Source of the DNA: Candidatus Pyrohabitans jungbluthii
GTDB lineage: Archaea; Hydrothermarchaeota; Hydrothermarchaeia; Hydrothermarchaeales; BMS3B
DNA length: 64,000 bases
Assembly: GCA_002010065.2 (NCBI GenBank)
Contig: MTMD02000001.1
Coordinates: 1 to 64,000, forward strand
Reading direction: 5' to 3'
Shown here: positions 1 through 64,000 of the stretch, piece after piece
Layout of the letters: each line of letters opens with the position of its first letter
Numbering within the stretch: position 1 is the stretch's first letter
Made by a program: the position numbers and the translations under genes
Notes under the pieces: model-generated
Told to the model about the DNA's origin: nothing
What the model saw: the letters and a program-made list of their open reading frames with translations, nothing else
Databases searched by the model: none

Positions 1-1195
1 GAAAGCTGGGTTTGAAGATGCTGAAAAGCAGTATGAGCACCATGGCGGTGGAGACATAAGCAGACAGCCTTTCAGCCTCATGGGTGGCAAAGAACTTCTC
101 CAAGATAAGGCGGAATATGTGGTGCCCATCCGTAGCCGCGATGCCCAAGTGGAGGGGGGCAAGGTTGACGAAACCAATCGCCTGGTTGAGCAAGGCAATC
201 CAATACAGGGAGTAGAATATCACCAGCGGGAGTACCAGGCCAACATATTGCCTAAACTCATCCTTCACCGGAAAGAACGGTCTAACGCCTATGAATCCCT
301 GCTCGGGGTTATCCTCCCGCGAAGCTGTTACAAGGTAGAACCTACCCCTGTCAGTAACTATTGAAATCCTCTCCCCGGGTTTTATTTTCATAACCACCCT
401 GTAAAAATCCTCTATGGTGTCAATCGCCTCATCCTGAATCTTCTTTATAATCATGCCCTTCTCCAGCACCTGCGAGGCTGGCGAACCCTCAACCACGTCG
501 ATTATCTGAACCCCTCCGCCAGTGGTTTCGTACATTGCTGAGATGTAGAAGGGGATGGAAAGGGAAACCAGGAAGGCGAGCAGAAGGTTCGCTGCCGAGC
601 CAGCGGAATAAACCTTGAGCTGGGTTAACCATGAGCTGCTTTTCAGCTTCTCCTCATCTGGCTCCACAAAGGCGCCCATGGGCACTACCCCAACGAGGGC
701 TATGCCCAGGCTTTTGATGGAAACCCGCTCCACGGTGGCGATAATACCATGCGCCAGCTCATGCACCACAAGCACTGAGATTAAGCCTATTATGCCGTAC
801 CAGAAGGGTATGGTGTATCCCGGCACAAGCGGCGTGGGCTGCAGCAGGTCTATGCGCTTAACTGAGAGGAAGTAAAAGCCTATAACAAGCATACCCACCA
901 TAACCAGAGTACCGACAATGCCCACAAAGGCTACGGGATACCCCACAGCCCTCCAAAATCTTGCGTAGCTTGCGATTTTGAAAATCAGCTCTTTGCCTCG
1001 CTCTGTCTTGATTATGAGCAGAATCGCGTGCCTGTCTATGTTCAGCTTCCCTTTCTCAGCAACTTCGAGTATAACCAGCCACAGAAGCACTGAACCAATC
1101 AAAAAAACCTCGAGCTTGGAAGGTTTTTCTTCCACGAAGGTAACCCAGAGAGCAGATAGGGTGGCGATTATCACAAACCATTGCCAGTTACGCAT
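1..1195 (-). CDS. Site-2 protease (M50 family membrane metalloprotease) with PDZ domain; 3' end runs off the window
   Basis: Not in the ORF track; translated by hand from ATG at 1195 (MRNWQWFV...). Contains HELAH zinc motif, GAFVEPDEE, SAGSAAN, PDZ-like VVEGSPA and NLAP...DG. Confidence 0.9.
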   Translation of the reverse strand, partial: MRNWQWFVIIATLSALWVTFVEEKPSKLEVFLIGSVLLWLVILEVAEKGKLNIDRHAILLIIKTERGKELIFKIASYARFWRAVGYPVAFVGIVGTLVMVGMLVIGFYFLSVKRIDLLQPTPLVPGYTIPFWYGIIGLISVLVVHELAHGIIATVERVSIKSLGIALVGVVPMGAFVEPDEEKLKSSSWLTQLKVYSAGSAANLLLAFLVSLSIPFYISAMYETTGGGVQIIDVVEGSPASQVLEKGMIIKKIQDEAIDTIEDFYRVVMKIKPGERISIVTDRGRFYLVTASREDNPEQGFIGVRPFFPVKDEFRQYVGLVLPLVIFYSLYWIALLNQAIGFVNLAPLHLGIAATDGHHIFRLILEKFFATHEAERLSAYVSTAMVLILLFSIFKPSF

Positions 1196-1235
1196 TGCGA
1201 CACCTTTTTATTTTCTCAGGTTTGAATACTATCCT

Positions 1236-1556
1236 ATGTACGCTGTAATATACATTACGGCAAAAGACGCCGTCCAGGCTAAGGAGATTGCCCGCAGGCT
1301 TGTAGAGGAGAGACTCGCAGCATGCGCAAATATTATAGAAAAGGTTACCTCCATATACTGGTGGCGCGGTAAGATTGAGGAGGATGAGGAGGCCTTTATC
1401 ATAGTAAAAACCATAAAAGAAAAGGTTCCCGCGATAGTAAAGCGGGTGAAGGAGCTTCATACCTACGAAGTGCCCGAGATTATAGCGCTTGAAATTGTAG
1501 AAGGAAGTGAAAATTACCTCCGCTGGCTGAGAGAGGAGGTAGGAGGAGACACATAA
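1236..1556 (+). CDS. cutA: Divalent-cation tolerance protein CutA
   Basis: MYAVIYIT...LVEERLAACANI...SIYWWRGKIE...HTYEVPEII; ATG at 1236 (the track start of 978 is an over-extension). Confidence 0.93.
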   Translation: MYAVIYITAKDAVQAKEIARRLVEERLAACANIIEKVTSIYWWRGKIEEDEEAFIIVKTIKEKVPAIVKRVKELHTYEVPEIIALEIVEGSENYLRWLREEVGGDT

Positions 1557-1575
1557 ACTTTTTCGAGGTTTGAGG

Positions 1576-2652
1576 ATGAAACTTGAAGAGCTAAAGGAGT
1601 TTATAGACGCCCTAGGCGACATGGTCTTGATAATAGGTAAGGATAGGAAGGTGCTTACTGCAAACAGAGCTCTGCTAGAGCGATGTAACTACAAACCGGA
1701 TGAAATTGTCGGCTCAGACTGCTACAAGGTAGGCCACTGCCTAAAAATTCCATGTCCTGAGGATGTAGTATGCCCACTTGAGGAGGTGGTCACCACAGGA
1801 GAGGTGAAGAGAACAGTTCACACTCACTACACCAAAAATGGTAAAAAGATCGTTTTGGAGATATCCGCCTCTCCTTTGAAGAAGGATGGAGAAATCATCG
1901 GAATTATAGAGATTATCCGCGATATAACAGATAGCTACAACCTTCAGGAAAACCTGAAGGCAAGTTTGAAAAAATTTGAGGAAACCCTAAAGATTAAGGA
2001 GCTTTTCAGCGATATCCTCACGCATGACCTCTTAAACGTGGCAAACATAATACTGCTGCAGAGCGAGATACTTCTGGAGCGAGAGTCGTGCGAAAACATA
2101 AAAGAAGATCTGAAGAAACTCCTGAAGAACACAGAACGATTGGTCACCATGATAGAAAACGCCGCAAAGTATGCGCACCTTCAGAGTCTGGAGAGTTTTG
2201 ATTTTAAGCAAATGGACTTGACCAAGCTTCTTGAAGGTGTCGTCAGCGCCTTTGATGAAGCTGCAAAGGAGAAGAACATAACCATAGAGGTTAAAGTTCG
2301 CGAGCCGAGGGTTGCAATGGTTAATCCGAATATAGAGTCGGTGTTTTACAACCTGATTTCCAATGCTATAAAATTCAGCCCTTCGGGAAAGAGCGTGGTG
2401 GTGGACATAATAGATGAGAAGGATAGCTACCTGATTATGGTGAAGGATTATGGCCCTGGAATACCTGACGTCGAAAAAGAAAGGATATTTGAGCGCTTTA
2501 AGCGAATAGAGAAGGGTACAGTCAAGGGCACCGGCCTGGGCTTGGCCATAGTTAAGCGCATCGCAGAGCTTCACCATGGCAAAGCCTGGGTGGAGGACAA
2601 CCCCGAGGGAGGGAGCATCTTCTACGTGAGAATACCAAAGAAGCAGAGGTGA
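1576..2652 (+). CDS. PAS-domain sensor histidine kinase (soluble)
   Basis: PAS/PAC region, H-box LTHDLLN, N-box NLISNAIKF, DYGPGI, GTGLGLAI. Confidence 0.92.
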   Translation: MKLEELKEFIDALGDMVLIIGKDRKVLTANRALLERCNYKPDEIVGSDCYKVGHCLKIPCPEDVVCPLEEVVTTGEVKRTVHTHYTKNGKKIVLEISASPLKKDGEIIGIIEIIRDITDSYNLQENLKASLKKFEETLKIKELFSDILTHDLLNVANIILLQSEILLERESCENIKEDLKKLLKNTERLVTMIENAAKYAHLQSLESFDFKQMDLTKLLEGVVSAFDEAAKEKNITIEVKVREPRVAMVNPNIESVFYNLISNAIKFSPSGKSVVVDIIDEKDSYLIMVKDYGPGIPDVEKERIFERFKRIEKGTVKGTGLGLAIVKRIAELHHGKAWVEDNPEGGSIFYVRIPKKQR

Positions 2653-2656
2653 AGGC

Positions 2657-4273
2657 ATGGCAGCGCTTTTTTGGGCAGATCAGAAGGCAGAGGAGATAAC
2701 TCAGCGCAAAAAGTTTCGTTACATAGACAGGGAGATCCCGAGCTTTGAGCGCTTTGTTGTAAAGACGAGCGCAAGCATCTCCGGGGTGCTGCATATAGGC
2801 AGGTTGAGCGATACAATACGCGGCGAGAGCGTTGTGCGTGCTCTCCGTGACGCGGGCTACAAAGCAGAGTTGATCTGGGTAGCCGAGGACATGGACCCGC
2901 TGCGTAAGATTCCTGAGGGCGTGCCGAAAGAGCTTGAGGAGTACATAGGCACGCCAGTTAGTGCTACGCCCGACCCCTGGGGATGCCACTCAAGCTATGC
3001 GGAGCACCACGTGGCGAGCTACTTTGAGGTTATGGAGGAGTTCATCGAAGTAAAGCCTGAGAAGTACTCCATGCGTGAGGAGTACAGACGGGGAAGCTTC
3101 CGCCCATTTATCAAGAAGCTCCTCGAGAACCTGGAGCAGGTTATTGAGATTCAGAATAAGTACAGGAGCAAGCCCCTTGAGAAGGGCTGGAGCCCGTTTA
3201 CGCCGGTGTGTAAATCCTGCGGCAAGATTATCACCCCCCGCATTGAGCGTTATGAGGAAGGCAAGGTGTACTACCGCTGCGAGGACTACGCCTTTGAGAA
3301 GCACGTCGCCAAGGGGTGCGGCTATGAAGGCATCGCGGACCCCCTCCGCGACGAGGGCAAGCTGATGTGGAAGAGCGAGTGGGCAGCGCAGTGGGCGCGC
3401 TGGCGCGTCGCTAGCGAGGGCGCGGGCAAGGAGTACGTGGTGCCTGGAAGCGCGTGGTGGGTTAACGCCGAGATATGCGAACGCGTGCTGGACTTTCCCA
3501 TGCCCGTGCCTATCTTCTATGAGCACCTGATGATAGATGGGCAGAAGATGAGCGCCTCGCTGGGCAACGTGGTCTACCCGCACGAATGGCTGCGCGTGGC
3601 TCCTGCGCAGCTTCTGCGCTTCCTCTACAACAAGAAACTCATGAAAACAAGAAGCTTCTCCTGGAGGGAGCTTCCAAAGCTGTACGACGAGTACGACCAC
3701 GTGGCGAGAGTTTACTATGGCCTTGAAAGCGTGGATAATGAGAAGGAGGCTGAGCACAAGCGCCGCCTATACGAGATGTCCCAGATAGGCGAACCTCAGC
3801 CTGCGCTGCCGTTGCCCTTCTCGCATGCGGCGATGGTGGCGCAGCTTTTCGCAAGCCGAGAGGCGGTAATCTCAAGCCTGAAGCGCTCAGGGCACTACTC
3901 GCCGGAGCTTGAGGAGGAGCTTCTCAAGCGCGTGGCGTACGCGAAGGAGTGGGTTGAGCGCTATGCGCCAGAGATGAAGCTCTCGCTACTTGATAAAGTT
4001 GAAGAGGTAAAAGAGAAGCTGACACCTGAGCAGCGCCAGTTTCTGCGCTCTCTCTGGGAATGGCTTTCGCAAGATGAGCGCTCCGGCGAGGAGATCCAGG
4101 AGAAGATATTCATCCTCGCTAAGGAGGTCAACCTCAGCGCTGCTAAAGCCTTCGGGGCGGTGTACATGGCAACGCTGGGCACAGCGCGAGGACCTCGCGC
4201 TGGTCCGTTCCTAGCCTCTCTCGACAGGGAGTGGCTTCTTGCAAGGCTGAGAGAGGTTACCCGAACGAAGTGA
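2657..4273 (+). CDS. lysS: Lysine--tRNA ligase, class I
   Basis: SG-LHIG and KMSAS motifs, CxxC zinc sites, GPRAG C-terminus. Confidence 0.95.
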   Translation: MAALFWADQKAEEITQRKKFRYIDREIPSFERFVVKTSASISGVLHIGRLSDTIRGESVVRALRDAGYKAELIWVAEDMDPLRKIPEGVPKELEEYIGTPVSATPDPWGCHSSYAEHHVASYFEVMEEFIEVKPEKYSMREEYRRGSFRPFIKKLLENLEQVIEIQNKYRSKPLEKGWSPFTPVCKSCGKIITPRIERYEEGKVYYRCEDYAFEKHVAKGCGYEGIADPLRDEGKLMWKSEWAAQWARWRVASEGAGKEYVVPGSAWWVNAEICERVLDFPMPVPIFYEHLMIDGQKMSASLGNVVYPHEWLRVAPAQLLRFLYNKKLMKTRSFSWRELPKLYDEYDHVARVYYGLESVDNEKEAEHKRRLYEMSQIGEPQPALPLPFSHAAMVAQLFASREAVISSLKRSGHYSPELEEELLKRVAYAKEWVERYAPEMKLSLLDKVEEVKEKLTPEQRQFLRSLWEWLSQDERSGEEIQEKIFILAKEVNLSAAKAFGAVYMATLGTARGPRAGPFLASLDREWLLARLREVTRTK

Positions 4274-4326
4274 GGGTGACGGAGTGAGCGAATAATTTAT
4301 ATACCCAGAGCATGAGGTTTCAAACC

Positions 4327-4539
4327 ATGGCGATTAGACCTGAGACCATGCTCAGAAACTCTCTTGGTAAGAAGGTGAGGATAACTACTCGCACGGGGAA
4401 AGAATACGTGGGCACCCTCAGGAGCTACGACGAGCTGGACAACCTCTACCTCGAGGACGTGGAAGAGGTGGACGGCGAGCTGAAACTTAAAAGAGCAATT
4501 TTTAAGGGTGGTAACATAACTTTTGTGATGAGGGTATGA
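4327..4539 (+). CDS. Sm/LSm-like RNA-binding protein
   Basis: About 70 aa with Sm1 (GKEYVGTLRSYDELDNLYL) and Sm2 (IFKGGNI) motifs. Confidence 0.85.
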   Translation: MAIRPETMLRNSLGKKVRITTRTGKEYVGTLRSYDELDNLYLEDVEEVDGELKLKRAIFKGGNITFVMRV

Positions 4540-4540
4540 G

Positions 4541-5116
4541 ATGCGCACCCTGGCAATTTTACTTATCGCCGCTCTCTTTCTGGGTTGCACCGCCAACGAA
4601 ACCTCACTTGCAAAGGGCGCACAAAACCCTGAGGTAACCACTCCTCCAGCGACAACGCAAGCCCCACAGCAGGAGGAAAAAGTCTACAAAAGCGAAAAAC
4701 TTGGCTTCGAGGCTCGCTATCCAGCGAACTGGCGGGTGGTAGAGGATAAGGTTGGCGAGGCTGAACTGGTTTTCTTCCTCGCGCCCAGAGGTAGCTATGG
4801 CACAGCGAACATAAACGTCGCCAGGGATGTGGCCAACCTTTCTCTTATAGAGTATGTGAATGAGATGAAGAACAACACCGCCACCCTGCTTAAAAACTAC
4901 ACCATAATAAGCGAGGGGGAAAAGCATTTGGGCGGGCATGCGGCGTATGAGCTGGTCTACACATACATGCAGGGTCCTTACACAATCAAAAACCACGCAG
5001 TGTTTGTTAAGGCTGGCGAAAACGTCTATCTGATAACCTTAGCCTCAGCGCCCGAGGAGTACGAGAGGCATGAGAAGGTTTTTGAAAAGTTTGTAGAGAG
5101 CTTCAGGGTTGAATAG
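4541..5116 (+). CDS. PsbP/DcrB-like lipoprotein
   Basis: Lipobox LFLGC, Pro/Thr linker, F..YPANW motif and C-terminal FVESFR. Confidence 0.7.
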   Translation: MRTLAILLIAALFLGCTANETSLAKGAQNPEVTTPPATTQAPQQEEKVYKSEKLGFEARYPANWRVVEDKVGEAELVFFLAPRGSYGTANINVARDVANLSLIEYVNEMKNNTATLLKNYTIISEGEKHLGGHAAYELVYTYMQGPYTIKNHAVFVKAGENVYLITLASAPEEYERHEKVFEKFVESFRVE

Positions 5117-6235
5117 CTAATCCCTGGCCATAAAATCCTCAATTACATCCTTCGCCTTTTCCCGCTTCTCCTGGTGCTCCACCAGGAAGCGCTCCACCTT
5201 CTCTGCCAGGTAGCGCTTGTGCTCTCCACAGAGAAGCTCGCCTTTTACGCAGGCTTCGTATTGCTCCTTGATTTTCTTATCGTCTTCTTCAAAAATGTAG
5301 TAGAGGTACTGGTAGACTGAGCACACACTGGGATTGCCTCCAAGCTTGCGCTGCAGCGCCGCCGTTTCCCGTCCGCCGGTGAAGGCGTTCATTATCTTCT
5401 TCCTTGCTTCCTTGGGTGAGTCTGTGGTATAGATGCTGCTCTCAGGCTTGCTCGCCGACATCTTGTCTCCACCGAGCAGAGAAGGGAAGAATTTGCAGTG
5501 TATCAGCGCTGGCTTGGGATAGCCTAAATGCGGCGCAGCGTCGCGGGTTATTCTGAAGTGGGGGTCCTGATCTATTGCACATGGGATGAGCACCGGCACA
5601 GGCTTACCCTGACGCTCGCTCTCCAGGAAGCAGGGCGCCGACTGCATACTTGTGAAGAAGATTAACCCTATATTCGTCTCGTTTTTGAAGCCGAATACAG
5701 CTTTCGCAGTCGAAAAAGTGGTTCGCTTCGCCACCTTCAGCGCGAGCTTGTACTGGGACTTTATGTACTCAGTGTTGAGGAAGATATCAGTCTTCTTTGG
5801 ATCAAAGCCGAGGGCAATCACGTCGAGGGCGTTTTCGTAGGCGAACCTGCGGGTATCCTCAAGGGTGAGCTCGGGCTTGAACAGGAACTTCTCGTCGTCG
5901 GTGAGCTGAAACAGGAGCTTGGCGTTGAACTTATCCTGCAACCACTTGGTGAATATCCAGGGCATGAGGTGCCCCAGGTGGGTGTGACCGCTGGGTCCTC
6001 GCCCAGTGTAAAGCACAAAGGGGTTGCCCTTCTCGTATTCGCTGAGAACCCAGTTGAGGGAGCGGTGTGAGTAGAATATCTTCCTGCGCAGCATGAGGTG
6101 GAGCTCGCCAGTGAGCCTGCGGAACCTCTCCAGCAGAGCGTCGTCTATGGGCGAGGTGCCGAACTTCTCTATGAGCTTGTCGTAGTCCACCTCACCTACA
6201 ACTTCCCACGGCGTAACCACGAAGTCCTCTGGCAT
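5117..6235 (-). CDS. trpS: Tryptophan--tRNA ligase
   Basis: YTGRGPSG-HLGH, IPCAIDQDPHFR, KMSAS. Confidence 0.96.
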   Translation of the reverse strand: MPEDFVVTPWEVVGEVDYDKLIEKFGTSPIDDALLERFRRLTGELHLMLRRKIFYSHRSLNWVLSEYEKGNPFVLYTGRGPSGHTHLGHLMPWIFTKWLQDKFNAKLLFQLTDDEKFLFKPELTLEDTRRFAYENALDVIALGFDPKKTDIFLNTEYIKSQYKLALKVAKRTTFSTAKAVFGFKNETNIGLIFFTSMQSAPCFLESERQGKPVPVLIPCAIDQDPHFRITRDAAPHLGYPKPALIHCKFFPSLLGGDKMSASKPESSIYTTDSPKEARKKIMNAFTGGRETAALQRKLGGNPSVCSVYQYLYYIFEEDDKKIKEQYEACVKGELLCGEHKRYLAEKVERFLVEHQEKREKAKDVIEDFMARD

Positions 6236-6345
6236 AGCTTGGGGTTAAGCGTTTCGGAAATATAAAGGCTGTGGTTGGGTGGGGTGTGGGTAGAGGATAT
6301 GTAGTAGTAAGCACTAAACAGTTATCATAGTGAGGGATTATCCTT

Positions 6346-7599
6346 TTACATTCTCTTTTTGATTTCCTTAAAAGTCCAGATATTGTGAAAACCTCTCCGT
6401 TTATTACGATTACTCCCCCTAAATATAACAACGTGAATACCAATATCTTTGCATATATCACAGTTACAAGTTTCCCATGGCTTATCTTCCAAGGTTCTGC
6501 GATATTTTTCCTCTAGATTTCTCCCATCTGTATTTCGAAGAAGAAGTTTGTCGTATCTTAACACTATATTTAGTACATCATCTATATCAATTTCCCCTCT
6601 TTCATATTTAATTAATGCACTTAAAGCTTCTCTTTCCATTTTTTTGAGTTCTTCAACAGAAAAACCATTTAAATCTGCATTTTTTAAGACTCTTGGGTCT
6701 GTAGCTTGAGGCACTCTTATGGCAGTATACCATTTACCATTTGGTGCCAGATAGTTTTGTCCAGACCTTAGCCACGCTTTGCGAAAGAATGAAGCACTGT
6801 CAAAGCTTGTCACACCCAACGTCTCAAAATCTTTCAAATGATTTGGCCTCGAAATACCAAACAAATGAACATTTAATCCATCAACAAATGGTTGAATCTC
6901 TTGTAAAACTTCTAAAATGAAGTCTGTTGTATATTGGACAAGCCCACCAATGCCGATATATTCATAGCCCATATCAACCAGAGCTTTAACAGAGCTTTTG
7001 TATGTTTCTAAATCATATCCCTGAGCTACACCTACTGGAATAAAACTATATTTATTTTCCCTGTGTAATTTCAAAAATTTTTTTGCATTTTTTATTGTAA
7101 TTTTAATCCTACGATTTTTTTCTCTTTTAGATAAGATTTTCTTTTTTCTTTTACCTGTTTTCTTGTCTCTAACAAAGATATAGTCTACAACCAAGTGATC
7201 AACTGAGACTCCATAATCAAAACCCAATTTTTCATATAAATTTGATACATTCTCTACAGTATAAAATGGCGGTGGTTCTTTTTCTTTTACGTACCCAAAT
7301 GCCCCACAATCACCCATAACCACCAACGACAATTCTTCTGGAATCTTTAAGTAATTTTTTATATTTGTCTGGTTTCTTATCTTATAATGGACACCATCAC
7401 CATTTAAAGATATCTTTGATTGAAATACGCTTAAACTAAACAAAATTCCGTCATAAGGAGGCTCTTTAAATATTTGATGAGCATATACATCATTTTCATA
7501 GGGATTTTTTTTATGTTCTTCAGAATATTCATCATTAACAAAATCGAAGTTTGGATCTAACCTGTCTTCCCAATCAGGCAAAAAATATTTTAGTTTCAT
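6346..7599 (-). CDS. dpdA: DpdA-type deazaguanine DNA transglycosylase (TGT paralogue)
   Basis: N-terminal YFLPDWEDRLDPNFDF...YAHQIF..PPYDGIL, catalytic GDCGAF and SFDSAS aspartates, HLFG, zinc site CNCDIC...RRGFHN; matches my recollection of DpdA rather than tRNA-acting TGT. Confidence 0.85.
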   Translation of the reverse strand: MKLKYFLPDWEDRLDPNFDFVNDEYSEEHKKNPYENDVYAHQIFKEPPYDGILFSLSVFQSKISLNGDGVHYKIRNQTNIKNYLKIPEELSLVVMGDCGAFGYVKEKEPPPFYTVENVSNLYEKLGFDYGVSVDHLVVDYIFVRDKKTGKRKKKILSKREKNRRIKITIKNAKKFLKLHRENKYSFIPVGVAQGYDLETYKSSVKALVDMGYEYIGIGGLVQYTTDFILEVLQEIQPFVDGLNVHLFGISRPNHLKDFETLGVTSFDSASFFRKAWLRSGQNYLAPNGKWYTAIRVPQATDPRVLKNADLNGFSVEELKKMEREALSALIKYERGEIDIDDVLNIVLRYDKLLLRNTDGRNLEEKYRRTLEDKPWETCNCDICKDIGIHVVIFRGSNRNKRRGFHNIWTFKEIKKRM

Positions 7600-7609
7600 A
7601 ACTATCCAC

Positions 7610-8815
7610 CTATGGTACTGTTGGATGATAAGGTCCTCCTGATTTTTCTATTTGGCTATTAGCCCCTCTACAAAATGTCTTAAAATCACATGTCGTACAA
7701 TTCCTTTTAAGTGGATTTGAATACCAGGAAGAGGTTATAGGATTGCCATTCATTTCAGATAAAACACTATTTTCAATTTTTCTGACCACCCTATCGAATT
7801 CTTGAAGAGCATTTTGAATTCGACTTTTATCAACTGGGATTATTCTAATTGATCTCTGTTCTCTGAATAACGTAGAAAGCTGAGGTGGAAAAGTATTTTT
7901 TTCCCAATCTTGAATCAACTGTAGGTCTAATCCCTGAGGCATTACATCTGTTGCATTATTCCTTACATCATTTTGGAGTTCTTTCATATCTTCTTGAGAT
8001 GGTGCCAACTCATTAATATAAAATATTATTCCCGCAACAACTTCTCGAGACTGATGTTGTCGCTTACGAAGCCATGCATACGTAAGTATTTGCCACTCAT
8101 GATACTCCCATGACGGATCTTTTGAAGAAGGTCTCCTCATACCTTTATAGTCGATTATTATTTCATACTCTGGAGATGACAGTCTCTTTATTATATTTTG
8201 TAATTGAGAATTTTGATGGAGATAATGTAAAATTAAATTCCCAGAGGGAGCGTTTTGGAGATTTACAGAACTTATTACGTCTATGACCCCTGTAATTCCA
8301 TAATAGTTACACCTATCTCTTGGCTGATAGTCAGGCATATCACGAATCCCTCTTAGTCTCACCTCTGCCTCATCAATTAATGGAAATAAATGAGGGCCCC
8401 AGGTATTAATTGCTGCCTCTGCCCTTTGACTTGCGATCAATTTATGTGGATGATTTGGATCGGGACATAAACCTGGGCGTGAAAAATTTGTATCATATGG
8501 ACAAAAAACCCGTGGCGGTGGATTTAACCCTCTTGCTTTTAATCTTCGATTTATTCGTAGTTCAATCTCTCTGATTTCAGAGTCCCATCTCCATGGAAAC
8601 TTTCTTTTTAGTGAATCCTGATGCCACTCAAGAAAAGCTTCTTCCATAACACCATGTATAAATTCCCCAAACCATATCTGGACAGGTTTAGATGGTGGCA
8701 GAGAATTTCTGTTATGGAGTCTATATTGAAGTCCACACGTTAAGAATGCCAACAAGTCTCCAGTTAGACTGTATTCAGGAATTTTATATGGTGGTTGATT
8801 TACAGATAGTGGCAT
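7610..8815 (-). CDS. PD-(D/E)XK nuclease with probable 4Fe-4S staple (AddB/Cas4-like)
   Basis: N-terminal Cys (LTCGLQY), GVIDV, IIDYKG, QILTY motif, C-terminal CTTCDFKTFC. Confidence 0.85.
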   Translation of the reverse strand: MPLSVNQPPYKIPEYSLTGDLLAFLTCGLQYRLHNRNSLPPSKPVQIWFGEFIHGVMEEAFLEWHQDSLKRKFPWRWDSEIREIELRINRRLKARGLNPPPRVFCPYDTNFSRPGLCPDPNHPHKLIASQRAEAAINTWGPHLFPLIDEAEVRLRGIRDMPDYQPRDRCNYYGITGVIDVISSVNLQNAPSGNLILHYLHQNSQLQNIIKRLSSPEYEIIIDYKGMRRPSSKDPSWEYHEWQILTYAWLRKRQHQSREVVAGIIFYINELAPSQEDMKELQNDVRNNATDVMPQGLDLQLIQDWEKNTFPPQLSTLFREQRSIRIIPVDKSRIQNALQEFDRVVRKIENSVLSEMNGNPITSSWYSNPLKRNCTTCDFKTFCRGANSQIEKSGGPYHPTVP

Positions 8816-8827
8816 ACTCTCACCTCC

Positions 8828-11230
8828 CTAAATATGAATTATGTTTGGAAGACCTCTACCCCATCTCCAGTTACCATTCCTATCCCAACCAGTAGCTATA
8901 TTGGGAATCTCTTTCCTACCGATTTTCTTAAAATACCCATTTCTTACACTATTTAGGCCTACAAGCATTAAAACATCTCGTGCTCTGCTAAATGCCACAA
9001 AATATTGCCTTATTAGGTCATCAAATGCTCTATCTATGGCATGCCTTTGGGGCGTTCCTAGAGGGGAATAAGGTCTTAATTCCTCTTCCATATTTACACT
9101 ACTTATTCTATCAACCCTTCCTACTCTATTAAGTCTAGGAAATCTTTTAAATGCATGTGCATAATGGTTTTCCCTAAAATCTGAACCAACATCTACAATC
9201 ACTAATGGAAATTCTAGTCCTTTCGCTTGATGTATAGACATTATATTTAATCTATTTGAGGGTATTGTTTCAAGAAGGTCTTCATTAATTTCAATAGTAC
9301 CGGTAGCAATCGGTACAAAAATATTCCATAACGCTTCTCTTATAGACGACTCCGAACGTGAGTCACTCGGGTCAAATATTATCTGTCCTCCAAAATTACC
9401 GATTAGCCCTGCTTGATTAATCGTTCTTGTTATCGCTTCCAAGTAAACTAAACCTTCAATATCATCTTGCATCCGTGGTATCCACGTAACTAACTTATAT
9501 ACCAAGCTTATTAGTGGAACTTCTGGATCTACTCTATCCTCTCTTCTTAAAAGAATCCTCCTATTTTGCCATGCATCAACAAACTCTCTAAGCGTCGGAT
9601 TATGAGGTGGTGGATTAGTGTCGATATAACTTCTCGCTACATCCCTCCACTCATTAAAAATAGAAACCACATTACGTGGTAAATTCAACATGTTTTGTAC
9701 ATTTTCATTTGGATCTATACATTCTAAAATTAAACCACAAAGTTGTTGAACTTCTGGGGTTAGCTCTAAGTTTTGTCCTCTTGGATTAAAAACTTGAATT
9801 GGAGGAGATAACTGACTTAATTCATCTCGTAATAATCGCGGAAGTCTTTGTCTTCCCCGTGAGTCAAATTCACGAGGAGAGCTACAAAGCACAGCAATAT
9901 CTCCCGGGCCACCCCGATTAGGGTCAATTTGTATATTATATTGTCCATGAGAATCTTGAATTTGAACGCCTCCTCCATATATAACACTATGAATGAACCG
10001 AGCGAGATCATGTGCGAGTTCTTCAACGGTATCTCTAAACATGCCAAGTATGGGGTAATTATCGTATGGTTGAGAACGTGCTGGAATAATATGTGGTTTA
10101 TTTTGAACCCTCGCATTCTGATAATGCTGGTCTAAAGTGATAAAATTATTACAAAAATCTACTATATTACTTGTAGACCTATAATTTCTGGAAAGATTGA
10201 TTGTTTGAGGATTAGCACGAAGATTATCACTTATTCTATTTCTAAATTCTTGAAACAGATCAACTGTAGCTCCACGAAACCGATACAAAGACTGATCATC
10301 ATCTCCTACAACAGTAATACTTCCACCATTTTCTAAAGCTGCCCTTGCCATTTCAAAATATATCTGTTCTTGAAGCAAATTTGTATCTTGGTATTCATCT
10401 ATAAGTATAAACCTAAGTTGTTGAAGGAATCTATTTAGTGCTCCATCACGAAGCCTGTTCAGAAACTCTTGCTCTAACAATGCAAAATCAAAAAGACCTC
10501 TACTATTTAATTCATTAAGGTAATCTTGAATAGTGTCACATACAACTGGAATACCTGAGTGGCTTAAACTATTTCTGAACTGAGACACATCTACTTGATC
10601 GTGGAAGAACCTATCTTTTATCTCACATAACATTTCAGCTGCTTTATCAGGCTTCAAATTGCTCCTTGAAACTAAACCAAAACTACTACCATTCAATTGT
10701 ACGAGATAATCTCTGAGATCCCTATTTCTAAATCTTCCATGATTGAAAAGTTGTCTTACCATTAAGCCCTTAGATACGAAACTCTCTATAACGGCTGGTA
10801 GTTTGTCTCCTGGTGCACGATAATCTCCTAAAATTTCTTCTGCAATACTATCTATTGTTCCAATAATTACCCTGCTTAAATCTAAATTCTCTAATTGATT
10901 TCTAATATGGTTATCATAAGAAAAATCTTCTCTAAACTTGCGGATTAGCTGGTCTCCCCATCCCAAGATTCTCGATCTTAATTCTGCTGCCGCTTTTCTG
11001 GTAAAAGTCGTTACCAAAATGTTAGAAGGTTCAATATCATCCACAAAGATCAATTTTAATACTCTTAATGCAATTACGGTTGTTTTGCCACTACCTGGTC
11101 CGGCAACAATAAATAAGGACTGATTTAGAGGTGCTCTTATTGCTCTGTTTTGATCCGGATTGCTATTACTTCTAATATCTCTGTCGAGTTGATTAACGAC
11201 AGCACTCTCAAAATCATACCAACTAATCAG
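8828..11230 (-). CDS. UvrD/PcrA superfamily 1 DNA helicase (probable CTG start)
   Basis: Motifs Ia TFTRKAA, II DEYQD, III GDDDQSLYRFRG, IV NYRS, V IHQAKGLEF, VI FVAFSRA. Walker A AGPGSGKTT lies in frame upstream of the track start (11053); CTG at 11230 follows GGAGGTGA. Confidence 0.9.
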   Translation of the reverse strand: MISWYDFESAVVNQLDRDIRSNSNPDQNRAIRAPLNQSLFIVAGPGSGKTTVIALRVLKLIFVDDIEPSNILVTTFTRKAAAELRSRILGWGDQLIRKFREDFSYDNHIRNQLENLDLSRVIIGTIDSIAEEILGDYRAPGDKLPAVIESFVSKGLMVRQLFNHGRFRNRDLRDYLVQLNGSSFGLVSRSNLKPDKAAEMLCEIKDRFFHDQVDVSQFRNSLSHSGIPVVCDTIQDYLNELNSRGLFDFALLEQEFLNRLRDGALNRFLQQLRFILIDEYQDTNLLQEQIYFEMARAALENGGSITVVGDDDQSLYRFRGATVDLFQEFRNRISDNLRANPQTINLSRNYRSTSNIVDFCNNFITLDQHYQNARVQNKPHIIPARSQPYDNYPILGMFRDTVEELAHDLARFIHSVIYGGGVQIQDSHGQYNIQIDPNRGGPGDIAVLCSSPREFDSRGRQRLPRLLRDELSQLSPPIQVFNPRGQNLELTPEVQQLCGLILECIDPNENVQNMLNLPRNVVSIFNEWRDVARSYIDTNPPPHNPTLREFVDAWQNRRILLRREDRVDPEVPLISLVYKLVTWIPRMQDDIEGLVYLEAITRTINQAGLIGNFGGQIIFDPSDSRSESSIREALWNIFVPIATGTIEINEDLLETIPSNRLNIMSIHQAKGLEFPLVIVDVGSDFRENHYAHAFKRFPRLNRVGRVDRISSVNMEEELRPYSPLGTPQRHAIDRAFDDLIRQYFVAFSRARDVLMLVGLNSVRNGYFKKIGRKEIPNIATGWDRNGNWRWGRGLPNIIHI

Positions 11231-11697
11231 TATATCACCTCCACTTCTCTATTTATTTTGTTGAGCCAATTCTTTAGTTGATGGAGTCTTTCCCCAATTT
11301 CTCCGGTTGCCCAGTACACATTTTGTTTATTAAGAACCCTTTTACCTCTTTCCAACGCAAGCATATACGTTTTACCGAGATTTACAAACACTTCTTTATA
11401 ATTATTATTTTTCAATGCATTTATTAATTTAATTTCAATTTCATTTGCTAATTCTTTCGCTCTCTCGATGGTCATCTTTTGATCATAATTTGAGATAGTA
11501 TCATTTTGTCTGATCAACCCATATTTTGCTGAAAGTATCAATATATCCAGATTATTTGGCATATTTTTTCGTAGTACACGATAGAACGGTCCATCGTATA
11601 ATTCAATTGCAGGGGCTTTTGAAATTGGCTTCTTTCGCTTTGAACAAGGTAAAATGATTAAATACTTCTTACTTTGGCTAACATTATTCTCGTCCAT
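11227..11697 (-). CDS. DUF6884/YaaA-like protein (possible small DpdC counterpart)
   Basis: IILPCSKRK...AIELYDGPFY...ILSAKYGLI...YD motif set; first gene of the island operon. Confidence 0.75.
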   Translation of the reverse strand: MDENNVSQSKKYLIILPCSKRKKPISKAPAIELYDGPFYRVLRKNMPNNLDILILSAKYGLIRQNDTISNYDQKMTIERAKELANEIEIKLINALKNNNYKEVFVNLGKTYMLALERGKRVLNKQNVYWATGEIGERLHQLKNWLNKINREVEVIY

Positions 11698-11964
11698 TTT
11701 CTACCACCTAACGACTTTCCGTTATGTTCATGATAACGTACATCAACCCCTCTGATTATCTCTACACCTCCCAAACAATTAGATTAATTTTCTGATAACA
11801 GACCACTGATATAAAATTCTTTCCATTTATTGGGTGCTGTGAAGTTTATAACGTTCGAACTCGGTTTTTCCTTCTATTGGTCTGGGAATTCTCCCAAGCT
11901 TTGACGCACCCTTGCGTGGTTGTAGTACAAACCAAACAGCCGCAGGAAGTTGGACACACATACT

Positions 11965-12207
11965 CTATCTTATAACATCTGCACGGGAAGTACTAATCAA
12001 TACCTGCTGTTTTTTTGCTATACTTTCCTTAACCTCTAATGCTAATTTATTAGCCATATCCTCACTTAATTTGCTCTTTGATACTATATCTCGAGCAACA
12101 GTCCATTTAACTTCATCAAAGAACTTCTTTAGAACACTGTCTATAGCTTTTTCAAATTTGTCCTGCATCCCCTCAGGCACATCCACCTTTATTACAATCT
12201 CACCCAT
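11965..12207 (-). pseudogene. Small antitoxin-like protein, probably truncated/read-through, no cognate toxin
   Basis: MGEIVIKVDVPEG... resembles archaeal antitoxins; the tail QQVLISTSRADVIR looks like junction sequence. Confidence 0.45.
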
Positions 12208-12531
12208 CTTCTCCACCTGCTTAATATTTAACATTTTAACCTTTAAAAATAAATCTTAAATATGAATTAAAATAAAAAATAATTATAATTAGCATAATTT
12301 TTAGAGAAATTTGTAAGATTACATTATTTATTATATTCTTAATTATTTATCATTCTTTGTTTATGAATTAACCAAGAATCTTGGGGTTATTTGGAATAAG
12401 CGTGTAGTCAATCCGCCTGACCTCAACAACCTTCTCCATTTTTCATCCTCATTCTATAAATAAACCTCCTGACTTATTAATCATTTTTGAGGTGCTCCGC
12501 CTTAGCGACGTTACACCCCTCTCTTACTTAA

Positions 12532-14088
12532 ATGCAGACTCTTATAAAGGAACGCAACACCGTAATCAAAAGCATCCATGGAAAGCTGCGCGTAGCCCTG
12601 GTATTTCCCAATCTGTACAGGGCGGGAATCGCTAACCTTGGAATGCAGATACTCTACGACCTGCTCAACTCCCGCGAGGATATATACGCGGAGCGCTTTT
12701 ATTTAGACGTGGAGAGGAGCGTTGAAACGCGCTCCCCCCTTCGCGACTTTGATGTAATCGCCTTCTCCTGGCAGTTTGAGCTCGACGCGGTGAACATCCT
12801 TGAGATTCTCAGGCGCAGCGGGATAGCGATAAGGCGAGAGGAACGCGAGCAGGTGGTAATTGCCGGCGGTCCGTGCTGTGTCAACCCCTCGCCCCTGGAG
12901 CACTTCGTCGATGCCTTCTTCATCGGTGAGGCGGAGGCGGGCATTCTGGAGGTAATCGAAGCTGTGAGGGGGAGGAAGAAGGAGGAAGCGCTGGAAGAGC
13001 TTGCTAAGCTTGGCTATATGTACGTTCCCGGAGTTAATAGAGGAGCGACGCGTGTGTATGCCCGCGACCTCGACGCTTACTTTCCCACAGCGCAGGTGCT
13101 CAGCGAGGCAGGAGCCTTCGGCGAAAGCCTACTCGTGGAGGTCTCCCGGGGCTGCGGTCGCGGGTGCAGGTTCTGCATGGGTGGCTACATCTTCCGCCCT
13201 CGCAGAGAGCGCAGCTTGGCGAGGCTGGAGGAGTTTATAACACAGGGCATTGAGGAGAGCAAACCTGAGAAAATCTCCCTCTTGGGCGCGAGCGTCACCG
13301 ACTACTCTCGCATAGACGAGCTGGCTGAGCTTTTAAAGCAGCTTGGTTTAGAGGTCGCTGCACCATCGCTGCGCGCAGACACCCTAACGAGAAGCTTTGT
13401 GGAGGCTCTGGTAAAAAGCGGTCAGCGCAGCATCACCCTGGCGCCAGAGGCGTGTGAGCAGCTTCGCTATGCGGTTAATAAGGACATGAGCAACTCTCAG
13501 ATTCACGCTGCCGCGAAGCTTGCGGCAGACGCAGGTATAAGAAACTTAAAGCTCTACTACATCCTTGGTTTTCCCGGCGAAGGTGAGGAGCACATTACAG
13601 CGCTCGCAGAGGAGGTAAAAGCGCTCAAGAGGGAGACCGGGCTAAGCATAAAACTATCAGTAAACCCCCTGGTACCAAAGCCCCACACACCCATGCAGTG
13701 GTTCCCCTTCCCAGAGCCTAGCGCGCTGAAGCGCAGGCTGCGCCTACTTCACAAAGCTCTCGCCGGCGTCGCAAGCATTGAGAGTGAGAGCGTTAAAAGT
13801 GCGGCGCTTCAGGCGGCGATAGCGAGGGGTGACTCTCGCCTTGGATATGTGCTCGAGAAGGTGCTGAGCTACGGCAGCAGTTTCAGTGCATGGAAGCGAG
13901 CCTTCAGAGATGCTGGGCTGAGCATGGAGGGCTACCTGGAGGAAATTAGTGTAGACGCTGAGTTGCCTTGGGAGAAAATAGATGTACTGGTGAACAAGAG
14001 GTACCTGCTCGAAGAGCACAGCAGGTTTTTTGAAGGCGAAACCTCGCCAAGGTGCTTCCCCCGCTGTAGGAGATGTGGCGTGTGTTAG
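12532..14088 (+). CDS. Radical SAM protein (B12-binding-like N-terminal domain)
   Basis: EVSRGCGRGCRFC CxxxCxxC motif, PKPHTP, C-terminal CxxxCxxCGVC. Confidence 0.88.
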   Translation: MQTLIKERNTVIKSIHGKLRVALVFPNLYRAGIANLGMQILYDLLNSREDIYAERFYLDVERSVETRSPLRDFDVIAFSWQFELDAVNILEILRRSGIAIRREEREQVVIAGGPCCVNPSPLEHFVDAFFIGEAEAGILEVIEAVRGRKKEEALEELAKLGYMYVPGVNRGATRVYARDLDAYFPTAQVLSEAGAFGESLLVEVSRGCGRGCRFCMGGYIFRPRRERSLARLEEFITQGIEESKPEKISLLGASVTDYSRIDELAELLKQLGLEVAAPSLRADTLTRSFVEALVKSGQRSITLAPEACEQLRYAVNKDMSNSQIHAAAKLAADAGIRNLKLYYILGFPGEGEEHITALAEEVKALKRETGLSIKLSVNPLVPKPHTPMQWFPFPEPSALKRRLRLLHKALAGVASIESESVKSAALQAAIARGDSRLGYVLEKVLSYGSSFSAWKRAFRDAGLSMEGYLEEISVDAELPWEKIDVLVNKRYLLEEHSRFFEGETSPRCFPRCRRCGVC

Positions 14089-14179
14089 GCTTGGATTTAA
14101 CCCTGAAAAAGGAAAGATTTTATAGGTGGTTTGTTAAAAATAAATTAACATCTAATACAAAACTGCTGAGAGAAAAAAG

Positions 14180-14854
14180 ATGACAAGGATACTAATCGCA
14201 GAGGATGAACTTATAACCTTGCGCGGGCTGGAGAGGGTGTTGAGTAGGGAGGGGCACGAGGTAGTTACCGCTGAGAATGGGGAAGAGGCTCTGAGAATAC
14301 TGAAAGAGCGCAGGGTGGATGTTCTCGTAACAGATATAAAGCTGCCGGGAATCGATGGTTTGAAGCTGCTTGAGTGGGTTAAGCAGCACCTTCCAGAGAC
14401 TAAAGTTATAATGATCACAGGTTACTCCAGCATAAAAGGCGCTGTTGAGGCTATGAAGCAGGGAGCAAGCGACTACATAGCCAAGCCCTTCAGCATAGAG
14501 GAGATAAAGGCATCTATAAAGGCTGTGCTTGAGGAGCAGAGGGTAACGCGGAATATCCCCTCCGGGGGGCTCTCCAAGCAGGAGTTTGAGCTTGTTATAC
14601 GCGCCCTCAACCACCCCATCAGAAGGGGGATACTGAGCATCCTGCGCGCTTCGCCAAAGAGCTTCACCGAAATTTGGCGGGAGACGGGCGTTGAGGACCC
14701 TACCACCGTGAGCTTTCACCTGCGCAACCTTAAGGCAACTGGAATTCTGAAACAAAGTGAGGATAAGGTATATTCCCTCACCACCCTCGGGAGAAAAGCC
14801 GCCTCACTTATGGACATGGTGAGGGTGGAAGAGGAGCACATTGGCAACTTTTGA
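14180..14854 (+). CDS. Response regulator, receiver plus ArsR-like winged HTH
   Basis: REC (AEDE, TDIKLP, KPF) followed by ALNHPIRRGIL...SFHLRNLK..GIL. Confidence 0.85.
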   Translation: MTRILIAEDELITLRGLERVLSREGHEVVTAENGEEALRILKERRVDVLVTDIKLPGIDGLKLLEWVKQHLPETKVIMITGYSSIKGAVEAMKQGASDYIAKPFSIEEIKASIKAVLEEQRVTRNIPSGGLSKQEFELVIRALNHPIRRGILSILRASPKSFTEIWRETGVEDPTTVSFHLRNLKATGILKQSEDKVYSLTTLGRKAASLMDMVRVEEEHIGNF

Positions 14855-15026
14855 AGGCGTGTTCAATAACAAAAAGTTACTAAAATATAAATCGCCCTCT
14901 TTTTTTGAGGAAAATTTCTAAAAAAAGTATATAAAATCCAAAGGTAAATAATATAGGAGGGGGTTGGGAGGGGGGCCCTATTACCCCTGCGAAAGTTTTT
15001 ATTTCACTTTTTTGTTATTAACAATT

Positions 15027-15680
15027 ATGGAGATATTGGTTATATCTGATATCCACGGGAGATTGGAAAGGCTGAGCCTGATAAGGGACGAGATAGCTGA
15101 TGCCGACGTGGTGGTGCTTACAGGGGATATAACAAACTTCGGCGGCAGGGAGGCGGCGAGGGAGATTCTTAAGCCACTGCTCAACCTCTCCAAGCAGCTT
15201 TTCGCAGTGCCTGGCAACTGCGACCTGCAAGAGGTGAATGAGCTTATAAAGGAGCTCAAGGTAAGCCTTCACAGCAGGAGCAGCGTTGTTGAGGGAGTTG
15301 GATTCTTCGGCGCTGGGGGCTCAAACCCAACACCCTTCGCCACGCCCCAGGAGTATAGGGAAGAGCACCTTATTGAGATGCTTGAGAGCGGTTATTCTGG
15401 AATAAAAGACCTGAGCACAAAGGTGATGGTTACCCATGCGCCCCCCTTCGGGACAAAGCTCGACCTAACCAGCGCAGGGGTGCATGCAGGCTCGCGAGCT
15501 GTGAAGGAGTTCATTAAAAAGATGAAGCCAGAAGTTGCGCTCTGCGGGCACATTCACGAGGCAAGAGGCGTTGCAAAGGTTGCCTCCACCACTGTTGTGA
15601 ATCCAGGAGCCTTTCACATGGGGTATGCGATTATAGAGCTAAATGAGGGCGAACCTGAGGTTAGGCTGATGGAGTATTAA
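15027..15680 (+). CDS. Calcineurin-like metallophosphoesterase
   Basis: SDIHG, GDIT, PGNCD, THAPP, GHIHE. Confidence 0.9.
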   Translation: MEILVISDIHGRLERLSLIRDEIADADVVVLTGDITNFGGREAAREILKPLLNLSKQLFAVPGNCDLQEVNELIKELKVSLHSRSSVVEGVGFFGAGGSNPTPFATPQEYREEHLIEMLESGYSGIKDLSTKVMVTHAPPFGTKLDLTSAGVHAGSRAVKEFIKKMKPEVALCGHIHEARGVAKVASTTVVNPGAFHMGYAIIELNEGEPEVRLMEY

Positions 15681-15702
15681 AAACAAAAGAGAGAGGAGGA
15701 GG

Positions 15703-16071
15703 TTACTGTTCTGAGGCTATCCTCTTGAGCACATTCTCTATCTTTGACACCAACACCGACTTGGGCACCGCGCCCACGAGACCGTCTATCGGCTCGCCCT
15801 TGTAGAAGAAGCCGAGGGTGGGGATGCTCATTACTCCGTAGCGCATTGAGATTTCGCGGTTCTCGTCGGTGTTCAGCTTCACAAACTTCATCCTGCCTTT
15901 GTACTCTGCGGCTACCTCTTCGAATATGGGACCGAGCATCCTGCAGGGACCGCACCATTCTGCCCAGAAGTCAACCACCACGGGGAGGTCTGACTTCAGC
16001 ACAAGCTCTTCCCAGTTCTGTGTCGTGGCTTTGTAGAGGTTCTCTCCAATTTCTTCTACCATTGCACTCAT
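15703..16071 (-). CDS. trxA: Thioredoxin
   Basis: DFWAEWCGPC, SIPT. Confidence 0.93.
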   Translation of the reverse strand: MSAMVEEIGENLYKATTQNWEELVLKSDLPVVVDFWAEWCGPCRMLGPIFEEVAAEYKGRMKFVKLNTDENREISMRYGVMSIPTLGFFYKGEPIDGLVGAVPKSVLVSKIENVLKRIASEQ

Positions 16072-16104
16072 AACTATTATCACCTCCTTATTTTATTTCA
16101 TGAG

Positions 16105-16497
16105 TCAGTGCCTGTGAATATGGACATGGCTATGCTCATGCCCGCTGTGGGTGTGAATTCTGGTTGAGTCATGCTCAAGCTTGCCCTTGGCGAGCTTTTC
16201 AACAGCCTCCTTCGCTGGTATCGCACTGGTTATTATCACCCTTTTATCCTCTGCAATCAGGTGGGAATAGGCACCTCTCCCCATACCCGCTGATATAACC
16301 ACGTCCACATCTTTTAATACCGGCAAAATCGCCTCATGGAAGTGCCCGCCCTCCCGAGCCTTGGGGTTTTCCCTCGCCTCGATAAAACTAAAGCCCTCGT
16401 CAGCTACCTCGTATATCAGGAAATATCCTGCCCTTCCAAAGTGCTCACTTATCTTCGCCTTTTCATCTGCTGCATCCGCAGCAACCGCAACCTTCAT
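16105..16497 (-). CDS. NifB/NifX-family metal-cluster-binding protein with His-rich tail
   Basis: HFGRA.YF, GMG motif, C-terminal HTHSGHEHSHVHIHRH. Confidence 0.85.
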   Translation of the reverse strand: MKVAVAADAADEKAKISEHFGRAGYFLIYEVADEGFSFIEARENPKAREGGHFHEAILPVLKDVDVVISAGMGRGAYSHLIAEDKRVIITSAIPAKEAVEKLAKGKLEHDSTRIHTHSGHEHSHVHIHRH

Positions 16498-16543
16498 TAT
16501 CTATCACCTTACCTGACGCATCACATATAACCTTATAAAAAAT

Positions 16544-16568
16544 ATATGTTATATCATGTGTAACATAT
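16544..16568. promoter_or_regulatory. Perfect inverted repeat, candidate operator in a divergent promoter
   Basis: ATATGTTA-N9-TAACATAT between the NifX-like/thioredoxin genes and the UDG gene. Confidence 0.45.
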
Positions 16569-16609
16569 TTGAACATAAATTTTTTCTGTGCCTGTAGCCA
16601 CACAGGATT

Positions 16610-17161
16610 ATGCACAACAACATAGAGGCTATTGCAAGGGAGATAAGACTCTGTACTCGGTGCAGGCTGAGCAGGAGCAGAAGGCAGGCGGTGCCCGGCG
16701 AAGGAAGCACGAGAGCAAGGATAATTCTGATTGGCGAAGCTCCCGGCAGAGAGGAGGATGCAACAGGTAAGCCTTTTGTGGGGCGAGCAGGAAAGTTGCT
16801 CACCCAGGTGTTGAACAATGCCTCTCTAACGCGGGAGGAGGTGTTCATAACCTCAGTGATTAAGTGCAGACCTCCAGAGAACAGGAGACCCAGGAAGAGG
16901 GAGATACGAGCCTGTCTTCCCTACCTGAGGAGACAGTTAGCGGCGATTAACCCGCGGGTTGTTGTGCTCTTAGGCGGAGTTGCGGGTGAAGCCATGCTCG
17001 GGATCAAGAAGGTGGGTGATGTCAGGGGGAAGCCCATCGAAAGGGAGAGGATATACATGGTAACTTACCACCCAGCGGCGGTGCTGAGAAACATAAACCT
17101 TCTTCCCTACCTCAGCGAGGATATTCGCCTGGCAAAAGAACTCGCTTACAACGAGACCTGA
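16610..17161 (+). CDS. udg: Uracil-DNA glycosylase, family 4
   Basis: CTRC, GEAPG, PFVGRAG, KCRPPENR, TYHPAAVL. Confidence 0.93.
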   Translation: MHNNIEAIAREIRLCTRCRLSRSRRQAVPGEGSTRARIILIGEAPGREEDATGKPFVGRAGKLLTQVLNNASLTREEVFITSVIKCRPPENRRPRKREIRACLPYLRRQLAAINPRVVVLLGGVAGEAMLGIKKVGDVRGKPIERERIYMVTYHPAAVLRNINLLPYLSEDIRLAKELAYNET

Positions 17162-18045
17162 CGCAGCAGACGAGCCATTCTGCACAGAATATCGCGGCGC
17201 GTTATTATGCCTATGGCATCACCGCGGTCGTCTATAACAATAAGCCTGCTTACATTGTTCTGCTCCATCACAGCTATCGCCGTGGAGAGGGCTGCGTCCT
17301 TGTGAATGGTTATCAGAGTTTTGCTCATGACCTCCTCGACCTTGCTGTCCTCCTTGCCCTCTGCCAACGCGCGGGCTATGTCCGTATTGGTTATAATCCC
17401 CACCGCTTTGGTGCCCTCCATTACCGGCGCCCCGCGGATACCTATCTGAGTGAAAAGCCTCGCTGCATCGCGAATGCTCGCCTCTGGAGAAATCGTCTTT
17501 ATGGTGTGCGTCGCTACGTCGTAAACCCTCTCTTTAGGAACAGACACCATCTCAAGAATATCGATGAGCAGCACATTATCTATGTCGTCTCGCCCAACCA
17601 CCCTGCCGCGAATCGCCAGCCTGTTAACAGGCGTTGGCCCTATGAGAACCACTTTGCCCACTGGTATCTGCTTCAGGTCGCCCAGGGCGTGCACTGTCGC
17701 GCGGCACTTCTCAGGGTCGTGAATTGTTATCAGGTCTATTCCGGTTACTGTCACATCCTCCACGGGTTTGCCGTCTATGCGAATGGGCACAGCTACCTCA
17801 CGTTCAAGCTTCTCGTAGTTAAGAATCGAATAACACTCAGCGGTGGGACGATAACCACCCTTTGGCCCAGGGACGCCCTCGACTAAGCCAAGGCTGCGAA
17901 GCGATTGCATCTGATTCCGTATTGTACCTGGATTCTTGTGTATGAGCTCCGCTATGTCCTCACCCTTAACCGCTTCGCCACCTGACTTGTGGTAAAGCTC
18001 TACCAGCGCCATTAAAACTTCTCTCTGAACGGGCGTGAGTTTCAT
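17146..18045 (-). CDS. Transcriptional regulator with N-terminal HTH and C-terminal CBS pair
   Basis: LTPVQREVL...NPGTIRNQMQSLRSLGLVEGVPGPKGGY plus two CBS repeats. Confidence 0.88.
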   Translation of the reverse strand: MKLTPVQREVLMALVELYHKSGGEAVKGEDIAELIHKNPGTIRNQMQSLRSLGLVEGVPGPKGGYRPTAECYSILNYEKLEREVAVPIRIDGKPVEDVTVTGIDLITIHDPEKCRATVHALGDLKQIPVGKVVLIGPTPVNRLAIRGRVVGRDDIDNVLLIDILEMVSVPKERVYDVATHTIKTISPEASIRDAARLFTQIGIRGAPVMEGTKAVGIITNTDIARALAEGKEDSKVEEVMSKTLITIHKDAALSTAIAVMEQNNVSRLIVIDDRGDAIGIITRRDILCRMARLLRQVSL

Positions 18046-18138
18046 GGTCTTCCCCTTATAAACTAAACTTAATACCAAGACATTATTAATGATTAACTAT
18101 GATAGATATTTATATATAAACCTTTAGGGAGTTGTGAA

Positions 18139-19134
18139 ATGAATTTCAAACGCGTGCCCAGGATACTGGATTCTAAAGAATTGATGGACTACGCCTTTTC
18201 AAGAGCCTCAAGAGAGGCAAGAAGAGTTTCTGCTCCCGGAGCAAGACTGCAGAGGGTTAAGAAGCGAGAAGAGCGCCGAATAACTATAGCAGGTTCTTCG
18301 GTAAGGCGCTATCTGAATAGAATACTTATGAGAATCCCCCGCATTGAAGAGCTTACCCCATTCTATTACGAGCTTATAGAGACTCTAGTGGGGATGGAGA
18401 AATTCACCCATAGCCTGCGCTCCCTCAGGTGGATGGTGAATAAGATTGAGAGGCTTGAGAGGGAGTACACCCGCAAGGTGCGCTTAGCGAGGGATGAGGA
18501 CGAAGTCCACCGCCACAGGAAGGAGTTCTACGGCAGGCTCGCTTCGCTGCTTCGCAAGATTGAGCCCGAGCTTCTATTTCTGAGAGAAGCCAGAGAAAGG
18601 CTTAAAAACCTGCCAAATGTGGAGGACACCTTTACCGTGGTAATCGCAGGCGCGCCGAATGTGGGCAAGTCTTCGCTTCTGCGCCGCCTTACCGGGGCGG
18701 AGCCTAGGGTGGAGAGCTACCCCTTCACCACAAAGCAGCTTCTGCTGGGCTACTTTGAACACCACCACAGGCGAGTGCAGGTGATAGATACACCGGGCCT
18801 GCTTGACCGCAGCTTCGAGGAGATGCGCCGGGAGGAGAGGCAGTGCATCCTCGCTCTCAAGCACTTGGCAAAGCTTATAATCTTCGTATTTGACATCTCT
18901 GAAACCTGCGGCTACCCTCTGGAAGAACAGCTGCGGATATACAGAAGCATAGCAGAAAGCTTTGACGTGGGGATAATACCTGTGATCAACAAGGCAGACC
19001 TCCTAACCCTAGAAGCACTTCAAGAAGCGGCGAAGCAGGAGCCTCTAGGAAGAGCGCTGGTGTGCTCCGCAAAGGAAGGTACTGGTATAAGTGAAATAAT
19101 AGAGAAGATAACCAAAGCTATGGGCAACGAATAA
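18139..19134 (+). CDS. NOG1-family GTP-binding protein
   Basis: GAPNVGKS, YPFTT, DTPG, NKAD. Confidence 0.92.
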   Translation: MNFKRVPRILDSKELMDYAFSRASREARRVSAPGARLQRVKKREERRITIAGSSVRRYLNRILMRIPRIEELTPFYYELIETLVGMEKFTHSLRSLRWMVNKIERLEREYTRKVRLARDEDEVHRHRKEFYGRLASLLRKIEPELLFLREARERLKNLPNVEDTFTVVIAGAPNVGKSSLLRRLTGAEPRVESYPFTTKQLLLGYFEHHHRRVQVIDTPGLLDRSFEEMRREERQCILALKHLAKLIIFVFDISETCGYPLEEQLRIYRSIAESFDVGIIPVINKADLLTLEALQEAAKQEPLGRALVCSAKEGTGISEIIEKITKAMGNE

Positions 19135-19196
19135 TTTTAAATACAATTTCTATAATATTAAAATTGTTAATTAGGTATAGTTATGGAGGAGTAAAT

Positions 19197-19586
19197 ATGG
19201 CTAAAATTATGGTTGTTGATGATGAACCAGAGATGGTTTCTCTCATTAAGAAGATTCTTGAAGATGGGGGACATGAGGTAGAACCTGCATATTCTGGTCA
19301 GGAGGCGCTGGAAAAGTTGGAGTCTGGAATCAAGCCGGATTTGATTCTCCTCGATGTTATGATGCCTGGCTTAAACGGATGGGAGGTTAGCAGGAGAATT
19401 AAGGAGAGGGAGGAGACAAAGGATATCATAGTGGCCATGCTTACAATTAAGAGCGAGGATGAAGATAAGGTAACAAGCCTCGACGAAGGCCTTGCGGACT
19501 GGCACATCAGCAAGCCTTTTAAAAATGAAGAGTTACTCCGCACTGTAAACTGGCTTTTGAAGAGGCCTATAAAAAGAGAGGAGTAA
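19197..19586 (+). CDS. Stand-alone response regulator receiver
   Basis: VVDDE, LLDVMMP, SKPF. Confidence 0.9.
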   Translation: MAKIMVVDDEPEMVSLIKKILEDGGHEVEPAYSGQEALEKLESGIKPDLILLDVMMPGLNGWEVSRRIKEREETKDIIVAMLTIKSEDEDKVTSLDEGLADWHISKPFKNEELLRTVNWLLKRPIKREE

Positions 19587-19598
19587 CGGGCGGTTACC

Positions 19599-20369
19599 AT
19601 GGGCGTCTCCATAACTATATGCTCAGGAAAGGGTGGAACAGGTAAGACCACAATAACAGCGAACTTAGGCGTTGCCCTTGCGCAGCTGGGTAAGGAGGTT
19701 TTAATCCTTGATGCCGACATAGAAATGGCAAACTTGGAGCTTATTCTTGGCCTGGAAGATGCAAAAATTACGCTTCATCACGTGCTCGCAGGTGAGGCAG
19801 ACATTAGTGAAGCCATTTACGAAGGTCCCGCCGGCGTTAGGGTGGTTCCAGCAGGCATATCCCTGGAAACCCTGAAAAAGGCAGACCCTGATAGGCTGGA
19901 TTCCGTCCTAGAAGCTCTCAAGAATGTTGAGATTCTGCTAATCGATGCCCCTGCGGGGCTGGGTAGGAGCGTGCTGACAGCGCTCTCGACAGCTCAAGAA
20001 GCGCTGCTGGTGGTAAATCCAGAGATATCTTCAATGAGCGATGCCCTGAAAACAAAAATCGTCGCCAAAAAGCTTGGAACTCACATTCTTGGTGCTGTTC
20101 TAAACCGGGCGACCTTCGACAGCAGCGACCTCACGGTGAAAGAGGTGGAGATGATTCTGGAAACGCGAATACTCGCTGTGGTACCGGAAGACCCAGAGGT
20201 GCGTCGCAGCGCAGCCTTTGGTCAGCCATTTGTAATCCGCGCCCCGAATTCCCAAGCTGCGCAGGCGATTAAGAAGCTTGCCGCAGACCTAGTAGGGGAG
20301 GAGTACATACCACCTAAGCCCAAGGTATCCTTTATGAAGCGCCTCCTCAAGGGGCTCTTTGGCAGGTGA
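19599..20369 (+). CDS. minD: Archaeal MinD ATPase
   Basis: [25 protein letters not shown]-terminal amphipathic [11 protein letters not shown]. Confidence 0.9.
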
Positions 20370-20432
20370 ATATCTGCTCAGCGTTTCTGGCTCTTGAAAG
20401 TTTTTCACTGACAAATGAGGGGAAGGCTACAT

Positions 20433-20849
20433 ATGGATTACGAGACCTTTGATCACGAGGCGGATATAGGCGTTAGAGGGTATGGCAACACCTTAGAGGA
20501 AGCCTTTGAAAACGCAGCTAGAGCTATGTTCTCTGTTATGGTGGACTTGAGCAAGGTTAAACCGGTGAAAAAATTTCACATAAAGGCCGAGGCGCCCGAC
20601 GCAGAGACACTGCTTGTAGAGTGGCTCAACCAACTTCTCGCTATTGCAGACCTAGAGGGTTACCTCTTCTCAGACTTCAAGGTGAAAATTTTGCAGGACG
20701 GCACTCACCTGGAGGGCTACGCCATAGGCGAGCCCATAGACACAGAAAGGCACGAGATAAGCGTCGAGGTCAAAGGTGCAACCTACTCTATGCTTGAAGT
20801 TGGTAAAGAGGATGGAAGATATAAGGCGCAGTGTGTGGTGGACGTTTAG
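20433..20849 (+). CDS. Archease
   Basis: DHEADIG, VKGATY, terminal VDV; directly upstream of rtcB. Confidence 0.92.
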   Translation: MDYETFDHEADIGVRGYGNTLEEAFENAARAMFSVMVDLSKVKPVKKFHIKAEAPDAETLLVEWLNQLLAIADLEGYLFSDFKVKILQDGTHLEGYAIGEPIDTERHEISVEVKGATYSMLEVGKEDGRYKAQCVVDV

Positions 20850-20860
20850 AGGTGGTGGAG

Positions 20861-22291
20861 ATGGATTTGAAATTCCTTGAGAGGAAAGGTGAATATGAAT
20901 GGGAGATTCCCAAGACTGGAGACATGAATGTCCCTGGTAAAATATTCGCATCACGCAAGCTCATTGAGGACATGGACGACAAGGTGCGGGAGCAGATAAC
21001 CAACGTCGCCTGCTTGCCTGGGATTCAGAAGGCTTCGCTTGCTATGCCAGACGCGCATTGGGGGTACGGCTTTCCTATAGGCGGAGTAGGTGCCTTTGAC
21101 CCCGAGGAGGACGGCGTTATCTGCATGGGCGGCATCGGCTTCGACATCTCCTGCGGAGTTCGCACGCTGAGAACCGGGATGAGCCTAGAGGAGATTAAAC
21201 CGAAAATTGAAGAGCTTGCCGAAGCGTTATACCGCAAGGTGCCGGCAGGGCTTGGAAGCAAGGGAAAGCTCTCGCTGAGTATAAGTGAAATCGACGATGT
21301 TCTTCGCGGCGGCGCTGTGTGGGCTGTGGAACAGGGCTATGGCTACGAGGAAGACCTGGAGTACATAGAGGAGCAGGGCAGAATGGAAGGGGCAAAGCCG
21401 GAGAACGTTTCCCACATGGCGAAGAAGAGGCAGCTCCGTGAGGTTGGCACCCTTGGCTCGGGAAATCACTACCTCGAGGTGCAGTACGTGAGTGAGGTAT
21501 ACGATGAAGACGCCGCCAAAGCTTACGGGCTAGAGAAAAACAGCGTGGTTATATCTGTGCATTGCGGCTCCCGCGCTCTCGGGCACCAGATAGGTATGGA
21601 CTACATAAAGGAGCTTTACAAAACTGCCAAAAAGTACGGGATACCCATTAAAGACAGAGAGCTTGCGTGTGCCCCGATTAACTCTCCAGAGGGGCAGAAG
21701 TATTTCTCAGCTGTAGCCGCTGGAATAAACTGCGCCCTCGCGAATCGCCAGGTAATAGCCCACCTGGTCAGGCAAGTCTTTGAGGAGGTCATGCCAGAAG
21801 CCAAGGTGGAGATGCTCTACGACATAAGCCACAACACCTGCAAGGTGGAAGAACACGTCGTAGATGGGGAGCGCAAAACGCTATACGTGCACCGCAAGGG
21901 CTCCACCCGTGCATTAGGTCCTGGAAGGAAAGAGATTCCAAAGGCTTACCGCGACGTGGGTCAGCCGGTGCTCATAGGCGGCACCATGGGTACGTTCTCC
22001 TTCATACTCAGGGGCACCTCAGAGGGGCTAGAGAAAGCCTTCGGGAGTGCATGCCACGGCGCTGGCAGGGCAACAAGTAGGAAGCAGGCGAAGCGAGTCT
22101 TTCGAGGCGAGCGCATTATTCAGGAGCTTAGAAGCAGAGGCATAATAATAAAAGCCCACTCGTATGCGGGCGTAGCCGAGGAGGCACCGGGGGCGTACAA
22201 GGATGTGGAAGAGGTGGTTAACGCCGTGCACAACGCTGGTTTGGCAAAGAAGGTGGTGAAGCTGAGACCACTTGCATGCATAAAAGGATAG
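20861..22291 (+). CDS. rtcB: tRNA-splicing ligase RtcB
   Basis: MPDAHWGYGFPIGG, DISCG, GSGNHY, HRKG, SACHGAGR, EAPGAYK. Confidence 0.96.
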   Translation: MDLKFLERKGEYEWEIPKTGDMNVPGKIFASRKLIEDMDDKVREQITNVACLPGIQKASLAMPDAHWGYGFPIGGVGAFDPEEDGVICMGGIGFDISCGVRTLRTGMSLEEIKPKIEELAEALYRKVPAGLGSKGKLSLSISEIDDVLRGGAVWAVEQGYGYEEDLEYIEEQGRMEGAKPENVSHMAKKRQLREVGTLGSGNHYLEVQYVSEVYDEDAAKAYGLEKNSVVISVHCGSRALGHQIGMDYIKELYKTAKKYGIPIKDRELACAPINSPEGQKYFSAVAAGINCALANRQVIAHLVRQVFEEVMPEAKVEMLYDISHNTCKVEEHVVDGERKTLYVHRKGSTRALGPGRKEIPKAYRDVGQPVLIGGTMGTFSFILRGTSEGLEKAFGSACHGAGRATSRKQAKRVFRGERIIQELRSRGIIIKAHSYAGVAEEAPGAYKDVEEVVNAVHNAGLAKKVVKLRPLACIKG

Positions 22292-22346
22292 GGTTTTTAT
22301 ACCAGATGTTAATAAATTACAATTATTAAAATAATGTGGTAGTGAA

Positions 22347-22709
22347 ATGGCAAAAATTCTTTTTGTAGATGACGAGCCCGATATAGGGTTGCTCGTTACC
22401 AAGATATTGGAAGATTTTGGGCACGATATAAAGTGGGTCTCCAGTGCAAAGGAATGCTTCGAAGTTTTAGATGTGTACAAACCTGATCTGGTGATAATGG
22501 ACATTTTTATGCCAGGCCCAAATGGTATAGAGGCAGCGAAGGAAATAAAAGCGCAGCATCCAGAGATGCCTGTGCTAATGTTCTCCATAATGTACATAAC
22601 CGAAGACATAAACGAAGCGATGCAGGTCTCGGGCGCCGACGACTTCCTTGGCAAGCCCTTTGAGAGAAAGGAGCTTCTTGAGAGGGTGGAAAAACTTCTG
22701 CACAGTTGA
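22347..22709 (+). CDS. Stand-alone response regulator receiver
   Basis: VDDE, MDIFMP, KPF. Confidence 0.9.
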   Translation: MAKILFVDDEPDIGLLVTKILEDFGHDIKWVSSAKECFEVLDVYKPDLVIMDIFMPGPNGIEAAKEIKAQHPEMPVLMFSIMYITEDINEAMQVSGADDFLGKPFERKELLERVEKLLHS

Positions 22710-22722
22710 GAGGGAGGAGAGT

Positions 22723-23931
22723 GTGCCAGGTATAGGCGAGACCGAGATTTTAGAGACCATTTTAACGCTGTGTCTCTTGATATTCGCAGCCAAAGGTGGC
22801 GGAGAGATTGCGCAGCGCTTCGGTGTAGCCGCAGTGGTTGGTGAGCTCCTTGCAGGTGTGCTTCTCGCTCCCACGTTGCTCGGCAGTACAGAGCTTTTTG
22901 GTCACAGGCTGGTGATTATCAATGACACCGTGAAGGTGTTCGCTGAAATTGGAGCGATCCTCCTACTCTTTCTCATAGGCCTTGAGATGCGGTTCGCCGA
23001 GTTCAGAAAAACTGGCGTAACGGCTGTGGGCGTGGCACTGGGAGGGATATTTCTTCCCTTTACCCTGGGGTACTACTTTGTGCTGCTTGCTGGTGGCACA
23101 AACCATGAGGCAATGCTTATAGGCGCCGCCCTCACGGCGACGAGCATCGCAATAACCGCTAAAACGCTCTACGACATGGGTAAAGACAGAACCCCCGAGA
23201 GCAGAATAATAATCAGCGCGGCTGTATTTGACGATGTGCTTGGGCTGGTGGTTTTGGCTGTGGTGCTAGCGGTGATTCAGAGCGGGGGCATTACTCTTGG
23301 AGATACTCTTATAATCGCTGCCAAGGCTATCGGCATGTGGATACTTCTAATCCTTACTGGAATTTTCATCTTCTCGCGAATCGTAACCACAACTGCGCCC
23401 TTTATAAGGACAAAGGGCAGTCTCGAGGCTCTCGCAGTGGCGTCCTGCTTTGGCTTCGCTTACTTAAGCGGCATTGCTGGCTTAGCGCCCATCCTTGGAG
23501 CCTTCGCCGCTGGCATGGCTATAGCTGAGACCAACCTCATCAAGAGTATTCACGAGTTTATAGAGAAGGTGAATTTTATGATGGCACCCCTCTTCTTTAC
23601 GGTTATAGGTACGCAGGTTGACCTCACTTCTCTCAGTGTGACTTCCCTAGGCTTTGTCATTATGCTTTTTATAATAGCAGTGTTCAGCAAGGTCGTCGGC
23701 TGTGGTTTGCCAGTATATTTCTCCACCAAAAGAGTTAAGAGTTCTGCCATCGTTGGCGTTGGCATGGTTTCGCGAGGCGAGGTGGGGCTCATAATCGCAG
23801 GAATAGGTGCCACTTCGGGGATTCTATCCCAGGAAGTTTTCTCGGCTGCAGTGCTTGTTATACTCGCAACCACTGTGCTTACCCCTATAGTCCTGAAAAG
23901 ACTTTTCGCAGTCCCTAAGTCGGTCTCCTGA
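22723..23931 (+). CDS. Cation:proton antiporter (CPA2 family)
   Basis: Multi-TM; ATSIAIT, AAVFDD, GAFAAG, MVSRGEVGL. Confidence 0.9.
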   Translation: MPGIGETEILETILTLCLLIFAAKGGGEIAQRFGVAAVVGELLAGVLLAPTLLGSTELFGHRLVIINDTVKVFAEIGAILLLFLIGLEMRFAEFRKTGVTAVGVALGGIFLPFTLGYYFVLLAGGTNHEAMLIGAALTATSIAITAKTLYDMGKDRTPESRIIISAAVFDDVLGLVVLAVVLAVIQSGGITLGDTLIIAAKAIGMWILLILTGIFIFSRIVTTTAPFIRTKGSLEALAVASCFGFAYLSGIAGLAPILGAFAAGMAIAETNLIKSIHEFIEKVNFMMAPLFFTVIGTQVDLTSLSVTSLGFVIMLFIIAVFSKVVGCGLPVYFSTKRVKSSAIVGVGMVSRGEVGLIIAGIGATSGILSQEVFSAAVLVILATTVLTPIVLKRLFAVPKSVS

Positions 23932-23986
23932 GATCCTTTTTTGCAAGATTCCTGGGCAACATTTTTCTTTTGCAGCATTATAAAAA

Positions 23987-24244
23987 GTGGAGCTTTTAGA
24001 AAAATTTAAGTTCCGTGCCGAAGAGATGCAAATAAGGGAGATGAGTCTAGAAGAGCTTGAGGACTTCAGAAATGAAATCTCTGGCAAGGTCAAAGCAGAG
24101 CAGATTCGCGAGACAAAGGCGAGCGTTGTTGCCACAGCGTGCGCCAACTGCAAGAAGCAGCTTCATGAAATAAGTGAGCACTACAGGCTTGGAGTTGAAG
24201 TAGTTGGAGTAAGCGACCTGGCAGCGCAGGCTCTCACAGGGTAG
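23987..24244 (+). pseudogene. C-terminal fragment of a CCG-domain Fe-S oxidoreductase (HdrD/DsrK-like)
   Basis: KAEQIRETKASVVATACANCKKQL matches the end of a CCG domain; the rest of the gene is missing. Confidence 0.55.
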
Positions 24245-24400
24245 CCTGCTTTACTTTTTCTTCCTGCCCTAAGGTTTTTAATCCTTCAAGCCAATCCTTC
24301 TTATTACCCTCATCAGCTGGTAATCCAAAATTATTTATACTCGAAGCTCTTTGGGTTTATTGTAATTGTGTCCAAACTGTGCACAGTTGCAGGTGGTAGA

Positions 24401-25312
24401 ATGGAGGAGTACGACATCATCGTCATTGGTGGTGGACCCGCAGGCTTAAGCGCAGGCCTGTACGCCGCTCGGGCTAACAAGCGCACGCTGATTCTTGACA
24501 AGCCCGGAGAGGGCGCCCTCAAGAAGGTTGAAGTCCTGGATAATTATCTTGGCTTTCCTGATGGGATAACCGGAAAGGAGCTTCTTGAGCTGGGCAGGAG
24601 GCAGGTTGAGCGCTTCGGCGCAAAGATTTTGGAGGAAGAGGCGATAGCGATTAAGCCGGGTGAAGATGGGCGCTACATCGTCGAAACTGCTGAGGCTGAG
24701 TATTCCTGCGAAGGGGTTATCATCGCCACCGGCGTAAAGCACGAGAAGCCCAGGGTTAAAAACCTGGATAAATTTGAGGGGCGAGGCGTAAGTTACTGCG
24801 TGACCTGCGATGGATTCTTCTTCCGCGACGCTAAGGTAGGTGTATTGGGCTCCCGCGACTACGCAGCCAAGGAGGCGCTGGAGCTTCTAAACTACACCAA
24901 GAGCATAACCCTCTTCACCAATGGAAAGGAGCTTGAGGTAAGGGAATCGCTGAGGAAAAAGCTGGAAGAAAACAACATAGAGGTCGTGAAGGAGGAGATC
25001 GACGAGCTTATTGGCGAGGAGACGCTTGCTGGAGTTAAGCTAAAGAACGGCGAGGTTCGCGAGCTTCGCGGTTTGTTCGTTGCTGTAGGCACAAGCGGAG
25101 CCACCGACTTTGCGCGCACCCTGGGTATTATGGTGGAGGGCTCGGCGATAGTGGTGGACAAGAACCAGAGCACTGGCATTCCTCGCATTTATGCAGCGGG
25201 CGACTGCACCGGTGGTAACCGCCAGGTGGCAGTCGCGGTAGGAGAGGGCGCCAATGCTGCCATTAACCTGATAAGCGAACTAAAGGGTACGAAGCATGTG
25301 GATTACCATTAA
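24401..25312 (+). CDS. trxB: Thioredoxin reductase (FAD-dependent)
   Basis: GGGPAG, GVSYCVTCDG, IYAAGD. Confidence 0.88.
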   Translation: MEEYDIIVIGGGPAGLSAGLYAARANKRTLILDKPGEGALKKVEVLDNYLGFPDGITGKELLELGRRQVERFGAKILEEEAIAIKPGEDGRYIVETAEAEYSCEGVIIATGVKHEKPRVKNLDKFEGRGVSYCVTCDGFFFRDAKVGVLGSRDYAAKEALELLNYTKSITLFTNGKELEVRESLRKKLEENNIEVVKEEIDELIGEETLAGVKLKNGEVRELRGLFVAVGTSGATDFARTLGIMVEGSAIVVDKNQSTGIPRIYAAGDCTGGNRQVAVAVGEGANAAINLISELKGTKHVDYH

Positions 25313-25324
25313 GGGGGCAGGCGA

Positions 25325-25687
25325 ATGAAAAACCTCCCTGACCTCAAAACCCCCTTCCGGGAGATGTCGGTAATAGATATAATGCGCTGCATGTTCGGGC
25401 TGAAGAGCTTTGAGACTGAGATTTACCTAGAGCTGGTGAACAAGGGCTCGCTTACAGTCAACGACCTGGTTGCCAAGTTCGGCAAGGACAGGAGCACGAT
25501 ACAGCGAGCGCTGCAGAATTTAACTATCGCGGGCTTGATCTACCGGGAGCAGAAGAACATCAAAAACGGAGGCTACTACTACGTTTACCACGCTGCGCCC
25601 TTCGATGAGATTAAGGACACAATGAAGGCGAGCATCCTCAAGTGGTGCGACGCTGTTATAAAGTGGATTGACGAGCTCAACCCCTAA
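25325..25687 (+). CDS. TrmB-like HTH transcriptional regulator
   Basis: C.FGL...DRSTIQRALQNL..GL...GGYYYVY. Confidence 0.8.
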   Translation: MKNLPDLKTPFREMSVIDIMRCMFGLKSFETEIYLELVNKGSLTVNDLVAKFGKDRSTIQRALQNLTIAGLIYREQKNIKNGGYYYVYHAAPFDEIKDTMKASILKWCDAVIKWIDELNP

Positions 25688-25914
25688 TACTCCGCTGCCA
25701 CCAGGGTTTTTGTGGAGGTAACCTCCGGTATAGACCTTATCCTGTCCACTGCCTGGTTTAGCTCCTTCAGTGACTCTGCCTCTATTATTGCTATGAAGTC
25801 ATACTCGCCGAAAAGCTGCATCGCCTCCCTCACGCCCCTAACCTGAGGCAGCTTTTTTCTCACTTCCGCCTCTCCTCCCACCTCCACGCAGATAAGGCAA
25901 ATGCCTTTGACCAT
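25684..25914 (-). CDS. Lrp/AsnC ligand-binding domain protein
   Basis: LFGEYDFIA...IRSIPEV.ST.T. Confidence 0.85.
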   Translation of the reverse strand: MVKGICLICVEVGGEAEVRKKLPQVRGVREAMQLFGEYDFIAIIEAESLKELNQAVDRIRSIPEVTSTKTLVAAEY

Positions 25915-26003
25915 AGCAAGATATTGGCTCAGGATATTAAAAATTTTATGATAGGATTACCTTACAACGGCATTTCTTTGCCATAGGGAGGGTGGTGATA
26001 TGT

Positions 26004-26384
26004 ATGAGGGTTAAGGAGATAATGACCAAAGAGCTGATTTATGTTAAGCCAGATACCAGCGTGGTAGAAGCCGCAAAAAGGATGAAGAGCGCAAACATCC
26101 ATGCTGTACTTGTTGTGCAGGAGGGGAAGCTTGTGGGTATAGTTGTGGACAGAGACCTCGTTCTGAAAGTACTGGCAGAAGGTCTCGACCCTGCAGAAAC
26201 CAGAATCAGGGAAATAATGACAAAAGACCCAATTACAGTGGAACCTGAAACTGATGTTATAGAAGCGGCAAAACTCATGAGAGAGCACAGAGTCTCGCGT
26301 CTGCCTGTTGTTGAGCAGGACGGCAGGGTTATAGGCATAGTTTCTGAGGTGGACTTCCCCACAATCATCAGCAAACTGGAGTGA
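26004..26384 (+). CDS. CBS-domain protein
   Basis: Two CBS repeats (VKEIMT, LVGIV, RLPVV). Confidence 0.9.
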   Translation: MRVKEIMTKELIYVKPDTSVVEAAKRMKSANIHAVLVVQEGKLVGIVVDRDLVLKVLAEGLDPAETRIREIMTKDPITVEPETDVIEAAKLMREHRVSRLPVVEQDGRVIGIVSEVDFPTIISKLE

Positions 26385-26409
26385 ACCTCATCCAAAATTT
26401 TATTAAGGA

Positions 26410-26721
26410 GTGGTAAAATTTTCGCTCATGGACCTGAGCAAGCTGCCCTTCGACATCAAGAGCATTAAACCGGGAGAGTTTGCATACCTCACAAAGAGGA
26501 AGCTGAAGAACAAAGAAGGCGAGGAGAAGGGGGAGATAATCCTCTGGAAGAGGCAGGGAAGCGAAGAGAGCGAGTTTATGCTCCACTGCCCCTTCTGCAG
26601 CGAGGAGAACACAGGCAAAGTGGTGCTCAAGCGCCGTCCTTACCGGGTGCGTTGCCCCAGCTGCAACCGCAGCATAGCTTTGCCTAAGTTAGCTGACCAG
26701 GCGAAGAGGGAGAGTCGCTAG
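26410..26721 (+). CDS. Hypothetical zinc-ribbon protein
   Basis: CPFC and CPSC pairs; fills the gap between genes. Confidence 0.65.
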   Translation: MVKFSLMDLSKLPFDIKSIKPGEFAYLTKRKLKNKEGEEKGEIILWKRQGSEESEFMLHCPFCSEENTGKVVLKRRPYRVRCPSCNRSIALPKLADQAKRESR

Positions 26722-27410
26722 CGTAGCGTTTTTTCACACGCCTGCGCAAGGGAGCAGCGCTCGCACTTAGCTTCTCTGCCCGGAGCAGGGTGCACCTCGC
26801 CATTCAGTATGCCCACAGCCCTCTCGAGTATGGGCAAAAACGTTTTGGCACTGTAGCTTTTAGGCTGCGAGGCAAATAGCACCTCTCTCGTTAAGCGATG
26901 CCTCTCAATCACCATATACTTGACCTCCAGGTGGGAGAACATACCTTTACCGAGCCAGCACGTAGCTTTGCCAAAGGCATAACCTGCTAAGCCAGCCTTT
27001 AAGGCGTGGCAATAACCTGAGAGCTGGTACTCGTGGCTCTTTCTAAGCTTCCCATAGCTCCTGAAGACGAACTTCTCCTCCAGCACCAGAGCCTCGCTGC
27101 CACGCTTAACCAGCTTGTCCACCTGGCCGCGAAAGAAATAACCATCATGGGCAAACGCTACTCTCAACGCCTCCCTGGGAAGCACCAACACACTTGCTGC
27201 GTCGCGCAGCCTCTCTTTAAGCGCCGGGATTTCCTCTCTTCCAAAACGCTTCGCTTCGTCGAGCTTCCTCGATAGCGAATGCTGCCTTGCTCCGGCGCGC
27301 ATCGCCCTGGTGGGTGCTGGCTTAACACCCAGCACCTGTGTCATATAGAAGTAGCGCTCGCAGTATCCCAGCGAAGCGAAGGCGCTGATGGGGATAATCC
27401 TGCGTAGCAT
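26718..27410 (-). CDS. Solo Cas4-like/RecB-family nuclease
   Basis: N-terminal YCER, GQVD, EEK, YQLSGY, C-terminal CERCSLAQAC. Confidence 0.7.
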   Translation of the reverse strand: MLRRIIPISAFASLGYCERYFYMTQVLGVKPAPTRAMRAGARQHSLSRKLDEAKRFGREEIPALKERLRDAASVLVLPREALRVAFAHDGYFFRGQVDKLVKRGSEALVLEEKFVFRSYGKLRKSHEYQLSGYCHALKAGLAGYAFGKATCWLGKGMFSHLEVKYMVIERHRLTREVLFASQPKSYSAKTFLPILERAVGILNGEVHPAPGREAKCERCSLAQACEKTLR

Positions 27411-27466
27411 GTGTATTGATAAAGAAGCAAGCGTATTATCCTCAGCGCTAGAGCGCAGGAAAAGTG

Positions 27467-28741
27467 CTAGAGCCCGAAAATCTCAGACAGGGTTTTTCCC
27501 GCCTTAATCTCAGCCTTGTACCTGCGCTCTTTCTCTGCAATTTCTCTCGACTTTGCCAGCACCTCTGAAGCTAGCTCTTTTGGCACAACCACAACACCCA
27601 CGTCGTCGGCGACGATTATATCACCCGGGCTAACCTTCTGCCCTCCGCAGGCTATGCTCACCTGAAGTTCGCCATGCCCATGAGGCTCTCCCGCGTTGGG
27701 CACCACATGGCGCGCCCACACTGGAAAGCCCAGCCTTGCGATATCATCGCTGTCTCTAACTGCACCATCGATTACAACGCCCTTTATTCCCCGCTGCATT
27801 GCGCTGAGCGTCGCTAACTCGCCCCAGACTGCGATCTCCACACCCTGGGCATCGACGACGATAACATCGCCCTCCTCTGCTAGGTCAACCGCCTTCACAA
27901 CCTTCCCCCAGTCTCCTCCCAGGGTTCTTACGGTAAATGCCTTCCCCGCGATTCTCTTGCCTTTAACAATCGGCTTTAAACCACGCATTGCGCCGAAGCG
28001 CTTCATAGCGTCGCTTATAAAGGGCGTGGGCAGTGCCTCGAAGCCCTTAACAATCTCCTCATAGCTGAGCCTCCTCTCGGGCTCAGGCTTCGCAACTGTG
28101 ACGCCGGCAAGCGAACAAAGCTCCCGCGTGGTAGCTACCACGTCTTTCGCCTTTGTTATGGCGCTGCCCACTACGAATATCTCCGCTCCAGCTTGCTTAA
28201 GTATAGGAAGGGTCTCTTTATTTATGCCCCCGGCAACTGCAATTGGCAAGCCAACGCTCTGTTTTATCCTTCGCAACTCCTCCAGCGAGGCGTTCACCTT
28301 CTCCAGCTTCACCTTCTGAATGTCCTTGGGTGTGTGAATCAAAAGGTAGTCGACGCCAAGTTTTTCCAGCTCCTTGGCACGGCGCAGCTTATCTTCGACG
28401 CCTATGAGGTCAGCCATTATTTTAACCCCGTGGGCTCTGGCTGAGTTAACCGCGCGCTTTATTGTGAAGTCACTGGCTACGGCGAGGATAGCCACGACGT
28501 CGGCGCCGTTCTTCGCTGCCATCTCCACCTCCAGGTCGCCGGTGTCCATGGTCTTCATGTCCGCGACGATTACACAGCGTGGAAAGCTCGCCTTCAGCTT
28601 CTTCACTGCCAGCATGCCGTGGTTTTTTATCAGCGGTGTGCCTGCCTCCAGCCAGTCTGCACCGCCTCGCACAGCCTCGCCTGCGATGGTTAGCGCGTCT
28701 TCAATGCTGAGCAGGTCCAGAGCAACCTGAAGGTGGGGCAT
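27467..28741 (-). CDS. 3-hexulose-6-phosphate synthase fused to an RraA-like domain
   Basis: LQVALD, EAGTPLI, DMKTMD, AVAGGI, then ISDAM...AVWGEL...DGAVRD...PGDIIVAD. Confidence 0.85.
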   Translation of the reverse strand: MPHLQVALDLLSIEDALTIAGEAVRGGADWLEAGTPLIKNHGMLAVKKLKASFPRCVIVADMKTMDTGDLEVEMAAKNGADVVAILAVASDFTIKRAVNSARAHGVKIMADLIGVEDKLRRAKELEKLGVDYLLIHTPKDIQKVKLEKVNASLEELRRIKQSVGLPIAVAGGINKETLPILKQAGAEIFVVGSAITKAKDVVATTRELCSLAGVTVAKPEPERRLSYEEIVKGFEALPTPFISDAMKRFGAMRGLKPIVKGKRIAGKAFTVRTLGGDWGKVVKAVDLAEEGDVIVVDAQGVEIAVWGELATLSAMQRGIKGVVIDGAVRDSDDIARLGFPVWARHVVPNAGEPHGHGELQVSIACGGQKVSPGDIIVADDVGVVVVPKELASEVLAKSREIAEKERRYKAEIKAGKTLSEIFGL

Positions 28742-28826
28742 GTTATTTAATTTACCCGAGCGGGATAAATAGGTTTGCACTCACCCGAGCTAAATTTTAT
28801 ATACGCCCCGTGCCTAGAGTGAGAGC

Positions 28827-29312
28827 ATGCCCCTCAGCTTGCTCGAGAGGATAGCACAGGCGATATACTTCTTCCTGCCAGCGTACGTCGCCAATACCCT
28901 GCCGGGAATCTTCGGTGGGGGCACGCCCCTCGACTTTGGTAAAATATTCGTGGACGGTCGCCGCCTGCTTGGCGATGGCGTGACGATTCGCGGCACTCTA
29001 GTTGGAGTCGCAGGTGGCAGCCTTGTGGGTGCGCTGCAGGGCGACCTTCTGCTCGGCTTTGCCCTCTCCTTCGGCGCCCTCGCTGGCGATGCCGTGAGCA
29101 GCTTCCTCAAGCGCCGCATGGGCTTTGAGCGGGGCGCACCCGTGCCTCTTCTCGACCAGCTCAACTTTGTAGTCGGAGCGCTTGTGCTGGCGAGCCTTTT
29201 CACAGAGATACCACGCGACTATGTAATAATACTCTTCGTGATAACACCCTTCGGGCACCTCACAGTCAACCGCCTTGGATACCACCTGAAAATTAAGGAT
29301 GTGCCGTGGTGA
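28827..29312 (+). CDS. carS: CDP-archaeol synthase
   Basis: PAYVAN, PLDFG, DGRRLLGDG, GD..SSFLKRR, LDQL, K.VPW. Confidence 0.92.
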   Translation: MPLSLLERIAQAIYFFLPAYVANTLPGIFGGGTPLDFGKIFVDGRRLLGDGVTIRGTLVGVAGGSLVGALQGDLLLGFALSFGALAGDAVSSFLKRRMGFERGAPVPLLDQLNFVVGALVLASLFTEIPRDYVIILFVITPFGHLTVNRLGYHLKIKDVPW

Positions 29313-29316
29313 GGCT

Positions 29317-29829
29317 ATGAGTAAACTTGCAGAGCTTCTCGCTAAGTATGCGGTAATGCGGGGCGACTTTGTGCTCGCCTCCGGCAGGAGGAGCAGCTAC
29401 TACATAAATATTAAAAAAGCGTACACCAAGCCGGAGGTTCTCCGCGAAATAGTTGCTGAGATGGAGAAGAAGCTCAGGAGCCTCGACTATGACTACCTTG
29501 CTGGCGTTGCCGTTGGCGCCGTGCCCATTGTGGCGTGCACCGCTCTTGCTGTGGACAAGCCCTTCCTGATAGTGAGGAAGGAAAAGAAGGGCTATGGCAC
29601 AGGAGCTAAGATTGAGGGGGAGTGGGAGAAGGGCAAACGCGTCGTGCTCCTCGAAGATGTTACAACCACAGGAGGCAGCGTAATAAGCGCCGCCGTTGCT
29701 TTAAGGGGCGAAGGGTTAATATGTGAGGATGTAATAGTAGTGGTTGACCGCGAAGAGGGTGCCGAAGAGGCTTTAAAGCAGGCGAGGCTCAAGCTTCTCC
29801 CGCTGCTGAGGGTTTCTCAACTGTTATGA
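29317..29829 (+). CDS. pyrE: Orotate phosphoribosyltransferase
   Basis: F.LASG.SSYY, RKEKKGYG, LLEDVTTTGGS. Confidence 0.93.
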   Translation: MSKLAELLAKYAVMRGDFVLASGRRSSYYINIKKAYTKPEVLREIVAEMEKKLRSLDYDYLAGVAVGAVPIVACTALAVDKPFLIVRKEKKGYGTGAKIEGEWEKGKRVVLLEDVTTTGGSVISAAVALRGEGLICEDVIVVVDREEGAEEALKQARLKLLPLLRVSQLL

Positions 29830-29830
29830 G

Positions 29831-30700
29831 GTGCGTAGCATGGATGTACCTTCTGCTCTGCTTAAAGGTTTGGGCGTGCTCCTTGTGTTCATTGGCTTAG
29901 TTGGCATGCTGGGCAGCCTCTATGGCATAAAGGCAGTGCACGACTACGACTTTGGCTCGCCATCACAGGAGGTTCAGCAGGACATATCTCAAGCCGGCGA
30001 GAAGATGCAGGAGCGCAGAGAGACGGTGCACTCTGCGCTGGAGGCGAGCAAACAGAACATGACCATCTCCGGCGAGGAGCTTAAAGAAGCCAGCGAGAGC
30101 GTGGCTGAGGCGAGCACCAGCATATACGCCGCTTCCACCAAGCTGAGCGTCGCCGCTCAGGAGCTACGCACCGCCTCTGCGTACAACGACGATGCTGCTG
30201 AATACCTTCGCGAGGCGGCGGACAAGCTTAAAGCTTGGGCAGATAGCTACTCATACAACGGCACCGCCCTGCCGCGCAAGTATGAATTCAAGGCGGCTGT
30301 GAGCAGGATTAGCGACGCAAGCATAAAGCTCCAGAGCTCAAGCACAAAGCTCGCTACCACCGCAGACAAGCTCGAGGCGACCTCCGCTGACCTGAGCTCT
30401 ACAGCGGCGAAGCTTCAGCGCACCTCGGAGGAGCTTACAAATGTGAGCGAGAGGCTCTCAGCCACGGGTGAGAGCCTGGGTGAGCTTCGCTCACCCCTGG
30501 GCGGACTCATTGACGACTTCACAAATGCGCTGAGTAGCGCCACCGCGAGCATAGAGACGATAACAAAGGCGTCCAACAACATAAAGAGCGCCCTCTACCT
30601 GCTCTTTTCATACTTAGTGCTTTTCCACTTCATCCTCTTCCTGCTGGGTATCGCTTTAATAGTAATAGAGGTAAATCTCTTCCATGTAGGAGGTTATTGA
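29831..30700 (+). CDS. Membrane protein with N- and C-terminal TM helices and a Ser/Ala-rich coiled coil
   Basis: Hydrophobic ends flanking heptad repeats such as SxKLxxx. Confidence 0.75.
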   Translation: MRSMDVPSALLKGLGVLLVFIGLVGMLGSLYGIKAVHDYDFGSPSQEVQQDISQAGEKMQERRETVHSALEASKQNMTISGEELKEASESVAEASTSIYAASTKLSVAAQELRTASAYNDDAAEYLREAADKLKAWADSYSYNGTALPRKYEFKAAVSRISDASIKLQSSSTKLATTADKLEATSADLSSTAAKLQRTSEELTNVSERLSATGESLGELRSPLGGLIDDFTNALSSATASIETITKASNNIKSALYLLFSYLVLFHFILFLLGIALIVIEVNLFHVGGY

Positions 30701-32029
30701 ATGAAGGTGCTTGTGGTTGGAGGCGGAGCGAGGGAGCATGCAATCGCAGAGGCGCTTAAGCGAAGCTCACAGGTTGAGCTTTACTCCGCGATGAGCAACG
30801 CTAATCCAGGGATAAAGCGGCTAAGCAAAGAGGTGTTGCGTGCAAAGGAGACTGACATTGAGGCGATTAAAAACTTCGCTTTAAAACACAACATAGAGCT
30901 GGCGGTAATAGGCCCTGAGGCGCCTCTGTGCGCAGGGCTTGCTGATGAACTCCTGGGCGAGGGCATCGCCTGCGTGGGTCCGCGAAGGGCTCTGGCAATG
31001 GTGGAGTGCAGCAAGGAATTCTGCCGCAACCTCATGGCGAAGTACAGGATACCTGGAAGCCTGAGATACGCCACTTTCGACGACGCTAAAGAAGCGGCAG
31101 ACTACATCGACGCTTTTGAGGGCGACGTTGCAGTTAAACCCGTGGGGTTGACCGGCGGCAAGGGCGTCAAGGTTGTGGGAGAGCAGCTAAAGGATAAGGA
31201 AGAAGCAAAGGCTTACGCTCGAGAGGTGATAGAGCGCGGAATAGGCGGGGGCAAGGTGGTCATAGAGGAGCGCGCCCTGGGCGAGGAGTTCACAGTGCAA
31301 GCCTTCGTGGACGGGCGCAACGTCGTAGCCATGCCCGCGGTGCAGGACCACAAGCGTGCATTTGAGGGCGATAAAGGGCACAACACAGGTGGAATGGGCT
31401 CTTATTCTCAAAGCGACGGCTTGCTGCCCTTCCTGACTGAGGAGGACTACAGCTTCGCATTAGAGGTGATACGCAAGACAGTGGCGGCACTGAAGGAAGA
31501 GACCGGCGAGGGATACAAGGGCATACTCTATGGCCAGTTCATGAAGGGTAAGGAGATAAAGCTTATAGAGTTCAACTGCCGCTTTGGCGACCCCGAGGCT
31601 ATGAATGTGCTCACTCTCTTAGAGAGCGACTTTGCGGAGATATGCTCCCGCATAGCTGAAGGTACCCTCTCGGAGAAGCATGTGAGCTTTGCGAAGCTCG
31701 CCTCGGTCTGCAAGTACGTGGTGCCTAAGGGTTACGGGGTAAATCCGGCGCCTCCCGCTAAGATAGGCATAGACGAGGAGGCGATAAAGCGAGAGGGCGC
31801 GACGCTTTACTATGCGGCGGTTAATGAAGAGAATGGCGAGATATACACAACCACCTCGCGCAGCGTCGCTGTGGTAGGCGTGGCAGAGAGCATCGAGGAA
31901 GCTGAGGCGATAGCTGAGCGCGCCATAGGGTATATCAAAGGGGAGCACATATACCACAGGCAAGATATTGGCAAGCGGGAGCTTATTGAGGCGAAGCTTG
32001 CCCGCCTTAAAGCGCTGAGGGGTGAGTGA
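30701..32029 (+). CDS. purD: Phosphoribosylamine--glycine ligase
   Basis: GGGAREHA, GPEAPL, QDHKR, NTGGMG, EFNCRFGDPE. Confidence 0.96.
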   Translation: MKVLVVGGGAREHAIAEALKRSSQVELYSAMSNANPGIKRLSKEVLRAKETDIEAIKNFALKHNIELAVIGPEAPLCAGLADELLGEGIACVGPRRALAMVECSKEFCRNLMAKYRIPGSLRYATFDDAKEAADYIDAFEGDVAVKPVGLTGGKGVKVVGEQLKDKEEAKAYAREVIERGIGGGKVVIEERALGEEFTVQAFVDGRNVVAMPAVQDHKRAFEGDKGHNTGGMGSYSQSDGLLPFLTEEDYSFALEVIRKTVAALKEETGEGYKGILYGQFMKGKEIKLIEFNCRFGDPEAMNVLTLLESDFAEICSRIAEGTLSEKHVSFAKLASVCKYVVPKGYGVNPAPPAKIGIDEEAIKREGATLYYAAVNEENGEIYTTTSRSVAVVGVAESIEEAEAIAERAIGYIKGEHIYHRQDIGKRELIEAKLARLKALRGE

Positions 32030-32937
32030 TGCACATTTTATCTTTTCTTGACCTGAAAGACATAATAAATGAGGTCTTTGAGAGTGCTGCTCAGCTTAAG
32101 GCAGAAGCCAGGCAGGGCGAGTTTAAGGAGCTTCTGAAGGGCAGGACACTGGCGATGATATTTGAAAAGGCGAGCACCCGCACCAGGGTGAGCTTTGAGG
32201 TGGCGATGACCCAGCTGGGCGGGCATGCACTCTACCTCAGCCCCAAGGACATGCAGCTGGGCAGGGGCGAAACCATCGCCGACACCGCTCGCACATTAAG
32301 CCGCTACGTGGATGCGATAATGATACGTGCCTATCGCCACGAGGATGTGGTTGAACTTGCGAGGCATGCGAGCGTGCCGGTAATAAACGGCTTAACCGAT
32401 CTGGAGCACCCCTGCCAGGCGGCGAGCGACTTCTTCACCATGCGCGAGATTAAAGGCACGCTCAATGGTGTTAAACTCGCGTACGTGGGCGACGGAAACA
32501 ACGTGTGCCATTCTTTATTACTCGGCTCCGCTTTGCTCGGCGTTAACTTCGTATGCGCCACTCCGCGAGGGTATGAGCCTGAGCCAGGCATAGTACAGCA
32601 GGCAATTTCTCTGGCACAGGAGAGCGGCGCTAAAATTGAGATACTCAACGACCCTGCGGAAGCGGTGCGGGGGGCAGATTTTATATATACCGACGTGTGG
32701 GTGAGCATGGGGCAGGAGAACGAGGCTGAGCAGCGCATGCGCGCCTTCCGTGGGTATCAGGTCAATTCGGAGCTGCTCAAACATGCGCCCGAGGCAAAGG
32801 TGATGCACTGCCTGCCTGCGAAGCGGGGCTACGAGATAACCAATGAGGTAATAGACGGCGAGGCTTCCATAGTCTGGGAGCAGGCGGAGAACCGCCTGCA
32901 CGTGCAGAAAGCCATCCTTGTCAAGCTTATGGGGTGA
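32026..32937 (+). CDS. argF: Ornithine carbamoyltransferase
   Basis: STRTR, HPCQ, DVWVSMG, HCLP. Confidence 0.96.
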   Translation: MMHILSFLDLKDIINEVFESAAQLKAEARQGEFKELLKGRTLAMIFEKASTRTRVSFEVAMTQLGGHALYLSPKDMQLGRGETIADTARTLSRYVDAIMIRAYRHEDVVELARHASVPVINGLTDLEHPCQAASDFFTMREIKGTLNGVKLAYVGDGNNVCHSLLLGSALLGVNFVCATPRGYEPEPGIVQQAISLAQESGAKIEILNDPAEAVRGADFIYTDVWVSMGQENEAEQRMRAFRGYQVNSELLKHAPEAKVMHCLPAKRGYEITNEVIDGEASIVWEQAENRLHVQKAILVKLMG

Positions 32938-32940
32938 ACC

Positions 32941-33843
32941 TCAAGAACCCTTTGCTTCCACCTTGTGGATTGCCCAGTAGACCAAAGCCAAGCTCAGAAG
33001 GAGCCCCGATATCGCCAGAATCTCAGTAATCTTCTCAGGGGAGATGGACAGAATGAGAACCTTGCGTATAACCGCCGCAAGAGCTACGCTCACAAACATC
33101 TTTAAGCTAAGTACACCTCCCCTCAGGCGTTTTATTTCCCCATCTAGAAGTTCGGATATGGCGTAGAGGATGAGCACAGAGCCCATAAGGCTCAGCACAC
33201 CTTTCTCAAGCAGCATCTCTCCATTAATAATCATGAACATCTCATACACAATCCAGTATACCAGAAATAGTCCTGAAACTAAAAGGGTAAGCACTATGAA
33301 GATGTCAAAACCGTAGGATATGCGCCTTATCCCCTCTATGAGGGTCCTCTGGTATTTCCCTAATGCCAGGTACAGCTTCAGCTCCTCTTCTCTGTAAGAG
33401 CTTAGCATTACATCCAGGTTCAAATCCAGGAGCTTTTCAACAGAGCTCATAACCTTATCTCTATTTTCAGAGCAGCCAAGCTCAAGTGTGAGCTTTTCCA
33501 GGATAAACCGCCTTATAAAATTCATTGTGGCCGTCATGTAGTGAGGAGGGAGCCCAATTTTGACATGTACCTCTCCAATCCTGTAGAGAGATTTAATATA
33601 TCCTGCATCGTATTCCCCAGAAAAAAGAATCTCAAACCAGTTTTTCAATTTCTCCCCATGCCTTTTCAACACTTTTTCATTTGGAATATACTTCTCCACA
33701 TCCCTAAATGTGGCAATATAACAATGAAGCTCCTGAACAAACTCTGTACTGTACTTTTTCCCGAAATCCCTCATCTTCCTGAGATTTTCCTCATCCTCCA
33801 CCCCCCAGTTGTAATAAGCCTTAAGCTCTTCAATGGTCTCCAT
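32941..33843 (-). CDS. Protoglobin (globin-sensor) domain fused to a PsiE-like 4-TM domain
   Basis: Globin pattern WF..LFSG.YD..Y...IG.VH.KIGL followed by four TM helices with AVIRKVL. Confidence 0.8.
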   Translation of the reverse strand: METIEELKAYYNWGVEDEENLRKMRDFGKKYSTEFVQELHCYIATFRDVEKYIPNEKVLKRHGEKLKNWFEILFSGEYDAGYIKSLYRIGEVHVKIGLPPHYMTATMNFIRRFILEKLTLELGCSENRDKVMSSVEKLLDLNLDVMLSSYREEELKLYLALGKYQRTLIEGIRRISYGFDIFIVLTLLVSGLFLVYWIVYEMFMIINGEMLLEKGVLSLMGSVLILYAISELLDGEIKRLRGGVLSLKMFVSVALAAVIRKVLILSISPEKITEILAISGLLLSLALVYWAIHKVEAKGS

Positions 33844-33992
33844 ACAGATAATTTAATATGATTGTAAATAAACCTTGTTGCCAAAAGCTTCGCACCTAAA
33901 TTTGCACCTGCACATGCAGAAGAAGATTCTGATTAAGCTTATTGATAACTGCGATACATATTTAAGCACCGAGTTTTAACCAGAATTGTGGT

Positions 33993-34724
33993 ATGAGCAG
34001 ATTAAGAATTCTCAGCTCAGGAGAGTGGGACCTGCTCGCTGTGGTGGCTGCGAGCTTAATAGGTATAGTCGCCCATGTGCTGAACCTGATTCCAGAGGGC
34101 TACATTATATCCCTCATACTCCTGCTTCTAGCACTGCACGCTCTGCATGAGATTGGGCACGACATGAAGTTCGACGAGGCGAATGCAGCAATTCTCAGCA
34201 TAGAGAGGAGGCTCACGGGCTTAGAGCCAGAGGTTAAGGTGATCACAAGAGACCACTTCAAGCACGGAGAGGCGCTTGCCAGGAGAAACAGGGGTACCTT
34301 CGTGTGGTTCAACACCCCCATGACGGTTATGCGCTCCCAAGAAGCATTTGACCTGATGCTGAAGCCTGCGATAGAGAGCAGAGCCACAAAGAGGGTGGAG
34401 TTCATCCTTAATCCAGAACAGAAGGACTTCTTTGACAGGGAGGTGTGGCCGAAGATACAGGCATGCCGGGGCAGGGAAAAGGTTTCCTACCCAGCGTTTG
34501 TTCCCATAAAGGAGAATTTTGCATTTAAGATGATTGACGCCAGCGAGACGGAGGAGGCAAAGGAGTTCCACCTGACCTTTCTCGATAGCCCCTTTACCAT
34601 AACCAGGGAGGGGGAAAACGGCAGCACAGTCGTGCACCCGAAAATAATCTTCCATGTGTTGCCCAAGAGTGAGCTTTCAAAGGAGCTTAAGGAGGTTTAT
34701 CTGCACTACTCAACTGCCGTGTAG
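33993..34724 (+). CDS. Hypothetical protein with two N-terminal TM helices
   Basis: 243-aa ORF with host-like codon usage; no recognised motif. Confidence 0.7.
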   Translation: MSRLRILSSGEWDLLAVVAASLIGIVAHVLNLIPEGYIISLILLLLALHALHEIGHDMKFDEANAAILSIERRLTGLEPEVKVITRDHFKHGEALARRNRGTFVWFNTPMTVMRSQEAFDLMLKPAIESRATKRVEFILNPEQKDFFDREVWPKIQACRGREKVSYPAFVPIKENFAFKMIDASETEEAKEFHLTFLDSPFTITREGENGSTVVHPKIIFHVLPKSELSKELKEVYLHYSTAV

Positions 34725-34726
34725 CG

Positions 34727-34990
34727 TTATAGCAGGCGATGCACCTCTGTAATCTCAACTTCGCCCACATCTGGAATGGAGCGGAGCGCTTTCTCAATGT
34801 TGTCGGCTGCGCCCTCTGCATCAGCCACCACAAACTTGGCAACTATCGCAACCAGACCAAAGGCAATAGGCTCCTTCTCAGCGGAGTTGAATCTCGCCTC
34901 CTTTATACCCTTCACCTTCTCCAGAAGTTCGTCTATATTAACCTCTACACTCTTCGGCATTATCTTTGCAGTAACCAGAACCTCAGCCAT
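34727..34990 (-). CDS. ef1b: Translation elongation factor 1-beta
   Basis: KIMP, EPIAFGL. Confidence 0.93.
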   Translation of the reverse strand: MAEVLVTAKIMPKSVEVNIDELLEKVKGIKEARFNSAEKEPIAFGLVAIVAKFVVADAEGAADNIEKALRSIPDVGEVEITEVHRLL

Positions 34991-34999
34991 AATTTCACC

Positions 35000-35161
35000 T
35001 CATGGACCTTCAAAGCCGCACTCACAGCGATACCTTCGCCCGAGTTTGCGGCAGCGTTCACATCTTACAATCAAAGCTTCGCACTCCGGGCATGGAAACT
35101 TTACGCTGCCTCCACCCACTTTAATGTAAGCTCCGCAGGATATGCAGGTTAATTCTTCCAT
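35000..35161 (-). CDS. Small zinc-finger protein (DUF1610/HVO_2753-like)
   Basis: Below the track cutoff; MEELTCISCG...FPCPECE..I.RCERCRKLG..YRCECGFEGP, in the usual position upstream of EF-1beta. Confidence 0.88.
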   Translation of the reverse strand: MEELTCISCGAYIKVGGGSVKFPCPECEALIVRCERCRKLGRRYRCECGFEGP

Positions 35162-35236
35162 AACATACCTCCGTTAGTTAATGAGATGTAAAAGCCTTCC
35201 TTTTCAAGCGAGGTAACAAGGGAAAATATTACTAGG

Positions 35237-36532
35237 CTACGCTTTGACTGTCACGCTTCCCTCTGGCACAATCTTGGCGAGTTCCTCAAAAAACTTCGGG
35301 AAGGATATGGAGGCGCACTCTACGCCATGCACAACACTTCTACCCCTCGCGGCAAGGGCTGCGATGCTCAGCGCCATCGCAAGACGATGGTCGCCGTGGC
35401 TGCTTACCTCAGCACCGCGCAAATTGGCTGTGCCTTTTATCTCCATGCCGTCTCTGCGCTCTTTTATCTCCGCGCCAAACTTCGCAAACTCTCGTGAGCA
35501 GGTTGCGATGCGGTCACTCTCCTTGTAGCGGGCGTGCTCCACATTCTTTATCACAGTCTTTCCCTCCGCCTTAACCGCAAGCGCAACCATGGTTGGGAGC
35601 AGGTCAGGAGTATCTCCCAGGTCAACCTCAATGCCGCTGAGCTCACCGTCCCCGCGAACTCTAACCCAGCCCTTCCCCGACTCTACACTAGCGCCCATCT
35701 CGCGCAGAATCTCAAGTATAGCTCTGTCACCCTGCTTTGAGCGAGAGTTGAGGTTCTCCACTGTAACCTCACCTCCAGTTAGTGCGGCAAGGGCTAAGAA
35801 GTAGGAAGCCGAGGAGTAGTCTCCCTCCACCGCATAGCTTCTTCCCTGGTAAATTTTACCAGCGGTAACCCGGAAGCTTTCATAGCTGTGATTCTCAACC
35901 TCCGCGCCAAAGGTGCGCATAATCTCCAGGGTTATGTCCACATAGGGCTTCGACTTCAGGGGCGAGGTTAGCACAACCTCAACATCGCTCTCTGCGTAAG
36001 GCGCAACTATTAGCAGAGAGGAGATGAACTGCGAGCTAACGTCGCCGCGAATCTTCGCAACTCCTCCGCGCAGCGAACCGCCTTTAATCTTCACAGGCGG
36101 GCACCCGTTGTCCAGCATGCTTTCACCACGCACGCCAAGCATCGAGAGCGCATCTAAGAGTGGCTGAACAGGGCGGCGGCGAAGCGAGGCGTCGCCGGTA
36201 AGAACAACCTCGCCATCAAGCGAAGCAACGCCCGTGAGCAGGCGCAGCGTAGTGCCAGAATTTTTGCAGTCGACCTCCTTCGCAGGAGTTGCCAACCTGC
36301 CCTCGCTTCCCTTCACGATGGCTACTCCCTCATTCTTCTCCTCTACGCTCACCCCGAAGCTCCTCAACCCTGCGATAGTTGCCAGGGTATCTTCAGATAC
36401 GAGATAATCAGATATCCTAGAGCTACCTCGCGCTAACCCGGCTACGACGAAAGCGCGGTGGGTATAGCTCTTTGAAGGCGGAGCGACAACGCTTCCATGC
36501 ACCTTTTCTACGCCCTTGATTACCGCTTTCAT
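35237..36532 (-). CDS. aroA: 3-phosphoshikimate 1-carboxyvinyltransferase
   Basis: PPSKSYTHR, NSGTTLR, SSQF, KESDR, DHR. Confidence 0.96.
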   Translation of the reverse strand: MKAVIKGVEKVHGSVVAPPSKSYTHRAFVVAGLARGSSRISDYLVSEDTLATIAGLRSFGVSVEEKNEGVAIVKGSEGRLATPAKEVDCKNSGTTLRLLTGVASLDGEVVLTGDASLRRRPVQPLLDALSMLGVRGESMLDNGCPPVKIKGGSLRGGVAKIRGDVSSQFISSLLIVAPYAESDVEVVLTSPLKSKPYVDITLEIMRTFGAEVENHSYESFRVTAGKIYQGRSYAVEGDYSSASYFLALAALTGGEVTVENLNSRSKQGDRAILEILREMGASVESGKGWVRVRGDGELSGIEVDLGDTPDLLPTMVALAVKAEGKTVIKNVEHARYKESDRIATCSREFAKFGAEIKERRDGMEIKGTANLRGAEVSSHGDHRLAMALSIAALAARGRSVVHGVECASISFPKFFEELAKIVPEGSVTVKA

Positions 36533-36600
36533 AGCAGCACCGCTATGATTATATACCTTCGAAGGATAATATCTTTCCGGTATTAAAACCTAGGGGTTGA

Positions 36601-36885
36601 ATGATGCTCGAAAACCTTAGGAGTGAGATTGAACTTCTGCGCAGGCATGTGAAGGTCCTCCGGATGGTGAAGCAGCACGAGCCTGTGGGTATAATAAAGC
36701 TCTCTGAGCTGAGCGGCATACCCCAGCACAAGGTTCGCTACTCCCTGCGCGTTCTGGAGCAGAAGGGGATAATAAAGCCCTCGCCACAGGGGGCGGTGAC
36801 CACGCGCAAGGCACAGAGTTTTCTCAAATCTCTCCCTGAGGAGATAAAGAGGCTGAAGAAAGAGCTGGATTCGTGCCTTGAATAG
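36601..36885 (+). CDS. Conserved archaeal winged-HTH protein
   Basis: PVGIIKLSE...HKVRYSLRVLEQ.G.I.PS..GA. Confidence 0.75.
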   Translation: MMLENLRSEIELLRRHVKVLRMVKQHEPVGIIKLSELSGIPQHKVRYSLRVLEQKGIIKPSPQGAVTTRKAQSFLKSLPEEIKRLKKELDSCLE

Positions 36886-37359
36886 CTACTCCTCTTCTTC
36901 CCCTTCTTCGAAGTTTATCTTGTACTCCTCTTTTGAGACCGACGCAGTCTCCATCACCTTGTCTGAGACGTAAACCGGTGCACCTGTACGCACCGCTAAA
37001 GCTATGCTGTCGCTGGGGCGGGCGTCGAACTCAAACTCATTGCCGTTCGACCTTACGATAAGCCTGGCAAAGAACACACCCTCGCTCAGGTCGTCTATGA
37101 GCACGCGCTCAATTTTGGAGTTGAGCCCCTCGAGGATGTTAACAAGCAGGTCATGGGTAAGCGGACGCGGATAGGGCACATTCTCAAGAGCAGTCTGAAT
37201 TGAAAAAGCTTCAGCCGCACCGATGTATATCGGGAGAACCTCCCCACGGTCATTCTCAAGAAAAACCACCGGCGTTACGCCCTCTGGCACGGGAGACATG
37301 AATACCCCCACAACGCGAACGCGCTGAAAACCTTCAATCTTTTCCTCAACTTTTTCCAT
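36886..37359 (-). CDS. Bifunctional nuclease family protein (DUF151)
   Basis: LPIYIG..EA, RPLTHDL, DARPSDSIALA. Confidence 0.9.
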   Translation of the reverse strand: MEKVEEKIEGFQRVRVVGVFMSPVPEGVTPVVFLENDRGEVLPIYIGAAEAFSIQTALENVPYPRPLTHDLLVNILEGLNSKIERVLIDDLSEGVFFARLIVRSNGNEFEFDARPSDSIALAVRTGAPVYVSDKVMETASVSKEEYKINFEEGEEEE

Positions 37360-37430
37360 AAGAGTCCCCTAGTTAATTTTACAAGGTTTTAGCTTATTAA
37401 CGTTTTGCATAAAATCGGAGGTTGTGCTGA

Positions 37431-38407
<977 letters not shown>

Positions 38408-38419
<12 letters not shown>

Positions 38420-39022
38420 GCCAAGGGCGCGGAAGCCAATCTATACCTGGAGGACAACATTGTTATCAAGGAGAGGATACGTAAGGAGTATCGTATCAGG
38501 GAAATAGACGAAGCCCTGCGCACCACGCGCACAAAGCGTGAGGCAAAGCTGCTCTCTCTCGCGAGGCGTGCAGGCGTGCCAACGCCTGTGGTGCTGGATG
38601 TAGACAACAGAAGCAAGTGCATAACCATGAGCTACGTAGAAGGGGAGAAGGTTAAGTACATCGTTGAAAAGCTGAGCCAGGAGGAGCTTAAAAGGCTGTT
38701 TTCTGAAATCGGCTCGCTTGCGGCAAAGCTGCACCGCGCCAACATTATCCACGGCGACTTAACCACGTCGAACATGCTGCTTTCGCAGGGCAGGGTTTTC
38801 TTCATAGACTTTGGACTGGGCGAGGTGAACCCCAGCTTGGAAGCCAAGGGCACAGATCTTCTCGTTTTCAGGAAGTCGGTGCGCTCCACGCATTTTAGGC
38901 GTGAGAAGGAGATCCTCGAAGCGTTCTTCTCAGGCTACAGAAGTGAGTATCCTGAAGGCGAGGAGGTTATAGAGAGGATGAAGCGCATAGAAAAGAGAGG
39001 GAGGTATATCTCTGCCCGTTGA
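38408..39022 (+). CDS. bud32: KEOPS kinase Bud32
   Basis: GAEA, HGDLTTSN, IDFGL, RGRY; start at 38408 or 38393. Confidence 0.93.
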
Positions 39023-39563
39023 GCTTGCGTTTGTAACCAGCAATGAACACAAGTTTAGCGAAGCTGAGGAGATTTTAAAAGGCGTGGCAAGGCTTCGGTG
39101 GAGGCAAGAGAGCTACCGCGAGGTTCAAGCAGAGACGCTTGAAGAGGTGGTAAAGGAGGCGCTCACGGAAATACCCGGCGACAACTTCTTTATTGAGGAT
39201 GCAGGTTTATTCATCCCTGCGCTCAACGGTTTCCCCGGGGTTTACTCCGCCTACGTTTTTAAAACCATTGGAAACGAGGGCATTCTGAGGCTGCTTAAAG
39301 GTGCGGATAACCGGGAGGCAAGCTTCCGGAGCGTCGTGGGGCTAAAGCTTAGAGGCGAGGTGAAGCTCTTCACCGGCGAGGTTCGCGGAAGGATAGCCCT
39401 TGAAGCGAAGGGCAGCGAGGGCTTTGGCTACGATCCTATTTTTATCCCCGGAGGCTACGACAGAACCTTCGCAGAGGATACCCGGCTCAAGCAGAGGGTT
39501 TCGCATCGAAGGCGGGCATTGGAGAAGCTGGCAGCGTACCTGCGAACTACCCACCACTTCTGA
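39012..39563 (+). CDS. XTP/dITP diphosphatase (RdgB/Ham1), probable CTG start
   Basis: EDAGL, FPGVYS, GFGYDPIF, SHR; the conserved FVTSNxxK lies upstream of the track GTG, in frame with CTG at 39012 after GGAGGT. Confidence 0.9.
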   Translation: MPVELAFVTSNEHKFSEAEEILKGVARLRWRQESYREVQAETLEEVVKEALTEIPGDNFFIEDAGLFIPALNGFPGVYSAYVFKTIGNEGILRLLKGADNREASFRSVVGLKLRGEVKLFTGEVRGRIALEAKGSEGFGYDPIFIPGGYDRTFAEDTRLKQRVSHRRRALEKLAAYLRTTHHF

Positions 39564-39897
39564 AGCTCTCTATTGCAGCGGTGAGATTTTTCGACAGTAT
39601 GCTCACATTCTCAGAGGCGTTGCTCTCAGGGGTTATCTTTTTTATTATGCCTGCCACCGCCTTAAATTTGCTCGCCAGTTTTTCCAGCGCCTCGGATACA
39701 TTCTGCCTGTAGCTTTGCTCCGCCTCTTGGGCGCGCAGCGAATACTGCTCTCCGCTGATCTCGCCCTGAATCCGCGCCCTGAGAAGCTCTGACTGAGTGT
39801 CCACCATTTTGCTTGTGGAGCTCGTTATTGTATACACAACACCGGCGAATAGTGCTGCGATGCCTATAGCAAGAGCCAAATAAGATTTTCCCAGCAT
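39547..39897 (-). CDS. Hypothetical membrane-anchored protein
   Basis: N-terminal TM helix followed by a helical domain. Confidence 0.6.
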   Translation of the reverse strand: MLGKSYLALAIGIAALFAGVVYTITSSTSKMVDTQSELLRARIQGEISGEQYSLRAQEAEQSYRQNVSEALEKLASKFKAVAGIIKKITPESNASENVSILSKNLTAAIESFRSGG

Positions 39898-40020
39898 GCT
39901 TCCCCTCACAGGCCTGGCCTATAACAATATTTCGTATTATCTTTGTGGTAGGTAATATTAAAAGGTTAGCAAGCACGCTAGGGGGTTCAATTCTGAATCT
40001 ATGATTGCATGGGGTGATAA

Positions 40021-40088
40021 GAACCTTCGGTCAAAACCCTTCGGGTTTTCCCTCACCACTTCGACGGCGAGGGTAACGCTGATGGTTC
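40021..40088 (+). other. Intergenic three-way-junction structure (ncRNA or REP/MITE-like element)
   Basis: GAACCTTCGG/CTGATGGTTC closing stem enclosing AAAACCC-TTC-GGGTTTT and CCCTC...GAGGG hairpins. Confidence 0.45.
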
Positions 40089-40164
40089 ATATGTGGTGAA
40101 CATTTTCGGGAAAAAGAATATCTATCATTATAAATAATGACGGTTTCTCAACGGAGGTGTTTAA

Positions 40165-42039
40165 ATGGAAAAGCCAAGTGTGCATGAGACTATAAACGAG
40201 ATGTATCAGAAGGTTAGAGAAGAGGGTATCTCCAACGTGGCTGACCGCTACGAAGCCCAGAGCAAGAAGTGTACCTTCTGTGTTCGTGGGCTTAGCTGTC
40301 AGCTTTGCAGCATGGGACCTTGCAGAATAACTGAGCAGGCTCCTTATGGTGCATGCGGCATCGACGCAAATGGAATAGCCATGCGTAACATGCTCCACAG
40401 GAACATAATGGGCACCGCAGCTTATTCCTATCATGCGGTTGAGGCGGCAAAGACGCTTAAGGCAACAGCCCTAGGCAAGACCCCCTTCAAAATAAACGCG
40501 CCTGAGAAACTCATAGCCTTTGCTCAGGCTCTGGGCATCGAGACAGAGGGCAGGGATATAAACGATGTGGCGGTGGATGTGGCTGACTTTGTTATCGCCG
40601 ATTTAAATCGAGACGCGGACGAGCCCAGCAAGCTTGTGGAAATCTTTGCCCCGGAGCAGAGGAAGAAGCTCTGGAAGGAACTGGGAATCTTCCCGGGCGG
40701 TGTGCTCCACGAGATAATGGTGAACGCAGCCTCAAGCATGACCAACGTGGACAGCAATTACGTCTCCCTGGCTCTTAAAGCGATGAGGATGGGCATAGCC
40801 ACGGCGTTTCAGGCACAGCTCAGCCTTGAGATTATTCAGGACGTGCTCTTTGGCGTACCAAAGCCCCATAAGGGCTACGTCGACCTGGGCATCATAGACC
40901 CGGAGTATGTGAACATCGCTGTAAACGGGCACGAGCCCTTTGTGGGCGCTGCCCTGATTGAGCTCGCCAAAAGCGAGGAGGTGCAGGCAAAAGCAAGGGA
41001 AGCAGGAGCAAAGGGTTTGAAGATAGTGGGCTCCATCGAGACTGGGCAGGAGCTTCTGCAGCGCTACAACGTGGATGACGTGTTTGTGGGCTTGACGGGC
41101 AACTGGATAACCCAGGAGTACGTCCTTGCCACTGGAGCAATAGATGTCTTCGCAATGGACATGAACTGCTCCCTGCCGAACCTGGCTGACTACGCTGAAA
41201 AGTACGGCGTTACGCTTGTGCCGGTGTCCAAGCTGGTGAGAATGAGAGGCGTTGACAAGGGCTTGGACTATAAACCAGAGCTGGTAAAGGAGCAGGCTGA
41301 GGAGCTCATCAACATAGCTATTGAGAACTTCAAAAAGAGGAAGGGCAAGCCCACAAGGGTGCCAAAGCGCAAGCAGGAAGCCATAGTCGGCTTCTCCATA
41401 GAGAGCATCCTCGATGCACTGGGTGGAAGCCTTGACCCGCTGCTGGAAGCCATAAAGAGTGGAGATATTAAGGGCGTCGTTGCCCTGGTGAGCTGCACAA
41501 CACTGAGGAACGGACCCCACGATGAGAACACAGTTACAATAGCAAAAGAGCTGATAAAAAGGGACATACTGGTGCTCAGCATGGGCTGCGGCAACGCCGC
41601 AGTGCAGGTCGCAGGCTTAACCAGCTTAGAGGCTCAGGAGCTCGCGGGTGAGAGACTCAAAAAGGTGCTCAAGGCGCTGAACATCCCGCCAGTGCTCAGC
41701 TTCGGCACGTGCACAGACACCGGCAGGTTGGCGCAGCTTGTCACAGCCCTCGCCAACGCCCTCGGCGTAGACACAGCGCAGCTACCCATAGCGGCAACAG
41801 CGCCAGAGTACATGGAGCAGAAAGCTACAATAGACGCCATCTTCGCTGTCGCTCTCGGAGTTTATACCCACGTCGCCCCGCTGCCCCCTGTAACCGGCGC
41901 TCCCGAGCTTGTGAAGCTTCTAACTGAAGACGTGGAGAGCATCACCGGCGGTAAGCTTGCGCCAGAGTGCGACCCCATTGAAGCTGTGGACTGGATCGAG
42001 AAGCACATAATGAAGCGCAGAGAGGAGCTGGGCATTTAA
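40165..42039 (+). CDS. cooS: Anaerobic Ni-Fe carbon monoxide dehydrogenase catalytic subunit
   Basis: CTFC..G.SCQLCSMGPCRI...CG, NGH, DMNC, VSC, GC, GTCTD, EQKA. Confidence 0.95.
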   Translation: MEKPSVHETINEMYQKVREEGISNVADRYEAQSKKCTFCVRGLSCQLCSMGPCRITEQAPYGACGIDANGIAMRNMLHRNIMGTAAYSYHAVEAAKTLKATALGKTPFKINAPEKLIAFAQALGIETEGRDINDVAVDVADFVIADLNRDADEPSKLVEIFAPEQRKKLWKELGIFPGGVLHEIMVNAASSMTNVDSNYVSLALKAMRMGIATAFQAQLSLEIIQDVLFGVPKPHKGYVDLGIIDPEYVNIAVNGHEPFVGAALIELAKSEEVQAKAREAGAKGLKIVGSIETGQELLQRYNVDDVFVGLTGNWITQEYVLATGAIDVFAMDMNCSLPNLADYAEKYGVTLVPVSKLVRMRGVDKGLDYKPELVKEQAEELINIAIENFKKRKGKPTRVPKRKQEAIVGFSIESILDALGGSLDPLLEAIKSGDIKGVVALVSCTTLRNGPHDENTVTIAKELIKRDILVLSMGCGNAAVQVAGLTSLEAQELAGERLKKVLKALNIPPVLSFGTCTDTGRLAQLVTALANALGVDTAQLPIAATAPEYMEQKATIDAIFAVALGVYTHVAPLPPVTGAPELVKLLTEDVESITGGKLAPECDPIEAVDWIEKHIMKRREELGI

Positions 42040-42050
42040 GTGCCCTCCCC

Positions 42051-42062
42051 TTTTTTATTTTA
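42051..42062 (+). terminator. Oligo-T terminator after cooS
   Basis: TTTTTTATTTT tract just after the stop codon. Confidence 0.5.
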
Positions 42063-42299
42063 TTAAGTCAGGTGGTAGGATTTTTCTCTTCGAATTAAAT
42101 TTCTTCTGAATCAGTATTCAACTCAAAATCAGCCTCTTAAAATAGTCAATTGGTACATCGGTGTCAGTTTCATTGCTTTTCAGCCTTAGATTTTCTTCAG
42201 GTTTTTTATCGCCTTGCTCAGGGGGAGAATTAATAACTTAAATTCTACAATATTATGGTTTATACTAGCAACCTCAAGGGGCGCACTGGAGGTTTTAGA

Positions 42300-43913
42300 A
42301 TGATCCTCAGGGGCAATATCGTGGACGTGAAGAGGGGTGAAGTATATGCCGGAGAGGTGGTTTTTGAGGGAGGAGTTATCAGAGAGGTGCGCGAGACCAG
42401 AGGAGAGTTCTCCAGCTACATTCTTCCCGGGCTGATTGATGCGCACATCCACATAGAGAGCAGCATGCTCGTGCCCAGCCGCTTCGCTGAGGTGGCGGCA
42501 ACGCACGGCACTGTCGCTGTCGTTGCTGATCCCCATGAGATAGCCAACGTTCTCGGCATCGCAGGCATTGAGTACATGATACGCGACGCCTCTCATGTGC
42601 CGCTGAAGTTTTACTTCACCGCCCCCTCGTGCGTGCCTGCAACGCCTTTTGAAACCTCCGGCGCCAGGCTGGGCGTAGAAGAGGTTGCCTCGCTGCTCGC
42701 CCGAGAGGAGATTGTCGCCCTTGGAGAGGTGATGAACTATCCGGGTGTAGTTGCCCGCGACCCTGAGGTAATGGCCAAGCTGAATGCCACTAAGAAGCTG
42801 GGCAAACCCATAGACGGCCACTGCCCAGGACTTAGAGGCGAAGCACTGCGCAGCTATGTGGAGGCTGGGATAAGCACAGAGCACGAGTGCACATCGCTGG
42901 AAGAGGCGGAGGAAAAGGCAAAGCTCGGGATGAAGATAATGCTCCGCGAGGGCAGCAGCGCAAAAAACCTTAAAGCACTGGCTCGCTTCAAAGGTGAGGC
43001 TTTTCTTGTGAGCGACGACGTCCATGCCAAAGACCTGCTCCGCGGGCATGTGAATTACCTGCTCAGGCGAGCGGTTGAAGAGGGAATGGACGAGGTTGAG
43101 GCTGTGAGGAGGGCATCGCTTTACCCTGCAAAGCACTACCGCTTAAACGTGGGGATGCTGCGCGAGGGCGATACCGCTGACATCGTCGTGGTTCGCGACC
43201 TGCGCAGCTTCACCTGCATAGAGTGCTACATCAACGGCACCCTCGTGGCGGCGCGGGGAAAGGCGCTCTTCGAAGCTTCACCGCTTGAAGGCGAGAATAC
43301 AGTAAAGGCAAGCCTTAAATCTCCTGAGGACTTCCGAATACAGGCGAAAAAAGCTAGCCCAAAGGTTAGGGTGATAAGGGTTGTACCCGGGGAGATAGTC
43401 ACCGACGTTGAGATTGCCGAAATTCCCGGGAGAGAGATTAAAGCCATGCCTGAGCGGGACATTCTCAAGCTTGCGGTGGTGGAGCGCTACGGTGGCAATG
43501 GCGTTGCAACTGCACTGGTTAAAGGCTTCGGGTTGAAGAAAGGAGCCATAGCCTCGAGCATCGCTCACGACTCCCACAACATAATCGCCGTTGCCGCTAC
43601 CGATGAGGACCTGGCGGAGGCAGTGAATCAGGTTATACGCATGCACGGCGGCATTGCTGTTGTTGCGCATGGAGAAGTGCTCGCATCGCTGGCGCTGCCC
43701 ATCGCAGGATTAATGAGCCCTGAGCCTGCTCAGCAGGTGGCTGAGAGGATGGAGAAGCTCAACCAGGCAGCACGTAGCCTTGGCTGCACCCTCGAAGCAC
43801 CGATAATGGCGCTTTCCTTCCTGGCGCTGCCCGTGATACCAAAGCTGAAGCTCACCGATCGCGGTCTCTTCGACGTGGAGAGATTCGAGTTCGTGGAGCT
43901 GGAGGTGCAGTAA
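42300..43913 (+). CDS. ade: Adenine deaminase
   Basis: DAHIHIESS, DPHEIANV, GEVMN, DGH, HDSHN, LPVIP. Confidence 0.93.
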   Translation: MILRGNIVDVKRGEVYAGEVVFEGGVIREVRETRGEFSSYILPGLIDAHIHIESSMLVPSRFAEVAATHGTVAVVADPHEIANVLGIAGIEYMIRDASHVPLKFYFTAPSCVPATPFETSGARLGVEEVASLLAREEIVALGEVMNYPGVVARDPEVMAKLNATKKLGKPIDGHCPGLRGEALRSYVEAGISTEHECTSLEEAEEKAKLGMKIMLREGSSAKNLKALARFKGEAFLVSDDVHAKDLLRGHVNYLLRRAVEEGMDEVEAVRRASLYPAKHYRLNVGMLREGDTADIVVVRDLRSFTCIECYINGTLVAARGKALFEASPLEGENTVKASLKSPEDFRIQAKKASPKVRVIRVVPGEIVTDVEIAEIPGREIKAMPERDILKLAVVERYGGNGVATALVKGFGLKKGAIASSIAHDSHNIIAVAATDEDLAEAVNQVIRMHGGIAVVAHGEVLASLALPIAGLMSPEPAQQVAERMEKLNQAARSLGCTLEAPIMALSFLALPVIPKLKLTDRGLFDVERFEFVELEVQ

Positions 43914-44004
43914 GCTCACAACTCTATATTACTTTACATTGTTATAAGTTACTTTCGAACTTTAAAGTTATATGAGACCTCTTTGGGAAGTGTGGTGATT
44001 CGAC

Positions 44005-44478
44005 ATGAAAATAGGTGAAGCGCTGGCGAGGACCAAGCTGCTAAAGAACAAGTTGGTTGAGCTGCAGAAGCTTCAGAGGAGGACATTTTTTGTCGAGGAG
44101 GGCAAAACAAAGGAGGCAAACTTTGATGAGCTCGATAGAGAGCTATCCAAAGTAATGGAGGAGCTACGAGAACTGAAGCTGAAAATACAGAGAGCCAATC
44201 TCAACACCTACATAGAGTGGAAAGGAAGGAAGATATCTCTAGCTGAGGCAATCCTTATAATAGGAGACCTACGCTCACAACTCGCCCATCTCGACGCGCT
44301 AGAGACAGATTCTAAGTTCGGTATCAGAAGCCTCTTCGACAGAAAGACTAAGGATGAGGTGGAATACCTGCCCCAGAAGTCCAGAGTGGAGCTACTAGAG
44401 CTGAAAAAGAAACTGGAAGCTGAAAAGACAGCACTCGACAATCTGGTGCAGAGCACCAACTGGAGGACGGAAATATAG
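44005..44478 (+). CDS. DIP1984-like coiled-coil protein
   Basis: MKIGEAL...IQRANL...SLAEA...R...LD..VQSTNW.TE, the pattern I recall for this family (MKLAEAL...IQ..NW). Confidence 0.75.
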   Translation: MKIGEALARTKLLKNKLVELQKLQRRTFFVEEGKTKEANFDELDRELSKVMEELRELKLKIQRANLNTYIEWKGRKISLAEAILIIGDLRSQLAHLDALETDSKFGIRSLFDRKTKDEVEYLPQKSRVELLELKKKLEAEKTALDNLVQSTNWRTEI

Positions 44479-44667
44479 CTCATCTCTTCATAGAGATGAG
44501 GCGCGGGTATGGAGGTGCCTAGTGGGGCTCCAGCTGCCGTGGAAGGCAAGAGGTGCGTGCTGTGAGGCGACGCCTTAAGGTTCAGCGATTAAGGGTCAGT
44601 GCACCTTCAAGGCTCACCGCTCAGGGCTCAACCGCCACCATGAGGCTCCTCCACCCGCTGCTTTTTT
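44479..44667 (+). ncRNA. Candidate structured RNA with heptamer repeats, directly downstream of the DIP1984-like gene
   Basis: 9-bp hairpin 44479-44500; long closing stem 44503-44520 with 44643-44658; eight TYANNGN-like heptamers at 44575-44634; ends at a T6 tract. Confidence 0.65.
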
Positions 44668-44700
44668 GCATAAATGCAGAGGATTTGGAACTAGCTACCT

Positions 44701-45209
44701 CTACCTCCCCATGTACTCCTCCAGCTTCCCCTCCGCCTGCTTCCTCTTACACCATTCGCGCAGGGTTTCCCTCTCACCGAGGTACTTATAGTAGGGCACG
44801 CCGTAACCGCAGCTTGTCATTACCTCCTGTATGTGCAGCAGGATTATCTGCCTCGCATAGGAGGGCACCTCCAGCTTCATCCTGGCCATTAAGCCTCTTC
44901 TCTCAGCCTCCTCAAGGGAGAGCACCTCTCCCCTGCAGTACAGGCGGAGAACCATCGGCTTGGCGTCGAAGCTGCAGAACATCACCGTAACCATTCCCCC
45001 TGGGCTATGTGCCTCGCTGTCTCATTGCCGCTTCCCGGGTAGTCGATGTAGGCCACGGTTTTGCTGTCGATTACCGAGAAGGTTTTGTACCCCTTCGGAG
45101 AAATGTTAACCCTCCCTCCATCGGGAGGAGCAGAGGCGACGAAGAATATCCTCTGAGCCTCAATGAATCTTTTCAGCTCCTCATTCAGCTCCGGGTAGAA
45201 TTCCGCCAT
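44701..45209 (-). pseudogene. Pyridoxamine 5'-phosphate oxidase-family protein, frameshifted
   Basis: Two overlapping ORFs (FFVASA..N.SPKG...GSGNET; VMFCSF..P..LRLY...SCGYGVP) joined by a one-base shift at a G5 run (44996-45000). Confidence 0.8.
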
Positions 45210-45385
45210 TACACTCTCTCCCGAATTCCTGAATCTTACTTCTGCACTTCAGCCTTATCAGATTTTCGCTTTATAAAATTTCTCTTTAGAATCCATTATT
45301 CTTTTAGTCCTACATTAGTCTTATTCTGACGCAAAGGCGATAGGCTGGAAAAGTGAAAACTTCGGCTGAAATATCCAACATCCCC

Positions 45386-45413
45386 TGTGCATGTTATCTG
45401 TGCACATATAAAA
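45386..45413 (+). promoter_or_regulatory. Palindromic operator next to an AT-rich TATA-like tract upstream of vapBC
   Basis: TGTGCA-N9-TGCACA followed by TATAAAA just before the antitoxin ATG. Confidence 0.45.
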
Positions 45414-45414
45414 C

Positions 45415-45639
45415 ATGGGCACGAAAACTATATCTCTCTCCGAGGAAGCCTACAGATTGCTGAAAGAGGCAAAACTTCCAGGCGAAAGCTTTTCGGATGT
45501 TGTGAAGAGGATGATTAAAAAGAGGCCTCTATCAAGTTTTGCTGGCTTATGGGCGGAGCTGGAAGATGAGAAGATAGAAGAAATTAAAAAATTAATCAAA
45601 ATTGAAAGGGAGATTTCTGATAAAAAATGGGGGTACTGA
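45415..45639 (+). CDS. vapB: VapB-type antitoxin
   Basis: TKTISLSEEAY..L...K..GESFSDVV; upstream of a PIN gene. Confidence 0.88.
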   Translation: MGTKTISLSEEAYRLLKEAKLPGESFSDVVKRMIKKRPLSSFAGLWAELEDEKIEEIKKLIKIEREISDKKWGY

Positions 45640-45642
45640 ATT

Positions 45643-46029
45643 GTGGTGGTTCTTGAAACTGACTTCCTAATAGATCTTCTCAAAGGTGAGGAGTATGCTG
45701 TAACCAAAGCCAGAGAAATTGACGAATCTGGAGAACCAAAATTCGTCACGCCTGTTTCAGCCACAGAGTTTCTCATTGGTGCCCACTATATTGGTGGTAA
45801 ATATCTTAAAGCCGCCATGGAACTTTTGTCTTCACTTGAAATCCTTGAGTTTGACTTGGAAGCATGTTATGTGGCTGGTGAAATAGGCGCCACTCTTGCA
45901 AAAGAGGGCAAGCACATAGGTGTAGCAGATACCATGATCGCGGGCATAGTAAAGAGACATGGAGAAAAGCTGCTCACGAGAGATGAGAATTACTCGCGAG
46001 TTAAAGGGCTCGTGGTGGAGAGGTATTAA
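45643..46029 (+). CDS. vapC: VapC PIN-domain toxin
   Basis: LETDFLID, E, D.MIAG, LLTRD. Confidence 0.9.
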   Translation: MVVLETDFLIDLLKGEEYAVTKAREIDESGEPKFVTPVSATEFLIGAHYIGGKYLKAAMELLSSLEILEFDLEACYVAGEIGATLAKEGKHIGVADTMIAGIVKRHGEKLLTRDENYSRVKGLVVERY

Positions 46030-46232
46030 ATCCTCTGTGCTAAGATGGCTCCTTGGTATGACCGCTCTGAGGCATACAGCATTTATGGGCCACGGGGAAA
46101 GTGAAAGCCTCAGAATGGCTTATAGCAGCATCCCATCCATAAAATTTGGGCGAAAGTATATATACTTCTTCCAGCAATAAATAATAAATTAAAAATAGTT
46201 TATTTATATATAAAAAAGGAGGTGGGTGTGGC

Positions 46233-46709
46233 GTGAGCATAACACAAAAATTGGCTATTCTATATGCTATCCTTATAACTCTCGGCACCGCAGGTGCGCA
46301 GATGATGGGAGGCTATGGAGAAGGCGGCTATTACGGAATGATGGGCGCTCCCGGTTATGGGTTTGAGCCCAACACAAGTTACTACTCCTATCGGGGCTAT
46401 CAAACCTATCCCTACGGGTATGGTGGTATGCCCATGGGTGGTTATGGTATGATGGGCGGTATGATGCCAATGATGGGTGGCTATGGTGGTTATGGAATGA
46501 TGGGAGCTTATCCGGGCTATGGGATGGGCTACTCTGGTGGCTGGTTCCTGCTGCTTCTTCTCATAGCCGTGGCAGCGGTTCTAATTTACTACGCAAGGGG
46601 TAAAGAAGCAGCCCCTTCGAGTGCAAAAGATATCCTGGACATGAGGCTGGCTAAAGGCGAGATAACCCAGGAGGAGTACCAGAAGCTCAGAGAGGTGATT
46701 GAGGGATGA
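46233..46709 (+). CDS. Gly/Met/Tyr-rich membrane protein with C-terminal SHOCT domain
   Basis: Signal/TM helix, GMMG repeats, TM helix, ILDMRLAKGEITQEEY. Confidence 0.85.
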   Translation: MSITQKLAILYAILITLGTAGAQMMGGYGEGGYYGMMGAPGYGFEPNTSYYSYRGYQTYPYGYGGMPMGGYGMMGGMMPMMGGYGGYGMMGAYPGYGMGYSGGWFLLLLLIAVAAVLIYYARGKEAAPSSAKDILDMRLAKGEITQEEYQKLREVIEG

Positions 46710-47272
46710 AAAAGGGCATCGCAATAATAATCGCAGCGGTTCTCGTATTCCTCGCTATTGGCTTGTACAACCAGTACTCATACTACAGGGCGGCTCCATT
46801 CTATGGCGGTGGAGGGATGATGATGGGCACACCTTATCCGGGGGCACAGCCCGGCTATGTGCAGCCAGCGCCGCAGATACAGTTCTCCTCAAACGGTGAG
46901 ATGATCTATTATACTGGCGTCAACAAGAGGGGAGAGCGTATTGTGCCCAGGTTCGGTGGACCCATGTGGCTCTATATGCACGGCGGAAGCTGTGTATCCT
47001 GCCACGGTGAGGACGGCAGAGGTGGCAAGCCAGTGATGATGTGCTCTGAGGTTCCGCCGGACATAAGGTACAGTGCGCTAACCAGCGAGGAGATGGAGCA
47101 CGAAGAGGGCGAAGAGCACCCGCCCTATAACGAGACCACGATAAAGCGGGCAATAACTCAGGGTTTAAACCCCGCCGGCGAAGAGCTTGATCCGTGCATG
47201 CCCAGATGGGCAATAAGCGAGAATGACCTGAACGACTTAATTCTCTTCCTTAAGGAGCTTGACAGGAGGTGA
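46706..47272 (+). CDS. Membrane-anchored monoheme cytochrome c
   Basis: TM anchor, CVSCHG heme motif, distal MP.W. Confidence 0.88.
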   Translation: MKKGIAIIIAAVLVFLAIGLYNQYSYYRAAPFYGGGGMMMGTPYPGAQPGYVQPAPQIQFSSNGEMIYYTGVNKRGERIVPRFGGPMWLYMHGGSCVSCHGEDGRGGKPVMMCSEVPPDIRYSALTSEEMEHEEGEEHPPYNETTIKRAITQGLNPAGEELDPCMPRWAISENDLNDLILFLKELDRR

Positions 47273-47277
47273 ATAAT

Positions 47278-47511
47278 ATGGCGACGAAAAACGATAAGCT
47301 TGTGGCTGGAATTATCCTGACGGTGGTTGGCTTGCTTGGTCTCAGCTCAGGCGGAATGATGGGCTATGCAGGCATGGGCGGCATGATGGGTGGCTACGGG
47401 ATGATGGGCGGCTACGGCATGGGCTTTGGGTTCTTCCCACTGCTGATCAGTGCGGTATTTCTGGGCATAACTCTATTCGGGGTCTACCTGATATACGAGG
47501 CAGTGAAGTGA
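47278..47511 (+). CDS. Small Gly/Met-rich 2-TM protein
   Basis: GGMMG repeats between two TM helices; GGAGGTGA RBS. Confidence 0.75.
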   Translation: MATKNDKLVAGIILTVVGLLGLSSGGMMGYAGMGGMMGGYGMMGGYGMGFGFFPLLISAVFLGITLFGVYLIYEAVK

Positions 47512-47622
47512 AGGAGAGTATAAAGTAGAAAAAAAGCGCATCGAAAACATAGGGGAAAAACCTACTTCTCCCCTCTCTATTCCTCATTTATCTAGGGGAA
47601 TGTTGTTATTTTATTGTCAAAA

Positions 47623-47760
47623 TTATATTGTTTTTGATAATTTCGGTGAGCATATTTCTCTTGATGCTTGCGTAGGTCTGTTTAGAATAATAACACGTTC
47701 TCTCAGCTTCTTTGCCCTGCCGAGCAACCTTTCTGTCTTTTCAATTTTAACTTGCTCCAT
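47623..47760 (-). pseudogene. 45-codon ORF coupled to cas6; probable stump of a deleted gene
   Basis: GGGGAGGTGA RBS overlapping the cas6 stop, then MEQVKIEKTERLLG... running into AT-rich sequence. Confidence 0.35.
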
Positions 47761-47765
47761 TAAAA

Positions 47766-48545
47766 TCACCTCCCCACCTTCACCTCCATGAAGCCGAAGC
47801 CAAGGGAGTTGCGTTCCCCGAAGCCGGCGTCTAAGCCGAACTGCAAAAGCTCACGCTGCTCCCTCGTTAAATGCGAGAAGTGAAACTCCCACAGAGAGGC
47901 GAACACCTTTACCTCGCGGTTTTTGATGAGCAGGTGATTGCACACCTGCTTCCTGAACACAAACTGCTGGAAGAGCGGGAGGTAGCGCTCTTCTTCCACA
48001 TCAGCGCCCAGAAAATGTTTGTACTTCTTAATCAGGTTATCCTCAAGCTGGCGCAGGAAGGCTTCGAAGGCTATGTTGGGACGCCAGTAAACGTAGGCGT
48101 GCTCGCTGCGTATGCCGTACTTAGCATAGCTCCTCTTTGGGATGCGCACTATAATGGGTGTTCTGGTGACAAGCGCGACGCTATGCTTAACCTTCGGGCG
48201 GGCTATCCTAATCTCTCTAAGATAGAAGCGCATATTGCCGAGGTTTACAACCTCTCGCTCCAGAAGCGACTCTGCAAAGGTGCGGATAAGCTCATTGTCG
48301 GGTGAAGAGATTGCCACGTAGCGCGTGTCGCCCTCGCCAATATCGAAGGGCGAGTAGATGTTGGAAAAGCAGAAGTACTTGTAACCTCTGGCGTCGTGGA
48401 GGTGCTCGTAGGCGGTGCCCCTCAGAAGGCTGTACACAAAGCCCTGGAGCTTGGCATGGTAGCGCAGGTCGTAAGCGTAGTCGCCGGCGCTCTCAAGCGT
48501 GAGTATCAGCCTGCTTATCTTCCACCCCTCCCATCTCGGCTGCAA
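47766..48545 (-). CDS. cas6: CRISPR-associated endoribonuclease Cas6 (orphan); start uncertain
   Basis: LH....YKYFCFS, ISSP, TPI, C-terminal G-loop GFGERNSLGFG. Confidence 0.9.
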   Translation of the reverse strand: MQPRWEGWKISRLILTLESAGDYAYDLRYHAKLQGFVYSLLRGTAYEHLHDARGYKYFCFSNIYSPFDIGEGDTRYVAISSPDNELIRTFAESLLEREVVNLGNMRFYLREIRIARPKVKHSVALVTRTPIIVRIPKRSYAKYGIRSEHAYVYWRPNIAFEAFLRQLEDNLIKKYKHFLGADVEEERYLPLFQQFVFRKQVCNHLLIKNREVKVFASLWEFHFSHLTREQRELLQFGLDAGFGERNSLGFGFMEVKVGR

Positions 48546-48560
48546 ACACAGGCGTTCCCC

Positions 48561-49976
48561 CTAGTAACTCCTGCCCATTATTATAACCTTCTCCGCCTTT
48601 TCGCCGCAGCCCACGCAGGTGCCCTGCGCTGGCTCCTCATCGAGAATACCTAAAATGTCAACATCGACGCGGTCTTCTATACTCTTGCCGCAGGCTTCGC
48701 GCCCGCACCACATGGTTTTAACCACACCGCCCTTCTCCACAACCAGCTTCTTTATCTCCTCTATGCTTGCGGCGGTGTGGATCCTGCTCTCCATCTCCCG
48801 CCACGCACGCTCCTTCAAGTTTGAGGATATCTCTGCAAGCGTCTCGCGCACGCGCTTGCGAACCTCGCTGCGAGGCACTGAGAAGCGCTCACCGGTGTCG
48901 CGGCGCACCAGAGTAACCTTACCCTGCTCAATATCCCTGGGGCCGAGCTCTACCCTGAGAGGTACGCCGCGAATCTCCCAGTCGTAGTACTTGCTTCCGG
49001 GGCGAATATCTCGAGAATCCACGTGAACTCTAAAATCGCGGAGCTCTTCTCTAAGCTTCTCCACCTCACTATCAACAAGCTCCTTCTTATCCTTGAACCA
49101 GATGGGCACAACCACAACCTGAATGGGCGCCACCTCTGGCATTAAGCATAAGCCAGAGTCGTCGCCGTGCAGGGCGAGAAGCGCTGCTATAACGCGGTCG
49201 CTTATGCCATAGCATGTCTGGTACGCGTACTCCTGCTCACCCTTTGGGTTCTCAAAAGTTATGTCGAAGGTGCGAGAGAAGTTCTGCCCGAGATTGTGGA
49301 CGGTGCCGATCTGCAGTGTCCTTCCGTCAGGGAAGATGGTGTCAAAAGCCATCGTATACTCAGCGCCGGGGAACTTGTCCCAGTCTGGGCGCCTCGAGAT
49401 AATGTAGGGTATCCCCAGGGTGTCGAAAAAGCTTCTGTAGCATGAAATTGCCTCACGCACCTGCCTCTCAGCATCCTCCATGCTTGCATGCGCGGTGTGC
49501 GCCTCCTTGAAGGTGGTAATCTCGCGAAGGCGAATAAGCGGACGGGTGTGCTTGGTCTCGTAGCGGAAGGTGTTTACCACCTGATAGATCTTCAGGGGCA
49601 TGTCCGCGTGGCTTCTTATCCAGAGCGCAAAGATGGGATAAATGGCGGTCTCGCTGGTTGGGCGAAGGGCAAGCTTGACCTTGAGAGGCTCAAGGCCGCC
49701 GTGGGTAACCCAGTAAACCTCATCCTCAAAGCCTGCGATGTGCTTTGCCTCTTTAGCAAACTCATGCTCAGGTATAAGTAGTGGAAACAGCGCCTCCTCG
49801 TGACCCGTGCCGTCGAGGATTCTTCGGATAAGCTCCACCACATGGCGGCGAATTTTAAAGCCGTAGGGGTACCACACGTAAACACCCTTAACAGGGTACC
49901 GCACATCCAGAATCTCTGCCTTCTCAATTATCTCATTGTACCACTCGCTGAAGTTCTTCTTCCACTTCTCGCGCAT
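48561..49976 (-). CDS. proS: Proline--tRNA ligase
   Basis: RYPVKG, LRPTSET, FRYETK, GQNFS, GVPLR.E.GPRD. Confidence 0.96.
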
Positions 49977-50033
49977 CTCATCACCGTTGCATTGCCTAGC
50001 GACGTCAACGCATGCGTTATAACTTTACCATAT

Positions 50034-50612
50034 TTAAAGGTTGCCTGCAGCTATATCAGCGAAGTAGCGGTGCAGGCGAGAGTCGCGGGTAAGCTCTGGA
50101 TGAAAGGCACAGGCTAAGTAGCGCCCCTGCCTGGCGAGCACAATTGCATCGTCAACGCGGGCGAGAACTTCTACACCCTTACCAGCGCGAGTTATAATGG
50201 GAGCGCGGATGAACACTGCATGGAAAGGCTTCTCTCCTAGCGCTGGTATCGTCAGGTCAACCTCAAAGCTCTCTCGCTGCCTGCCGAAGGCGTTTCTCGC
50301 CACGGTGATGTCCATAAGCTTTAGCGAAAACTGCTCATATCCTTCAATCTCCTTGGCAAGGAGAATTGCCCCTGCGCAGGTGCCGAAGATCGCCAGCTCT
50401 GGATTTGCGTGAATCGCCTTATCTATGCCGTACTTCTGTATGAGCTTTCCTATGGTGGTGCTCTCCCCGCCGGGAATCACAAGTCCGTCAAGCTTGCTTA
50501 CCTGCTCCGCCTTCTTCACCGCTATAACCTCTCCCCTCCTGCGAATCGCCCGCTTCATAGCTGAGAGGTGCTCCGCAACGTCGCCCTGAAGTGCAAGCAC
50601 ACCCACCTTCAT
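50034..50612 (-). CDS. pdxT: PLP synthase glutaminase subunit
   Basis: LALQG, PGGEST, GTCAG, FHPE. Confidence 0.95.
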   Translation of the reverse strand: MKVGVLALQGDVAEHLSAMKRAIRRRGEVIAVKKAEQVSKLDGLVIPGGESTTIGKLIQKYGIDKAIHANPELAIFGTCAGAILLAKEIEGYEQFSLKLMDITVARNAFGRQRESFEVDLTIPALGEKPFHAVFIRAPIITRAGKGVEVLARVDDAIVLARQGRYLACAFHPELTRDSRLHRYFADIAAGNL

Positions 50613-50615
50613 GGC

Positions 50616-51521
50616 TTAGCCTCCCTGCCTCGCTAGTTCAGAATCTATTATCACCTTAAACGCCTCAAAAGGCTGCGCTCCCTTTAGAGGAATGCCGTTT
50701 ATGAAGAACGCCGGCGTGCCCGTGACGCCTGCGTTGATTCCATCCTGAAAGTCCTTTCTAACTTCCTCCTCGTACTTACCGGAGGCAAGACAGATCTTAA
50801 AGCTCTCCACGTCAAGAGAAAGCTGCTGCGCATACTCAACAAAAGCCTCCTCTCCGCGAGCTGACCAGTCGGTTTGCTTCTCAAACAGCACATCGTGGTA
50901 CTCGAAGTACTTGCCCTGCTCTCCGGCGCAGTTCGCGGCTTCTGCGGCTTTTAACGCATACGCATGAATGTTCTCCAGCGGGAAGTCGCGGTAGACAAAG
51001 CGCACCTTGCCCTCGTATGTTTCGAGTATTTTATCCAGCGTCTCCTCCCTAAACTTCCTGCAGAAGGGACACTGGTAGTCGGAAAACTCGATTATCACAA
51101 CGGGAGCATCGCTTGGACCAATCGCCGGGTCGTCGTCCTCGCTCACCTCCACCCGCTGAGGCTCTGGTTTCTGAATGGGCTGGGACATATTTACCATCTT
51201 AAGCACGAGGATTTCGCCATCCTTGGTTACGTATACGGGGGTAACCTCCAGCACATTTCCGGCATGGGTAATCTCAATATCAAGGCGGTAGAGGTAATCT
51301 CCATAGGGTGAGGAGTTGACCACTCTGCCGCTCAACCCCTGCGGTTTGAGGAAATTCTCGTCAATATACGCGAACGTTTTCTCCCCCAGCTGCTGCGCAT
51401 CTAACGCAGCGGAGGGTGTAGAGGTGGCTTCCCGCTCACCAAGCGTGTTAGCCATGAAGTAGCCAATAGCGATGCCAATGGCAATACCCACTACAATAAG
51501 CTGCAGGGCTCTGTTATCCAT
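50616..51521 (-). CDS. Membrane-anchored DsbA-family oxidoreductase
   Basis: TM anchor, FSDYQCPFC, GTPAF. Confidence 0.9.
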   Translation of the reverse strand: MDNRALQLIVVGIAIGIAIGYFMANTLGEREATSTPSAALDAQQLGEKTFAYIDENFLKPQGLSGRVVNSSPYGDYLYRLDIEITHAGNVLEVTPVYVTKDGEILVLKMVNMSQPIQKPEPQRVEVSEDDDPAIGPSDAPVVIIEFSDYQCPFCRKFREETLDKILETYEGKVRFVYRDFPLENIHAYALKAAEAANCAGEQGKYFEYHDVLFEKQTDWSARGEEAFVEYAQQLSLDVESFKICLASGKYEEEVRKDFQDGINAGVTGTPAFFINGIPLKGAQPFEAFKVIIDSELARQGG

Positions 51522-51535
51522 CTAAATCTCCGTCC

Positions 51536-52417
51536 CTACACACCGCGCACCTGTAGAAGCTCTTCTGGCTTGAGCTGGCGTATGTCGAGACCCTTCATAG
51601 GTTCGCCTATGCCCTTAGAAATCTCCGCAAGAAGTTCAAAGTCGTCATAATGCGTTGTCGCCTCGACTATTGCACGCGCCCTCGCCTCGGGATCAGAGGA
51701 CTTGAATATGCCAGAGCCCACGAAGATGCCGTCTGCGCCAAGCTGCATCATAAGCGAGGCATCCGCGGGAGTAGCTATTCCACCCGCGGCGAAGTTCACC
51801 ACGGGTAGGCGACCAAGCTTGGCGGTCTCCCGCACAAGGTCGAGAGGAGCCTGGAGTTCCTTGGCGGCATAGTAGAGCTCATCCTCCCGCATGCTCTTGA
51901 GGCGGCGAATCTCGCCCATAACCAGGCGCATGTGGCGCACAGCTTCGACGATATTCCCGCTGCCTGCCTCGCCCTTAGTGCGGATCATCGCAGCGCCCTC
52001 GGCGATTCTGCGCAGCGCTTCCCCGAGATTGCGCGCGCCGCACACGAAGGGCACCTTAAATTTGTGCTTGTCTATATGGTTCTGCTCGTCCGCAGGCGTT
52101 AAAACCTCGCTCTCATCTATAAAATCAACGCCCATCGCCTCGAGAATCTGAGCCTCGGCGAAGTGTCCTATCCTCACCTTCGCCATCACAGGTATGCTCA
52201 CAGCATCCATAATCTCCTGAATCTTCGCAGGGTCAGCCATTCTCGCCACGCCGCCAGCGGCGCGTATATCCGCAGGGACTTTCTCCAGAGCCATCACCGC
52301 GACTGCGCCAGCGTCCTCGGCGATGCCCGCCTGCTCGGCGTTGGTAACGTCCATGATAACACCGCCTTTCAGCATCTGCGCCAGACCACGCTTCACCTTC
52401 ACAGTACCTTTCTTCAC
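51536..52417 (-). CDS. pdxS: PLP synthase lyase subunit
   Basis: [25 protein letters not shown]; GTG at 52417 after GGAGG. Confidence 0.95.
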
Positions 52418-52418
52418 T

Positions 52419-53765
52419 TCAATCCCTCCTGAGTATGAACCTCTTAACCGCAAGCTTCTTCTTCGCTGCCCTTGCAGCAGCTTCCTCTATCCTGCGCCTC
52501 ATCTCAGCCATCATCTCGGGCTCTTCTTCTCCCACAATCTTTTTAACCTTCGTGTACGCTGCCTCTCTGAACTTAGCCTTGAGCTCGCGCTCGCCCTCGC
52601 TGTTCTCAAGGTAAGCTCCTCTGCCTACTTCTACTCTTCCTACCTCATAAACTTTTGCCACACCGCGAAGTGCCGCTTTTACCTCGGCAGCGCTATCCTG
52701 AGGCAGGATGAGCATAAGAGAGTCAGTGCTTATCCCGAGGGGGTCAATCTCAAGCTCCTGAAGCATCTCAAGAACCCTCGGGTTAACCGACTTATAAAGC
52801 TCCTCCTCGTAGAACACCAGCTTTTTGCGAGCGGTGCGGGAGATTTCCCATGCGTCGCCCCGTACACCGCCGTTGGTAACATCGCTCATGGCGTGCACCT
52901 CGCTAAGAAGACTGCGCTCCATCACCGCCTCACATGCTTGCATGAACTCCACATTCAGCGTTTCTTTAACCACGTCGTAGCGCTGGTGGTATATTGCTAT
53001 TGTTGAGACCGTGCCCCCGCCTTTTCCTTCTGTGAGCAGGATAACGTCTCCAGCCTCCGCTTGCCTCCTCGCCTTTGGAGGCTCGCGAGAAGTGCCAACC
53101 GCAGCGACGCTGGCAACGAGGCGCTCACCAAACACCATATCGCCGCCCACGCGCAGCGTACTCCCTGCGACGAGAGGAGTAGAGCAAAGCTCACCCACGC
53201 AGGCTACGCCGGCTGTGAAGTCGAAGAGCTTGCCTATGTCGCCATCATCGGCAAGGTGCAAATCGCTTATAAGCGCTCTGGGTTTAGAGCCCATTACATA
53301 CACATCCCGAAGCGCCGCTCTGGCTGCGTGGAAGCCGGCGAGAAAAGGAAACTCGCTCAAGCGAGAGTGCATGCCGTCAACGGCTACGGTGATGTACCCT
53401 GCCTCGCCGGCTACGACCCCGGCGTCGTCCTGCTGGCGCGCGTCCACCACCGCTTTGGTGGCGCCGATAATCTGGGCCAGCTTGCGGTGCACAAAAAAGT
53501 CGCCCTCGCCGCGAGAGCCAACACCGAACTCGCCCATGCCAACGCCTGCCTCAGCGTAGCCCAGAAGCTCCTGCAGGAAGGTGTCATTCAGCTTACGAAA
53601 GCCTAAGGAAGCCTTCACCTCCTCCACAACAGCACGAGCGAAGCGTAGGCGCTGCTCCTCGCTCCAGTCTTTAAATTCGGCAATGCGCTCCGCAAGTGCC
53701 TCAGCTACCCTGGCTTCATCCTCGCCTTTGAGCAGCCTTTTTCGAACGAATCCTTCAAGATCCAT
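52419..53765 (-). CDS. AIR synthase/HypE-related protein
   Basis: [19 protein letters not shown] (PurM-like fold). Confidence 0.8.
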
Positions 53766-53800
53766 TAACAGCTCCACTCTTTATATATGTCAATACTAAC

Positions 53801-53886
53801 CGGCACGGATGGGGTGATATGGACGGGGAAGGCGTCCTCATAACGGTGAGGATGGGGTAATAGGGGCGGGTGCGGCGCCCCTATAA
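53801..53886 (+). repeat. Two tandem 43-nt hairpin repeat units (locus 1)
   Basis: CGGCACGGATGGGGTGATATGGACGGGGAAGGCGTCCTCATAA and CGGTGAGGATGGGGTAATAGGGGCGGGTGCGGCGCCCCTATAA. Confidence 0.85.
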
Positions 53887-53930
53887 AAAGGTTAATATAT
53901 CGACTGCAATATTTTATAGCGGGTGCTGAG

Positions 53931-54311
53931 ATGAAGGTCAAAGAGATAATGCACGGCATAACTGTGGTGAAGCCAGATACTAGCGTTAAAGAAGTCGCCG
54001 AGCTGATGACGGCGAAGCGCATAGGTTCAGTGCTGGTTGAGCTTGCACCTCTGCGCTACGGCATACTCACAGAGAGAGATATCCTGACCAAAGTCGTGGC
54101 AAACGACGTTGACCCGAAGAGCGTCAAGGCAAAGGAGATTATGACTGAGCTTCGCGTGACCATAGACGCAGAAGCAAGCGTGGAGAAGGCGTCGGAAATA
54201 CTCAATGTGCACCATATCCGCCGCCTGCCGGTGATGAAGGACGGCGAAATCGTGGGCATGGTCACCGCTCGCGACGTGGCGAAGGCGTGCATGAGGTTAT
54301 TCTCAAGGTAG
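53931..54311 (+). CDS. CBS-domain protein
   Basis: Two CBS repeats (GILTERDI, RRLPV). Confidence 0.9.
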   Translation: MKVKEIMHGITVVKPDTSVKEVAELMTAKRIGSVLVELAPLRYGILTERDILTKVVANDVDPKSVKAKEIMTELRVTIDAEASVEKASEILNVHHIRRLPVMKDGEIVGMVTARDVAKACMRLFSR

Positions 54312-54379
54312 CCACAAAATATTTATAATGAAAAATCGTGATAATTGTTAATATCGGTGATTGTCGTAGAGGTGAAGAA

Positions 54380-55504
54380 ATGAAGCTTGCCTATGTTGGC
54401 TTGCCCTGTCAGCTTCAGGCGCTACGAAAGCTGCAGCTCTTCTCTGACCAGCTTGGCCAGGAGTGGGCTAACAGCGTGAGCCTTACTATTGGGCTGTTCT
54501 GCCGCGAGAACTGGGCGTACACCTGTTTCCGCGCCCTGGTTGAGGACGACTACGGCGTGAAGCTGAGCGAGGTTGAGAAGTTCGACATAAAGAAGGGCAA
54601 AGTTATAGGGATGCGCAACGGTGAGGTGGTGCTGGAGATACCCCTCGCGGAGACCAAGCCTTATGTGCGTGTGGGCTGCCAGGTTTGCCTCGACTTTTCC
54701 GCTGAGCTTGCAGACCTGAGCGTGGGCGCCGTGGGTTCGCCAGCGAAGTACAGCACCGTTATAGTGCGAACAAAGCGGGGTATGGACCTGCTTAAAGCAG
54801 CGGAACGCGAGGGCTACGTTGAGGTGAAGCACATAAGCGAGGTAAAGCCGGGACCGAAGCTGGTGCTCAAGCTCACAAAGGAGAAGCGCGACGAGAACCT
54901 CGCCGAGGCGGAGCGCAGAGAGCGCGCTGGCTACGTGGCTAAGCACATAGCCACGATGGGAGAGAACAATCTGGAGAAGCTGGTGGAGGAAGCCCAGGGC
55001 AAGAGCTTCGCTGATTTAGAAAAAGATGTTATAGACGCTGGCATGTGCATCTCATGCGGGACCTGCGTTGCGGTTGCGAGCGAACAGTTGGAGATGGTGG
55101 AGGAGCGCCCCCGCCTGAAGGAAGGTGCAAAGGGGGATGTGCCCAACGCTTACCTAGCATGTCCCCGCACCTCGCTGCCCAGCATGGTTATAGCCGAAAA
55201 GCTGTTCGCTGATGAGGGCGAAATGAATAGCGACAGCCTGGGGAAGTACATTGACATCTTCGCAGTCAAAGCCACGGATAAAGCAAAGCTCACCCGCTGG
55301 CAGGATGGTGGTGCAGTTACTGCGCTGCTGCTCTATGCGCTCAAGGCGGGAGAAATAGACGCGGCGATTACTGCGAAGCGTGACGAGAACTGGCGTCCAC
55401 TTGCAGTCGTAGCCTCGAGCGAGGAGGAGCTTCGCGAGACAGGAGGTACGCTCTACTGCTACGTGACCAACATGCCCCTGCTGCGGGAGGTGGCTTCAAA
55501 GTGA
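54380..55504 (+). CDS. FrhB/FdhB-family (F420-binding beta subunit-like) protein, circularly permuted
   Basis: FrhB C-domain motifs ([27 protein letters not shown]) come before CISCGTC...CPR and the FrhB N-domain motif [10 protein letters not shown]. Confidence 0.85.
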
Positions 55505-56040
55505 AGGAAATACGCTTCCATGGTCGAGGAGGTCAGGGCGCAGTCACTGCTGCAGACCTGCTTGCAATGGCAGCCTTCTTTGACGGCAAGTACTCGCAGG
55601 CTTTCCCAAGCTTCGGCACAGAGCGCAGGGGGGCGCCTGTCACAGCGTTTGCCAGAATAAGCGACCGCTTCATCCGCTTGAGGAGTCAGATTTATGAGCC
55701 GGATTACATTGTGGTGCAGGACCCCTCGCTGCTCGAGGTTATAGATGTGGCGAAAGGACTTAAGAGCGATGGCAAGGCGCTTGTAAACACTGAGAAGAGC
55801 ACTTTGAAGCTAAACACCGAGGCTGAGGTTTACACGATAAACGCCACAAAGATTGCCCTCGACGTGCTGGGCGTGCCCATAGTCAACACCGCCATGATAG
55901 GTGCCTTTGCGGCGCTCACCAAAGAGGTTTCTCTGGATTCGGTAATAAAAGCGGTGCGCAGACGCTTTCCTGCAAAGCTCGCTGAAAAAAACGTTAAGGC
56001 GGTTGAGGTGGCGTACGAGAAGATGGAGGCCAAGCTATGA
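55501..56040 (+). CDS. porC: Pyruvate/2-oxoacid:ferredoxin oxidoreductase gamma subunit
   Basis: [26 protein letters not shown]. Confidence 0.93.
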
Positions 56041-56300
56041 AGGTTAACATCGCAGCGTGCATCACTGAGCCCGGGAGCTCAGAGCGTAATAAGACTGGCG
56101 GCTGGCGCGTTTTCCGCCCGGTGATTAACAATGAGCGCTGCATAGACTGCGGAAGCTGCTGGATATTCTGCCCTGAGGCGTGCATATCCCGTGACGAGAA
56201 GGGCGAGTATGAGGTGGACCTGGACTTCTGCAAAGGCTGCGGAATCTGTGCAAATGAGTGCCCGTCTGAAGCTATAGAGATGGTGCTGGAGGAGAAGTGA
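56037..56300 (+). CDS. porD: Pyruvate/2-oxoacid:ferredoxin oxidoreductase delta subunit
   Basis: KTG.WR..RP and two CxxCxxCxxxCP motifs. Confidence 0.93.
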
Positions 56301-57472
56301 TGCCCCACAAGGATGTGATGCATGGCTCTCGCGCGGTTGCCGAGGCGGTAAGGCTGTGCGACGTTAAAGTGGTTGCCGCTTACCCAATTACACCCCAGAC
56401 GCACATCGTGGAAGACATCGCCGAGATGGTGGCAAACGGCGAGCTTAAGGCAGAGTACATAATGGTTGAGAGTGAGCACTCTGCCATGAGCGCATGTATT
56501 GGAGCGAGCGCTACAGGGGCAAGGGTGTTCACCGCCACTGCTTCGCAGGGGCTTGCGCTCATGCATGAGGTGCTGTGGATAGCCTCTGGCATGCGCCTTC
56601 CTATCGTCATGGTCAACGCAAACCGTGCGCTGAGTGCGCCGATAAACATCTGGAACGACCAGAGCGACTCCATCGCCGAGCGTGACTCTGGCTGGGTTCA
56701 GATTTACGTGGAGACCAACCAGGAGGCGCTGGACAGCGTGATTCAGGCTTACCGCATAGCTGAGCATAAGGATGTGCTCCTGCCCGTGATGGTGTGCATG
56801 GACGGCTTCGTGCTCACCCATACCGTGGAGCCGGTAGAGGTGCCTGACGAAGAGCAGGTGAAGCGCTATCTGCCTGAGTTTGACCCACCTTATGTGCTCG
56901 ACCCTGAGCAGCCTGTTACCATGGGTTCCCTGGGCGACCCCAACTACTATATGGAGTTCAGGAAGCAGCAGGAGCTTGCGATGGAGAATGCGCTTCGCGT
57001 GGCGAAGCAGGCGGATGAGGAGTTTAAGGAGATCTTCGGGCGAGGTTATGGTCTGGTCGAGGGCTACAACCTCGAAAACGCCGAGATTGTGCTGGTAACT
57101 ATGGGCTCCCTGGCAGGTACCATAAAAGAGACGCTCGACGCCCTAGGCGATGAGAAGGTTGGCCTGCTCAGGATCCGCCTCTTCCGCCCCTTCCCGAAGG
57201 AGGAGGTGCGGAAAGCACTTGCGCAGGCGAAGGTGATAAATGTAATTGAAAAAGATGTTTCCATCGGCTTTGGTGAAGGTGCTCTGATGACTGAGCTCAA
57301 GAGCGTGCTCTACGGCAGCAATGCAAAGATTCTCGGTACCGTCGCTGGGTTAGGCGGGCGAGACATAACCATGACGCACATCCGCGAGGCTATTGAGCGG
57401 GCAAAGCGTGCGCTGCGTGGCGAAAGCGTTGAAGAAGTAGCCTGGGCAGGTTTGAAGGAGGAAGCGCTGTGA
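56297..57472 (+). CDS. porA: Pyruvate/2-oxoacid:ferredoxin oxidoreductase alpha subunit
   Basis: [26 protein letters not shown]. Confidence 0.94.
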
Positions 57473-58443
57473 AGGTCGTTGCAGATATTCCCAGCTATGT
57501 GAAGTGCCGCCACGTGTGCGGCGCAAGTTTAGCGGCTAACCGCTGCTTCAAGTTCAGACTCAATGTTAAAGATGTAAATGAAGAGGAGTATTTTGCTCCT
57601 GGACATAGAGGTTGCGCCGGCTGTGGTTGCACCATAGCCATGAGGCTTGCGCTTAAAGTCGCTGGTAAGAATGTGATTGTAACCCACGCAACTGGGTGCA
57701 TGGAGGTTATAAGTTCACCCTATCCAGAGACCGCCTGGCGCGTGCCCTGGATTCACGTCGCCTTTGAAAATTCCGCCGCCGTGGCGAGCGGCGTGGAAGC
57801 TGCGCTCAAAGCACTGGGTAAAAAGGACAGGGTTAAGGTAATCGCCTTTGGTGGCGACGGCGGTACTGTGGATATAGGCTTCCAGGCGCTCAGTGGCGCT
57901 CTGGAGCGCGGGCATGACTTCGTGTACATATGCTATGACAATGAGGCGTACATGAACACAGGTATACAGCGCTCTGGCTCCACGCCCTACGGAGCTAGCA
58001 CCACCACCTCACCCCCTGGCAAGGAGAGCTTTGGTAACAAAACCTTTAAGAAGGATATGCCCCACATAGTCGCTGCCCACGGCATACCCTACGTGGCCAC
58101 TGCAAGCGTGGCTTTCCCCCTAGACTACATGGAGAAGGTAAAGAAGGCGCTTAGCGTAGAGGGACCTGCGTATGTGCATGTGCACGCGCCCTGCACCCCC
58201 GGCTGGGGAATAGCCAGCGAGAAGAGCATAGAAGTCGCGAGGTTAGCGGTGGACAGCGGCATGTGGATACTCTACGAGATAGAGAATGGCAAAAGCAGGG
58301 TGACCTACAAGCCCACGGTGAAGAAGCCTGTGAAAGAGTACCTACGCATGCAGAAGCGCTTCCGCCACCTCACAGAGGAGCACATCGATGTGCTTCAGCG
58401 CTACGTTGACGAGCGCTGGGCGGAGGTCTTTGGTGAGGATTAA
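57469..58443 (+). CDS. porB: Pyruvate/2-oxoacid:ferredoxin oxidoreductase beta subunit
   Basis: [30 protein letters not shown]. Confidence 0.94.
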
Positions 58444-58601
58444 TTAGCGAGGTCAGTAGTTTCAGAGGCACTGCATGGAGAGTGGCGACTTTTAGTTTTT
58501 TAATTCTTTAGCTTATACTTTATTTGCGATTATAATTACATTTTTGGTAAAAACGTAAGATTTATCTGTTTATCGAAGAAAAATTCAGCAATACTGGAAA
58601 G

Positions 58602-59057
58602 TTAATGGCATCCCTTCTCACAGGTCTCGCGGGCGAACTCCTCCTCGCGCACGCCTATATGCTCCTCCCTTGCCAGAACCTCCCCGCTCACAGGGTCAAC
58701 GTAGACAACCATTGCATTTATGCTTCCTAAGCCTGCGCACCCGCACTTTCGCTCCATAATCTCCACCCGCCAGAGGTAGCGTCCCACCTCAGGCTTGAAC
58801 TCCAGCACAGCGCGCTCCACTCGCAGCGATGCGTTCTCAAAATGCTCCTCCGCAAATTTTATAAACTCCTCATCCTCGCTGGCGATGCGTACTGCTTCCT
58901 CGCTGGATATGGGGATGTGCACACTCGAGTTAAGCTTCTCAAGCTGTGCACTTAGCTGCGCCACCTCCCCGCTAACGCGTGCATAATTAAAAAGCAACCC
59001 ACCGGTTAAAAGCGCAAAGGCTACTATCACTACAGCAAGAGTTTTATTTTCCACCAT
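58602..59057 (-). CDS. Membrane-anchored hypothetical protein (PepSY-like)
   Basis: N-terminal TM helix, ISSEEAVRIA...W.V...VDPVSGEV; CGC and terminal CEKGCH. Confidence 0.65.
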   Translation of the reverse strand: MVENKTLAVVIVAFALLTGGLLFNYARVSGEVAQLSAQLEKLNSSVHIPISSEEAVRIASEDEEFIKFAEEHFENASLRVERAVLEFKPEVGRYLWRVEIMERKCGCAGLGSINAMVVYVDPVSGEVLAREEHIGVREEEFARETCEKGCH

Positions 59058-59058
59058 C

Positions 59059-59316
59059 TCAGGCTCTCGGGATACCGCCCTCGTTGATTATGAGCACATC
59101 CTTCACCGCCTTAACTGCAGTGAAGGGTATAAGGATTTCACCCCGCTCATTCAGCCTGAAGTACTTCGGGTCCACATCTTTGCCCGGCTTAACTATGAGC
59201 ATCATCACTTTGCCCGCGACGGTCTCAATGCTTATGTCAGTAAGCCTGCCTATAACTGTTCCGCGGTCACTAACCACATTCCTCCCGATCAGGTCTCTCC
59301 CTGCAATCCTGCCCAT
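59059..59316 (-). CDS. PRC-barrel domain protein
   Basis: L.G..VV...G..IG.L.D.......G.V; IPF.AV.AV.D. Confidence 0.85.
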   Translation of the reverse strand: MGRIAGRDLIGRNVVSDRGTVIGRLTDISIETVAGKVMMLIVKPGKDVDPKYFRLNERGEILIPFTAVKAVKDVLIINEGGIPRA

Positions 59317-59351
59317 TCTCTCCTGCCTCCATGTCTAAATTTGCAAAGGCG

Positions 59352-59771
59352 CTACTTAAAGCTTAGCCCTCTCCTTGCTGCGGATATTATGTCGCTAAGG
59401 GTAATTATACCCTCTGGCATCTGAGTCAGCTCGGTTTTGCCTTTTGCACCCTTAACCACAAAAAGCCTGCTCACCCTGTTCTCCCTCATCAGCTTCGCTG
59501 CCTCAAGAAGCGTCGCATCAGGGTCTATTCCAAAAAAGCTAGTGCTCATTATCTCCTCAACCTTCGCCTCCTTGCTTATACCCCTGCTCAGGGCACGCAC
59601 CATGTCTGTATCTGAAACAACCCCTACGGGCTTGCCCTCATTGTTCACCACGAGCAAGCCGGAGATGCCCTCGTTGCGCATTACGCGAGCGACGTCGCGC
59701 AGGCTCATACCCACCTCCACTGTGATAAGTGGCTTCCTGAGGAAATCTGAAACCTTGCTCTCCAGCATCAC
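59352..59771 (-). CDS. CBS-domain protein
   Basis: Two CBS repeats. Confidence 0.88.
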   Translation of the reverse strand: MMLESKVSDFLRKPLITVEVGMSLRDVARVMRNEGISGLLVVNNEGKPVGVVSDTDMVRALSRGISKEAKVEEIMSTSFFGIDPDATLLEAAKLMRENRVSRLFVVKGAKGKTELTQMPEGIITLSDIISAARRGLSFK

Positions 59772-59774
59772 AAC

Positions 59775-60188
59775 TCACTCCGCAATGTACCTCACCAGAT
59801 CAGAGGAGGTAAGTATTCCAACAGGGAGCTGGAGGTAGGGCTTTGAGAGGCTCGCCTTCTCCGGCCTCTCCTCCTTTACCACAAAGAGGCGGTGCACCCT
59901 CTCGCGCTCCATCACGCGGGCTGCCTTTTCCAAAGGTGCCTCCTCCTCAATTATAAGAGTAAAGGGCATCATCACCTCGCTCACCTTCGTGGTCTCAAGA
60001 TCCTTGCCCTTGATGATAGCGTCCAGCACGTCGGTATCTGATATTACACCCACCGTATCGCCGTCCTCGCTTACCACCGCAACGCCCGAGATTCTGTACT
60101 TCGCCATAACTCTTACCACATCGCTCAGCGTGGCGTTAATGTCGACGGTGTAAACCCCCCGCGTCATATAATCCTTAACCATCGCCAT
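59775..60188 (-). CDS. CBS-domain protein (paralogue of its neighbour)
   Basis: Two CBS repeats; shares ISG, GV.SDTD and RLFVVK with 59352-59771. Confidence 0.88.
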   Translation of the reverse strand: MAMVKDYMTRGVYTVDINATLSDVVRVMAKYRISGVAVVSEDGDTVGVISDTDVLDAIIKGKDLETTKVSEVMMPFTLIIEEEAPLEKAARVMERERVHRLFVVKEERPEKASLSKPYLQLPVGILTSSDLVRYIAE

Positions 60189-60192
60189 GCTC

Positions 60193-61767
60193 TCACATCT
60201 CCAGCTCCTTTACGCTGTAAACCCCAGGTATTGAAGCGATTTCCTTAACCACCTCTTTACCTACAGGCTGGTCCACGCTCAGCACCATAAGCTGCGTTTC
60301 GCCTTTCTCGCGTCTGCCCACCTGCATTGCTCCTATATTTATCTGTTTTTCCCCCAGAACCGTCGCCACTCTGCCTATCATCCCAGGCTTATCCTCATGC
60401 TTCACAATGAGCATCTTCCCGCTCGGGGTTAGCTCAATGGCGTACTCCTCTATGCCTGTGATTCTCACCTCGCCGCCAACGCTTGAGCCCTTGACCATGG
60501 TCTCGCCCTCGTCGGTCTTCACCCTGAGGATTATAAGGCTCTCGTACTTCTCTGCATCCTCCCGCTTTGCCTGGGTAATGCGTATATCGCGGTTTTTCGC
60601 CACCACAGGCGCGTTCAACAGGTTCACACCTTCTGTAAGAATGGGCGAGAGCAAACCTTTGAGAGCCGCATTGGTGAGCACCTCCTGGTGTTCCTCCTCC
60701 GCAAGGGCTCCACAGAAGGTCACCTCCACATCGCGAATCCTGCCAGAGACAAGCTGAATTGCGAAGTTGCCCAGTGCCTCTGCAAGCGCAAGGTGATCCT
60801 TGAGCTTATCCAGCACCTCCGGCGGAAGCCTGGGCATGTTCACCACATTGCGCGGAGGTTCGCCGCGAAGCACCTTGAGCACTTCCTCGCAGGCAATGAG
60901 CGAAGCATAGCGCTGCGCTTCTTCGGTTGAAGCACCCAGGTGAGGTGTAACTATGCAGTTGTCCAGCTCCAGGAGAGGGTTGCCGAATGGTGGCTCCTTC
61001 TCAAACACGTCAAGGGCAGCACCTGCCAGCTTACCTGAGCGCAGGGCATCGTAAAGCGCTGCCTCATCCACCACGCCCCCGCGGGCGGCGTTTATTAAGT
61101 ACGCCCCGTCCTTCATCTTGGCTATAGCTTCGGCATTTATCAGGTGCCTGGTCTGCTCCGTCAGGGGCACGTGGATGGTGATAAAATCGCTCCTCGCAAG
61201 AAGTTCGTCAAGCTCAACCACCTCAACGCCCAGCTCCTCTGCAAGCTTCTTTGAGATGTAGGGGTCGTAGGCTATGCAATGCATCTCAAAGGCTTTGGCC
61301 TTGCGCACCACCTGGGAGCCTATCCTACCCATCCCTATTACGCCCAGAGTTTTTCCGCGAAGCTCAATGCCCAGAAACTTCTTCTTCTCCCACTTACCTG
61401 CCTTGAGGCTGGCATTCGCCTGAGGTATTCGCCTTGCGAGAGCAAGCATTAAACCAATGGTATGCTCCGCTACGGTTATGGACGAAGCTTCGGGAGCGTT
61501 AACCACGATAATGCCACGCTCTGTCGCAGCCTTGATATCGATGTTGTCCACGCCCACGCCAGCTCTGCCTATAACCTTAAGGTTCTCAGCAGCTTCTATC
61601 ACGTCTCGGGTAACCTTTGTGGCACTCCTAACGAGAAGCCCATCTTTATCGCGAATCTTCTCAATAAGCTCCTCTTTGCTTAACCCAGTTGCAACCTCAA
61701 CCTCTGCATGCTGACGAAGAAGCTCTATCCCTGCCTCGTGGAGATGGTCGCTCACCAGTATCTTCAT
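60193..61767 (-). CDS. serA: D-3-phosphoglycerate dehydrogenase (with ASB and ACT domains)
   Basis: [27 protein letters not shown]; ATG at 61767 after GGAGG. Confidence 0.95.
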
Positions 61768-61830
61768 CCTGAACCTCCTGCGTCTGAATTTTTCATATAA
61801 TGGGGTGCGGTGGTATTTAAAATATTCTCT

Positions 61831-61955
61831 GAATAGGGGCGCCTTCCCCGCCCCTATCACCCCTTCCGTACCAGTAAGGGCGCCTTCCCCGCTTCGTCAC
61901 CCGGAACCGAGTTCCGGGCAACCCCTATCACCCCATCCTCACCAAGGCGCCGCAC
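61831..61955 (-). repeat. 43-nt hairpin repeat family, locus 2: one partial unit, one unit with a 28-nt hairpin insertion, one full unit
   Basis: Minus-strand unit TGGTACGGAAGGGGTGATAGGGGCGGGGAAGGCGCCCCTATTC aligns without gaps to the units at 53801-53886. Confidence 0.85.
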
Positions 61956-62051
61956 ATACAGGAGAAGTAAAAGCCGGCAGCAGAAAAATTTATAAGCCAC
62001 TTACGTGTTGTTAACCACAGGATAAATCAAGGTTAACGAAGGTGGTGAGGA

Positions 62052-62852
62052 ATGTTCATAAGCGAGAACGCAAGGCTCAACTTTTTCAGGTGGCGGTACG
62101 AGGCAGAGTTCTACTACAAGCTTGCTCTTGCCTTTACCTTTGCCGGGCTCACCGGCATTGGGGCGCAGGCGAAGCTATACCTTCCCTTCACCCCTGTGCC
62201 AATAACAGGACAGGTGTTCTTTGTGCTCCTGAGCGGCGTTGTGCTGGGCAGGAATTACGGCGCGTTGAGCATGGCGCTCTACGCAGCGCTTGGTGCTTTA
62301 GGTGTACCCTGGTTCGCCGGGGGTAAGGCTGGAGTAGAGGTGCTCCTGGGCGCAACCGGAGGCTACATCCTCGGCTTCATCCTTGCTTCATACCTGATTG
62401 GCTACTTCACCGACACCTACATAAGCTCTCGAAGCCTAGCCTCGCAGCTCGGGCTAATGTTCGCTGGCGTTGGGATAATCTACACTCTTGGCGCAGTGCA
62501 GCTCGCTCACGTGGCGAAGCTGAGCACTGGCGAGGCTCTAGCTAAAGGGGTGCTCCCATTCATCCCGGGCGATATACTAAAGGCCCTCGCCGCAGTAGCA
62601 ATTTCCACAGCGGTCCTGCCTAAGGCAAGCTATGCCCAGGAAAAAGACGCAGGTGCACAGAGCGCAGGAAGAGCAAGGCTCTACCTCAGCGCCATCGCAG
62701 CAACGGCGGCTGCTTTCTTCCTGGCACTCTTCTGGATAAAACTCTTGGGACTCAAAAGCGCGAGCGTGGCGGAGCTTCTGTGGTATTCGCTGACCTACTC
62801 CGCAGCGGTGCTCCTGTGCGCCGGAAGCGCAGCCTACCTGGCGAAGAGGTAG
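62052..62852 (+). CDS. bioY: Biotin transporter BioY
   Basis: PFTPVPITGQ, G.P.FAG, TGGYILGF, PFIPGD..K. Confidence 0.9.
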   Translation: MFISENARLNFFRWRYEAEFYYKLALAFTFAGLTGIGAQAKLYLPFTPVPITGQVFFVLLSGVVLGRNYGALSMALYAALGALGVPWFAGGKAGVEVLLGATGGYILGFILASYLIGYFTDTYISSRSLASQLGLMFAGVGIIYTLGAVQLAHVAKLSTGEALAKGVLPFIPGDILKALAAVAISTAVLPKASYAQEKDAGAQSAGRARLYLSAIAATAAAFFLALFWIKLLGLKSASVAELLWYSLTYSAAVLLCAGSAAYLAKR

Positions 62853-62858
62853 CCTGAG

Positions 62859-64000
62859 TCAGACCCGCCTCAGGGCGGAAGTCTTCTGTTCGATATACCT
62901 CTCCAGGAGCTCCCCCTTTTTCTTCAACTCTTTATCCTTCTCCTCCAGGAGCTTCTTAAGCTCCCTAACCTCCTCCTCCAGCTTTTCCTTTTCCTCTAGG
63001 AGTGAGGAGTACTTCTTCTCAAGCTGCTTTGCGCTCTTGTATGCGCTTGCCTCTATCCTGCTGAAGATCTTCTCCGCCGTTGCTGTGGCGTTCTTTATAA
63101 GCTGGCCAGCCTGGGAAAGAAACTCCGTCCTTGCCTCTCTGCCCTCCCTGACTCCCGGCGCAGTGCCAACGCCAAGCTTTGCATCCTCGAGGTACTCTAT
63201 CGCAACCCTCAAGAAGGAAACGCACCTCTCCACATCCCCATCAATCCCATCAACGCTCGCAGAAAGGGTGTACAGCTTCTTTATAGACTGAGAGGCGCCC
63301 TCAATGGCGATATCCACCTGCTTTGCGCTGTACTTCCTGAAGCAGGCTTCAACACCCTTCGCAGCCTTCCCCAGCGCTGCGAAGACCTCCTTCTCCAGCT
63401 CCTTAAGCTCCTTCTCAACCTTCACCGACTCCTGGAGCAGCTTCTGCTTTAAGCGAGAATTCTCATTTTTCAGCATCTCCATCTCCGCGCTCAGCTTCGC
63501 AAGCTCTCTGCGCAGCCTCTCAATCTCGACATCCCTCTCCTTCTGCTCTCTAACGGCGCTGTCCACCCTGCCATAGAGGAGCAGGTTCTCCTTTTCCAAA
63601 GTCTTGCACTTCTCCTCATACTGCTCCAGCTTCTGCACCTTTGCTTTGAGTTCCTCGAAGGCTTTGCTTTTCAACGCTGCCTCCTCACGAAGCGAATGGT
63701 ACTCCTTCGCAAGCTTTGCCAGCTCCTCCTTCTCCTGGGTGAGGCTCTCAAGCTCCGTCCTGTACTGGGAAAGCGCTGCCTCCTGCTCGCTGAATTTCTG
63801 CTTCAGCTTTTCATGCTCGCCCTTCAGGGCCTCAAATTCATAAAGCTTCGCGAGCATCCGCTCAATTTCCTTCTCCATCCGGGAGTTCTCTTCCAGCAGA
63901 GCTTTAATCTTGCCTCTCGCCTCCTCAAGCTCCTTCGCATTTTTCTCATTCTCTGCGGTAAGGCTGGTGATTTGTTCCTTCGCCGCCTCAAGCTGGGCCT
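62859..64000 (-). CDS. Long coiled-coil protein; 5' end outside the window
   Basis: E/K/L-rich heptads; the frame stays open from 63878 to the window edge. Confidence 0.8.
   Translation of the reverse strand, partial: AQLEAAKEQITSLTAENEKNAKELEEARGKIKALLEENSRMEKEIERMLAKLYEFEALKGEHEKLKQKFSEQEAALSQYRTELESLTQEKEELAKLAKEYHSLREEAALKSKAFEELKAKVQKLEQYEEKCKTLEKENLLLYGRVDSAVREQKERDVEIERLRRELAKLSAEMEMLKNENSRLKQKLLQESVKVEKELKELEKEVFAALGKAAKGVEACFRKYSAKQVDIAIEGASQSIKKLYTLSASVDGIDGDVERCVSFLRVAIEYLEDAKLGVGTAPGVREGREARTEFLSQAGQLIKNATATAEKIFSRIEASAYKSAKQLEKKYSSLLEEKEKLEEEVRELKKLLEEKDKELKKKGELLERYIEQKTSALRRV

Follow-up and report, generated by a model that had tools for sequence, protein, structure and literature searches.

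A DpdB-less archaeal cassette combining DpdA and a DpdC-like domain with a helicase and a nuclease: a candidate minimal variant of the Dpd system

The Dpd system of Salmonella Montevideo (dpdA-K) places 7-deazaguanine marks in DNA. In this system DpdA requires DpdB and ATP for its activity, and the step that DpdC carries out after base insertion is independent of DpdA/B (Gedara 2023, PMC10164549). By the field's own account, both the protein that restricts unmodified DNA and the reason for ATP hydrolysis by DpdB are still unsettled (PMC10164549, PMC5699537). For the TGT/DpdA homologue of the BREX-related capture (BRC) system, a different NTPase has been suggested as the energy source (PMC12839542), and UvrD-Cas4-like proteins have been proposed as ancillary defence components in the accessible part of a further study (PMC5704561).

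Here we analysed a window of 64,000 nucleotides (positions 1 to 64,000 of contig MTMD02000001.1) of the archaeon Candidatus Pyrohabitans jungbluthii, which carries a compact dpdA cassette within a variable insertion (Table 1). As an initial sequence-only reading had described, its four ORFs lie intact on the minus strand and are AT-rich in GC-rich surroundings, with a GC content of 0.33-0.37 and a GC3 of 0.24-0.31 compared to a GC content of 0.527 in the rest of the window. The SF1 helicase was likewise confirmed, but its length of 741 aa, counted from the first TTG, had to be corrected because Walker A (residues 44-50) sits upstream of this codon and relatives start at the same position as the CTG-initiated frame (ATG or GTG in ten of 11 relatives, CTG in one). 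The CTG start overlaps the upstream stop codon by 4 nt, and the remaining intergenic gaps in the cassette measure 12 and 10 nt. Across the block, contigs of three other studies (X3-X5) showed no listed differences; they bridged both junctions as well as the CTG codon, while no single one of them spans the entire stretch.

Table 1. Position of the cassette, its genes and the surrounding insertion in the window.
Feature	Coordinates	Strand	Remarks
Four-gene cassette	6346..11697	-	DUF6884 -> helicase -> nuclease -> dpdA; 5.4 kb
DUF6884 protein, 156 aa	11227..11697	-	Stand-alone N-terminal domain of DpdC; PF21818 E 3e-15
UvrD/PcrA-type SF1 helicase, 800 aa	8828..11230	-	PF00580 E 2e-35, PF13361; CTG start
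PD-(D/E)XK (RecB/AddB/Cas4-like) nuclease, 401 aa	7610..8815	-	PF12705 E 4e-13
DpdA DNA-guanine transglycosylase, 417 aa	6346..7599	-	NF041059, PADLOC DpdA, PDB 7UI4
Orphan gene, 89 aa	11965..12234	-	Probably an antitoxin without its PIN toxin; site cargo, outside the cassette
Variable low-GC insertion, 6.2 kb, GC 0.353	6279..12501		Carries the cassette; flanked by trpS and a B12-binding radical SAM gene

Comparison with the Tgt models showed that the transglycosylase is a true DpdA, as suggested, and not a tRNA enzyme. It scored 443.8 bits against NF041059 (cut-off 200) compared to 28-33 bits against tRNA TGT models, matched the PADLOC DpdA model with an E-value of 4.5e-130, and had the DNA transglycosylase 7UI4 as its sole match in a PDB sequence search (E 3.5e-86). 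Both the active-site residues (D97, D134, D267, F101, F247, H245) and the zinc ligands (C378/C380/C383/H405) are kept. Its GGLVQY sequence fits the preQ0-type GGhsbb motif (Gedara 2023, PMC10164549), and the position of Salmonella DpdA His181 is occupied by Gln193, with Gln likewise found in nearly all aligned homologues. While membership of the TGT superfamily (PF01702) and the NCBI family name, still 'tRNA-guanine transglycosylase DpdA', would suit an enzyme acting on tRNA, we consider such an activity hardly conceivable in view of these scores, the DNA enzyme as the only PDB sequence match, and the separate arcTGT and Tgt encoded in the genome, both over cut-off. A single-sequence query of viral contigs revealed no DpdA relative.

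A search of the whole 99.95%-complete genome bore out the expected lack of DpdB. The best score with PF14072 was 16 bits, under cut-off; the PADLOC DpdB model gave no match, being silent in its controls too; and no DpdB was found by tblastn or a local HMM, both of which detect DpdB in L139, L140, L164, L165, L168, and L171. A weak DndB match (16 bits, C2:618k) was rejected as a DpdB candidate, as it represents a 275-aa ORF in a glycosylation-type island with no PADLOC match. Queries from plasmid loci also gave no genome match for DpdD/G/H/I/K, in line with the sequence-only reading (for DpdF, only a fragment read out of frame had served as query). For DpdJ, only partial helicase matches were observed elsewhere in the genome; these cover the helicase part only, recur in 13 of 14 control genomes and were read as housekeeping helicases. 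In the genome and the controls alike, they are presumably Lhr-type helicases. Among the preQ0-supply genes searched (QueC, QueD, QueE, YhhQ), which the host was expected to encode, QueC, QueD, and YhhQ were over cut-off, and a QueE-like gene under equivalog cut-offs lies between queC and queD. In L011 and L012, the gene after dpdA encodes a YhhQ/Vut_1 preQ0 transporter, of which a remnant is seen in L009.

The small DUF6884 protein had been taken for a partner of DpdA. It is indeed related to DpdC, and the recurrent fusions of DUF6884 to DpdA, frequent in other genomes, link it to DpdA, but it gives no account of a DpdB-less DpdA: because DpdC acts independently of DpdA/B, a mini-DpdC does not explain DpdA function without DpdB. 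Among PADLOC models, it matched PDC-M57A (E 2.7e-11) and DpdC (E 3.9e-7), and no PDC-M57 model beyond PDC-M57A matched among the five proteins searched. Alignment with DpdC of dpdABC loci revealed the shared motifs C18xxxK22, LYxG, SAxYG, and Y71, and the predicted structure resembles AF0587 (Z 10.4) and YaaA (Z 9.6). Although only the N-terminal domain of DpdC (~300-320 aa) is present, the protein most likely carries out the post-insertion step of DpdC, with the dPreQ0 nitrile as its predicted target.

The helicase, the only NTPase of the cassette, has intact SF1 motifs and UvrD/PcrA/AddA as PDB matches. In the only nuclease, the invariant residues D179, D222, K224, Q242, and Y246 are kept, and the best Foldseek matches are ACE1, AddB, and Cas4. 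Its Cys pattern (C27 and C373/C376/C382) is typical of an Fe-S staple; the cluster itself is putative, because the Cys-bearing segments are of low confidence in the predicted structure. The proposed AddAB likeness holds for the parts only, as the pair has a single SF1 motor and a single nuclease domain rather than two of each. Fused helicase-nuclease forms exist in a distant nuclease subfamily (L160, L185), and a search for longer fused nuclease forms yielded one 917-aa protein, which is weak evidence. An identity as CRISPR Cas4 was rejected, with 23.1 bits for TIGR00372 versus a cut-off of 65 bits and no cas genes among the insertion ORFs.

The site of the insertion is a variable hotspot. In a genome of the same genus (G004), trpS is joined directly to the radical SAM gene, and two further genomes (G002, G001) carry different cargo at this position. 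The cassette was not found in the relatives searched, 60 for DpdA and 40 for the nuclease. In contrast, the flanking B12-binding radical SAM gene is found in five of five relatives tested and thus belongs to the core genome and not to the system. The 89-aa orphan gene has no family match of its own in profile searches; in G001, its homologue is followed by a PIN_2 protein. A repeat scan detected no att-like repeats above chance at the insertion ends, a promoter/terminator scan revealed nothing above chance (23 promoter-like sites compared to 24.2 in shuffles), and the window contains no tRNA gene.

The expected co-occurrence of the pair with dpdA and the conserved four-gene order were found in other genomes, with DUF6884-helicase-nuclease-dpdA also present in L010-L015 and L093. 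Several archaea share this order, but so do Dehalococcoidia, and the helicase-nuclease accompanies dpdA on three bacterial plasmids, so the system is not archaea-specific as first proposed. Among 72,556 plasmid records, the nuclease occurs in only three, all of which are among the 17 with DpdA (hypergeometric 1e-11); in two of them, it adjoins dpdC/B/A/B and queCDE, and the 19 kb examined contain no dpdD-K. Of the 16 nuclease-bearing genomes outside Methanobacteriales, 12 have DpdA, as do six of seven nuclease-positive genomes of one archaeal phylum sample, tallies that include kin, so that members are not independent. In the seventh genome of this sample, folE2-queD-queC-queE adjoins the helicase-nuclease pair; G074 belongs to the same phylum and is not a separate count. 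Furthermore, the divergence of DpdA correlates with that of the nuclease over 17 loci (Spearman 0.73, permutation p 6e-4), and the DpdA linkage recurs in a second, distant nuclease subfamily. The DpdA tree and the first nuclease tree were quick trees, and the nuclease tree was carefully rebuilt on 43 rows.

The Methanobacteriales group accounts for 64 of the 80 nuclease loci, none of which has dpdA or DUF6884 in the locus examined, and DpdA is present in none of 34 Methanobacteriales genomes with the nuclease, whose catalytic and Cys residues are intact in this group. Repair genes are frequent neighbours at these 64 loci: Hrq1/MrfA (33), Rad50 (24), Mre11 (18), and ExoIII (9). The pair also occurs without DpdA in L057, L058, and L044 and, as Mrr-DUF6884-helicase-nuclease, on the viral contig L138. 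Conversely, it is missing nearby in 14 of the 17 dpdA plasmids and in ten of 16 further archaeal dpdA loci.

On balance, we favour reading the cassette as a horizontally acquired minimal Dpd variant that would write dPreQ0/dADG, with the helicase-nuclease pair as a conditional restriction arm. DpdA would swap guanine at a DNA sequence motif for host-made preQ0, a step to which family membership points strongly. The mini-DpdC may then turn dPreQ0 into dADG or a related adduct, for which we have moderate confidence. With moderate to weak confidence drawn from gene context, the helicase and Fe-S nuclease could form one motor-nuclease that degrades incoming unmarked DNA, replacing DpdD-K. The restriction arm originally proposed is suggested by gene context, but the simple version, in which the pair cuts unmarked DNA, is weakened by the catalytically intact pair in DpdA-free Methanobacteriales, and the same pair resides on a DpdA-free viral contig. 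Since DpdA-free genomes evidently tolerate the pair, a free-standing site-specific endonuclease is probably not what it is. Its activity would have to be licensed, be it through DpdA sitting at unmodified sites or through entry at free DNA ends, with the mark serving as a brake. The need of Salmonella DpdA for DpdB, which is absent here, also counts against the main reading. A bolder version, which we regard as somewhat unlikely, is a four-protein immune system with DpdA as both writer and target recognition, where the helicase would provide ATP-driven DNA opening in DpdB's stead and, at unmodified sites, drag the nuclease along foreign DNA; in Methanobacteriales, the motor-nuclease would have been retained for repair once the writer was lost.

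The pair might instead serve the writer: the helicase would stand in for the DpdB ATPase in opening DNA for DpdA, and/or helicase and nuclease together would remove abasic sites and covalent DpdA-DNA intermediates that have stalled. The lack of DpdB both in the genome and in the loci of a 15-member DpdA clade, the position of the Methanobacteriales pair among repair genes, and the reported binding of DNA lesions by the DUF6884 member YfjM would be in line with this role, as would the helicase-like ATP use by DpdB and the covalent DpdA intermediate suggested by Gedara 2023 (PMC10164549). Nevertheless, we judge it unlikely, because the pair stands alongside two DpdB genes in L139 and L140, is missing from the DpdB-less DpdA loci L167, L169, and L170 and from nine of ten haloarchaeal-type loci in the neighbourhood examined, and would leave loci without dpdD-K devoid of a restriction arm.

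Quite unlikely in our view is a modification-dependent defence, in which DUF6884 and the pair recognise and destroy 7-deazaguanine-modified (viral) DNA and DpdA marks or protects otherwise: with DpdA active in the same operon, the host chromosome would itself become marked, DUF6884 aligns with and is fused to the modification side (DpdC, DpdA), and no DUF6884 accompanies the Methanobacteriales pairs. The viral contig L138, GmrSD-type genes directly upstream in L013, L017, and L030, and DUF6884-GIY-YIG nuclease fusions in other clusters are nonetheless consistent with it. Defence islands could also house an orphan DpdA-DpdC module beside a generic helicase-nuclease of recombination/repair, with no joint function of the two, as the vertical persistence of the DpdA-free pair in Methanobacteriales and its location beside type III R-M (L057), BREX (L017), and methyltransferase genes (L023-L025, L058) might suggest; related UvrD-Cas4 fusions are termed ancillary to several R-M systems in the accessible part of PMC5704561. 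Such hitch-hiking is very unlikely given the translational coupling, an order fixed across archaeal phyla and Dehalococcoidia, DpdA on all three nuclease plasmids, the repeated linkage in the second nuclease subfamily, and the correlated divergence.

No description of the four-gene cassette was found in the accessible main texts of the literature searched. With no DpdB, one NTPase, and one nuclease, it would make both Dpd questions addressable by single point mutants. It would also carry 7-deazaguanine DNA marks into cellular archaea, where the surveyed literature places 7-deazaguanine only in tRNA and viruses, and a cellular DpdA that works without DpdB could offer a simpler means of exchanging DNA bases site-specifically. 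DpdA as the recognition subunit would imply a type-I-like restriction logic built from unrelated parts, with 7-deazaguanine in a cellular archaeal chromosome.

Like AddAB, AdnAB, and RecB, the pair combines a UvrD-type SF1 motor with a RecB-family nuclease that has an AddB-like four-Cys pattern. However, both of the large subunits of AddAB combine a helicase-like domain with a nuclease domain, whereas here the helicase lacks a nuclease domain and the nuclease a helicase domain; the AddA equivalog model gives 114.8 bits, far below its cut-off of 707.65, and the pair is sporadic and, outside Methanobacteriales, tied to deazaguanine genes. UvrD-Cas4-like (pfam12705) proteins (Hudaiberdiev 2017, PMC5704561) place the same two domains beside DNA-modification genes, but the contexts given in the accessible part of that study are type III R-M and Dcm/Vsr, with no Dpd link there, and in the cassette helicase and nuclease are two separate genes. 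Phage DpdA1-4 are DpdA-type enzymes for which the accessible parts of PMC6884629 and PMC10516641 mention no DpdB, and some use host preQ0. In contrast to these, the cassette protein fits the cellular (bDpdA) model, and the phage enzymes serve anti-restriction without this nuclease, which had no match in 50,697 phage records. The BRC system (PMC12839542) also has a TGT/DpdA homologue without DpdB and includes archaea, but is reported without DpdC and contains PglZ, HerA/FtsK, a STAND NTPase, and GNAT, none of which is in this cassette. With Salmonella Dpd (PMC10164549), the cassette shares a true DpdA with the same catalytic Asp and a preQ0-type pocket motif, a DpdC-family domain, a low-GC insertion at a variable site, and reliance on preQ0 genes. 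It differs in the absence of the DpdB that Salmonella DpdA needs, in a DpdC reduced to the 156-aa N-terminal domain, and in the missing DpdD/G/H/I/K, in place of which an SF1 helicase and a putative Fe-S nuclease are found, in 5.4 kb rather than ~20 kb and in an archaeal host.

The four co-oriented, AT-rich genes of the sequence-only reading were recovered at 6346-11697, with GC contents of 33-37% compared to 52.7% in the remainder of the window and flanked by trpS and a B12-binding radical SAM gene. In relatives checked, the helicase starts with ATG or GTG (10/11) or CTG (1/11). Contigs from three other studies confirmed the block with no listed differences and bridged both junctions (run X2, possibly the source sample, was left out). 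Because trpS directly adjoins the radical SAM gene in the same-genus genome G004, the variable region could be bounded to 6279-12501. The same site carries different cargo in the relative G002, and G001 shares only its right end, with an 89-aa gene and then a PIN toxin. Neither a DpdA-level match (60 relatives searched, best E 7.8e-9) nor a nuclease match (40 relatives) was found among these partly incomplete genomes. The block has been inserted at a variable site, and the cassette is real, intact and mobile. Other low-GC defence spots of the genome (C5:33.2-37.0k, C8:257-262k, C14:72-82k; loci L127, L130, L131) contain an OLD/GajA-like ATPase together with a PDC-S41-like helicase, a type II adenine methyltransferase, and a set of type I restriction-modification genes.

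Genes of the cassette, in order of transcription
Product	Length (aa)	Position	Strand
DUF6884 protein	156	11227-11697	minus
SF1 helicase	800	CTG start at 11230, overlapping upstream stop	minus
PD-(D/E)XK nuclease	401	7610-8815	minus
Transglycosylase (DpdA)	417	6346-7599	minus

Judged by its sequence, the transglycosylase is a DpdA. It reached 443.8 bits on NF041059 against a cut-off of 200, and among PDB sequences it matched only the DNA transglycosylase 7UI4. The catalytic Asp and zinc motifs, previously read as intact, indeed hold: D97, D134 and D267 align with Salmonella Asp95, Asp130 and Asp256, and the zinc ligands are invariant. In addition, GGLVQY fits GGhsbb, the preQ0 motif according to Gedara 2023 (PMC10164549). 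That the enzyme acts on tRNA is very improbable; it scores 28-33 bits on tRNA TGT models, and the host has its own arcTGT plus Tgt, both above cut-offs. The expected host preQ0 pool is matched by queC, queD and a queE-like gene, alongside YhhQ. In this preQ0 operon, queC and the queE-like gene are separated by a DUF366 gene (G000:C2:352-354k; L136:2780-5068). The Tgt is of the bacterial queuine type (G000:C2:385654-386715, L001; TIGR00430 433.2 vs cut-off 306.75 bits), and several relatives have similar 364-387-aa frames. With this Tgt and the YhhQ transporter, the host may put queuosine-type bases in tRNA.

C18xxxK22, LYxG, SAxYG and Y71 of the small DUF6884 protein can be aligned to the DpdC N-terminal domain encoded in complete dpdABC loci. 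Its predicted model (pLDDT 89.6) resembled AF0587 (Z 10.4, rmsd 3.1, 122 aligned), which we take to be ArcS-related, and YaaA (Z 9.6, rmsd 3.2, 138 aligned). The protein also matched DUF5591 and, weakly, the ArcS model. According to Cui 2023, DUF5591 is the core domain of ArcS. By these motifs, the protein is a predicted stand-alone DpdC catalytic domain (mini-DpdC). Of the 150 best DpdA representatives, 49 carry DUF6884 as a fusion, and within the window protein's own clade the fusion occurs at either end of DpdA (L074, L143, L144); such recurrent fusions support a common pathway. The proposed partnership with DpdA is thereby strengthened, but since the DpdC step comes after insertion and is independent of DpdA/B (PMC10164549), mini-DpdC would leave the DpdB gap unfilled. 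This gap extends genome-wide, as Pfam, PADLOC, tblastn and a local HMM that detects DpdB in six control loci found no DpdB. The absence of dpdD-K was upheld for DpdD, G, H, I and K, whose queries gave zero matches in the genome. According to PMC12839542, some clusters may not need DpdB, and another TGT system without it is described there. The GATOR-GC survey noted islands without a restriction operon and was blind to the window cassette because it required dpdAB in bacteria.

In the helicase, every checked SF1 motif residue is present. The nuclease has invariant D179, D222, K224, Q242, Y246 and four Cys, and its model is nearest to ACE1, AddB and Cas4, with the Cys-bearing ends modelled poorly. 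C105, C117 and H124 form a further conserved Cys/His set, possibly a second metal site; most archaeal cassette members retain it, and most homologues from Methanobrevibacter and plasmids have lost it. A distant subfamily of 305-320-aa nucleases, at times fused to a helicase, lies beside other dpdA genes.

We surveyed the best 80 of 208 confirmed GTDB nuclease loci. Judged from title, tree or gene context, 64 come from the Methanobacteriales group; the remaining 16 belong to different lineages. Of these 16 loci, nine contained dpdA, and genome-wide DpdA was present in 12 of the 16 compared to 0 of 34 tested among the 64. The same four-gene order was found in L010-L015, whose hosts are Altiarchaeota, two Dehalococcoidia, Methanotrichaceae, Methanoperedens and an uncultured archaeon; the system is thus found in archaea as proposed, but is not confined to them. 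The order is rearranged in L083, DUF6884 is missing from L020, and L009 retains a broken helicase and nuclease with a 26-codon dpdA remnant. The cassette of L022 (G074) also looks broken (helicase interrupted, nuclease truncated); titled Nitrosotalea, it belongs to the GTDB phylum of the Methanotrichaceae genome G065, and the title may mislead.

Among 72,556 plasmids, nuclease and helicase occurred in the same three records. All three are among the 17 DpdA-positive plasmids, and the distance to dpdA is 2-9 kb (hypergeometric probability of nuclease/DpdA overlap 1e-11, ignoring plasmid size). In the phylum of G065, DpdA was detected in 18/401 genomes and the nuclease in 8/296; with the centre genome left out, six of seven nuclease-positive genomes had DpdA (Fisher p 4e-9, assuming the 296 to be the head of the same draw as the 401 and ignoring kinship), one with the pair 128 kb from dpdA and one with it on another contig. 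In the seventh, the pair adjoins folE2-queD-queC-queE and an AGOG-like glycosylase. At L184:9371-17695 (G356:C13), helicase and distant 305-aa nuclease diverge from folE2-queD-queC-queE and an AGOG-like N-glycosylase; DpdA was not found in the G356 genome, and the glycosylase may replace it, or dpdA may lie beyond the contig end.

Seen from DpdA, the pair is one partner among several. It was missing from 14 of the 17 dpdA plasmids, and of five such plasmids opened, one had canonical dpdD-K and the others partial or different helicase sets. Sixteen further archaeal dpdA loci had a helicase-nuclease pair in six cases and DpdB in none (fetched stretch). The window DpdA falls in a clade of 15 rows without DpdB (SH-aLRT 99, quick tree), 14 of them with all or part of the pair in the stretch fetched, and metagenome contigs found via DpdA (L089, L092, L093) also have the nuclease. 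A conserved, probably haloarchaeal set (L154-L163) lacks DpdB and comprises a 730-1160-aa DpdA with insertions, DUF6884 fused or adjacent, a second TGT paralogue of 344 aa, an unknown protein of 298 aa and a BrxD-like ATPase of 385 aa. Larger archaeal islands (L148-L151) combine a DpdA-DUF6884 fusion, a 1118-aa AAA ATPase, a DpdJ-like helicase and an MrfA-zinc-domain protein with a pair of either subfamily.

The nuclease tree had 43 rows, with 13 Methanobacteriales retained after thinning, three long-branch rows removed and an outgroup identified from the DpdA side. In it, the Methanobacteriales sequences make up a single clade (100/100) nested among deeper branches with a DpdA link, so dpdA loss in this group would be the simpler reading. 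Their nucleases keep all catalytic residues, and many pairs adjoin Hrq1/MrfA, Mre11, Rad50 or ExoIII. In Ca. Methanovirga loci (L077, L080, L081, L087), the nuclease is intact and no helicase match was found in the fetched locus. The pair also occurs without DpdA in the L044 (2.8-kb contig), L057 and L058 genomes and on viral contig L138, in a low-GC Mrr-DUF6884-helicase-nuclease block with Mrr upstream and dpdA absent (5377-11182). Given these DpdA-free occurrences, the pair cannot be an enzyme cutting any mark-free DNA. Its proposed role as restriction arm therefore keeps the support of co-occurrence with dpdA, but only in a conditional form.

We give slightly better than even chances to three steps: DpdA would write host-pool preQ0 into a DNA motif, mini-DpdC would mature the inserted base, and helicase-nuclease would degrade unmarked incoming DNA only when licensed, either through DpdA at unmodified sites or through free DNA ends. 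DpdA writing is the strongest inference here, and licensed degradation draws on gene context. It is unlikely that the pair instead powers the writer or cleans up after it. An attack on modified DNA appears less probable, and that the pair merely shares islands with DpdA is a shade less probable again.

Full-text literature searches covering the pair, Dpd, DUF6884 and PDC-M57 turned up no account of the four-gene cassette, and none was found in PMC5699537, PMC12839542, PMC11701544, PMC6884629, PMC5704561, PMC10516641, PMC12707154 and PMC10164549 or in preprints 10.1101/2025.02.24.639861, 10.64898/2026.04.15.718813, 10.1101/2025.10.29.685425 and 10.1101/2024.10.26.620412; an earlier mention is possible. 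Whereas canonical Dpd comprises 11 genes, the window cassette has four. It is kin of Dpd, yet neither canonical Dpd nor AddAB, and we consider the variant new; with so few genes, both the DpdB question and that of the restriction nuclease can be tested directly.

What the first reader, a model, noticed from the sequence alone, without database searches (positions are those of the whole stretch)
44005..44667. DIP1984-like protein plus a structured RNA with eight 7-nt repeats: candidate undescribed ribonucleoprotein system
Seen: right after the stop codon a perfect 9-bp hairpin (CTCATCTCT-TCAT-AGAGATGAG), then a ~155-nt domain closed by GCGGG/TGGAGG/GCCT pairing with AGGC/CCTCCA/CCCGC. Internal stems are TGCC/GGCA, AGGTGC/GCACCT and AGGC/GCCT. 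A phased array reads TTAAGGT TCAGCGA TTAAGGG TCAGTGC (ACCT) TCAAGGC TCACCGC TCAGGGC TCAACCG, consensus TYANNGN, and a T6 terminator follows. No credible ORF covers it. Inference: an oligomeric coiled-coil protein binding one heptamer per subunit of its co-transcribed RNA, conceptually like TRAP or type III toxin-antitoxin RNAs. It sits beside vapBC in an accessory patch, so a defence or addiction role is possible.
Basis: partly seen in the sequence, partly recalled or inferred. Interest (0 to 1): 0.85.

Follow-up and report, generated by a model that had tools for sequence, protein, structure and literature searches.

The report
Helical protein gene with heptad-repeat RNA
A small gene of unknown function is followed, here and in distant archaea, by a folded RNA carrying eight evenly spaced seven-letter repeats: a conserved, mobile protein-plus-RNA pair that I could not find described anywhere.

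Summary
Window 44005-44478 encodes a DIP1984/DUF6847-fold protein. The next ~200 nt (44478-44678) are a structured RNA: a hairpin abutting the stop codon, a long closing helix, and eight phased 7-nt units (UYAARGN). The window alone shows only modest periodicity; the comparison with relatives carries the case.

- **Gene to RNA:** 19 of 19 archaeal homologue loci (35-44% identity) with at least 188 nt downstream carry the RNA right after the stop codon. Position 1 is U in 100% and position 3 is A in 99% of 136 units.
- **Structure:** 46 of 56 modelled pairs show double changes.
- **Blind detection:** a covariance model built without the window finds it (40.6 bits, E 4e-8).
- **Independent sample:** in 151 genomes, gene and RNA co-occur in the same 4 genomes.
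- **Mobility:** the ~0.79-kb module is an insertion between two convergent genes. A sister genome keeps only its 3' end.
- **Novelty:** no Rfam family and no paper found.

Binding of the protein to the heptads, and an addiction or defence role, remain inference. Bacterial homologues, many on plasmids, carry a different conserved 3' element without clear 7-nt phasing.

The parts
43914..44700 (+). Whole inserted module (promoter region, gene, RNA, T-run, short tail) between the stop of the adenine deaminase gene (43911-13) and the stop of the convergent PNPOx-like gene (44701-03)
   Evidence: Three same-genus genomes (G002-G004) have the two stop codons 2-10 nt apart. G001 keeps only the part matching 44634-44680 at 96% identity.
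43914..44004 (+). A/T-rich 5' region with promoter-like boxes and GGTGAT (43994-99) before the ATG. It is a diverged copy of an upstream box shared by homologous loci.
   Evidence: The box GCACCCRCAAAAACRTACGT followed by TATTTAA lies 45-75 nt before the ATG in 12 of 18 archaeal loci printed. The window reads GCTCACAAC...ACATTGTTATAAGTTAC from 43914. Promoter function is inferred.
44005..44478 (+). Gene for a 157-aa DIP1984/DUF6847-fold protein
   Evidence: Pfam PF20935 43.4 bits against cut-off 27. NCBIfam NF038048 55.5 bits, below its cut-off of 70. AF2 model pLDDT 91.5. Foldseek finds only 3kdq, TM 0.83.
44478..44678 (+). Structured RNA domain as delimited by the covariance model
   Evidence: cmsearch with R1, built from 11 other loci: 40.6 bits, E 3.9e-8 in 148.8 kb. 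It is the only hit in the 64-kb window.
44479..44500 (+). P0 hairpin abutting the stop codon (9 bp, loop TCAT)
   Evidence: The homologous helix has 7 of 10 pairs with double changes and 97% of cells paired. Its sequence GCUYAUCU is conserved.
44503..44520 (+). 5' strand of the long closing helix (P1/P2 of the family model)
   Evidence: In the family, P1 has 12 of 13 pairs and P2 has 8 of 8 pairs with double changes.
44535..44548 (+). Short internal hairpin TGCC/GGCA, in the place of the longer P3 arm of relatives
   Evidence: The model treats this part of the window as an insertion of 14 nt.
44575..44634 (+). Array of eight 7-nt units (TTAAGGT TCAGCGA TTAAGGG TCAGTGC [ACCT] TCAAGGC TCACCGC TCAGGGC TCAACCG)
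   Evidence: Aligns without gaps, except ACCT, to the arrays of 16 other loci. Position 1 is T 100%, position 3 A 99%, position 6 G 75% over 136 units. Strain variants in two public runs change only positions 4, 5, 6 and 7.
44643..44658 (+). 3' strand of the closing helix
   Evidence: This strand and the T-run are what survives in G001.
44662..44667 (+). T6 run, a likely archaeal termination signal
   Evidence: Function inferred. In AT-rich relatives the comparable CTTTTCC stretch lies inside the closing helix region.

Best explanation
A self-contained, horizontally acquired two-part module.

**Parts**
- Its own promoter drives a 157-aa DIP1984/DUF6847-fold protein, a four-helix bundle with a beta-hairpin that is predicted to self-associate.
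- On the same transcript, starting at the stop codon, lies a ~200-nt structured RNA.
- The RNA scaffold is hairpin P0, the long closing helix P1/P2 and an internal arm.
- The scaffold encloses an array of eight 7-nt units with invariant U1 and A3, and G6 in three quarters of units.

**Proposed mechanism**
- The protein reads the repeated U-N-A(..G) motif with the conserved pole of its bundle: N65, R90, K141, D145, Q149, N152, W153, plus the N-terminal MKIGEAL.
- Several protomers, most simply four dimers on eight units, then assemble on the 3' domain of their own transcript.
- In that particle the RNA sequesters or scaffolds the protein.
- This is a protein-RNA pair that works like a type III toxin-antitoxin or TRAP-type assembly, without being a member of either.

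**Shown**
- The RNA element exists, is structured and strand-specific, and is coupled to the gene.
- The module is mobile and dispensable.

**Inferred, with my odds**
- The RNA is made with the mRNA (~0.85).
- The protein binds the array (~0.55).
- The pair acts as an addiction or defence module (~0.3).
For: **Gene to RNA**
- Among 21 archaeal-type loci from two collections, 19 have at least 188 nt after the gene.
- Model R1 hits all 19 on the gene's strand, starting 0-17 nt after the stop codon. Twelve of these are the 11 training loci plus a duplicate. The seven others score 40-114 bits.
- The window, which is not in the model, scores 40.6 bits, E 3.9e-8.

**RNA to gene**
- In 151 genomes of another archaeal phylum, R1 hits at E<1e-10 in 4 genomes, and PF20935 exceeds its cut-off in exactly those 4.
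- In each of these the gene lies directly upstream on the same strand.
- In each of G041-G043 the RNA occurs once, at the gene.

**Structure**
- RNAalifold on 11 loci gives 56 pairs, 23 of them with compensatory changes.
- On the model-fitted alignment of 23 rows, 92.9% of cells are paired against 78.8% in shuffles.
- On that alignment 46 of 56 pairs show double changes, reached by 0 of 500 shuffles.
- Slid controls give 37-46% of cells paired.
- Reverse-strand scores are 13 bits against 175-220 forward, and G-U pairs are frequent. Both point to a sense-strand RNA.

**Array**
- 17 of 17 aligned sequences parse into eight units. T1 is 100%, A3 99%, G6 75%.

**Protein**
- The near-invariant residues lie at the helix ends next to the beta-hairpin and both termini (topology; the clustering is inferred).
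- A four-copy model scores 0.67 against a best control of 0.00.
- That mark was reached by 20 of 30 proteins solved as pairs of one chain and by 1 of 23 solved as single chains.
- The runs agree in at least 72% of contacts and the partner's pLDDT is at least 80.

**Mobility**
- The protein or family was found in 1 of 41 relatives and 1 of 38 genomes of the phylum.
- The module is inserted between convergent genes that abut in G002-G004. G001 holds a remnant of its 3' end.
- Bacterial relatives sit on about 370 plasmid records.
Against: - There is no expression data and no binding data.
- The protein has no recognised RNA-binding domain. Median pI of 40 family members is 7.8.
- Foldseek gives no functional neighbour, only 3kdq. 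PADLOC gives nothing.
- Single-sequence thermodynamics do not make the array clearly open. Median unpaired probability is 0.46 against 0.30 for the rest, and 0.30 against 0.33 in the window.
- In the window's minimum-energy fold the array pairs with the segment upstream of it.
- One locus (L034) has the gene and the 5' part of the RNA but no array. Arrays in L072 and L073 are irregular.
- Bacterial homologues at 25-31% identity are not hit by R1 (0 of 8). Lag 7 is the best lag in only 3 of 12 of their 3' regions, so one heptad per subunit cannot be a rule for the whole family.
- The self-association pass may reflect memory of 3kdq, which was solved with four chains. The calibration held two copies, not four.
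- The covariation counts were made on an alignment fitted to the model, and three of its rows are weak reverse-strand matches.
Confidence: 0.5

Rival explanations
1. The RNA is a cis-acting 3' UTR element of the mRNA that controls stability, 3'-end formation or translation. It would be read by a host factor or by nothing, and the DIP1984-like protein would have an unrelated job.
For: - The element starts at the stop codon, leaving no room for its own promoter.
- A ribosome terminating there would melt P0.
- The protein has no known RNA-binding fold.
- Bacterial relatives carry a different 3' element.
Against: - A 200-250-nt multi-helix scaffold with eight sequence-invariant units is far more than stabilising hairpins need.
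- The element travels with the gene between phyla whose host factors differ.
- It was found only beside this gene. It occurs once per genome in G000 and G041-G043.
- One weak partial orphan hit is the only exception in 151 genomes.
Confidence: 0.25
2. The heptads work as double-stranded DNA sites, either operators or iterons bound by the protein. The recalled model is the omega repressor of plasmid pSM19035, which binds arrays of contiguous 7-bp repeats.
For: - Contiguous 7-bp protein-binding arrays exist in DNA (recalled, not tested here).
- The family is common on plasmids.
- The protein is predicted to form a symmetric dimer.
Against: - The array always lies inside helices that covary on the sense strand, with many G-U pairs.
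- It lies downstream of the gene rather than at a promoter.
- All units have one orientation.
- The protein has no recognised DNA-binding fold.
Confidence: 0.08
3. The folded region is a single-stranded-DNA recombination site that mobilises a gene cassette, in the manner of an integron attC.
For: - The unit of gene plus imperfect palindromic region is inserted between two genes.
- One boundary of the G001 deletion falls exactly at the end of unit 8.
Against: - The structure is on the sense strand with frequent G-U pairs.
- The core motifs GTTRRRY and RYYYAAC are not placed at the ends of the fold (the motif definitions are recalled).
- The module has its own promoter region.
- The element is larger and more complex than attC sites.
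- I did not look for a recombinase.
Confidence: 0.04
4. The feature is chance, or an ordinary terminator hairpin with a T-run.
For: - In the window alone the 7-nt periodicity is modest, and an AT-rich spot scores the same.
- A hairpin and a T6 run are present.
Against: Conservation, covariation and co-occurrence with the gene across phyla.
Confidence: 0.01

Closest known systems
DIP1984 protein of Corynebacterium diphtheriae (PDB 3kdq; Pfam DUF6847, NCBIfam 'DIP1984 family protein'; formerly labelled 'septicolysin' on Acinetobacter plasmids)
   Same: Same fold (TM 0.83). Pfam match above the cut-off. Sequence match to 3kdq at E 3.7e-4 over the full length.
   Different: - About 25% identity. 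The window protein is below NCBIfam's own cut-off.
- No function or partner RNA is recorded for the family in what I could search.
- Two papers, of which I saw passages only, list the gene as hypothetical on plasmids.
Type III toxin-antitoxin systems (ToxIN, CptIN, TenpIN; features recalled)
   Same: A protein gene and a repeat-bearing RNA in one transcription unit, separated by a hairpin. They form a small, mobile, often plasmid-borne module, with the RNA proposed to hold several protein copies.
   Different: - Here the RNA lies downstream, not upstream.
- The units are 7 nt inside a covarying scaffold, not tandem repeats of ~36 nt.
- The protein is a helical bundle with no match to ToxN-like endoribonucleases.
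- Toxicity is untested.
TRAP with the trp leader and HutP with hut mRNA (features recalled: phased (G/U)AG triplets; for HutP, UAG every 7 nt)
   Same: A short core motif is repeated at a fixed spacing in RNA, which suggests one motif per subunit of an oligomer. HutP's spacing is also 7 nt.
   Different: - Those proteins have other folds and act on 5' leaders to control termination.
- Here the array sits in a 3' domain of the protein's own transcript and is enclosed by a closing helix.
TAACTGA heptamer direct repeats of Beggiatoaceae, cyanobacteria and Bacteroidetes (PMC4679880; abstract and section 11 read)
   Same: Tandem 7-nt units, thought to act in RNA, with no known reader. UAACUGA fits the consensus U-N-A-(A/C)-N-G-A found here.
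   Different: - Those are exact repeats at many loci, mostly just upstream of start codons, and are not embedded in a scaffold.
- No link to DUF6847 is reported there.
- I did not test co-occurrence, so this is a lead only.
CsrA/RsmE with CsrB/RsmZ sponge RNAs (recalled)
   Same: A dimeric protein is held by an RNA that offers many copies of a short motif.
   Different: - GGA motifs sit in hairpin loops and are not phased.
- The genes are unlinked.
- The protein fold is different.

Membership tests
Pfam DUF6847 (PF20935) / DIP1984 fold | Profile match above the curated cut-off | tested here: met
   43.4 bits against a cut-off of 27, E 4.4e-11, covering residues 13-157.
Pfam DUF6847 (PF20935) / DIP1984 fold | Same fold as the solved member 3kdq | tested here: met
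   AF2 model pLDDT 91.5. Foldseek gives TM 0.83 and 0.85 to 3kdq_A; the next hit has E>2.
NCBIfam NF038048 'DIP1984 family protein' | Score above NCBI's cut-off of 70 bits | tested here: not met
   55.5 bits, E 7.1e-15, over the full length. The window protein is a divergent branch of the family.
Type III toxin-antitoxin | Antitoxin RNA made of tandem direct repeats of about 34-45 nt, placed upstream of the toxin gene (definition recalled) | tested here: not met
   The units are 7 nt, lie downstream of the gene and sit inside a scaffold.
Type III toxin-antitoxin | Toxin is a ToxN/AbiQ-type endoribonuclease | tested here: not met
   No such Pfam or PADLOC match. No structural match.
Type III toxin-antitoxin | The protein is toxic and is neutralised by its RNA | not testable with these tools
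   This needs expression with and without the RNA.
TRAP / HutP-type readers of phased RNA motifs | Short motif repeated at a fixed spacing in RNA | tested here: met
   Eight units of 7 nt, with U1 100% and A3 99%.
TRAP / HutP-type readers of phased RNA motifs | TRAP or HutP protein fold, and action on a 5' leader terminator | tested here: not met
   The protein is a helical bundle. The array lies 3' of the gene.
Any Rfam 15 family | Covariance-model match | tested here: not met
   No match at E<=10 over window 43800-45400 covers the element. None at E<=1 falls on the 3' element in 19 homologous loci.
Integron attC site | Core sites RYYYAAC and GTTRRRY at the two ends of the fold (definition recalled) | tested here: not met
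   The single matches lie inside the gene and inside units 7-8, not at the ends of the fold.
tRNA / tmRNA-like | Detected by ARAGORN | tested here: not met
   0 genes in the window and in 15 homologous loci.

The most novel reading that the evidence does not exclude
DIP1984/DUF6847 genes in archaea, bacteria, plasmids and perhaps phages are the protein halves of an undescribed class of mobile protein-RNA modules.

- A dimeric helical-bundle protein polymerises on a phased U-N-A heptad array displayed by its own 3' RNA.
- The resulting particle has fixed stoichiometry, eight units.
- It acts as a toxin-antitoxin or anti-virus switch unrelated to type III systems.
- The same protein family could then be the missing reader of the unexplained TAACTGA-type heptamer repeats.
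Probability: 0.2. Interest if true: 0.9.

Novelty: categorically new. Interest (0 to 1): 0.8.

Why it matters
- It gives a structure-solved family of unknown function, present on hundreds of plasmid records including small Acinetobacter plasmids, its first concrete functional lead: an obligate partner RNA.
- It adds an RNA class with an unusual design, a covarying scaffold displaying eight sequence-invariant 7-nt units.
- If the protein reads the units, this would be a new way of building a protein-RNA particle of defined size.
- It could also be a new kind of selfish or defensive module shared by archaea and bacteria.
- The idea is directly testable with one protein, one transcript and point changes at U1 and A3.

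Tried and rejected
**Known RNA families.** Four Rfam scans found nothing on the element. ARAGORN found nothing.

**Copies and relatives.**
- The RNA has a single copy in its own genome.
- In 40 relatives only G001 matched, and only with the last 47 nt.

**Function of the protein.**
- PADLOC, PHROGs and lenient Pfam scans gave nothing usable.
- PHROG 25222 (unknown function) matched at E 2.6e-4.
- The ESM Atlas listed structural neighbours among phage clusters and a 'Siphovirus Gp157 family' cluster (TM 0.80). No sequence search supports that link, so it stays a lead.

**Expression.**
- No RNA holder was listed for the stretch.
- The four runs laid were DNA contigs. They show only that close variants of the module occur in other samples.

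**Conserved partner gene.**
- Flanks of 16 archaeal loci differ.
- Small upstream ORFs recur in some loci, but only one gave a weak MazE/AbrB match (E 0.0026, below the cut-off). The window has none.

**One RNA for the whole family.**
- R1 does not hit the bacterial-type loci.
- MAFFT with RNAalifold on 11 and then 10 bacterial 3' regions gave 0 and then 3 pairs.
- Lag 7 is the best lag in 3 of 12.
- I therefore claim only conserved blocks there, not a heptad array.

**An extra helix closing the array** (AUGUG with unit 8). It was consistent in some loci and broken in others by eye, so I dropped it.

**Helix 6 of the model**, inside the array, has almost no covariation. I reject it.

**Limits.**
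- Supplementary files of papers were closed. Catalogues of candidate RNA motifs that list their motifs only in supplements, for example the human-microbiome survey seen only in the listings, could contain the bacterial-type element.
- My statement that the element is not in print rests on searches and on Rfam.
Full report
**What is in the window**

ORF 44005-44478 (+) encodes 157 aa. It matches Pfam DUF6847 above the cut-off. It matches NCBIfam's DIP1984 model below its cut-off.

- a perfect 9-bp hairpin (44479-44500);
- a closing helix, 44503-20 paired with 44643-58;
- a small hairpin (44535-48);
- eight 7-nt units (44575-44634), with a 4-nt insert after the fourth unit;
- a T6 run (44662-67).

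The stretch folds far better than shuffles, z = -4.5. No Rfam family matches it, no tRNA is found, and it is single-copy in the genome. Taken alone, the 7-nt periodicity is modest: lag-7 identity is 0.47, and an unrelated AT-rich spot scores as high.

**It is an insertion**

The window lies in a 1.99-Mb archaeal genome.
- The protein was found in 1 of 41 genomes searched, the window's own plus 40 relatives.
- The Pfam family was found in 1 of the 38 genomes held for the phylum.
- In three same-genus genomes (G002-G004) the adenine deaminase gene and the convergent PNPOx-like gene end 2-10 nt apart.
- In the window they are 787 nt apart (43914-44700).
- The closest genome, G001, has 65 nt there. 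These match 44634-44680 at 96%: the 3' strand of the closing helix, the T-run and the tail.

That strand is an integral part of the RNA in the family model. The simplest reading is that the G000/G001 ancestor had the whole module and G001 deleted 43914-44634. The deletion ends exactly at the end of unit 8.

**Homologues carry the same RNA**

*Finding the loci.*
- A word-indexed search gave six close relatives besides the window's own protein.
- A full HMMER search gave 151 representatives at E<=1e-3, of which 36 at E<=1e-10.
- DNA was obtained for 3 genome loci and 27 metagenome loci.

*Coverage of the 21 archaeal-type loci* (L030-L050; 35-44% identity, plus one fragment at 69%).
- One gene runs off its contig (L046).
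- One locus has only 99 nt downstream (L039).
- Nineteen have at least 188 nt downstream.

*What the downstream DNA shows.* Printing it showed the same plan everywhere:
- a hairpin GCUUAUCU...AGRUAAG at the stop codon;
- a 5' strand AUUGCUGAYRGC that pairs with GCURUYRGCAAU some 220 nt later;
- variable inner arms;
- GAUGCYUUAAAGA followed by phased units.

*The array.*
- A scan for eight consecutive units found them in 16 of these loci. A 17th, L049, is a duplicate of L048.
- L034 has no array. L037 is cut off by the end of its contig.
- In a MAFFT alignment of 17 sequences including the window, the array aligns without gaps except for the window's ACCT.
- Over 136 units, position 1 is T in 100%, position 3 is A in 99% and position 6 is G in 75%.

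**Structure**

RNAalifold on 11 loci predicts 56 pairs, 23 of them with compensatory changes:
- P0, the hairpin at the stop codon;
- P1 and P2, the long closing helix;
- P3 with its tip.

*Covariance model R1*, built from these 11 loci.
- It finds all 19 loci with enough sequence, on the gene's strand, 0-17 nt after the stop.
- It finds the window at 40.6 bits, E 3.9e-8 in 148.8 kb, as the only hit in the 64-kb window.
- Reverse-strand scores are 13 bits.

*Pair counts on the model-fitted alignment*.
- 92.9% of cells pair, against 78.8% in shuffles and 37-46% when partners are slid.
- 46 of 56 pairs have double changes, reached by 0 of 500 shuffles.
- This alignment leans towards the model and contains three weak reverse-strand rows.
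- The small helix placed inside the array is not supported.

Frequent G-U pairs and the strand asymmetry point to a sense-strand RNA.

*Whether the array is single-stranded is not settled.*
- No covarying pairs involve it.
- Single-sequence thermodynamics give it only a moderately higher unpaired probability: median 0.46 against 0.30 for the rest, and 0.30 against 0.33 in the window.

**Independent test in both directions**

- In G041-G043, the genomes holding L030-L032, the RNA occurs once each, at the gene.
- In 151 genomes of the phylum of G043, R1 hits at E<1e-10 in 4 genomes, plus one weak partial hit (27 bits) with no gene nearby.
- PF20935 exceeds its cut-off in exactly the same 4 genomes. 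Four further sub-threshold matches lie in ORFs of 383-611 aa.
- In the three new genomes the gene lies directly upstream on the same strand.
- One of the three has a regular eight-unit array. Two are irregular.

**The protein**

- The AF2 model (pLDDT 91.5) is a four-helix bundle with a beta-hairpin and a disordered loop at 104-125.
- Foldseek finds only 3kdq, TM 0.83. The sequence search of solved structures gives the same entry.
- The near-invariant residues are M1, L7, K58, N65, I83, R90, K141, D145, Q149, N152 and W153.
- By the topology of the model they lie at one pole of the bundle. This placement is inferred, because I could not inspect coordinates.
- A four-copy model supports self-association through a symmetric interface of helices 2 and 3.
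- Its score is 0.67 against a best control of 0.00. That mark was reached by 20 of 30 solved one-chain pairs and 1 of 23 single chains.
- The runs agree in at least 72% of contacts and the partner's pLDDT is at least 80.
- The pass may be memory of 3kdq, and the calibration used two copies.
- PADLOC, PHROGs and lenient Pfam scans add nothing.

**Module boundaries and context**

- Twelve of 18 archaeal loci share an upstream box, GCACCCRCAAAAACRTACGT followed by TATTTAA.
- The window has a diverged copy that starts at the first base after the neighbouring stop codon.
- So the conserved unit runs from this box to the 3' strand of P1.
- Flanking genes differ between loci.
- Close variants of the window's module occur in DNA runs of 12 studies.
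- The variants seen in the array change positions 4, 5, 6 and 7 only.

**Bacterial relatives**

- Homologues at 25-31% identity (L051, L053-L059) are not hit by R1.
- tblastn finds the family on about 370 plasmid records: 342 Acinetobacter, 17 Enterococcus, and a few Streptomyces, Mycobacterium, Picosynechococcus and Paracoccus.
- Of the seven plasmid loci fetched, five carry feature tables. In these five the gene is followed by 270-620 nt without annotation.
- The 3' regions share blocks across phyla: GGUAG, RGCGWG, GGGCAG paired with UGCCC, an invariant ACC, and a G-rich tail. Six of 12 have a T-loop-like hairpin.
- No Rfam family matches them.
- Only one helix could be supported, and lag 7 is the best lag in 3 of 12.
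- A conserved 3' element is therefore likely family-wide. The heptad array is shown only for the archaeal branch.

**Interpretation**

The coupling, the scaffold and the fixed number of sequence-invariant units argue for a protein-RNA pair in which the protein reads the units. The mobility and the plasmid bias fit a selfish or defensive role. Neither binding nor role is shown. Rivals and odds are given in their sections.

Membership tests fail for type III toxin-antitoxin systems, TRAP/HutP, attC sites, tRNA-like elements and all Rfam families.

Literature searches found no paper that links this family to an RNA. Two papers, of which I read passages only, list the gene as hypothetical on Acinetobacter plasmids.

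The TAACTGA repeat paper (abstract, section 11) describes heptamers that fit the consensus found here. This is a lead I did not test.

Noticed in passing
window 44701-45209 (-): The PNPOx-like gene is split into two overlapping ORFs (44701-44994 and 44982-45209). G001 has one intact ORF of 171 aa. The difference lies at a run of C near 44995, so it is either a frameshift or a sequencing error.
   Followed up: partly
window 45308-45330 (+); L002 about 340-900: A single CRISPR-like repeat with one mismatch is the only copy in the window. At the same place G001 has an array of at least eight repeats. In the window the vapBC pair (45415-46029) follows instead.
   Followed up: partly
L051, L055, L056, L058, L059, L061-L067: the 200-330 nt after the DIP1984-family gene: Bacterial and plasmid homologues carry a different conserved 3' element, with shared blocks, one covarying helix and a T-loop-like hairpin GGGGUUCGACUCCC in six of 12. 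It is absent from Rfam, and 7-nt phasing is not evident.
   Followed up: partly
upstream 45-75 nt of the gene in L030, L031, L036-L039, L041, L043-L045, L047, L048; window 43914-43955: A conserved box GCACCCRCAAAAACRTACGT followed by TATTTAA lies before the gene. It may be an operator plus promoter that belongs to the module.
   Followed up: no
L034 639-857: This locus has the gene, P0 and the 5' strand of P1. The sequence then diverges and no heptad array is present. It is either a decayed copy or a chimeric contig.
   Followed up: no
L074 (G127:C8:24801-24942): A weak partial match to the RNA model (27 bits, model positions 47-212) has no DIP1984-like gene within 1.5 kb. It is either an orphan remnant or a false positive.
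   Followed up: partly
literature: PMC4679880: The unexplained TAACTGA heptamer direct repeats of Beggiatoaceae, cyanobacteria and Bacteroidetes fit the unit consensus U-N-A-(A/C)-N-G-A found here. Block 4 of the bacterial-type element reads UACUGA.
   Followed up: no
protein of window 44005-44475: The ESM Atlas lists structural neighbours in clusters that are mostly viral (Uroviricota) and a cluster named 'Siphovirus Gp157 family protein' (TM 0.80). No sequence search supports the link.
   Followed up: partly
L058 10-171 (-): A raiA RNA (Rfam RF03072, 134 bits) lies about 1.3 kb upstream of the DIP1984-family gene in this metagenome contig. It is probably unrelated.
   Followed up: no
L032 57-368, L033 1266-1556, L040 1069-1314: A small ORF lies directly upstream of the gene, or overlaps its start, in some DPANN-type loci. 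One has a weak MazE/AbrB-like match (E 0.0026, below the cut-off). It is absent from the window.
   Followed up: partly

Follow-up and report, generated by a model that had tools for sequence, protein, structure and literature searches.

The two hairpins at positions 53802 to 53887 of the window, the whole 64,000-nucleotide stretch of DNA analyzed here, form one array of a genome-wide repeat. This repeat, here named F1, is a dispersed element whose G-rich leader (17 nt) is joined to a GC-rich 9-bp stem with a 7-nt loop. The array is dispensable, the locus by itself is ordinary, and the array is not a dedicated regulator of the neighboring AIR-synthase-like or CBS-domain gene; annotating it as a regulatory RNA for the genes beside it should therefore be avoided. 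Taken as a whole, the evidence indicates that F1 is probably not a local regulator but a hairpin DNA element of REP-like character, mobile or prone to recombination. By analogy with the REP/BIME, BOX, or TMECO elements of bacteria, its behavior is best read as that of a selfish, or at least dispensable, sequence.

The array comprises two gap-free 43-nt units arranged head to tail on the forward strand (53802 to 53844 and 53845 to 53887), each made of a G-rich leader and a hairpin. As the initial annotation had described, it lies between divergent genes, which carry Pfam labels for an AIR-synthase-related protein (52419 to 53765, reverse strand) and a CBS-domain protein (53931 to 54311, forward strand). 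The motif GG-N3-GGATGGGGTRATA is present in both units, and a manual count finds them identical at 30 of 43 positions, which explains why Tandem Repeats Finder, run with a minimum score of 30, did not report the pair. Unit 1 is a degenerate member of the "AC / GGGAAGG-loop" subtype and matches the R1 covariance model of the family with 55.9 bits. Its stem has 5 bp (GGACG/CGTCC, 53821 to 53825 with 53833 to 53837) around a loop at 53826 to 53832, with two mismatches below, and its single-strand fold is weak (−4.8 kcal/mol and a z value of −1.4 with DNA parameters). Unit 2 is a canonical member of the "GA / GGTGCGG-loop" subtype (R1 match of 65.5 bits), with a leader at 53845 to 53859, a perfect 9-bp stem (ATAGGGGCG/CGCCCCTAT, 53860 to 53868 with 53876 to 53884), and a 7-nt loop at 53869 to 53875; with the same parameters it folds at −10.0 kcal/mol (z value of −3.3). 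The 40-nt core of unit 2 is identical to that of five units from low-GC metagenome contigs.

On the upstream side, a TTTATATA box (53781 to 53788, no strand assigned) is found 13 nt before unit 1 and is a candidate archaeal TATA box. It is retained, as TTTATATG, only in G001, which is the closest relative, and two other relatives (G002 and G004) are not alignable there. On the downstream side, the promoter and leader of the CBS-domain gene (53885 to 53930, forward strand), with TTAATATA at 53893 to 53900 and ATTTTATA at 53911 to 53918, fall outside the repeat. The aligned columns from ATAAAAAGG to the ATG are identical, except for one base, in the window's own genome (G000) and in G001, G002, and G004, and the repeat array stops right at the edge of this near-invariant promoter.

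The genome that contains the window, from an uncultured hydrothermal archaeon, is Hydrothermarchaeota-like, roughly 2 Mb in size, and 99.95% complete, and self-BLAST identifies F1 as its commonest short repeat. It holds 22 full units (nhmmer, E ≤ 2.3e-5) and 26 matches of the R1 covariance model (E ≤ 1), distributed over 17 loci together with 2 degenerate ones. Since all genomes compared are metagenome bins and repeats break assemblies, copy numbers of F1 given here are lower bounds. According to crude open reading frame calls, 6 or 7 of the loci lie between divergent genes, 5 between co-oriented genes in tandem, 2 antisense to genes in tandem, and 3 between convergent genes. Co-orientation of F1 with the chromosome or with genes was rejected, because its strands are mixed along contig C2 and every gene context occurs. 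Several F1 arrays end a few bases ahead of a BRE/TATA-like stretch.

Within the window, the 13-nt leader occurs 10 times with up to two mismatches, against 1.44 expected, and none of 100 shuffles reached 10. The initial annotation had referred to four units, and the second locus that this implies is found at 61833 to 61945 on the reverse strand. Its canonical unit (61833 to 61872, reverse strand; "AC / GGGAAGG" subtype, 69.3 bits) ends 10 nt ahead of a conserved TTTTAAATA box (61822 to 61814) of a gene labeled by Pfam as D-3-phosphoglycerate dehydrogenase. This promoter is conserved in G001 to G004, while the DNA upstream of it differs. The neighboring long unit (61875 to 61945, reverse strand; R1 match of 28.2 bits at 61871 to 61945) shares leader and stem with the other units and carries a further hairpin, GCCCGGAAC/GTTCCGGGT followed by GACGAAG, nested behind its 5′ arm; the unit is absent from G001, where the alignment shows a 66-nt gap. 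The nested module is a member of another family of repeats, in which a T.G in the outer stem is fixed, an inherited mismatch that proves nothing. In different F1 loci, hairpins nested at one and the same stem position differ in sequence and keep their pairing. The leader-like motif GCATGGGGTGATA is also found without a hairpin at 40007 to 40110 (forward strand), where other small hairpin modules (CCCTC...GAGGGTAACGCTGATGG) follow; such modules recur beside units elsewhere in the genome, for instance at the 248505 locus of contig C2.

Comparison with relatives reveals a rapid turnover of the arrays. Among 40 other genomes, F1 was found in four (16 matches in G001, 2 in G003, 3 in G006, and 1 in G008) and 36 have none; two of the four members of the same genus, G002 and G004, are among the latter. 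At 7 of the 9 loci common to G000 and G001, insertions or deletions of at least 39 nt, or swaps of unit type, distinguish the arrays of the two genomes. Over about 250 nt to either side, their flanks are roughly 90 to 97% identical and contain no insertion or deletion of that size. At 53802 to 53887, G001 has a single unit, as unit 1 is missing, and no recognizable unit is present in G002, which has an unrelated hairpin, in G003, which has only 18 nt between the flank matches, or in G004, which has an unpaired remnant. The promoters beside the arrays pre-exist and stay conserved while the arrays vary.

G006 carries two F1 units at a site where G000 has 5 nt, and no clear duplication is apparent when the filled and the empty site are compared. 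Most loci of G000 have an ortholog in G001 and vice versa, and the genus therefore gives no indication that transposition is under way. A search of G000 for the Y1/HUH transposase (PF01797) gave no match, while the control search matched 6 of 14 known genomes, and no multicopy IS-like genes were seen in a self-megablast of G000, in which the repeated genes were judged by eye to be host-like paralogues. These paralogues include cytochrome-like, AAA-ATPase-like, and thermosome-like genes, among others. Neither the ends of F1 nor terminal inverted repeats or target-site duplications could be defined; the unit is asymmetric, with a leader on one side only. Two F1 loci persist in G003 with the element nearly unchanged and flanks about 75 to 84% identical, a pattern that could come from gene conversion or from a host function under selection.

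F1 is also found in other lineages. The scans retrieved 69 loci in metagenomes and 11 in genome collections, and among the 91 loci having enough flank, 55 show a flank GC content of 0.45 or less, compared with 0.49 to 0.53 for the G000 contigs. The 40-mer occurs in low-GC contigs and in genome bins of 0.7 to 1.1 Mb, one of them labeled Aenigmatarchaeota. Eight of the 44 gap-free low-GC units are identical to G000 units at 40 of 40 positions and 19 at 39 of 40, figures that are partly forced because the metagenome search pattern fixed 17 of the 40 positions. Near-identity across such different GC contents argues for a strong sequence-specific constraint, which "junk" does not explain.

Some of these copies reside in tRNA genes. 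Introns of tRNA genes contain 19 of 110 unit hits, in every case on the strand opposite to the tRNA, such that the C-rich complement is present in the tRNA transcript; the orientation control counted 18 antisense against 2 sense. A split-tRNA signature surrounds an insert in the T loop in 18 of 110 unit matches. Unaided, ARAGORN made no call in most of the 30 intron-bearing loci, and a scripted insert-removal test was used for this reason: in silico removal of an insert of 44 to 191 nt restored a tRNA recognized by ARAGORN in 16 of the 18 cases (13 distinct). Three further units lie in anticodon-loop introns called by ARAGORN, four abut tRNA ends, and the Rfam tRNA model matches the 5′ parts in 5 of 20 loci. 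Two pre-tRNAs were folded, of the Asn and Arg genes at L124 and L081. In the minimum-energy fold of L124, a UUCGA/UCGAA helix that has a bulge of 3 nt on its 3′ side prolongs the T stem, and that of L081 has no clear bulge-helix-bulge motif. In G000 itself, ARAGORN found no tRNA intron bearing F1 and an ordinary tRNA set, save for a few calls with long "introns" and a tRNA-like stretch that it left uncalled where a contig begins; the copies in the window are intergenic.

The pairing of the F1 stem is maintained through sequence change. In the 22 copies of G000, four of the nine stem pairs have changed on both sides with pairing kept, and none of 500 shuffles scored as high, which bears out the initial annotation in its reading of the units as hairpins and extends covariation to further copies of the family. 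The compensatory change that it saw between the two units stands only in part. The A-T versus G-C difference in the stem is real, but it separates two F1 subtypes and did not arise in place. Among 64 distinct metagenome rows, only one of the nine pairs varies on both sides, the sequence itself being highly conserved. G-U wobbles were examined as a sign of strand-specific pairing and found uninformative, with G-T about as frequent as A-C mismatches.

A second covariation involves the leader. Of 51 distinct 40-mers, 28 have G at both position 15 and position 21, 21 have T and A there, and 2 are discordant (mutual information [MI], 0.86), so that G at leader position 15 accompanies a G-C pair at 21-39 and T accompanies an A-T pair. 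This exceeds the covariation of the pair 21-39 itself (MI, 0.67). It is also independent of the leader-loop subtypes (MI, 0.12), although the positions are interleaved; these subtypes are themselves coupled through positions 7 and 30 (C and A in 23, A and G in 22, and others in 6). The counts represent nonindependent events, and all four subtype combinations could stem from few ancestral changes.

As set out in the sections of Holder et al. (2015, PMC4666352) drawn on here, purine-motif triplets are G.G-C and T.A-T, and a class I triplex runs from the reverse-Hoogsteen strand through the purine strand to the pyrimidine strand, short loops lying in between. The F1 unit has this order of domains, with GGGGT at 12 to 16, a loop at 17 to 19, AGGGGCG at 20 to 26, a loop at 27 to 33, and CGCCCCT at 34 to 40. 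It also obeys the triplet rule, which allows only G.G-C and A/T.A-T with the third strand antiparallel, with T16.A20-T40, G/T15.G/A21-C/T39, and then G14, G13, and G12 with G22 to G24 and C38 to C36; the T-type variant swaps all three positions for another allowed triplet. In unit 2, the proposed third strand GGGGT corresponds to 53854 to 53858. Judged from the sequence, the covariation of position 15 with the pair 21-39 fits a putative class I purine-motif intrastrand DNA triplex. Two points weigh against it. The series can reach no more than five triplets, as the C25-G35 inversion interrupts it, which is below the 6-nt minimum stem of the ITxF database search (PMC4666352), and the organism in which the triplex must form is presumably a thermophile. 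Two other folds were considered and rejected: pairing of the leader with the 3′ arm is, by reasoning, incompatible with the T-type variant, and in a leader-loop pseudoknot only positions 7 and 29 could form a Watson-Crick pair (C-G in 23, A-T in 17, A-C in 5, and others in 6), as their neighbors cannot pair.

A REP-like element with this architecture may turn over in the following way. On the G-rich strand, leader bases 12 to 16 (GGGG/T, T) would fold back antiparallel onto the purine arm at 20 to 24 and produce a class I purine-motif triplex of five triplets. On DNA made single stranded by replication or transcription, this triplex could cause polymerase stalling, slippage, and template switching, and these in turn would lead to changes in unit number and to type swaps. 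F1 occupies the scarce noncoding space of a compact genome, here between two divergent core promoters, and its whole units and its nested modules come and go at a higher rate than the DNA beside them changes. The likely reason for the intron copies is that, in a tRNA gene, a newly arrived copy survives only where it is removed by the splicing machinery.

A more far-reaching version of this reading is possible, and we hold it tentatively. F1 may be a mobile "purine tail plus hairpin" module whose three-stranded G-strand form is the active one and is kept by selection, and which moves between the Hydrothermarchaeota lineage and low-GC DPANN-like archaea, where it becomes a tRNA intron in the T loop or anticodon loop. 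Selection for the three-stranded fold would account for the covariation from G.G-C to T.A-T. If this is true, the REP-like repeats between genes and the tRNA introns of archaea would be a single element in two guises, and the near-identity across phyla would point to physical contact of the lineages, as in a host-symbiont pair.

It is unlikely that F1 encodes a small structured RNA, or a leader RNA acting in cis, that is expressed from TTTATATA and works via its hairpins and G-rich leaders, for instance by attachment to a protein or to the 3′ end of the 16S rRNA. The hairpins are conserved, pairing is kept even where nested hairpins differ in sequence, a TATA-like box lies 13 nt upstream of unit 1, and the element is certainly transcribed within tRNA introns; there, however, it is the opposite, C-rich strand that is transcribed. 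The small RNA driven from TTTATATA that the initial annotation proposed for this locus is not supported, given that the unit occurs at no fewer than 17 loci without a common upstream box, that unit 1 is missing in G001, and that G002 to G004 have no recognizable unit at this site. Other loci have neither a promoter-like box at a fixed distance nor a common T run after the units, the units are found in all orientations relative to neighboring genes, and their number or type differs at 7 of 9 loci despite flanks that are about 95% identical. The resemblance to an anti-Shine-Dalgarno sequence that was also pointed out is genuine: the 16S 3′ end reads GGATCACCTCCT, to which the leader GGGGTGAT is complementary, one of the pairs being G-U. 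The GGGTTGAT variant, which covaries with the F1 stem, breaks or weakens this pairing yet makes up about half of the distinct copies.

Searches of Rfam found no family for the units, which the initial annotation had not recognized either. The window has no match at the gathering score, matches between 53600 and 54100 are at chance level only (E ≥ 0.3), and nothing covers the units in 10 other F1 loci. The units are likewise not CRISPR, as had been stated, since they abut without spacers; a real array on contig C15 has an unrelated 30-nt repeat with a 66-nt period. F1 is a repeat family of the REP/MITE kind, which comes close to the match with a known Rfam or MITE family that the initial annotation had given as grounds for refutation, but it is not a named family.

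We give low probability to a double-stranded DNA site (operator, upstream activating site, or nucleoid-protein site) through which a host protein would control the promoters nearby or organize the chromosome. With its 9-N7-9 layout, the stem forms a palindrome of 25 bp, as is typical of sites for dimeric proteins, conservation among the metagenome rows extends to the sequence as well as the pairing, several arrays end close to BRE/TATA-like stretches, and the two coupled leader-loop subtypes could mean two protein specificities. However, each compensatory change affects the two half-sites at once, something that a protein reading the sequence would disfavor. The 3′ end of F1 as an upstream activating element next to BRE/TATA was rejected on counts of A/T-rich 8-mers, which are found within 25 nt downstream of F1 in 12 of 17 loci and upstream in a near-equal 10 of 17; in the metagenomes, an 8/8 A/T window within 25 nt downstream is present in only 1 of 64 loci. 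Furthermore, the genes downstream of F1 loci share no common theme, the arrays vary while promoters and genes are conserved, the latter two are retained even by congeners that lack F1 altogether, and tRNA genes in unrelated low-GC archaea contain the unit as well.

A G-quadruplex, in DNA or RNA, acting as a structural switch that competes with the hairpin is very improbable: although the unit is G rich, with runs at 12 to 15, 21 to 24, and 26 to 28 or 29, and related repeats of Methanomicrobiaceae adopt quadruplexes in vitro after annealing in potassium (PMC8044849), the consensus has three G3+ runs, the others being GG, and does not form the four-run G3+ N1-5 pattern that a canonical form of the quadruplex suggested earlier needs, the T type shrinks two runs to GGG along with a change in the C-rich arm that a quadruplex does not explain, and the 9-bp GC hairpin is stable.

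F1 resembles several known systems. The REP/BIME and REPIN-RAYT elements are palindromes of 20 to 40 nt with a conserved tag at one end and are thought to be selfish; some REP classes (CGTC) are presented, in the part of the source drawn on, without a known transposase (Di Nocera et al. 2013, PMC3733652). As described there, they resemble F1 in being palindromic and intergenic, in forming mosaic arrays, and in their patchy distribution between strains, and F1 indeed has many intergenic copies (22 units at 17 loci) that are patchy among relatives. F1 differs in having neither GTAG nor CGTC, its conserved flank being the 17-nt G-rich leader, in a genome without RAYT/Y1 transposase, in units arranged head to tail instead of in inverted pairs, and in an archaeal host.

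TMECO/BoxC repeats of Escherichia coli and other Proteobacteria mark unstable loci (Holder et al. 2015, PMC4666352). As portrayed in the excerpts of that paper used here, they share with F1 the nature of short G/C-rich interspersed repeats, the layout of a purine-motif intrastrand triplex, and the existence of two subtypes, which in TMECO/BoxC tend to pair up; the same excerpts assign them no function. Their copy number varies strongly between close strains, and their loci are more rearranged than controls. TMECO/BoxC repeats are bacterial, have 9-nt stems, and are of class II, with the C-rich arm first and the third strand last, whereas F1 is of class I with about five triplets; TMECO copies often form inverted pairs, whereas F1 units are direct tandems with nested modules.

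In archaea, repeats of Methanomicrobiaceae known as rPQS that have a 3′ C-rich tract form in vitro a hairpin and an antiparallel triplex whose third strand is rich in G (Chashchina et al. 2021, PMC8044849). Like F1, the rPQS are archaeal, interspersed, strictly intergenic, and lineage restricted, and their orientation ignores the neighboring genes. The order of parts is also alike, with a G-rich 5′ part, a short central loop, a G-rich arm, a loop, and a C-rich arm. The rPQS belong to hosts of another phylum and, by that paper's description, differ in sequence, with four G3+ runs and a C3TC3 tract, whereas F1 has a GGGGCG arm and can form only the five triplets. No link to tRNA introns, sharing across phyla, or triplet covariation is reported for them in that paper. 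For the transposed tRNA introns of Thermoproteales, spread at the DNA level is suspected and the mechanism is given as unknown in the portion of PMC4090602 that summarizes Fujishima et al. (2010); F1 differs from the introns described there in being also a common intergenic repeat, in a phylum other than that of the intron-bearing genomes.

The F1 family provides comparative evidence, beyond in vitro work, for a triplex-type fold constraining a natural prokaryotic repeat, whereas earlier work on TMECO and on archaeal rPQS rested on oligonucleotide biophysics. As the fastest-changing sites between close relatives, F1 arrays can serve as strain markers, and since many copies lie at contig ends, the repeat is also a warning for assembly and binning. 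Moreover, F1 ties the intergenic repeat of one archaeal phylum to the tRNA introns of other small archaea through a near-identical sequence, and it offers a concrete element with which the mechanism of archaeal tRNA intron spread can be tested.

The 165-nt gap between a gene for an AIR-synthase-related protein (52419-53765, minus strand) and a gene for a CBS-domain protein (53931-54311, plus strand; both Pfam labels) is occupied by two units of a hairpin repeat, F1, which consists of a 17-nt G-rich leader, a 9-bp stem and a 7-nt loop. The CBS-domain gene heads a run of genes that includes an F420-hydrogenase-beta-like protein (Pfam label) and ORFs that, from reading by eye, we take to be pyruvate:ferredoxin oxidoreductase subunits. 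The two 43-nt units lie head to tail on the plus strand (unit 1, 53802-53844; unit 2, 53845-53887), and both open with GG-N3-GGATGGGGTRATA. Unit 2 has a perfect 9-bp stem (ATAGGGGCG/CGCCCCTAT) and the loop GGTGCGG, and its single-strand fold of -10.0 kcal/mol (z -3.3, DNA parameters) clearly beats shuffled sequences. Unit 1 pairs only through GGACG/CGTCC, with the loop GGGAAGG and two mismatches beneath the stem, and its fold of -4.8 kcal/mol (z -1.4, DNA parameters) shows no clear gain over shuffles. The pair is missed by Tandem Repeats Finder because the units have only 30 of 43 positions in common. The two-unit hairpin described in the initial annotation stands. The leader motif is strongly enriched in the window, with 10 matches against 1.44 expected, a number reached in none of 100 shuffles. 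A search with the same motif revealed a second locus at 61833-61945 on the minus strand, upstream of a D-3-phosphoglycerate dehydrogenase gene (Pfam). An intergenic stretch at 39990-40110 carries an F1-like leader, GCATGGGGTGATA, without the F1 hairpin; after it come small hairpins and a CCCTC...GAGGGTAACGCTGATGG module, which is also seen next to F1 units on contigs C2 and C14.

F1 is a dispersed repeat, and the most abundant short one in the genome of Candidatus Pyrohabitans jungbluthii by self-BLAST (1.99 Mb in 15 contigs). A profile built from the units themselves retrieves 22 full units (E <= 2.3e-5) and some fragments; the units are spread over 17 loci, with two further loci holding degenerate or long forms only. 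Most canonical units are preceded by another unit, often longer or more divergent. In the long units, extra hairpins are nested at fixed places, either after the fourth base of the 5' arm or in the loop. Across the 22 units the stem is 95.4% paired and four of its nine pairs vary on both sides, values reached in 0 of 500 shuffles; the covariation is real. A covariance model (R1) finds 26 matches in this genome at E <= 1, as well as copies in relatives. No Rfam family matches F1 in searches of the window and of 10 other F1 loci.

Some of the hairpins nested in long units belong to a second family, GTTACCC-GTCTC-(variable hairpin)-GATA-GGGTGAC-GAA, which elsewhere forms its own tandem arrays of hairpins joined by GAA (C1 109634-109676, outside the window; C8 334076-334177; C8 249169-249235; C15 15152-15182). 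Its inner hairpin is variable, often GCGAAGC, with covarying stems, and its outer stem has a fixed T.G pair. Other short repeats, such as GGAAGGGGG...CCCCCTTCC palindromes, come directly after tRNA genes (C1 122961-123016; C8 94857-94992; C8 about 249240-249400; C14 20409-20444). A CRISPR array on contig C15 (93978-94271; 30-nt repeat ATTTCAATCCTACATTAGTCTAATTCTGAC, 66-nt period) adjoins a tRNA-Pro gene. An ORF of 3294 codons at C2 536716-546600 has many CxxCH-like motifs and contains a 1.3-kb internal duplication of 96% identity. Likewise, three paralogous genes, each some 500 codons long, look haem-rich; these genes and the ORF were seen as translations only.

The gene contexts of the F1 loci, from crude gene calls (longest ORFs, chosen greedily), are mixed, with six or seven divergent, five tandem co-oriented, two tandem antisense and three convergent. 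Neighbours that, read by eye, are presumably alba, GAPDH, ilvC and ubiD occur, and some loci lie next to tRNA genes. About 190 nt downstream of one two-unit array is the start of the archaeal SRP RNA (Rfam RF01857; C2 about 240017, locus L009 518-551), where the match is partial because the locus stops within it. At the F1 loci of this genome, promoter-like boxes do not recur at a set distance upstream, and the units are not followed by a shared T-run. That the 3' end always abuts a BRE/TATA element was considered and rejected, since an A/T-rich 8-mer is present in the 25 nt beyond the 3' end at 12 of 17 loci and in the 25 nt before the 5' end at 10 of 17; the adjacency is also missing in metagenome copies.

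The distribution of F1 among relatives is patchy. R1 was searched against 40 other genomes of the same genus, family, order, class and domain, and matched two of four in the same genus (16 and 2 matches) and two of three in a second genus of the family (3 and 1); there were no matches in the remaining 33, from a third genus of the family and other families of the order, class and domain. These counts are lower bounds, because the repeats probably break assemblies; several matches are no more than a few hundred bases away from a contig end. Pattern matches in the genome collection include 'Candidatus Pyrohabitans sp. JdFR-17' (NCBI: Candidatus Hydrothermarchaeota).

Within the genus the arrays change fast. 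The first locus has a single, somewhat degenerate unit in the nearest genome (G001), an unpaired remnant in G004 and an unrelated small hairpin in G002, while in G003 the flank matches are 18 nt apart. About 60 nt from the array end to the start codon of the CBS-domain gene and into it (53885-53945; ATAAAAAGGTTAATATATCGACTGCAATATTTTATAGCGGGTGCTGAGATGAAGG...) differ by one base among four aligned genomes, in which the flanking coding DNA is only 77-92% identical. The simplest reading of the alignment is that the array lies between two divergent core promoters. The stretch before the CBS-domain gene is better conserved than a plain promoter requires, and a regulatory site may be present in it. 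At the second locus all five genomes preserve the TTTTAAATA box and the leader of the dehydrogenase gene; upstream of that box G002-G004 have the end of a different gene, and G001 is without the 66-nt long unit. Between the P. jungbluthii genome and G001, seven of nine common loci differ within the array, by indels of at least 39 nt or by replacement of unit subtype, whereas in the same alignments the flanks are collinear and roughly 90-97% identical. In one genome of the second genus (G006), two units stand where P. jungbluthii has five bases. These are GGCGC between adjacent genes (C2 472520-472524, against locus L022 1444-1540), which equals the loop-to-3'-arm junction of F1, and the 'empty' site may be a deletion scar. 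Two loci persist in G003, with the element nearly unchanged between flanks of 75-84% identity, one of them having in its loop a nested module that P. jungbluthii lacks. Together, the gain and loss of whole modules, the type swaps and the local conservation fit slippage, template switching or gene conversion among copies; they do not fit a conserved single-copy function at each locus.

The unit is also found in tRNA introns of other archaea. A scan of metagenome contigs with a leader-based pattern, which fixes 17 of 40 positions, retrieved 69 loci with 76 R1 matches. Flank GC is at most 0.45 at 55 of the 91 loci with at least 300 nt of flank, compared with 0.49-0.53 for P. jungbluthii contigs, and four genome bins of 0.7-1.1 Mb reached via loci of this type hold 9, 10, 1 and 2 matches; one of these bins bears the label Candidatus Aenigmatarchaeota. 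When 44 gap-free low-GC units are compared with those of P. jungbluthii, 8 are identical at 40/40 positions and 19 at 39/40, 17 positions being fixed by the pattern, and five equal unit 2 of the first locus. Behind the unit, many such loci continue with what reads as a tRNA in reverse complement, starting at the T-loop and running backwards. A script that sought a T stem and acceptor stem split by an insert found this signature at 18 of 110 unit matches, against two on the opposite strand with the same heuristic, and removal of the insert (44-191 nt) yields a tRNA by ARAGORN in 16 of the 18. These comprise 13 distinct sequences, for Val, Ile, Gln, Ala, Thr, Arg, Asn, Ser, Cys and one undetermined. 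Three further units lie in anticodon-loop introns called directly by ARAGORN, four abut tRNA ends, and the Rfam tRNA model exceeds its gathering score on the 5' parts at 5 of 20 loci. The pre-tRNA holds the C-rich complement of the unit in every intron case, and the smallest inserts (44-54 nt) amount to about one unit. When two pre-tRNAs are folded to minimum energy, the cloverleaf is retained and the F1 hairpin lengthens the T arm; a clean bulge-helix-bulge motif is not apparent in them. In the low-GC introns F1 is accompanied by a GGAAAGGGGGC...GCCCCCTTCC module, which the post-tRNA repeats of P. jungbluthii resemble. The tRNAs of P. jungbluthii form an ordinary set without F1 inserts by ARAGORN, a few long-'intron' calls being taken as false; contig C13 begins with a tRNA-like stretch that ARAGORN does not call.

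F1 has coupled positions beyond the hairpin. Mutual information (MI) was computed over all column pairs of three alignments, in which 102 of 132 rows are gap-free, giving 51 distinct 40-mers. Positions 15 and 21 of the unit are G,G in 28, T,A in 21 and discordant in 2 (MI 0.86), under a scan pattern that permitted all four combinations (G/T at 15, A/G at 21). The base pair 21-39 is more loosely coupled (G-C 28, A-T 19, other 4; MI 0.67). A second set links leader positions 6-7 with loop positions 29-31, positions 7 and 30 being C,A in 23, A,G in 22 and otherwise in 6. The sets interleave along the unit (6-7, 15, 21, 29-31, 39), are mutually independent (position 6 with 21, MI 0.12), and all four subtype combinations are common. 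Neither simple linkage nor a single conversion tract can keep both couplings, which suggests, without proving, that some constraint acts on combinations of positions; the independent events may be few.

Taken as DNA, F1 has its domains in the order of a class I intrastrand purine-motif triplex, with a third strand at 12-16 (GGGG/T, T), a 3-nt loop at 17-19, a purine arm at 20-26, a loop at 27-33 and a pyrimidine arm at 34-40. An antiparallel third strand would give T16.A20-T40, then 15 with 21-39, then three G.G-C, five possible triplets only. The position-15 triplet would be G.G-C in units with G15 and G21-C39 (G-type) and T.A-T in those with T15 and A21-T39 (T-type), so that this candidate fold could account for the 15/21-39 set. 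Purine-motif triplexes are stated in PMC4666352 not to form in RNA; therefore the fold, if it matters, would act on the G-rich strand of the DNA. A triplex of the complement, as present in tRNA introns, would depend on non-canonical A.A-U triplets.

Among other explanations, a protein operator or upstream site agrees with the palindrome and with the conserved sequence; it is at odds with the compensatory changes, with A/T flanks that are symmetric, with neighbouring genes that have no common theme and with the presence of F1 inside tRNA genes. The quadruplex suggested in the initial annotation needs a fourth G3 run, which the unit lacks. The likeness of the opposite strand to the anti-SD is real, the 16S 3' end being GGATCACCTCCT, but T-type units break the pairing. 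A small RNA, also put forward there, or a leader RNA is weakened by the absence of promoter and terminator signals common to the loci, by the free orientation of the units, by the array turnover and by the use of the opposite strand in tRNA introns; this reading is improbable and not supported.

F1 joins known kinds of element, namely REP-like or triplex-capable repeats and transposed tRNA introns. The rPQS of Methanomicrobiaceae, as described in PMC8044849, share its architecture, with a 3' C-rich tract; their sequences may alter how near the two families stand. Long rPQS oligonucleotides showed the signatures of a hairpin and of an antiparallel triplex and, in one instance, that of a quadruplex once annealed in potassium. 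The TMECO/BoxC repeats of E. coli (PMC4666352) also share the architecture, form triplexes in vitro, vary in copy number between strains and mark loci more rearranged than controls. The literature searched on archaeal REPs, Hydrothermarchaeota genomes, tRNA introns and triplexes, covered mostly as titles and abstracts, describes no F1, no F1 in tRNA introns and no triplet covariation.

The locus between the AIR-synthase-related and CBS-domain genes is thus an ordinary member of an interesting repeat family, lineage-patchy, fast-changing and intergenic in P. jungbluthii. No Y1 transposase is present in this genome, and no IS-like multi-copy gene was noticed among its self-matches. The single-stranded fold, a hairpin and possibly a triplex, may provoke replication slippage and template switching, which would build and remove arrays; copies landing in tRNA genes would persist because they are spliced out. 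F1 would be selfish, or at least dispensable at any single locus. Against dispensability stand the strict conservation of its sequence across very different genomes and the persistence of two loci in G003, both of which might be due to a function in the host or to a partner protein that recognises the sequence.

Follow-up and report, generated by a model that had tools for sequence, protein, structure and literature searches.

The closest described systems are two subunits of Ca. Ethanoperedens thermophilum, the zeta subunit of ACDS and FwdI, which make CODH and Fwd, respectively, reduce F420, as reported by Lemaire et al. (2024, Nat Commun, PMC11493965). According to the same report, the zeta subunit is anchored to its enzyme by its ferredoxin domain. 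Both proteins (8RIU chain B and 8RJA chain E) consist of a ferredoxin domain with two clusters and an F420-reductase domain ([4Fe-4S] + FAD), and both are encoded together with an enzyme that is normally ferredoxin-dependent. Their binding and activity have been shown experimentally. Their modules are arranged in the order ferredoxin, N-domain, C-domain (Fd-N-C). The three modules recur, again as Fd-N-C, in FpoF/FqoF, the subunit through which Fpo/Fqo oxidises F420H2. FrhB itself is N-C and has no ferredoxin domain of its own; that domain is supplied in trans by FrhG. In FdhB of F420-dependent formate dehydrogenase (7BKB chain E and 8RVU chain E), the ferredoxin domain follows the C-domain (N-C-Fd). 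For pyruvate oxidation, the nearest proposal concerns ANME-1. The por-linked protein 'FrhB6' was put forward by Chadwick et al. (2022, PLoS Biol, PMC9012536) as a dedicated F420-reducing system; in the loci that presumably represent it, the gene lies downstream of porB and has the order Fd-N-C.

The window analyzed here (64,000 nucleotides of contig MTMD02000001.1 from Candidatus Pyrohabitans jungbluthii) codes for a permuted FrhB-family iron-sulfur flavoprotein (54380..55504, forward strand; 374 aa, ATG start), in which the order is C-domain, ferredoxin, N-domain (C-Fd-N). Like zeta and FwdI, it combines a ferredoxin domain with an F420-reductase domain of the FrhB type within a single chain and is encoded with a normally ferredoxin-dependent oxidoreductase. 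It differs from them in its domain order, in its gene partner (POR rather than CODH or Fwd), in having one ferredoxin cluster instead of two, and in being known here from sequence and model.

The gene is preceded by a 68-nt AT-rich gap (54312-54379) which separates it from an upstream CBS-domain gene. Within this gap, an AT-rich TATA-like box (ATTTATAA, 54321..54328, forward strand), read from the sequence only, is a putative archaeal promoter of the operon. An alternative, longer reading of the ORF is possible from a GTG at 54338. The ATG at 54380 is preferred because a Shine-Dalgarno-like GAGGTGA (54369..54375, forward strand, likewise read from the sequence) is found 4 nt 5' of it and because most displayed homologues start only a few residues away. 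At the other end, the TGA stop codon (55502-55504) overlaps the porC start codon (GTG, 55501-55503), as had already been stated in the initial annotation, which also had the ORF heading a por operon. Both statements are borne out; porCDAB follows directly, with each gene above its equivalog cut-off. All four genes are on the forward strand: porC (gamma, 55501..56040; NF006321, 293.9 bits, cut-off 225), porD (delta, a 2x[4Fe-4S] ferredoxin-like protein, 56037..56300; PorD_Arch, 131 bits, cut-off 120), porA (alpha, 56297..57472; PorA_Arch, 592.8 bits, cut-off 550) and porB (beta, TPP-binding, 57469..58443; PorB, 487.7 bits, cut-off 405). They are chained by overlapping stop and start codons, and the cut-offs that they exceed are those of the NCBIfam equivalog models for the pyruvate enzyme (for PorC, the model named 'pyruvate ferredoxin oxidoreductase subunit gamma'). 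PorB has an additional conserved N-terminal extension of ~30 aa with three Cys, and its profile begins only at residue 34. The gene after porB lies on the opposite strand, and a T-rich stretch 3' of porB (58490..58509, forward strand), also read from the letters, is the putative end of the transcription unit. We infer that this unit comprises the permuted gene and porCDAB.

Pfam assigns residues 1-154 to FrhB_FdhB_C (profile positions 2-149 of 150; E 2.9e-42; 144.5 bits, gathering cut-off 23.3) and residues 294-368 to FrhB_FdhB_N (profile positions 2-77 of 78; E 3.3e-20; 72.5 bits, gathering cut-off 22). In the FrhB/FdhB family (PF04422 + PF04432), the N-domain is expected to precede the C-domain; here, it follows it. 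The assignment to the FrhB/FdhB superfamily is otherwise clear. A weak match to Fer4_13 (residues 218-265; E 0.0018; 19.4 bits) stays below the cut-off of 24.5. The C-domain extends over residues 1-186 (54380..54937), as delimited by Pfam, by the alignment to FrhB 96-281 and by VIA-align. It is followed by a new junction or linker (residues 187-217, 54938..55030), which connects what was once the C-terminal end of the C-domain with the ferredoxin domain. The ferredoxin-like domain (residues 218-268, 55031..55183) has a single [4Fe-4S] site (C223, C226, C229 and C261-P262). The N-domain (residues 284-372, 55229..55495) is delimited by Pfam and by the alignment to Methanothermobacter marburgensis FrhB 3-88. 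All of these segments are encoded on the forward strand.

Against the solved FrhB chains, the protein yields two swapped stretches, residues 286-371 corresponding to FrhB 3-91 and residues 2-185 to FrhB 96-281. With M. marburgensis FrhB, residues 287-371 correspond to 3-88 and residues 2-175 to 96-270. The comparison with the Fd-N-C zeta subunit (8riu_B) has residues 209-359 colinear with zeta 8-158, which covers ferredoxin and N-domain, while residues 3-175 correspond to zeta 178-344. FrhB homology stops at about residue 186, and the N-terminal ferredoxin domain of zeta is matched from residue 209 onwards; the AF2 model has three short helices in the linker (residues 187-217). From the zeta and FrhB alignments, we conclude that the Fd-to-N junction is ancestral, that the short N-to-C loop was opened, giving the new termini, and that residues ~187-208 are the new C-to-Fd junction. 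The circular permutation is exact, with no part of the FrhB-family modules doubled or left over. The Pfam coordinates and the swapped FrhB matches thus agree with the original description of an ORF that starts at the C-domain and ends with ferredoxin and N-domain. That description had called Fd-N-C the usual order, which holds for the FpoF, zeta and Fsr types but not for FrhB proper (no ferredoxin domain) or FdhB (N-C-Fd). With the N-C-Fd order of FdhB, each of the three possible rotations of the cycle Fd, N, C is thus represented in the family.

The ligands of the FrhB-type [4Fe-4S] cluster (C10, C41, C100 and C103) are kept in 66 of 66 homologues. They belong to a PC...C...CxxC site, in which P9-C10, C41, C100 and C103 align to C104, C134 and the CxxC of FrhB; this non-canonical [4Fe-4S] motif type is given for Fsr by Jespersen (2023). 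The loops around the FAD in FrhB are described as residues 23-30 (with QDGG), 71-77 and 131-138 (with Cys134) (Allegretti et al. 2014). In the permuted protein, Q308-G311, G356-C360 and G38-W45 align to FrhB 24-27, 73-77 and 131-138, respectively. They represent the FAD pyrophosphate motif (Q308-D-G-G311), the adenine loop (G356-T-L-Y-C360) and the FAD/isoalloxazine loop (G38-W45, GLFCRENW). Among the 66 homologues, the Q of QDGG is conserved in 65 and its D, G and G in all; G356 is conserved in 64, and Y359, E43 and W45 are invariant. Loss of the FAD pocket, at first considered as a reason to abandon the assignment, is therefore not what is found: the three loops are nearly invariant.

The ferredoxin domain of the permuted protein matches the C-terminal ferredoxin domain of FrhG. 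The single likely cluster that had been assigned to this segment is correct, as the four Cys of a second cluster are absent. The number of Cys in this domain varies among the 66 homologues, with at most five in 12 sequences, seven in 24 and at least eight in 30. By this cysteine pattern, the second cluster is lost in the clade of the window protein. The loss of one of the two ferredoxin-domain clusters in this clade counts against a docked arrangement of the protein.

An AF2 model computed from the 66-sequence alignment is confident (pLDDT 94.1, pTM 0.92). In VIA-align, its C-domain superposes on FrhB chains with Z 14-15 and an rmsd of ~2.0 A over ~188 residues, and on the CODH zeta subunit 8riu_B with Z 13.3 (FwdI: Z 12.2); Foldseek and VIA-align are sequential aligners, and their matches cover the C-domain, either alone or together with the ferredoxin part. 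The comparison with FrhB by structure prediction, which had been suggested at the outset, thus gives agreement over the C-domain. FdhB, in which the ferredoxin domain also comes after the C-domain, is colinear over a longer range (8rvu_E 87-370 with model residues 1-274; Z 13.1, 217 residues, rmsd 3.8 A). It is, however, far more distant in sequence (80-99 bits versus 258-274 bits for FrhB and zeta).

FrhB (4OMF, 3ZFS, 4CI0, 6QGR and 9R51) is the best match in both sequence and structure, and it has the same [4Fe-4S] ligands and the same three FAD loops. Assignment as FrhB proper was nevertheless rejected, as the scores stay below the cut-offs of TIGR03289 (230.2 versus 331.5 bits) and NF006807 (254.4 versus 269 bits) and the genome is without FrhA. 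Assignment as FpoF/FqoF was likewise rejected (121.2 bits, with cut-offs of 475 for NF040616 and 444 for NF006808). A further member of the family, HCAR, does not use F420, and this counts against reading F420 as the substrate.

The permuted type accounts for 96 of the best 120 protein clusters. In 93 of these, at least 86% of the query is covered by one local alignment (43-100% identity), and the other three are fragments. The remaining 24 of the best 120 clusters are canonical and cover 36-50% of the query. A 66-sequence alignment of homologues is colinear throughout. In species-representative genomes, 32 permuted loci (one of them truncated where its contig stops) and 48 canonical ones were found. 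By their titles, nearly all permuted loci belong to Hydrothermarchaeota, and one is from an Archaeoglobaceae MAG. A full-length colinear match (E<=1e-60) is present in 32 of 38 Hydrothermarchaeota genomes, including 20 of the 21 high-quality ones; the six genomes that lack one have a completeness of 62-90%. Of the best 150 of 5,716 representatives (50% identity), 15 have the permuted order and 135 the canonical one. Ca. Methanofastidiosum is the name attached to one divergent permuted cluster (99 members). Proteins with two C-domains or two N-domains, which could represent duplication intermediates, were not found among the best 150 representatives.

The link to pyruvate oxidation extends beyond the window. 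Of the 31 complete permuted loci found in other genomes, 23 have porCDAB directly downstream, with gaps of at most 47 nt; in nine of these 23 por-linked loci, stop and start overlap just as they do in the window. Both the existence of other permuted homologues (93 near-full-length clusters and 32 loci of other genomes) and their linkage to por, which the initial annotation had left to a search, are established. In the other eight complete permuted loci, the next gene codes for Mtd (four loci) or a luciferase-like (Mer-like) protein (one locus), or the permuted gene comes after an IOR-like 2-oxoacid oxidoreductase (one locus); two loci are uninformative. Mtd, which is encoded beside closely related permuted proteins, has no Fe-S chain for docking, an observation that counts against docking.

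The genome that contains the window codes for five FrhB-like proteins, three permuted and two canonical. The first permuted gene is the one described here (54380-55504), with porCDAB as neighbours. The second is overlapped by Mtd. The third is found within a cluster of genes for a molybdopterin oxidoreductase, an Fe-S protein, a NapH-like protein, NapD and a multihaem cytochrome. One canonical gene precedes a CODH-type gene, and the other adjoins a corrinoid methyltransferase set. Fqo/Fpo subunit genes were not found among the scanned flanking ORFs of these five genes. Of the 50 canonical FrhB-like ORFs in the retrieved loci, 19 are also near por (<=3.5 kb, same strand). These canonical por-linked genes sit downstream of porB and not upstream of porC. 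From taxon and context, they presumably represent FrhB6.

In a FastTree phylogeny of the concatenated N- and C-domains (110 tips), all 34 permuted sequences form one clade (SH-like 0.973). The canonical por-linked sequences, which by title are mostly from ANME-1/Methanophagales, form a separate clade in the same tree (SH-like 0.991), and the permuted protein is outside of it. The por linkage thus seems to have arisen twice, once in the ANME-1 type and once, separately, in the permuted type. When 145 further representatives were included, the permuted set consisted of a main clade of 38 and five small groups, with weak deep nodes. A single permuted clade is not rejected by an AU test on 83 rows; the tree that keeps the 24 permuted rows together (p-AU 0.976) exceeds the quick free tree by 88.9 log-likelihood units. 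As far as these sequence comparisons go, the permutation apparently took place once, and the permuted proteins then diversified onto different partners.

The genome has cofG, cofH, cofD and cofE, each above its cut-off, so that F420 biosynthesis, the presence of which had been listed as a point to be checked, is complete. FrhA was not found above its cut-off in this genome (best match 79.9 bits, cut-off 392.5); therefore, F420 must be reduced in another way. There is a single true POR in this 99.95% complete genome, the next match being only 26-35% identical. According to Chadwick (2022, PMC9012536), F420H2 (about -340 mV) is unable to drive pyruvate synthesis (about -500 mV). If carbon is fixed via the Wood-Ljungdahl pathway, the sole POR must also make pyruvate, so that obligatory coupling to F420 is unlikely and ferredoxin must stay usable.

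Through the permuted variant, electrons from pyruvate oxidation probably reach the F420 pool. The link between 2-oxoacid oxidation and F420 is supported because of the por synteny, the Mtd and Mer-like neighbours of paralogues, the presence of F420 biosynthesis and the CODH/Fwd precedent. From homology and context, we infer that F420 is the specific substrate, and also the direction of electron flow and the attachment to POR. In more specific terms, we propose that the protein may be an F420-reducing electron-output module of POR, docked as a fifth subunit and produced from one operon with the other four; by analogy with the described systems, we give this an even chance (probability about 0.5). 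Pyruvate would be oxidised at the TPP in PorA/PorB. Electrons would then pass from the PorB cluster to the two PorD clusters and on to the cluster of the ferredoxin domain, and from there via the FrhB-type cluster (C10, C41, C100 and C103) to the FAD, which would pass a hydride to F420. The net reaction would be pyruvate + CoA + F420 -> acetyl-CoA + CO2 + F420H2. Docking on POR would occur through the ferredoxin domain, like that of zeta on CODH and of FwdI on Fwd. A complex prediction for PorD and the permuted protein gave a score of 0.00 in both runs, a result that carries no weight in either direction as to binding.

The same gene order may be explained by a free-standing, FpoF-like soluble ferredoxin:F420 oxidoreductase that is merely co-expressed with POR without being one of its subunits. 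POR would reduce free ferredoxin, from which the permuted protein would transfer electrons to F420, or the reaction would run in reverse to supply reduced carriers. In Methanosarcina mazei, soluble FpoF has this Fd:F420 oxidoreductase function (cited in Chadwick 2022, PMC9012536). The genome's sole POR must keep working with ferredoxin, and the permuted clade includes members linked to Mtd and Mer-like genes, whose enzymes use F420 without an Fe-S relay. A stop codon that overlaps the porC start and a close position before porC throughout the phylum are, however, typical of subunits of one complex, and the solved zeta and FwdI proteins, with the same domain content, are bound subunits. We thus consider a soluble enzyme possible but rather unlikely. 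A docked fifth subunit of POR is the reading that we prefer.

Both arrangements presuppose F420 as the acceptor. A FrhB-fold flavoprotein might instead act on another two-electron carrier or on a small molecule, as does the ferredoxin-dependent HCAR (5dqr), which shares the fold (Z 9.5, E 2.9e-9). No F420-bound structure defines the specificity residues, as the F420 pocket is described as empty in the Frh and Fsr structures. The C-domain is, however, 39-43% identical to those of the F420-reactive FrhB, zeta and Fsr but only 21-22% identical to that of HCAR. As paralogues also adjoin Mtd and a Mer-like gene and the genome has a complete F420 biosynthesis pathway, a substrate other than F420 is improbable. 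The unusual order itself might be an artefact, either an assembly chimera of tandem frhB copies, which had been raised along with the annotation, or a decaying gene. No support was found for this; in loci L030 and L031, a divergent canonical FrhB-like gene does lie ~1.3 kb upstream. The same colinear order recurs in the 93 clusters, in 32 independent loci and in 32 of the 38 genomes of the phylum. The frame is open, the catalytic residues are invariant, the fold is confident and no domains are doubled among the best 150 representatives. Chimera and pseudogene are thus refuted by the conservation data, and we regard an artefact as practically out of the question.

A further-reaching scenario, which builds on the docked module, is doubtful and is offered as speculation. 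A true fifth subunit would turn POR into a ferredoxin-independent pyruvate:F420 oxidoreductase, with the three-Cys extension of PorB as the docking site. The same permuted module, of single origin, might also serve IOR, Mtd/Mer and a Nap-type nitrate reductase, and a canonical module CODH. The phylum as a whole might then have an F420 economy without an F420-reducing hydrogenase.

Literature searches in article texts found neither a description of this permutation in the FrhB family nor one of an F420-linked POR enzyme. The permuted arrangement is not mentioned in the sections covered of three Hydrothermarchaeota genome papers, and the part of Carr (2019) covered only lists an 'F420-reducing hydrogenase beta subunit'. 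As far as this literature extends, it is the conserved rearrangement itself that is new, while the functional idea already has precedent.

FrhB-like modules turn the ferredoxin-dependent, CO2-releasing enzymes CODH and Fwd into F420 reducers, and a matching pyruvate enzyme has so far been predicted only from ANME-1 gene clusters. The locus described here provides a second, independently evolved candidate for such a pyruvate enzyme, which is conserved in the phylum and translationally coupled to por. The permuted proteins are annotated as 'F420 hydrogenase subunit beta', and on this basis genome papers have credited Hydrothermarchaeota with an F420-reducing hydrogenase, yet this genome is without FrhA. 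For the family, the permuted type joins the FpoF and FdhB types to complete the set of three rotations, and it is a natural example of a cofactor relay that tolerates rewiring of the chain.

The PorB protein of the por operon headed by the permuted gene carries an N-terminal extension (window 57469-57570, plus strand, PorB residues 1-33; sequence comparison and NCBIfam profile), a stretch that the NCBIfam PorB profile does not cover. It consists of about 30 residues with three cysteines, and the conserved pattern is P-S-Y-V-K-C-R-x-x-C ... R-C-F/W-K-F. Besides the window, 17 por operons placed after a permuted gene (17 of the por-linked loci between L007 and L037) share the extension, whereas 14 ANME-type por operons that have a canonical FrhB-like gene behind them lack it. 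It may represent a metal site or a docking site.

The genome to which the window belongs codes for further FrhB-like proteins. A second permuted gene (contig C15, locus L086:9710-11991) is coupled to the gene for Mtd, the F420-dependent methylene-H4MPT dehydrogenase, whose start overlaps the stop of the permuted gene. The permuted protein has at most 487 residues, of which about the last 80 form a charged tail. The third permuted gene (contig C2, locus L087:4812-12355) codes for a protein of 370 residues, in which QDGG is replaced by QNGG, and is found in a molybdoenzyme cluster together with genes for a molybdopterin oxidoreductase, an Fe-S protein, a NapH-like protein, NapD and a multihaem cytochrome c. 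This cluster may encode an F420H2-linked Nap-type reductase.

Two canonical FrhB-like genes occur in the same genome. One, with the order Fd-N-C, is on contig C2 (locus L088:7292-11717, minus strand) and is directly followed by a gene for a 789-residue protein of the prismane/CODH family, a pairing that resembles the F420-reducing CODH of Ca. Ethanoperedens. Both this canonical gene and the por unit of the window have a CBS-domain gene upstream. The other is on contig C14 (locus L089:9209-16025); its product has 437 residues and two extra ferredoxin domains, and its neighbours code for URO-D/MtaA-like methyltransferases, a corrinoid protein, a RACo activase and an MtrH homologue. As to F420 biosynthesis, cofH adjoins cofG on contig C8, and two additional genes on contig C14 (111593-114552) exceed the cofH cut-off (TIGR03551), with 391.6 and 379.1 bits.

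FrhB-like genes are also found beside 2-oxoacid oxidoreductases in other genomes. In a Methanofastidiosia MAG (L070:1740-8440), a complete porCDAB is followed by a second por set, with a canonical FrhB-like gene between its porCD and porAB. Two loci with a permuted gene and por (L031:3099-6630 and L030:930-3633) also contain a divergent FrhB-like gene of the canonical type, located about 1.3 kb upstream; it might be what is left of a tandem arrangement, or else an unrelated paralogue. In one Hydrothermarchaeota MAG (L035:3570-7092), an IOR-like pair, made up of a 606-residue protein with POR_N and TPP_C domains and a 218-residue POR-gamma protein, is encoded ahead of the permuted gene. Thus, the permuted module is also paired with a second type of 2-oxoacid oxidoreductase.
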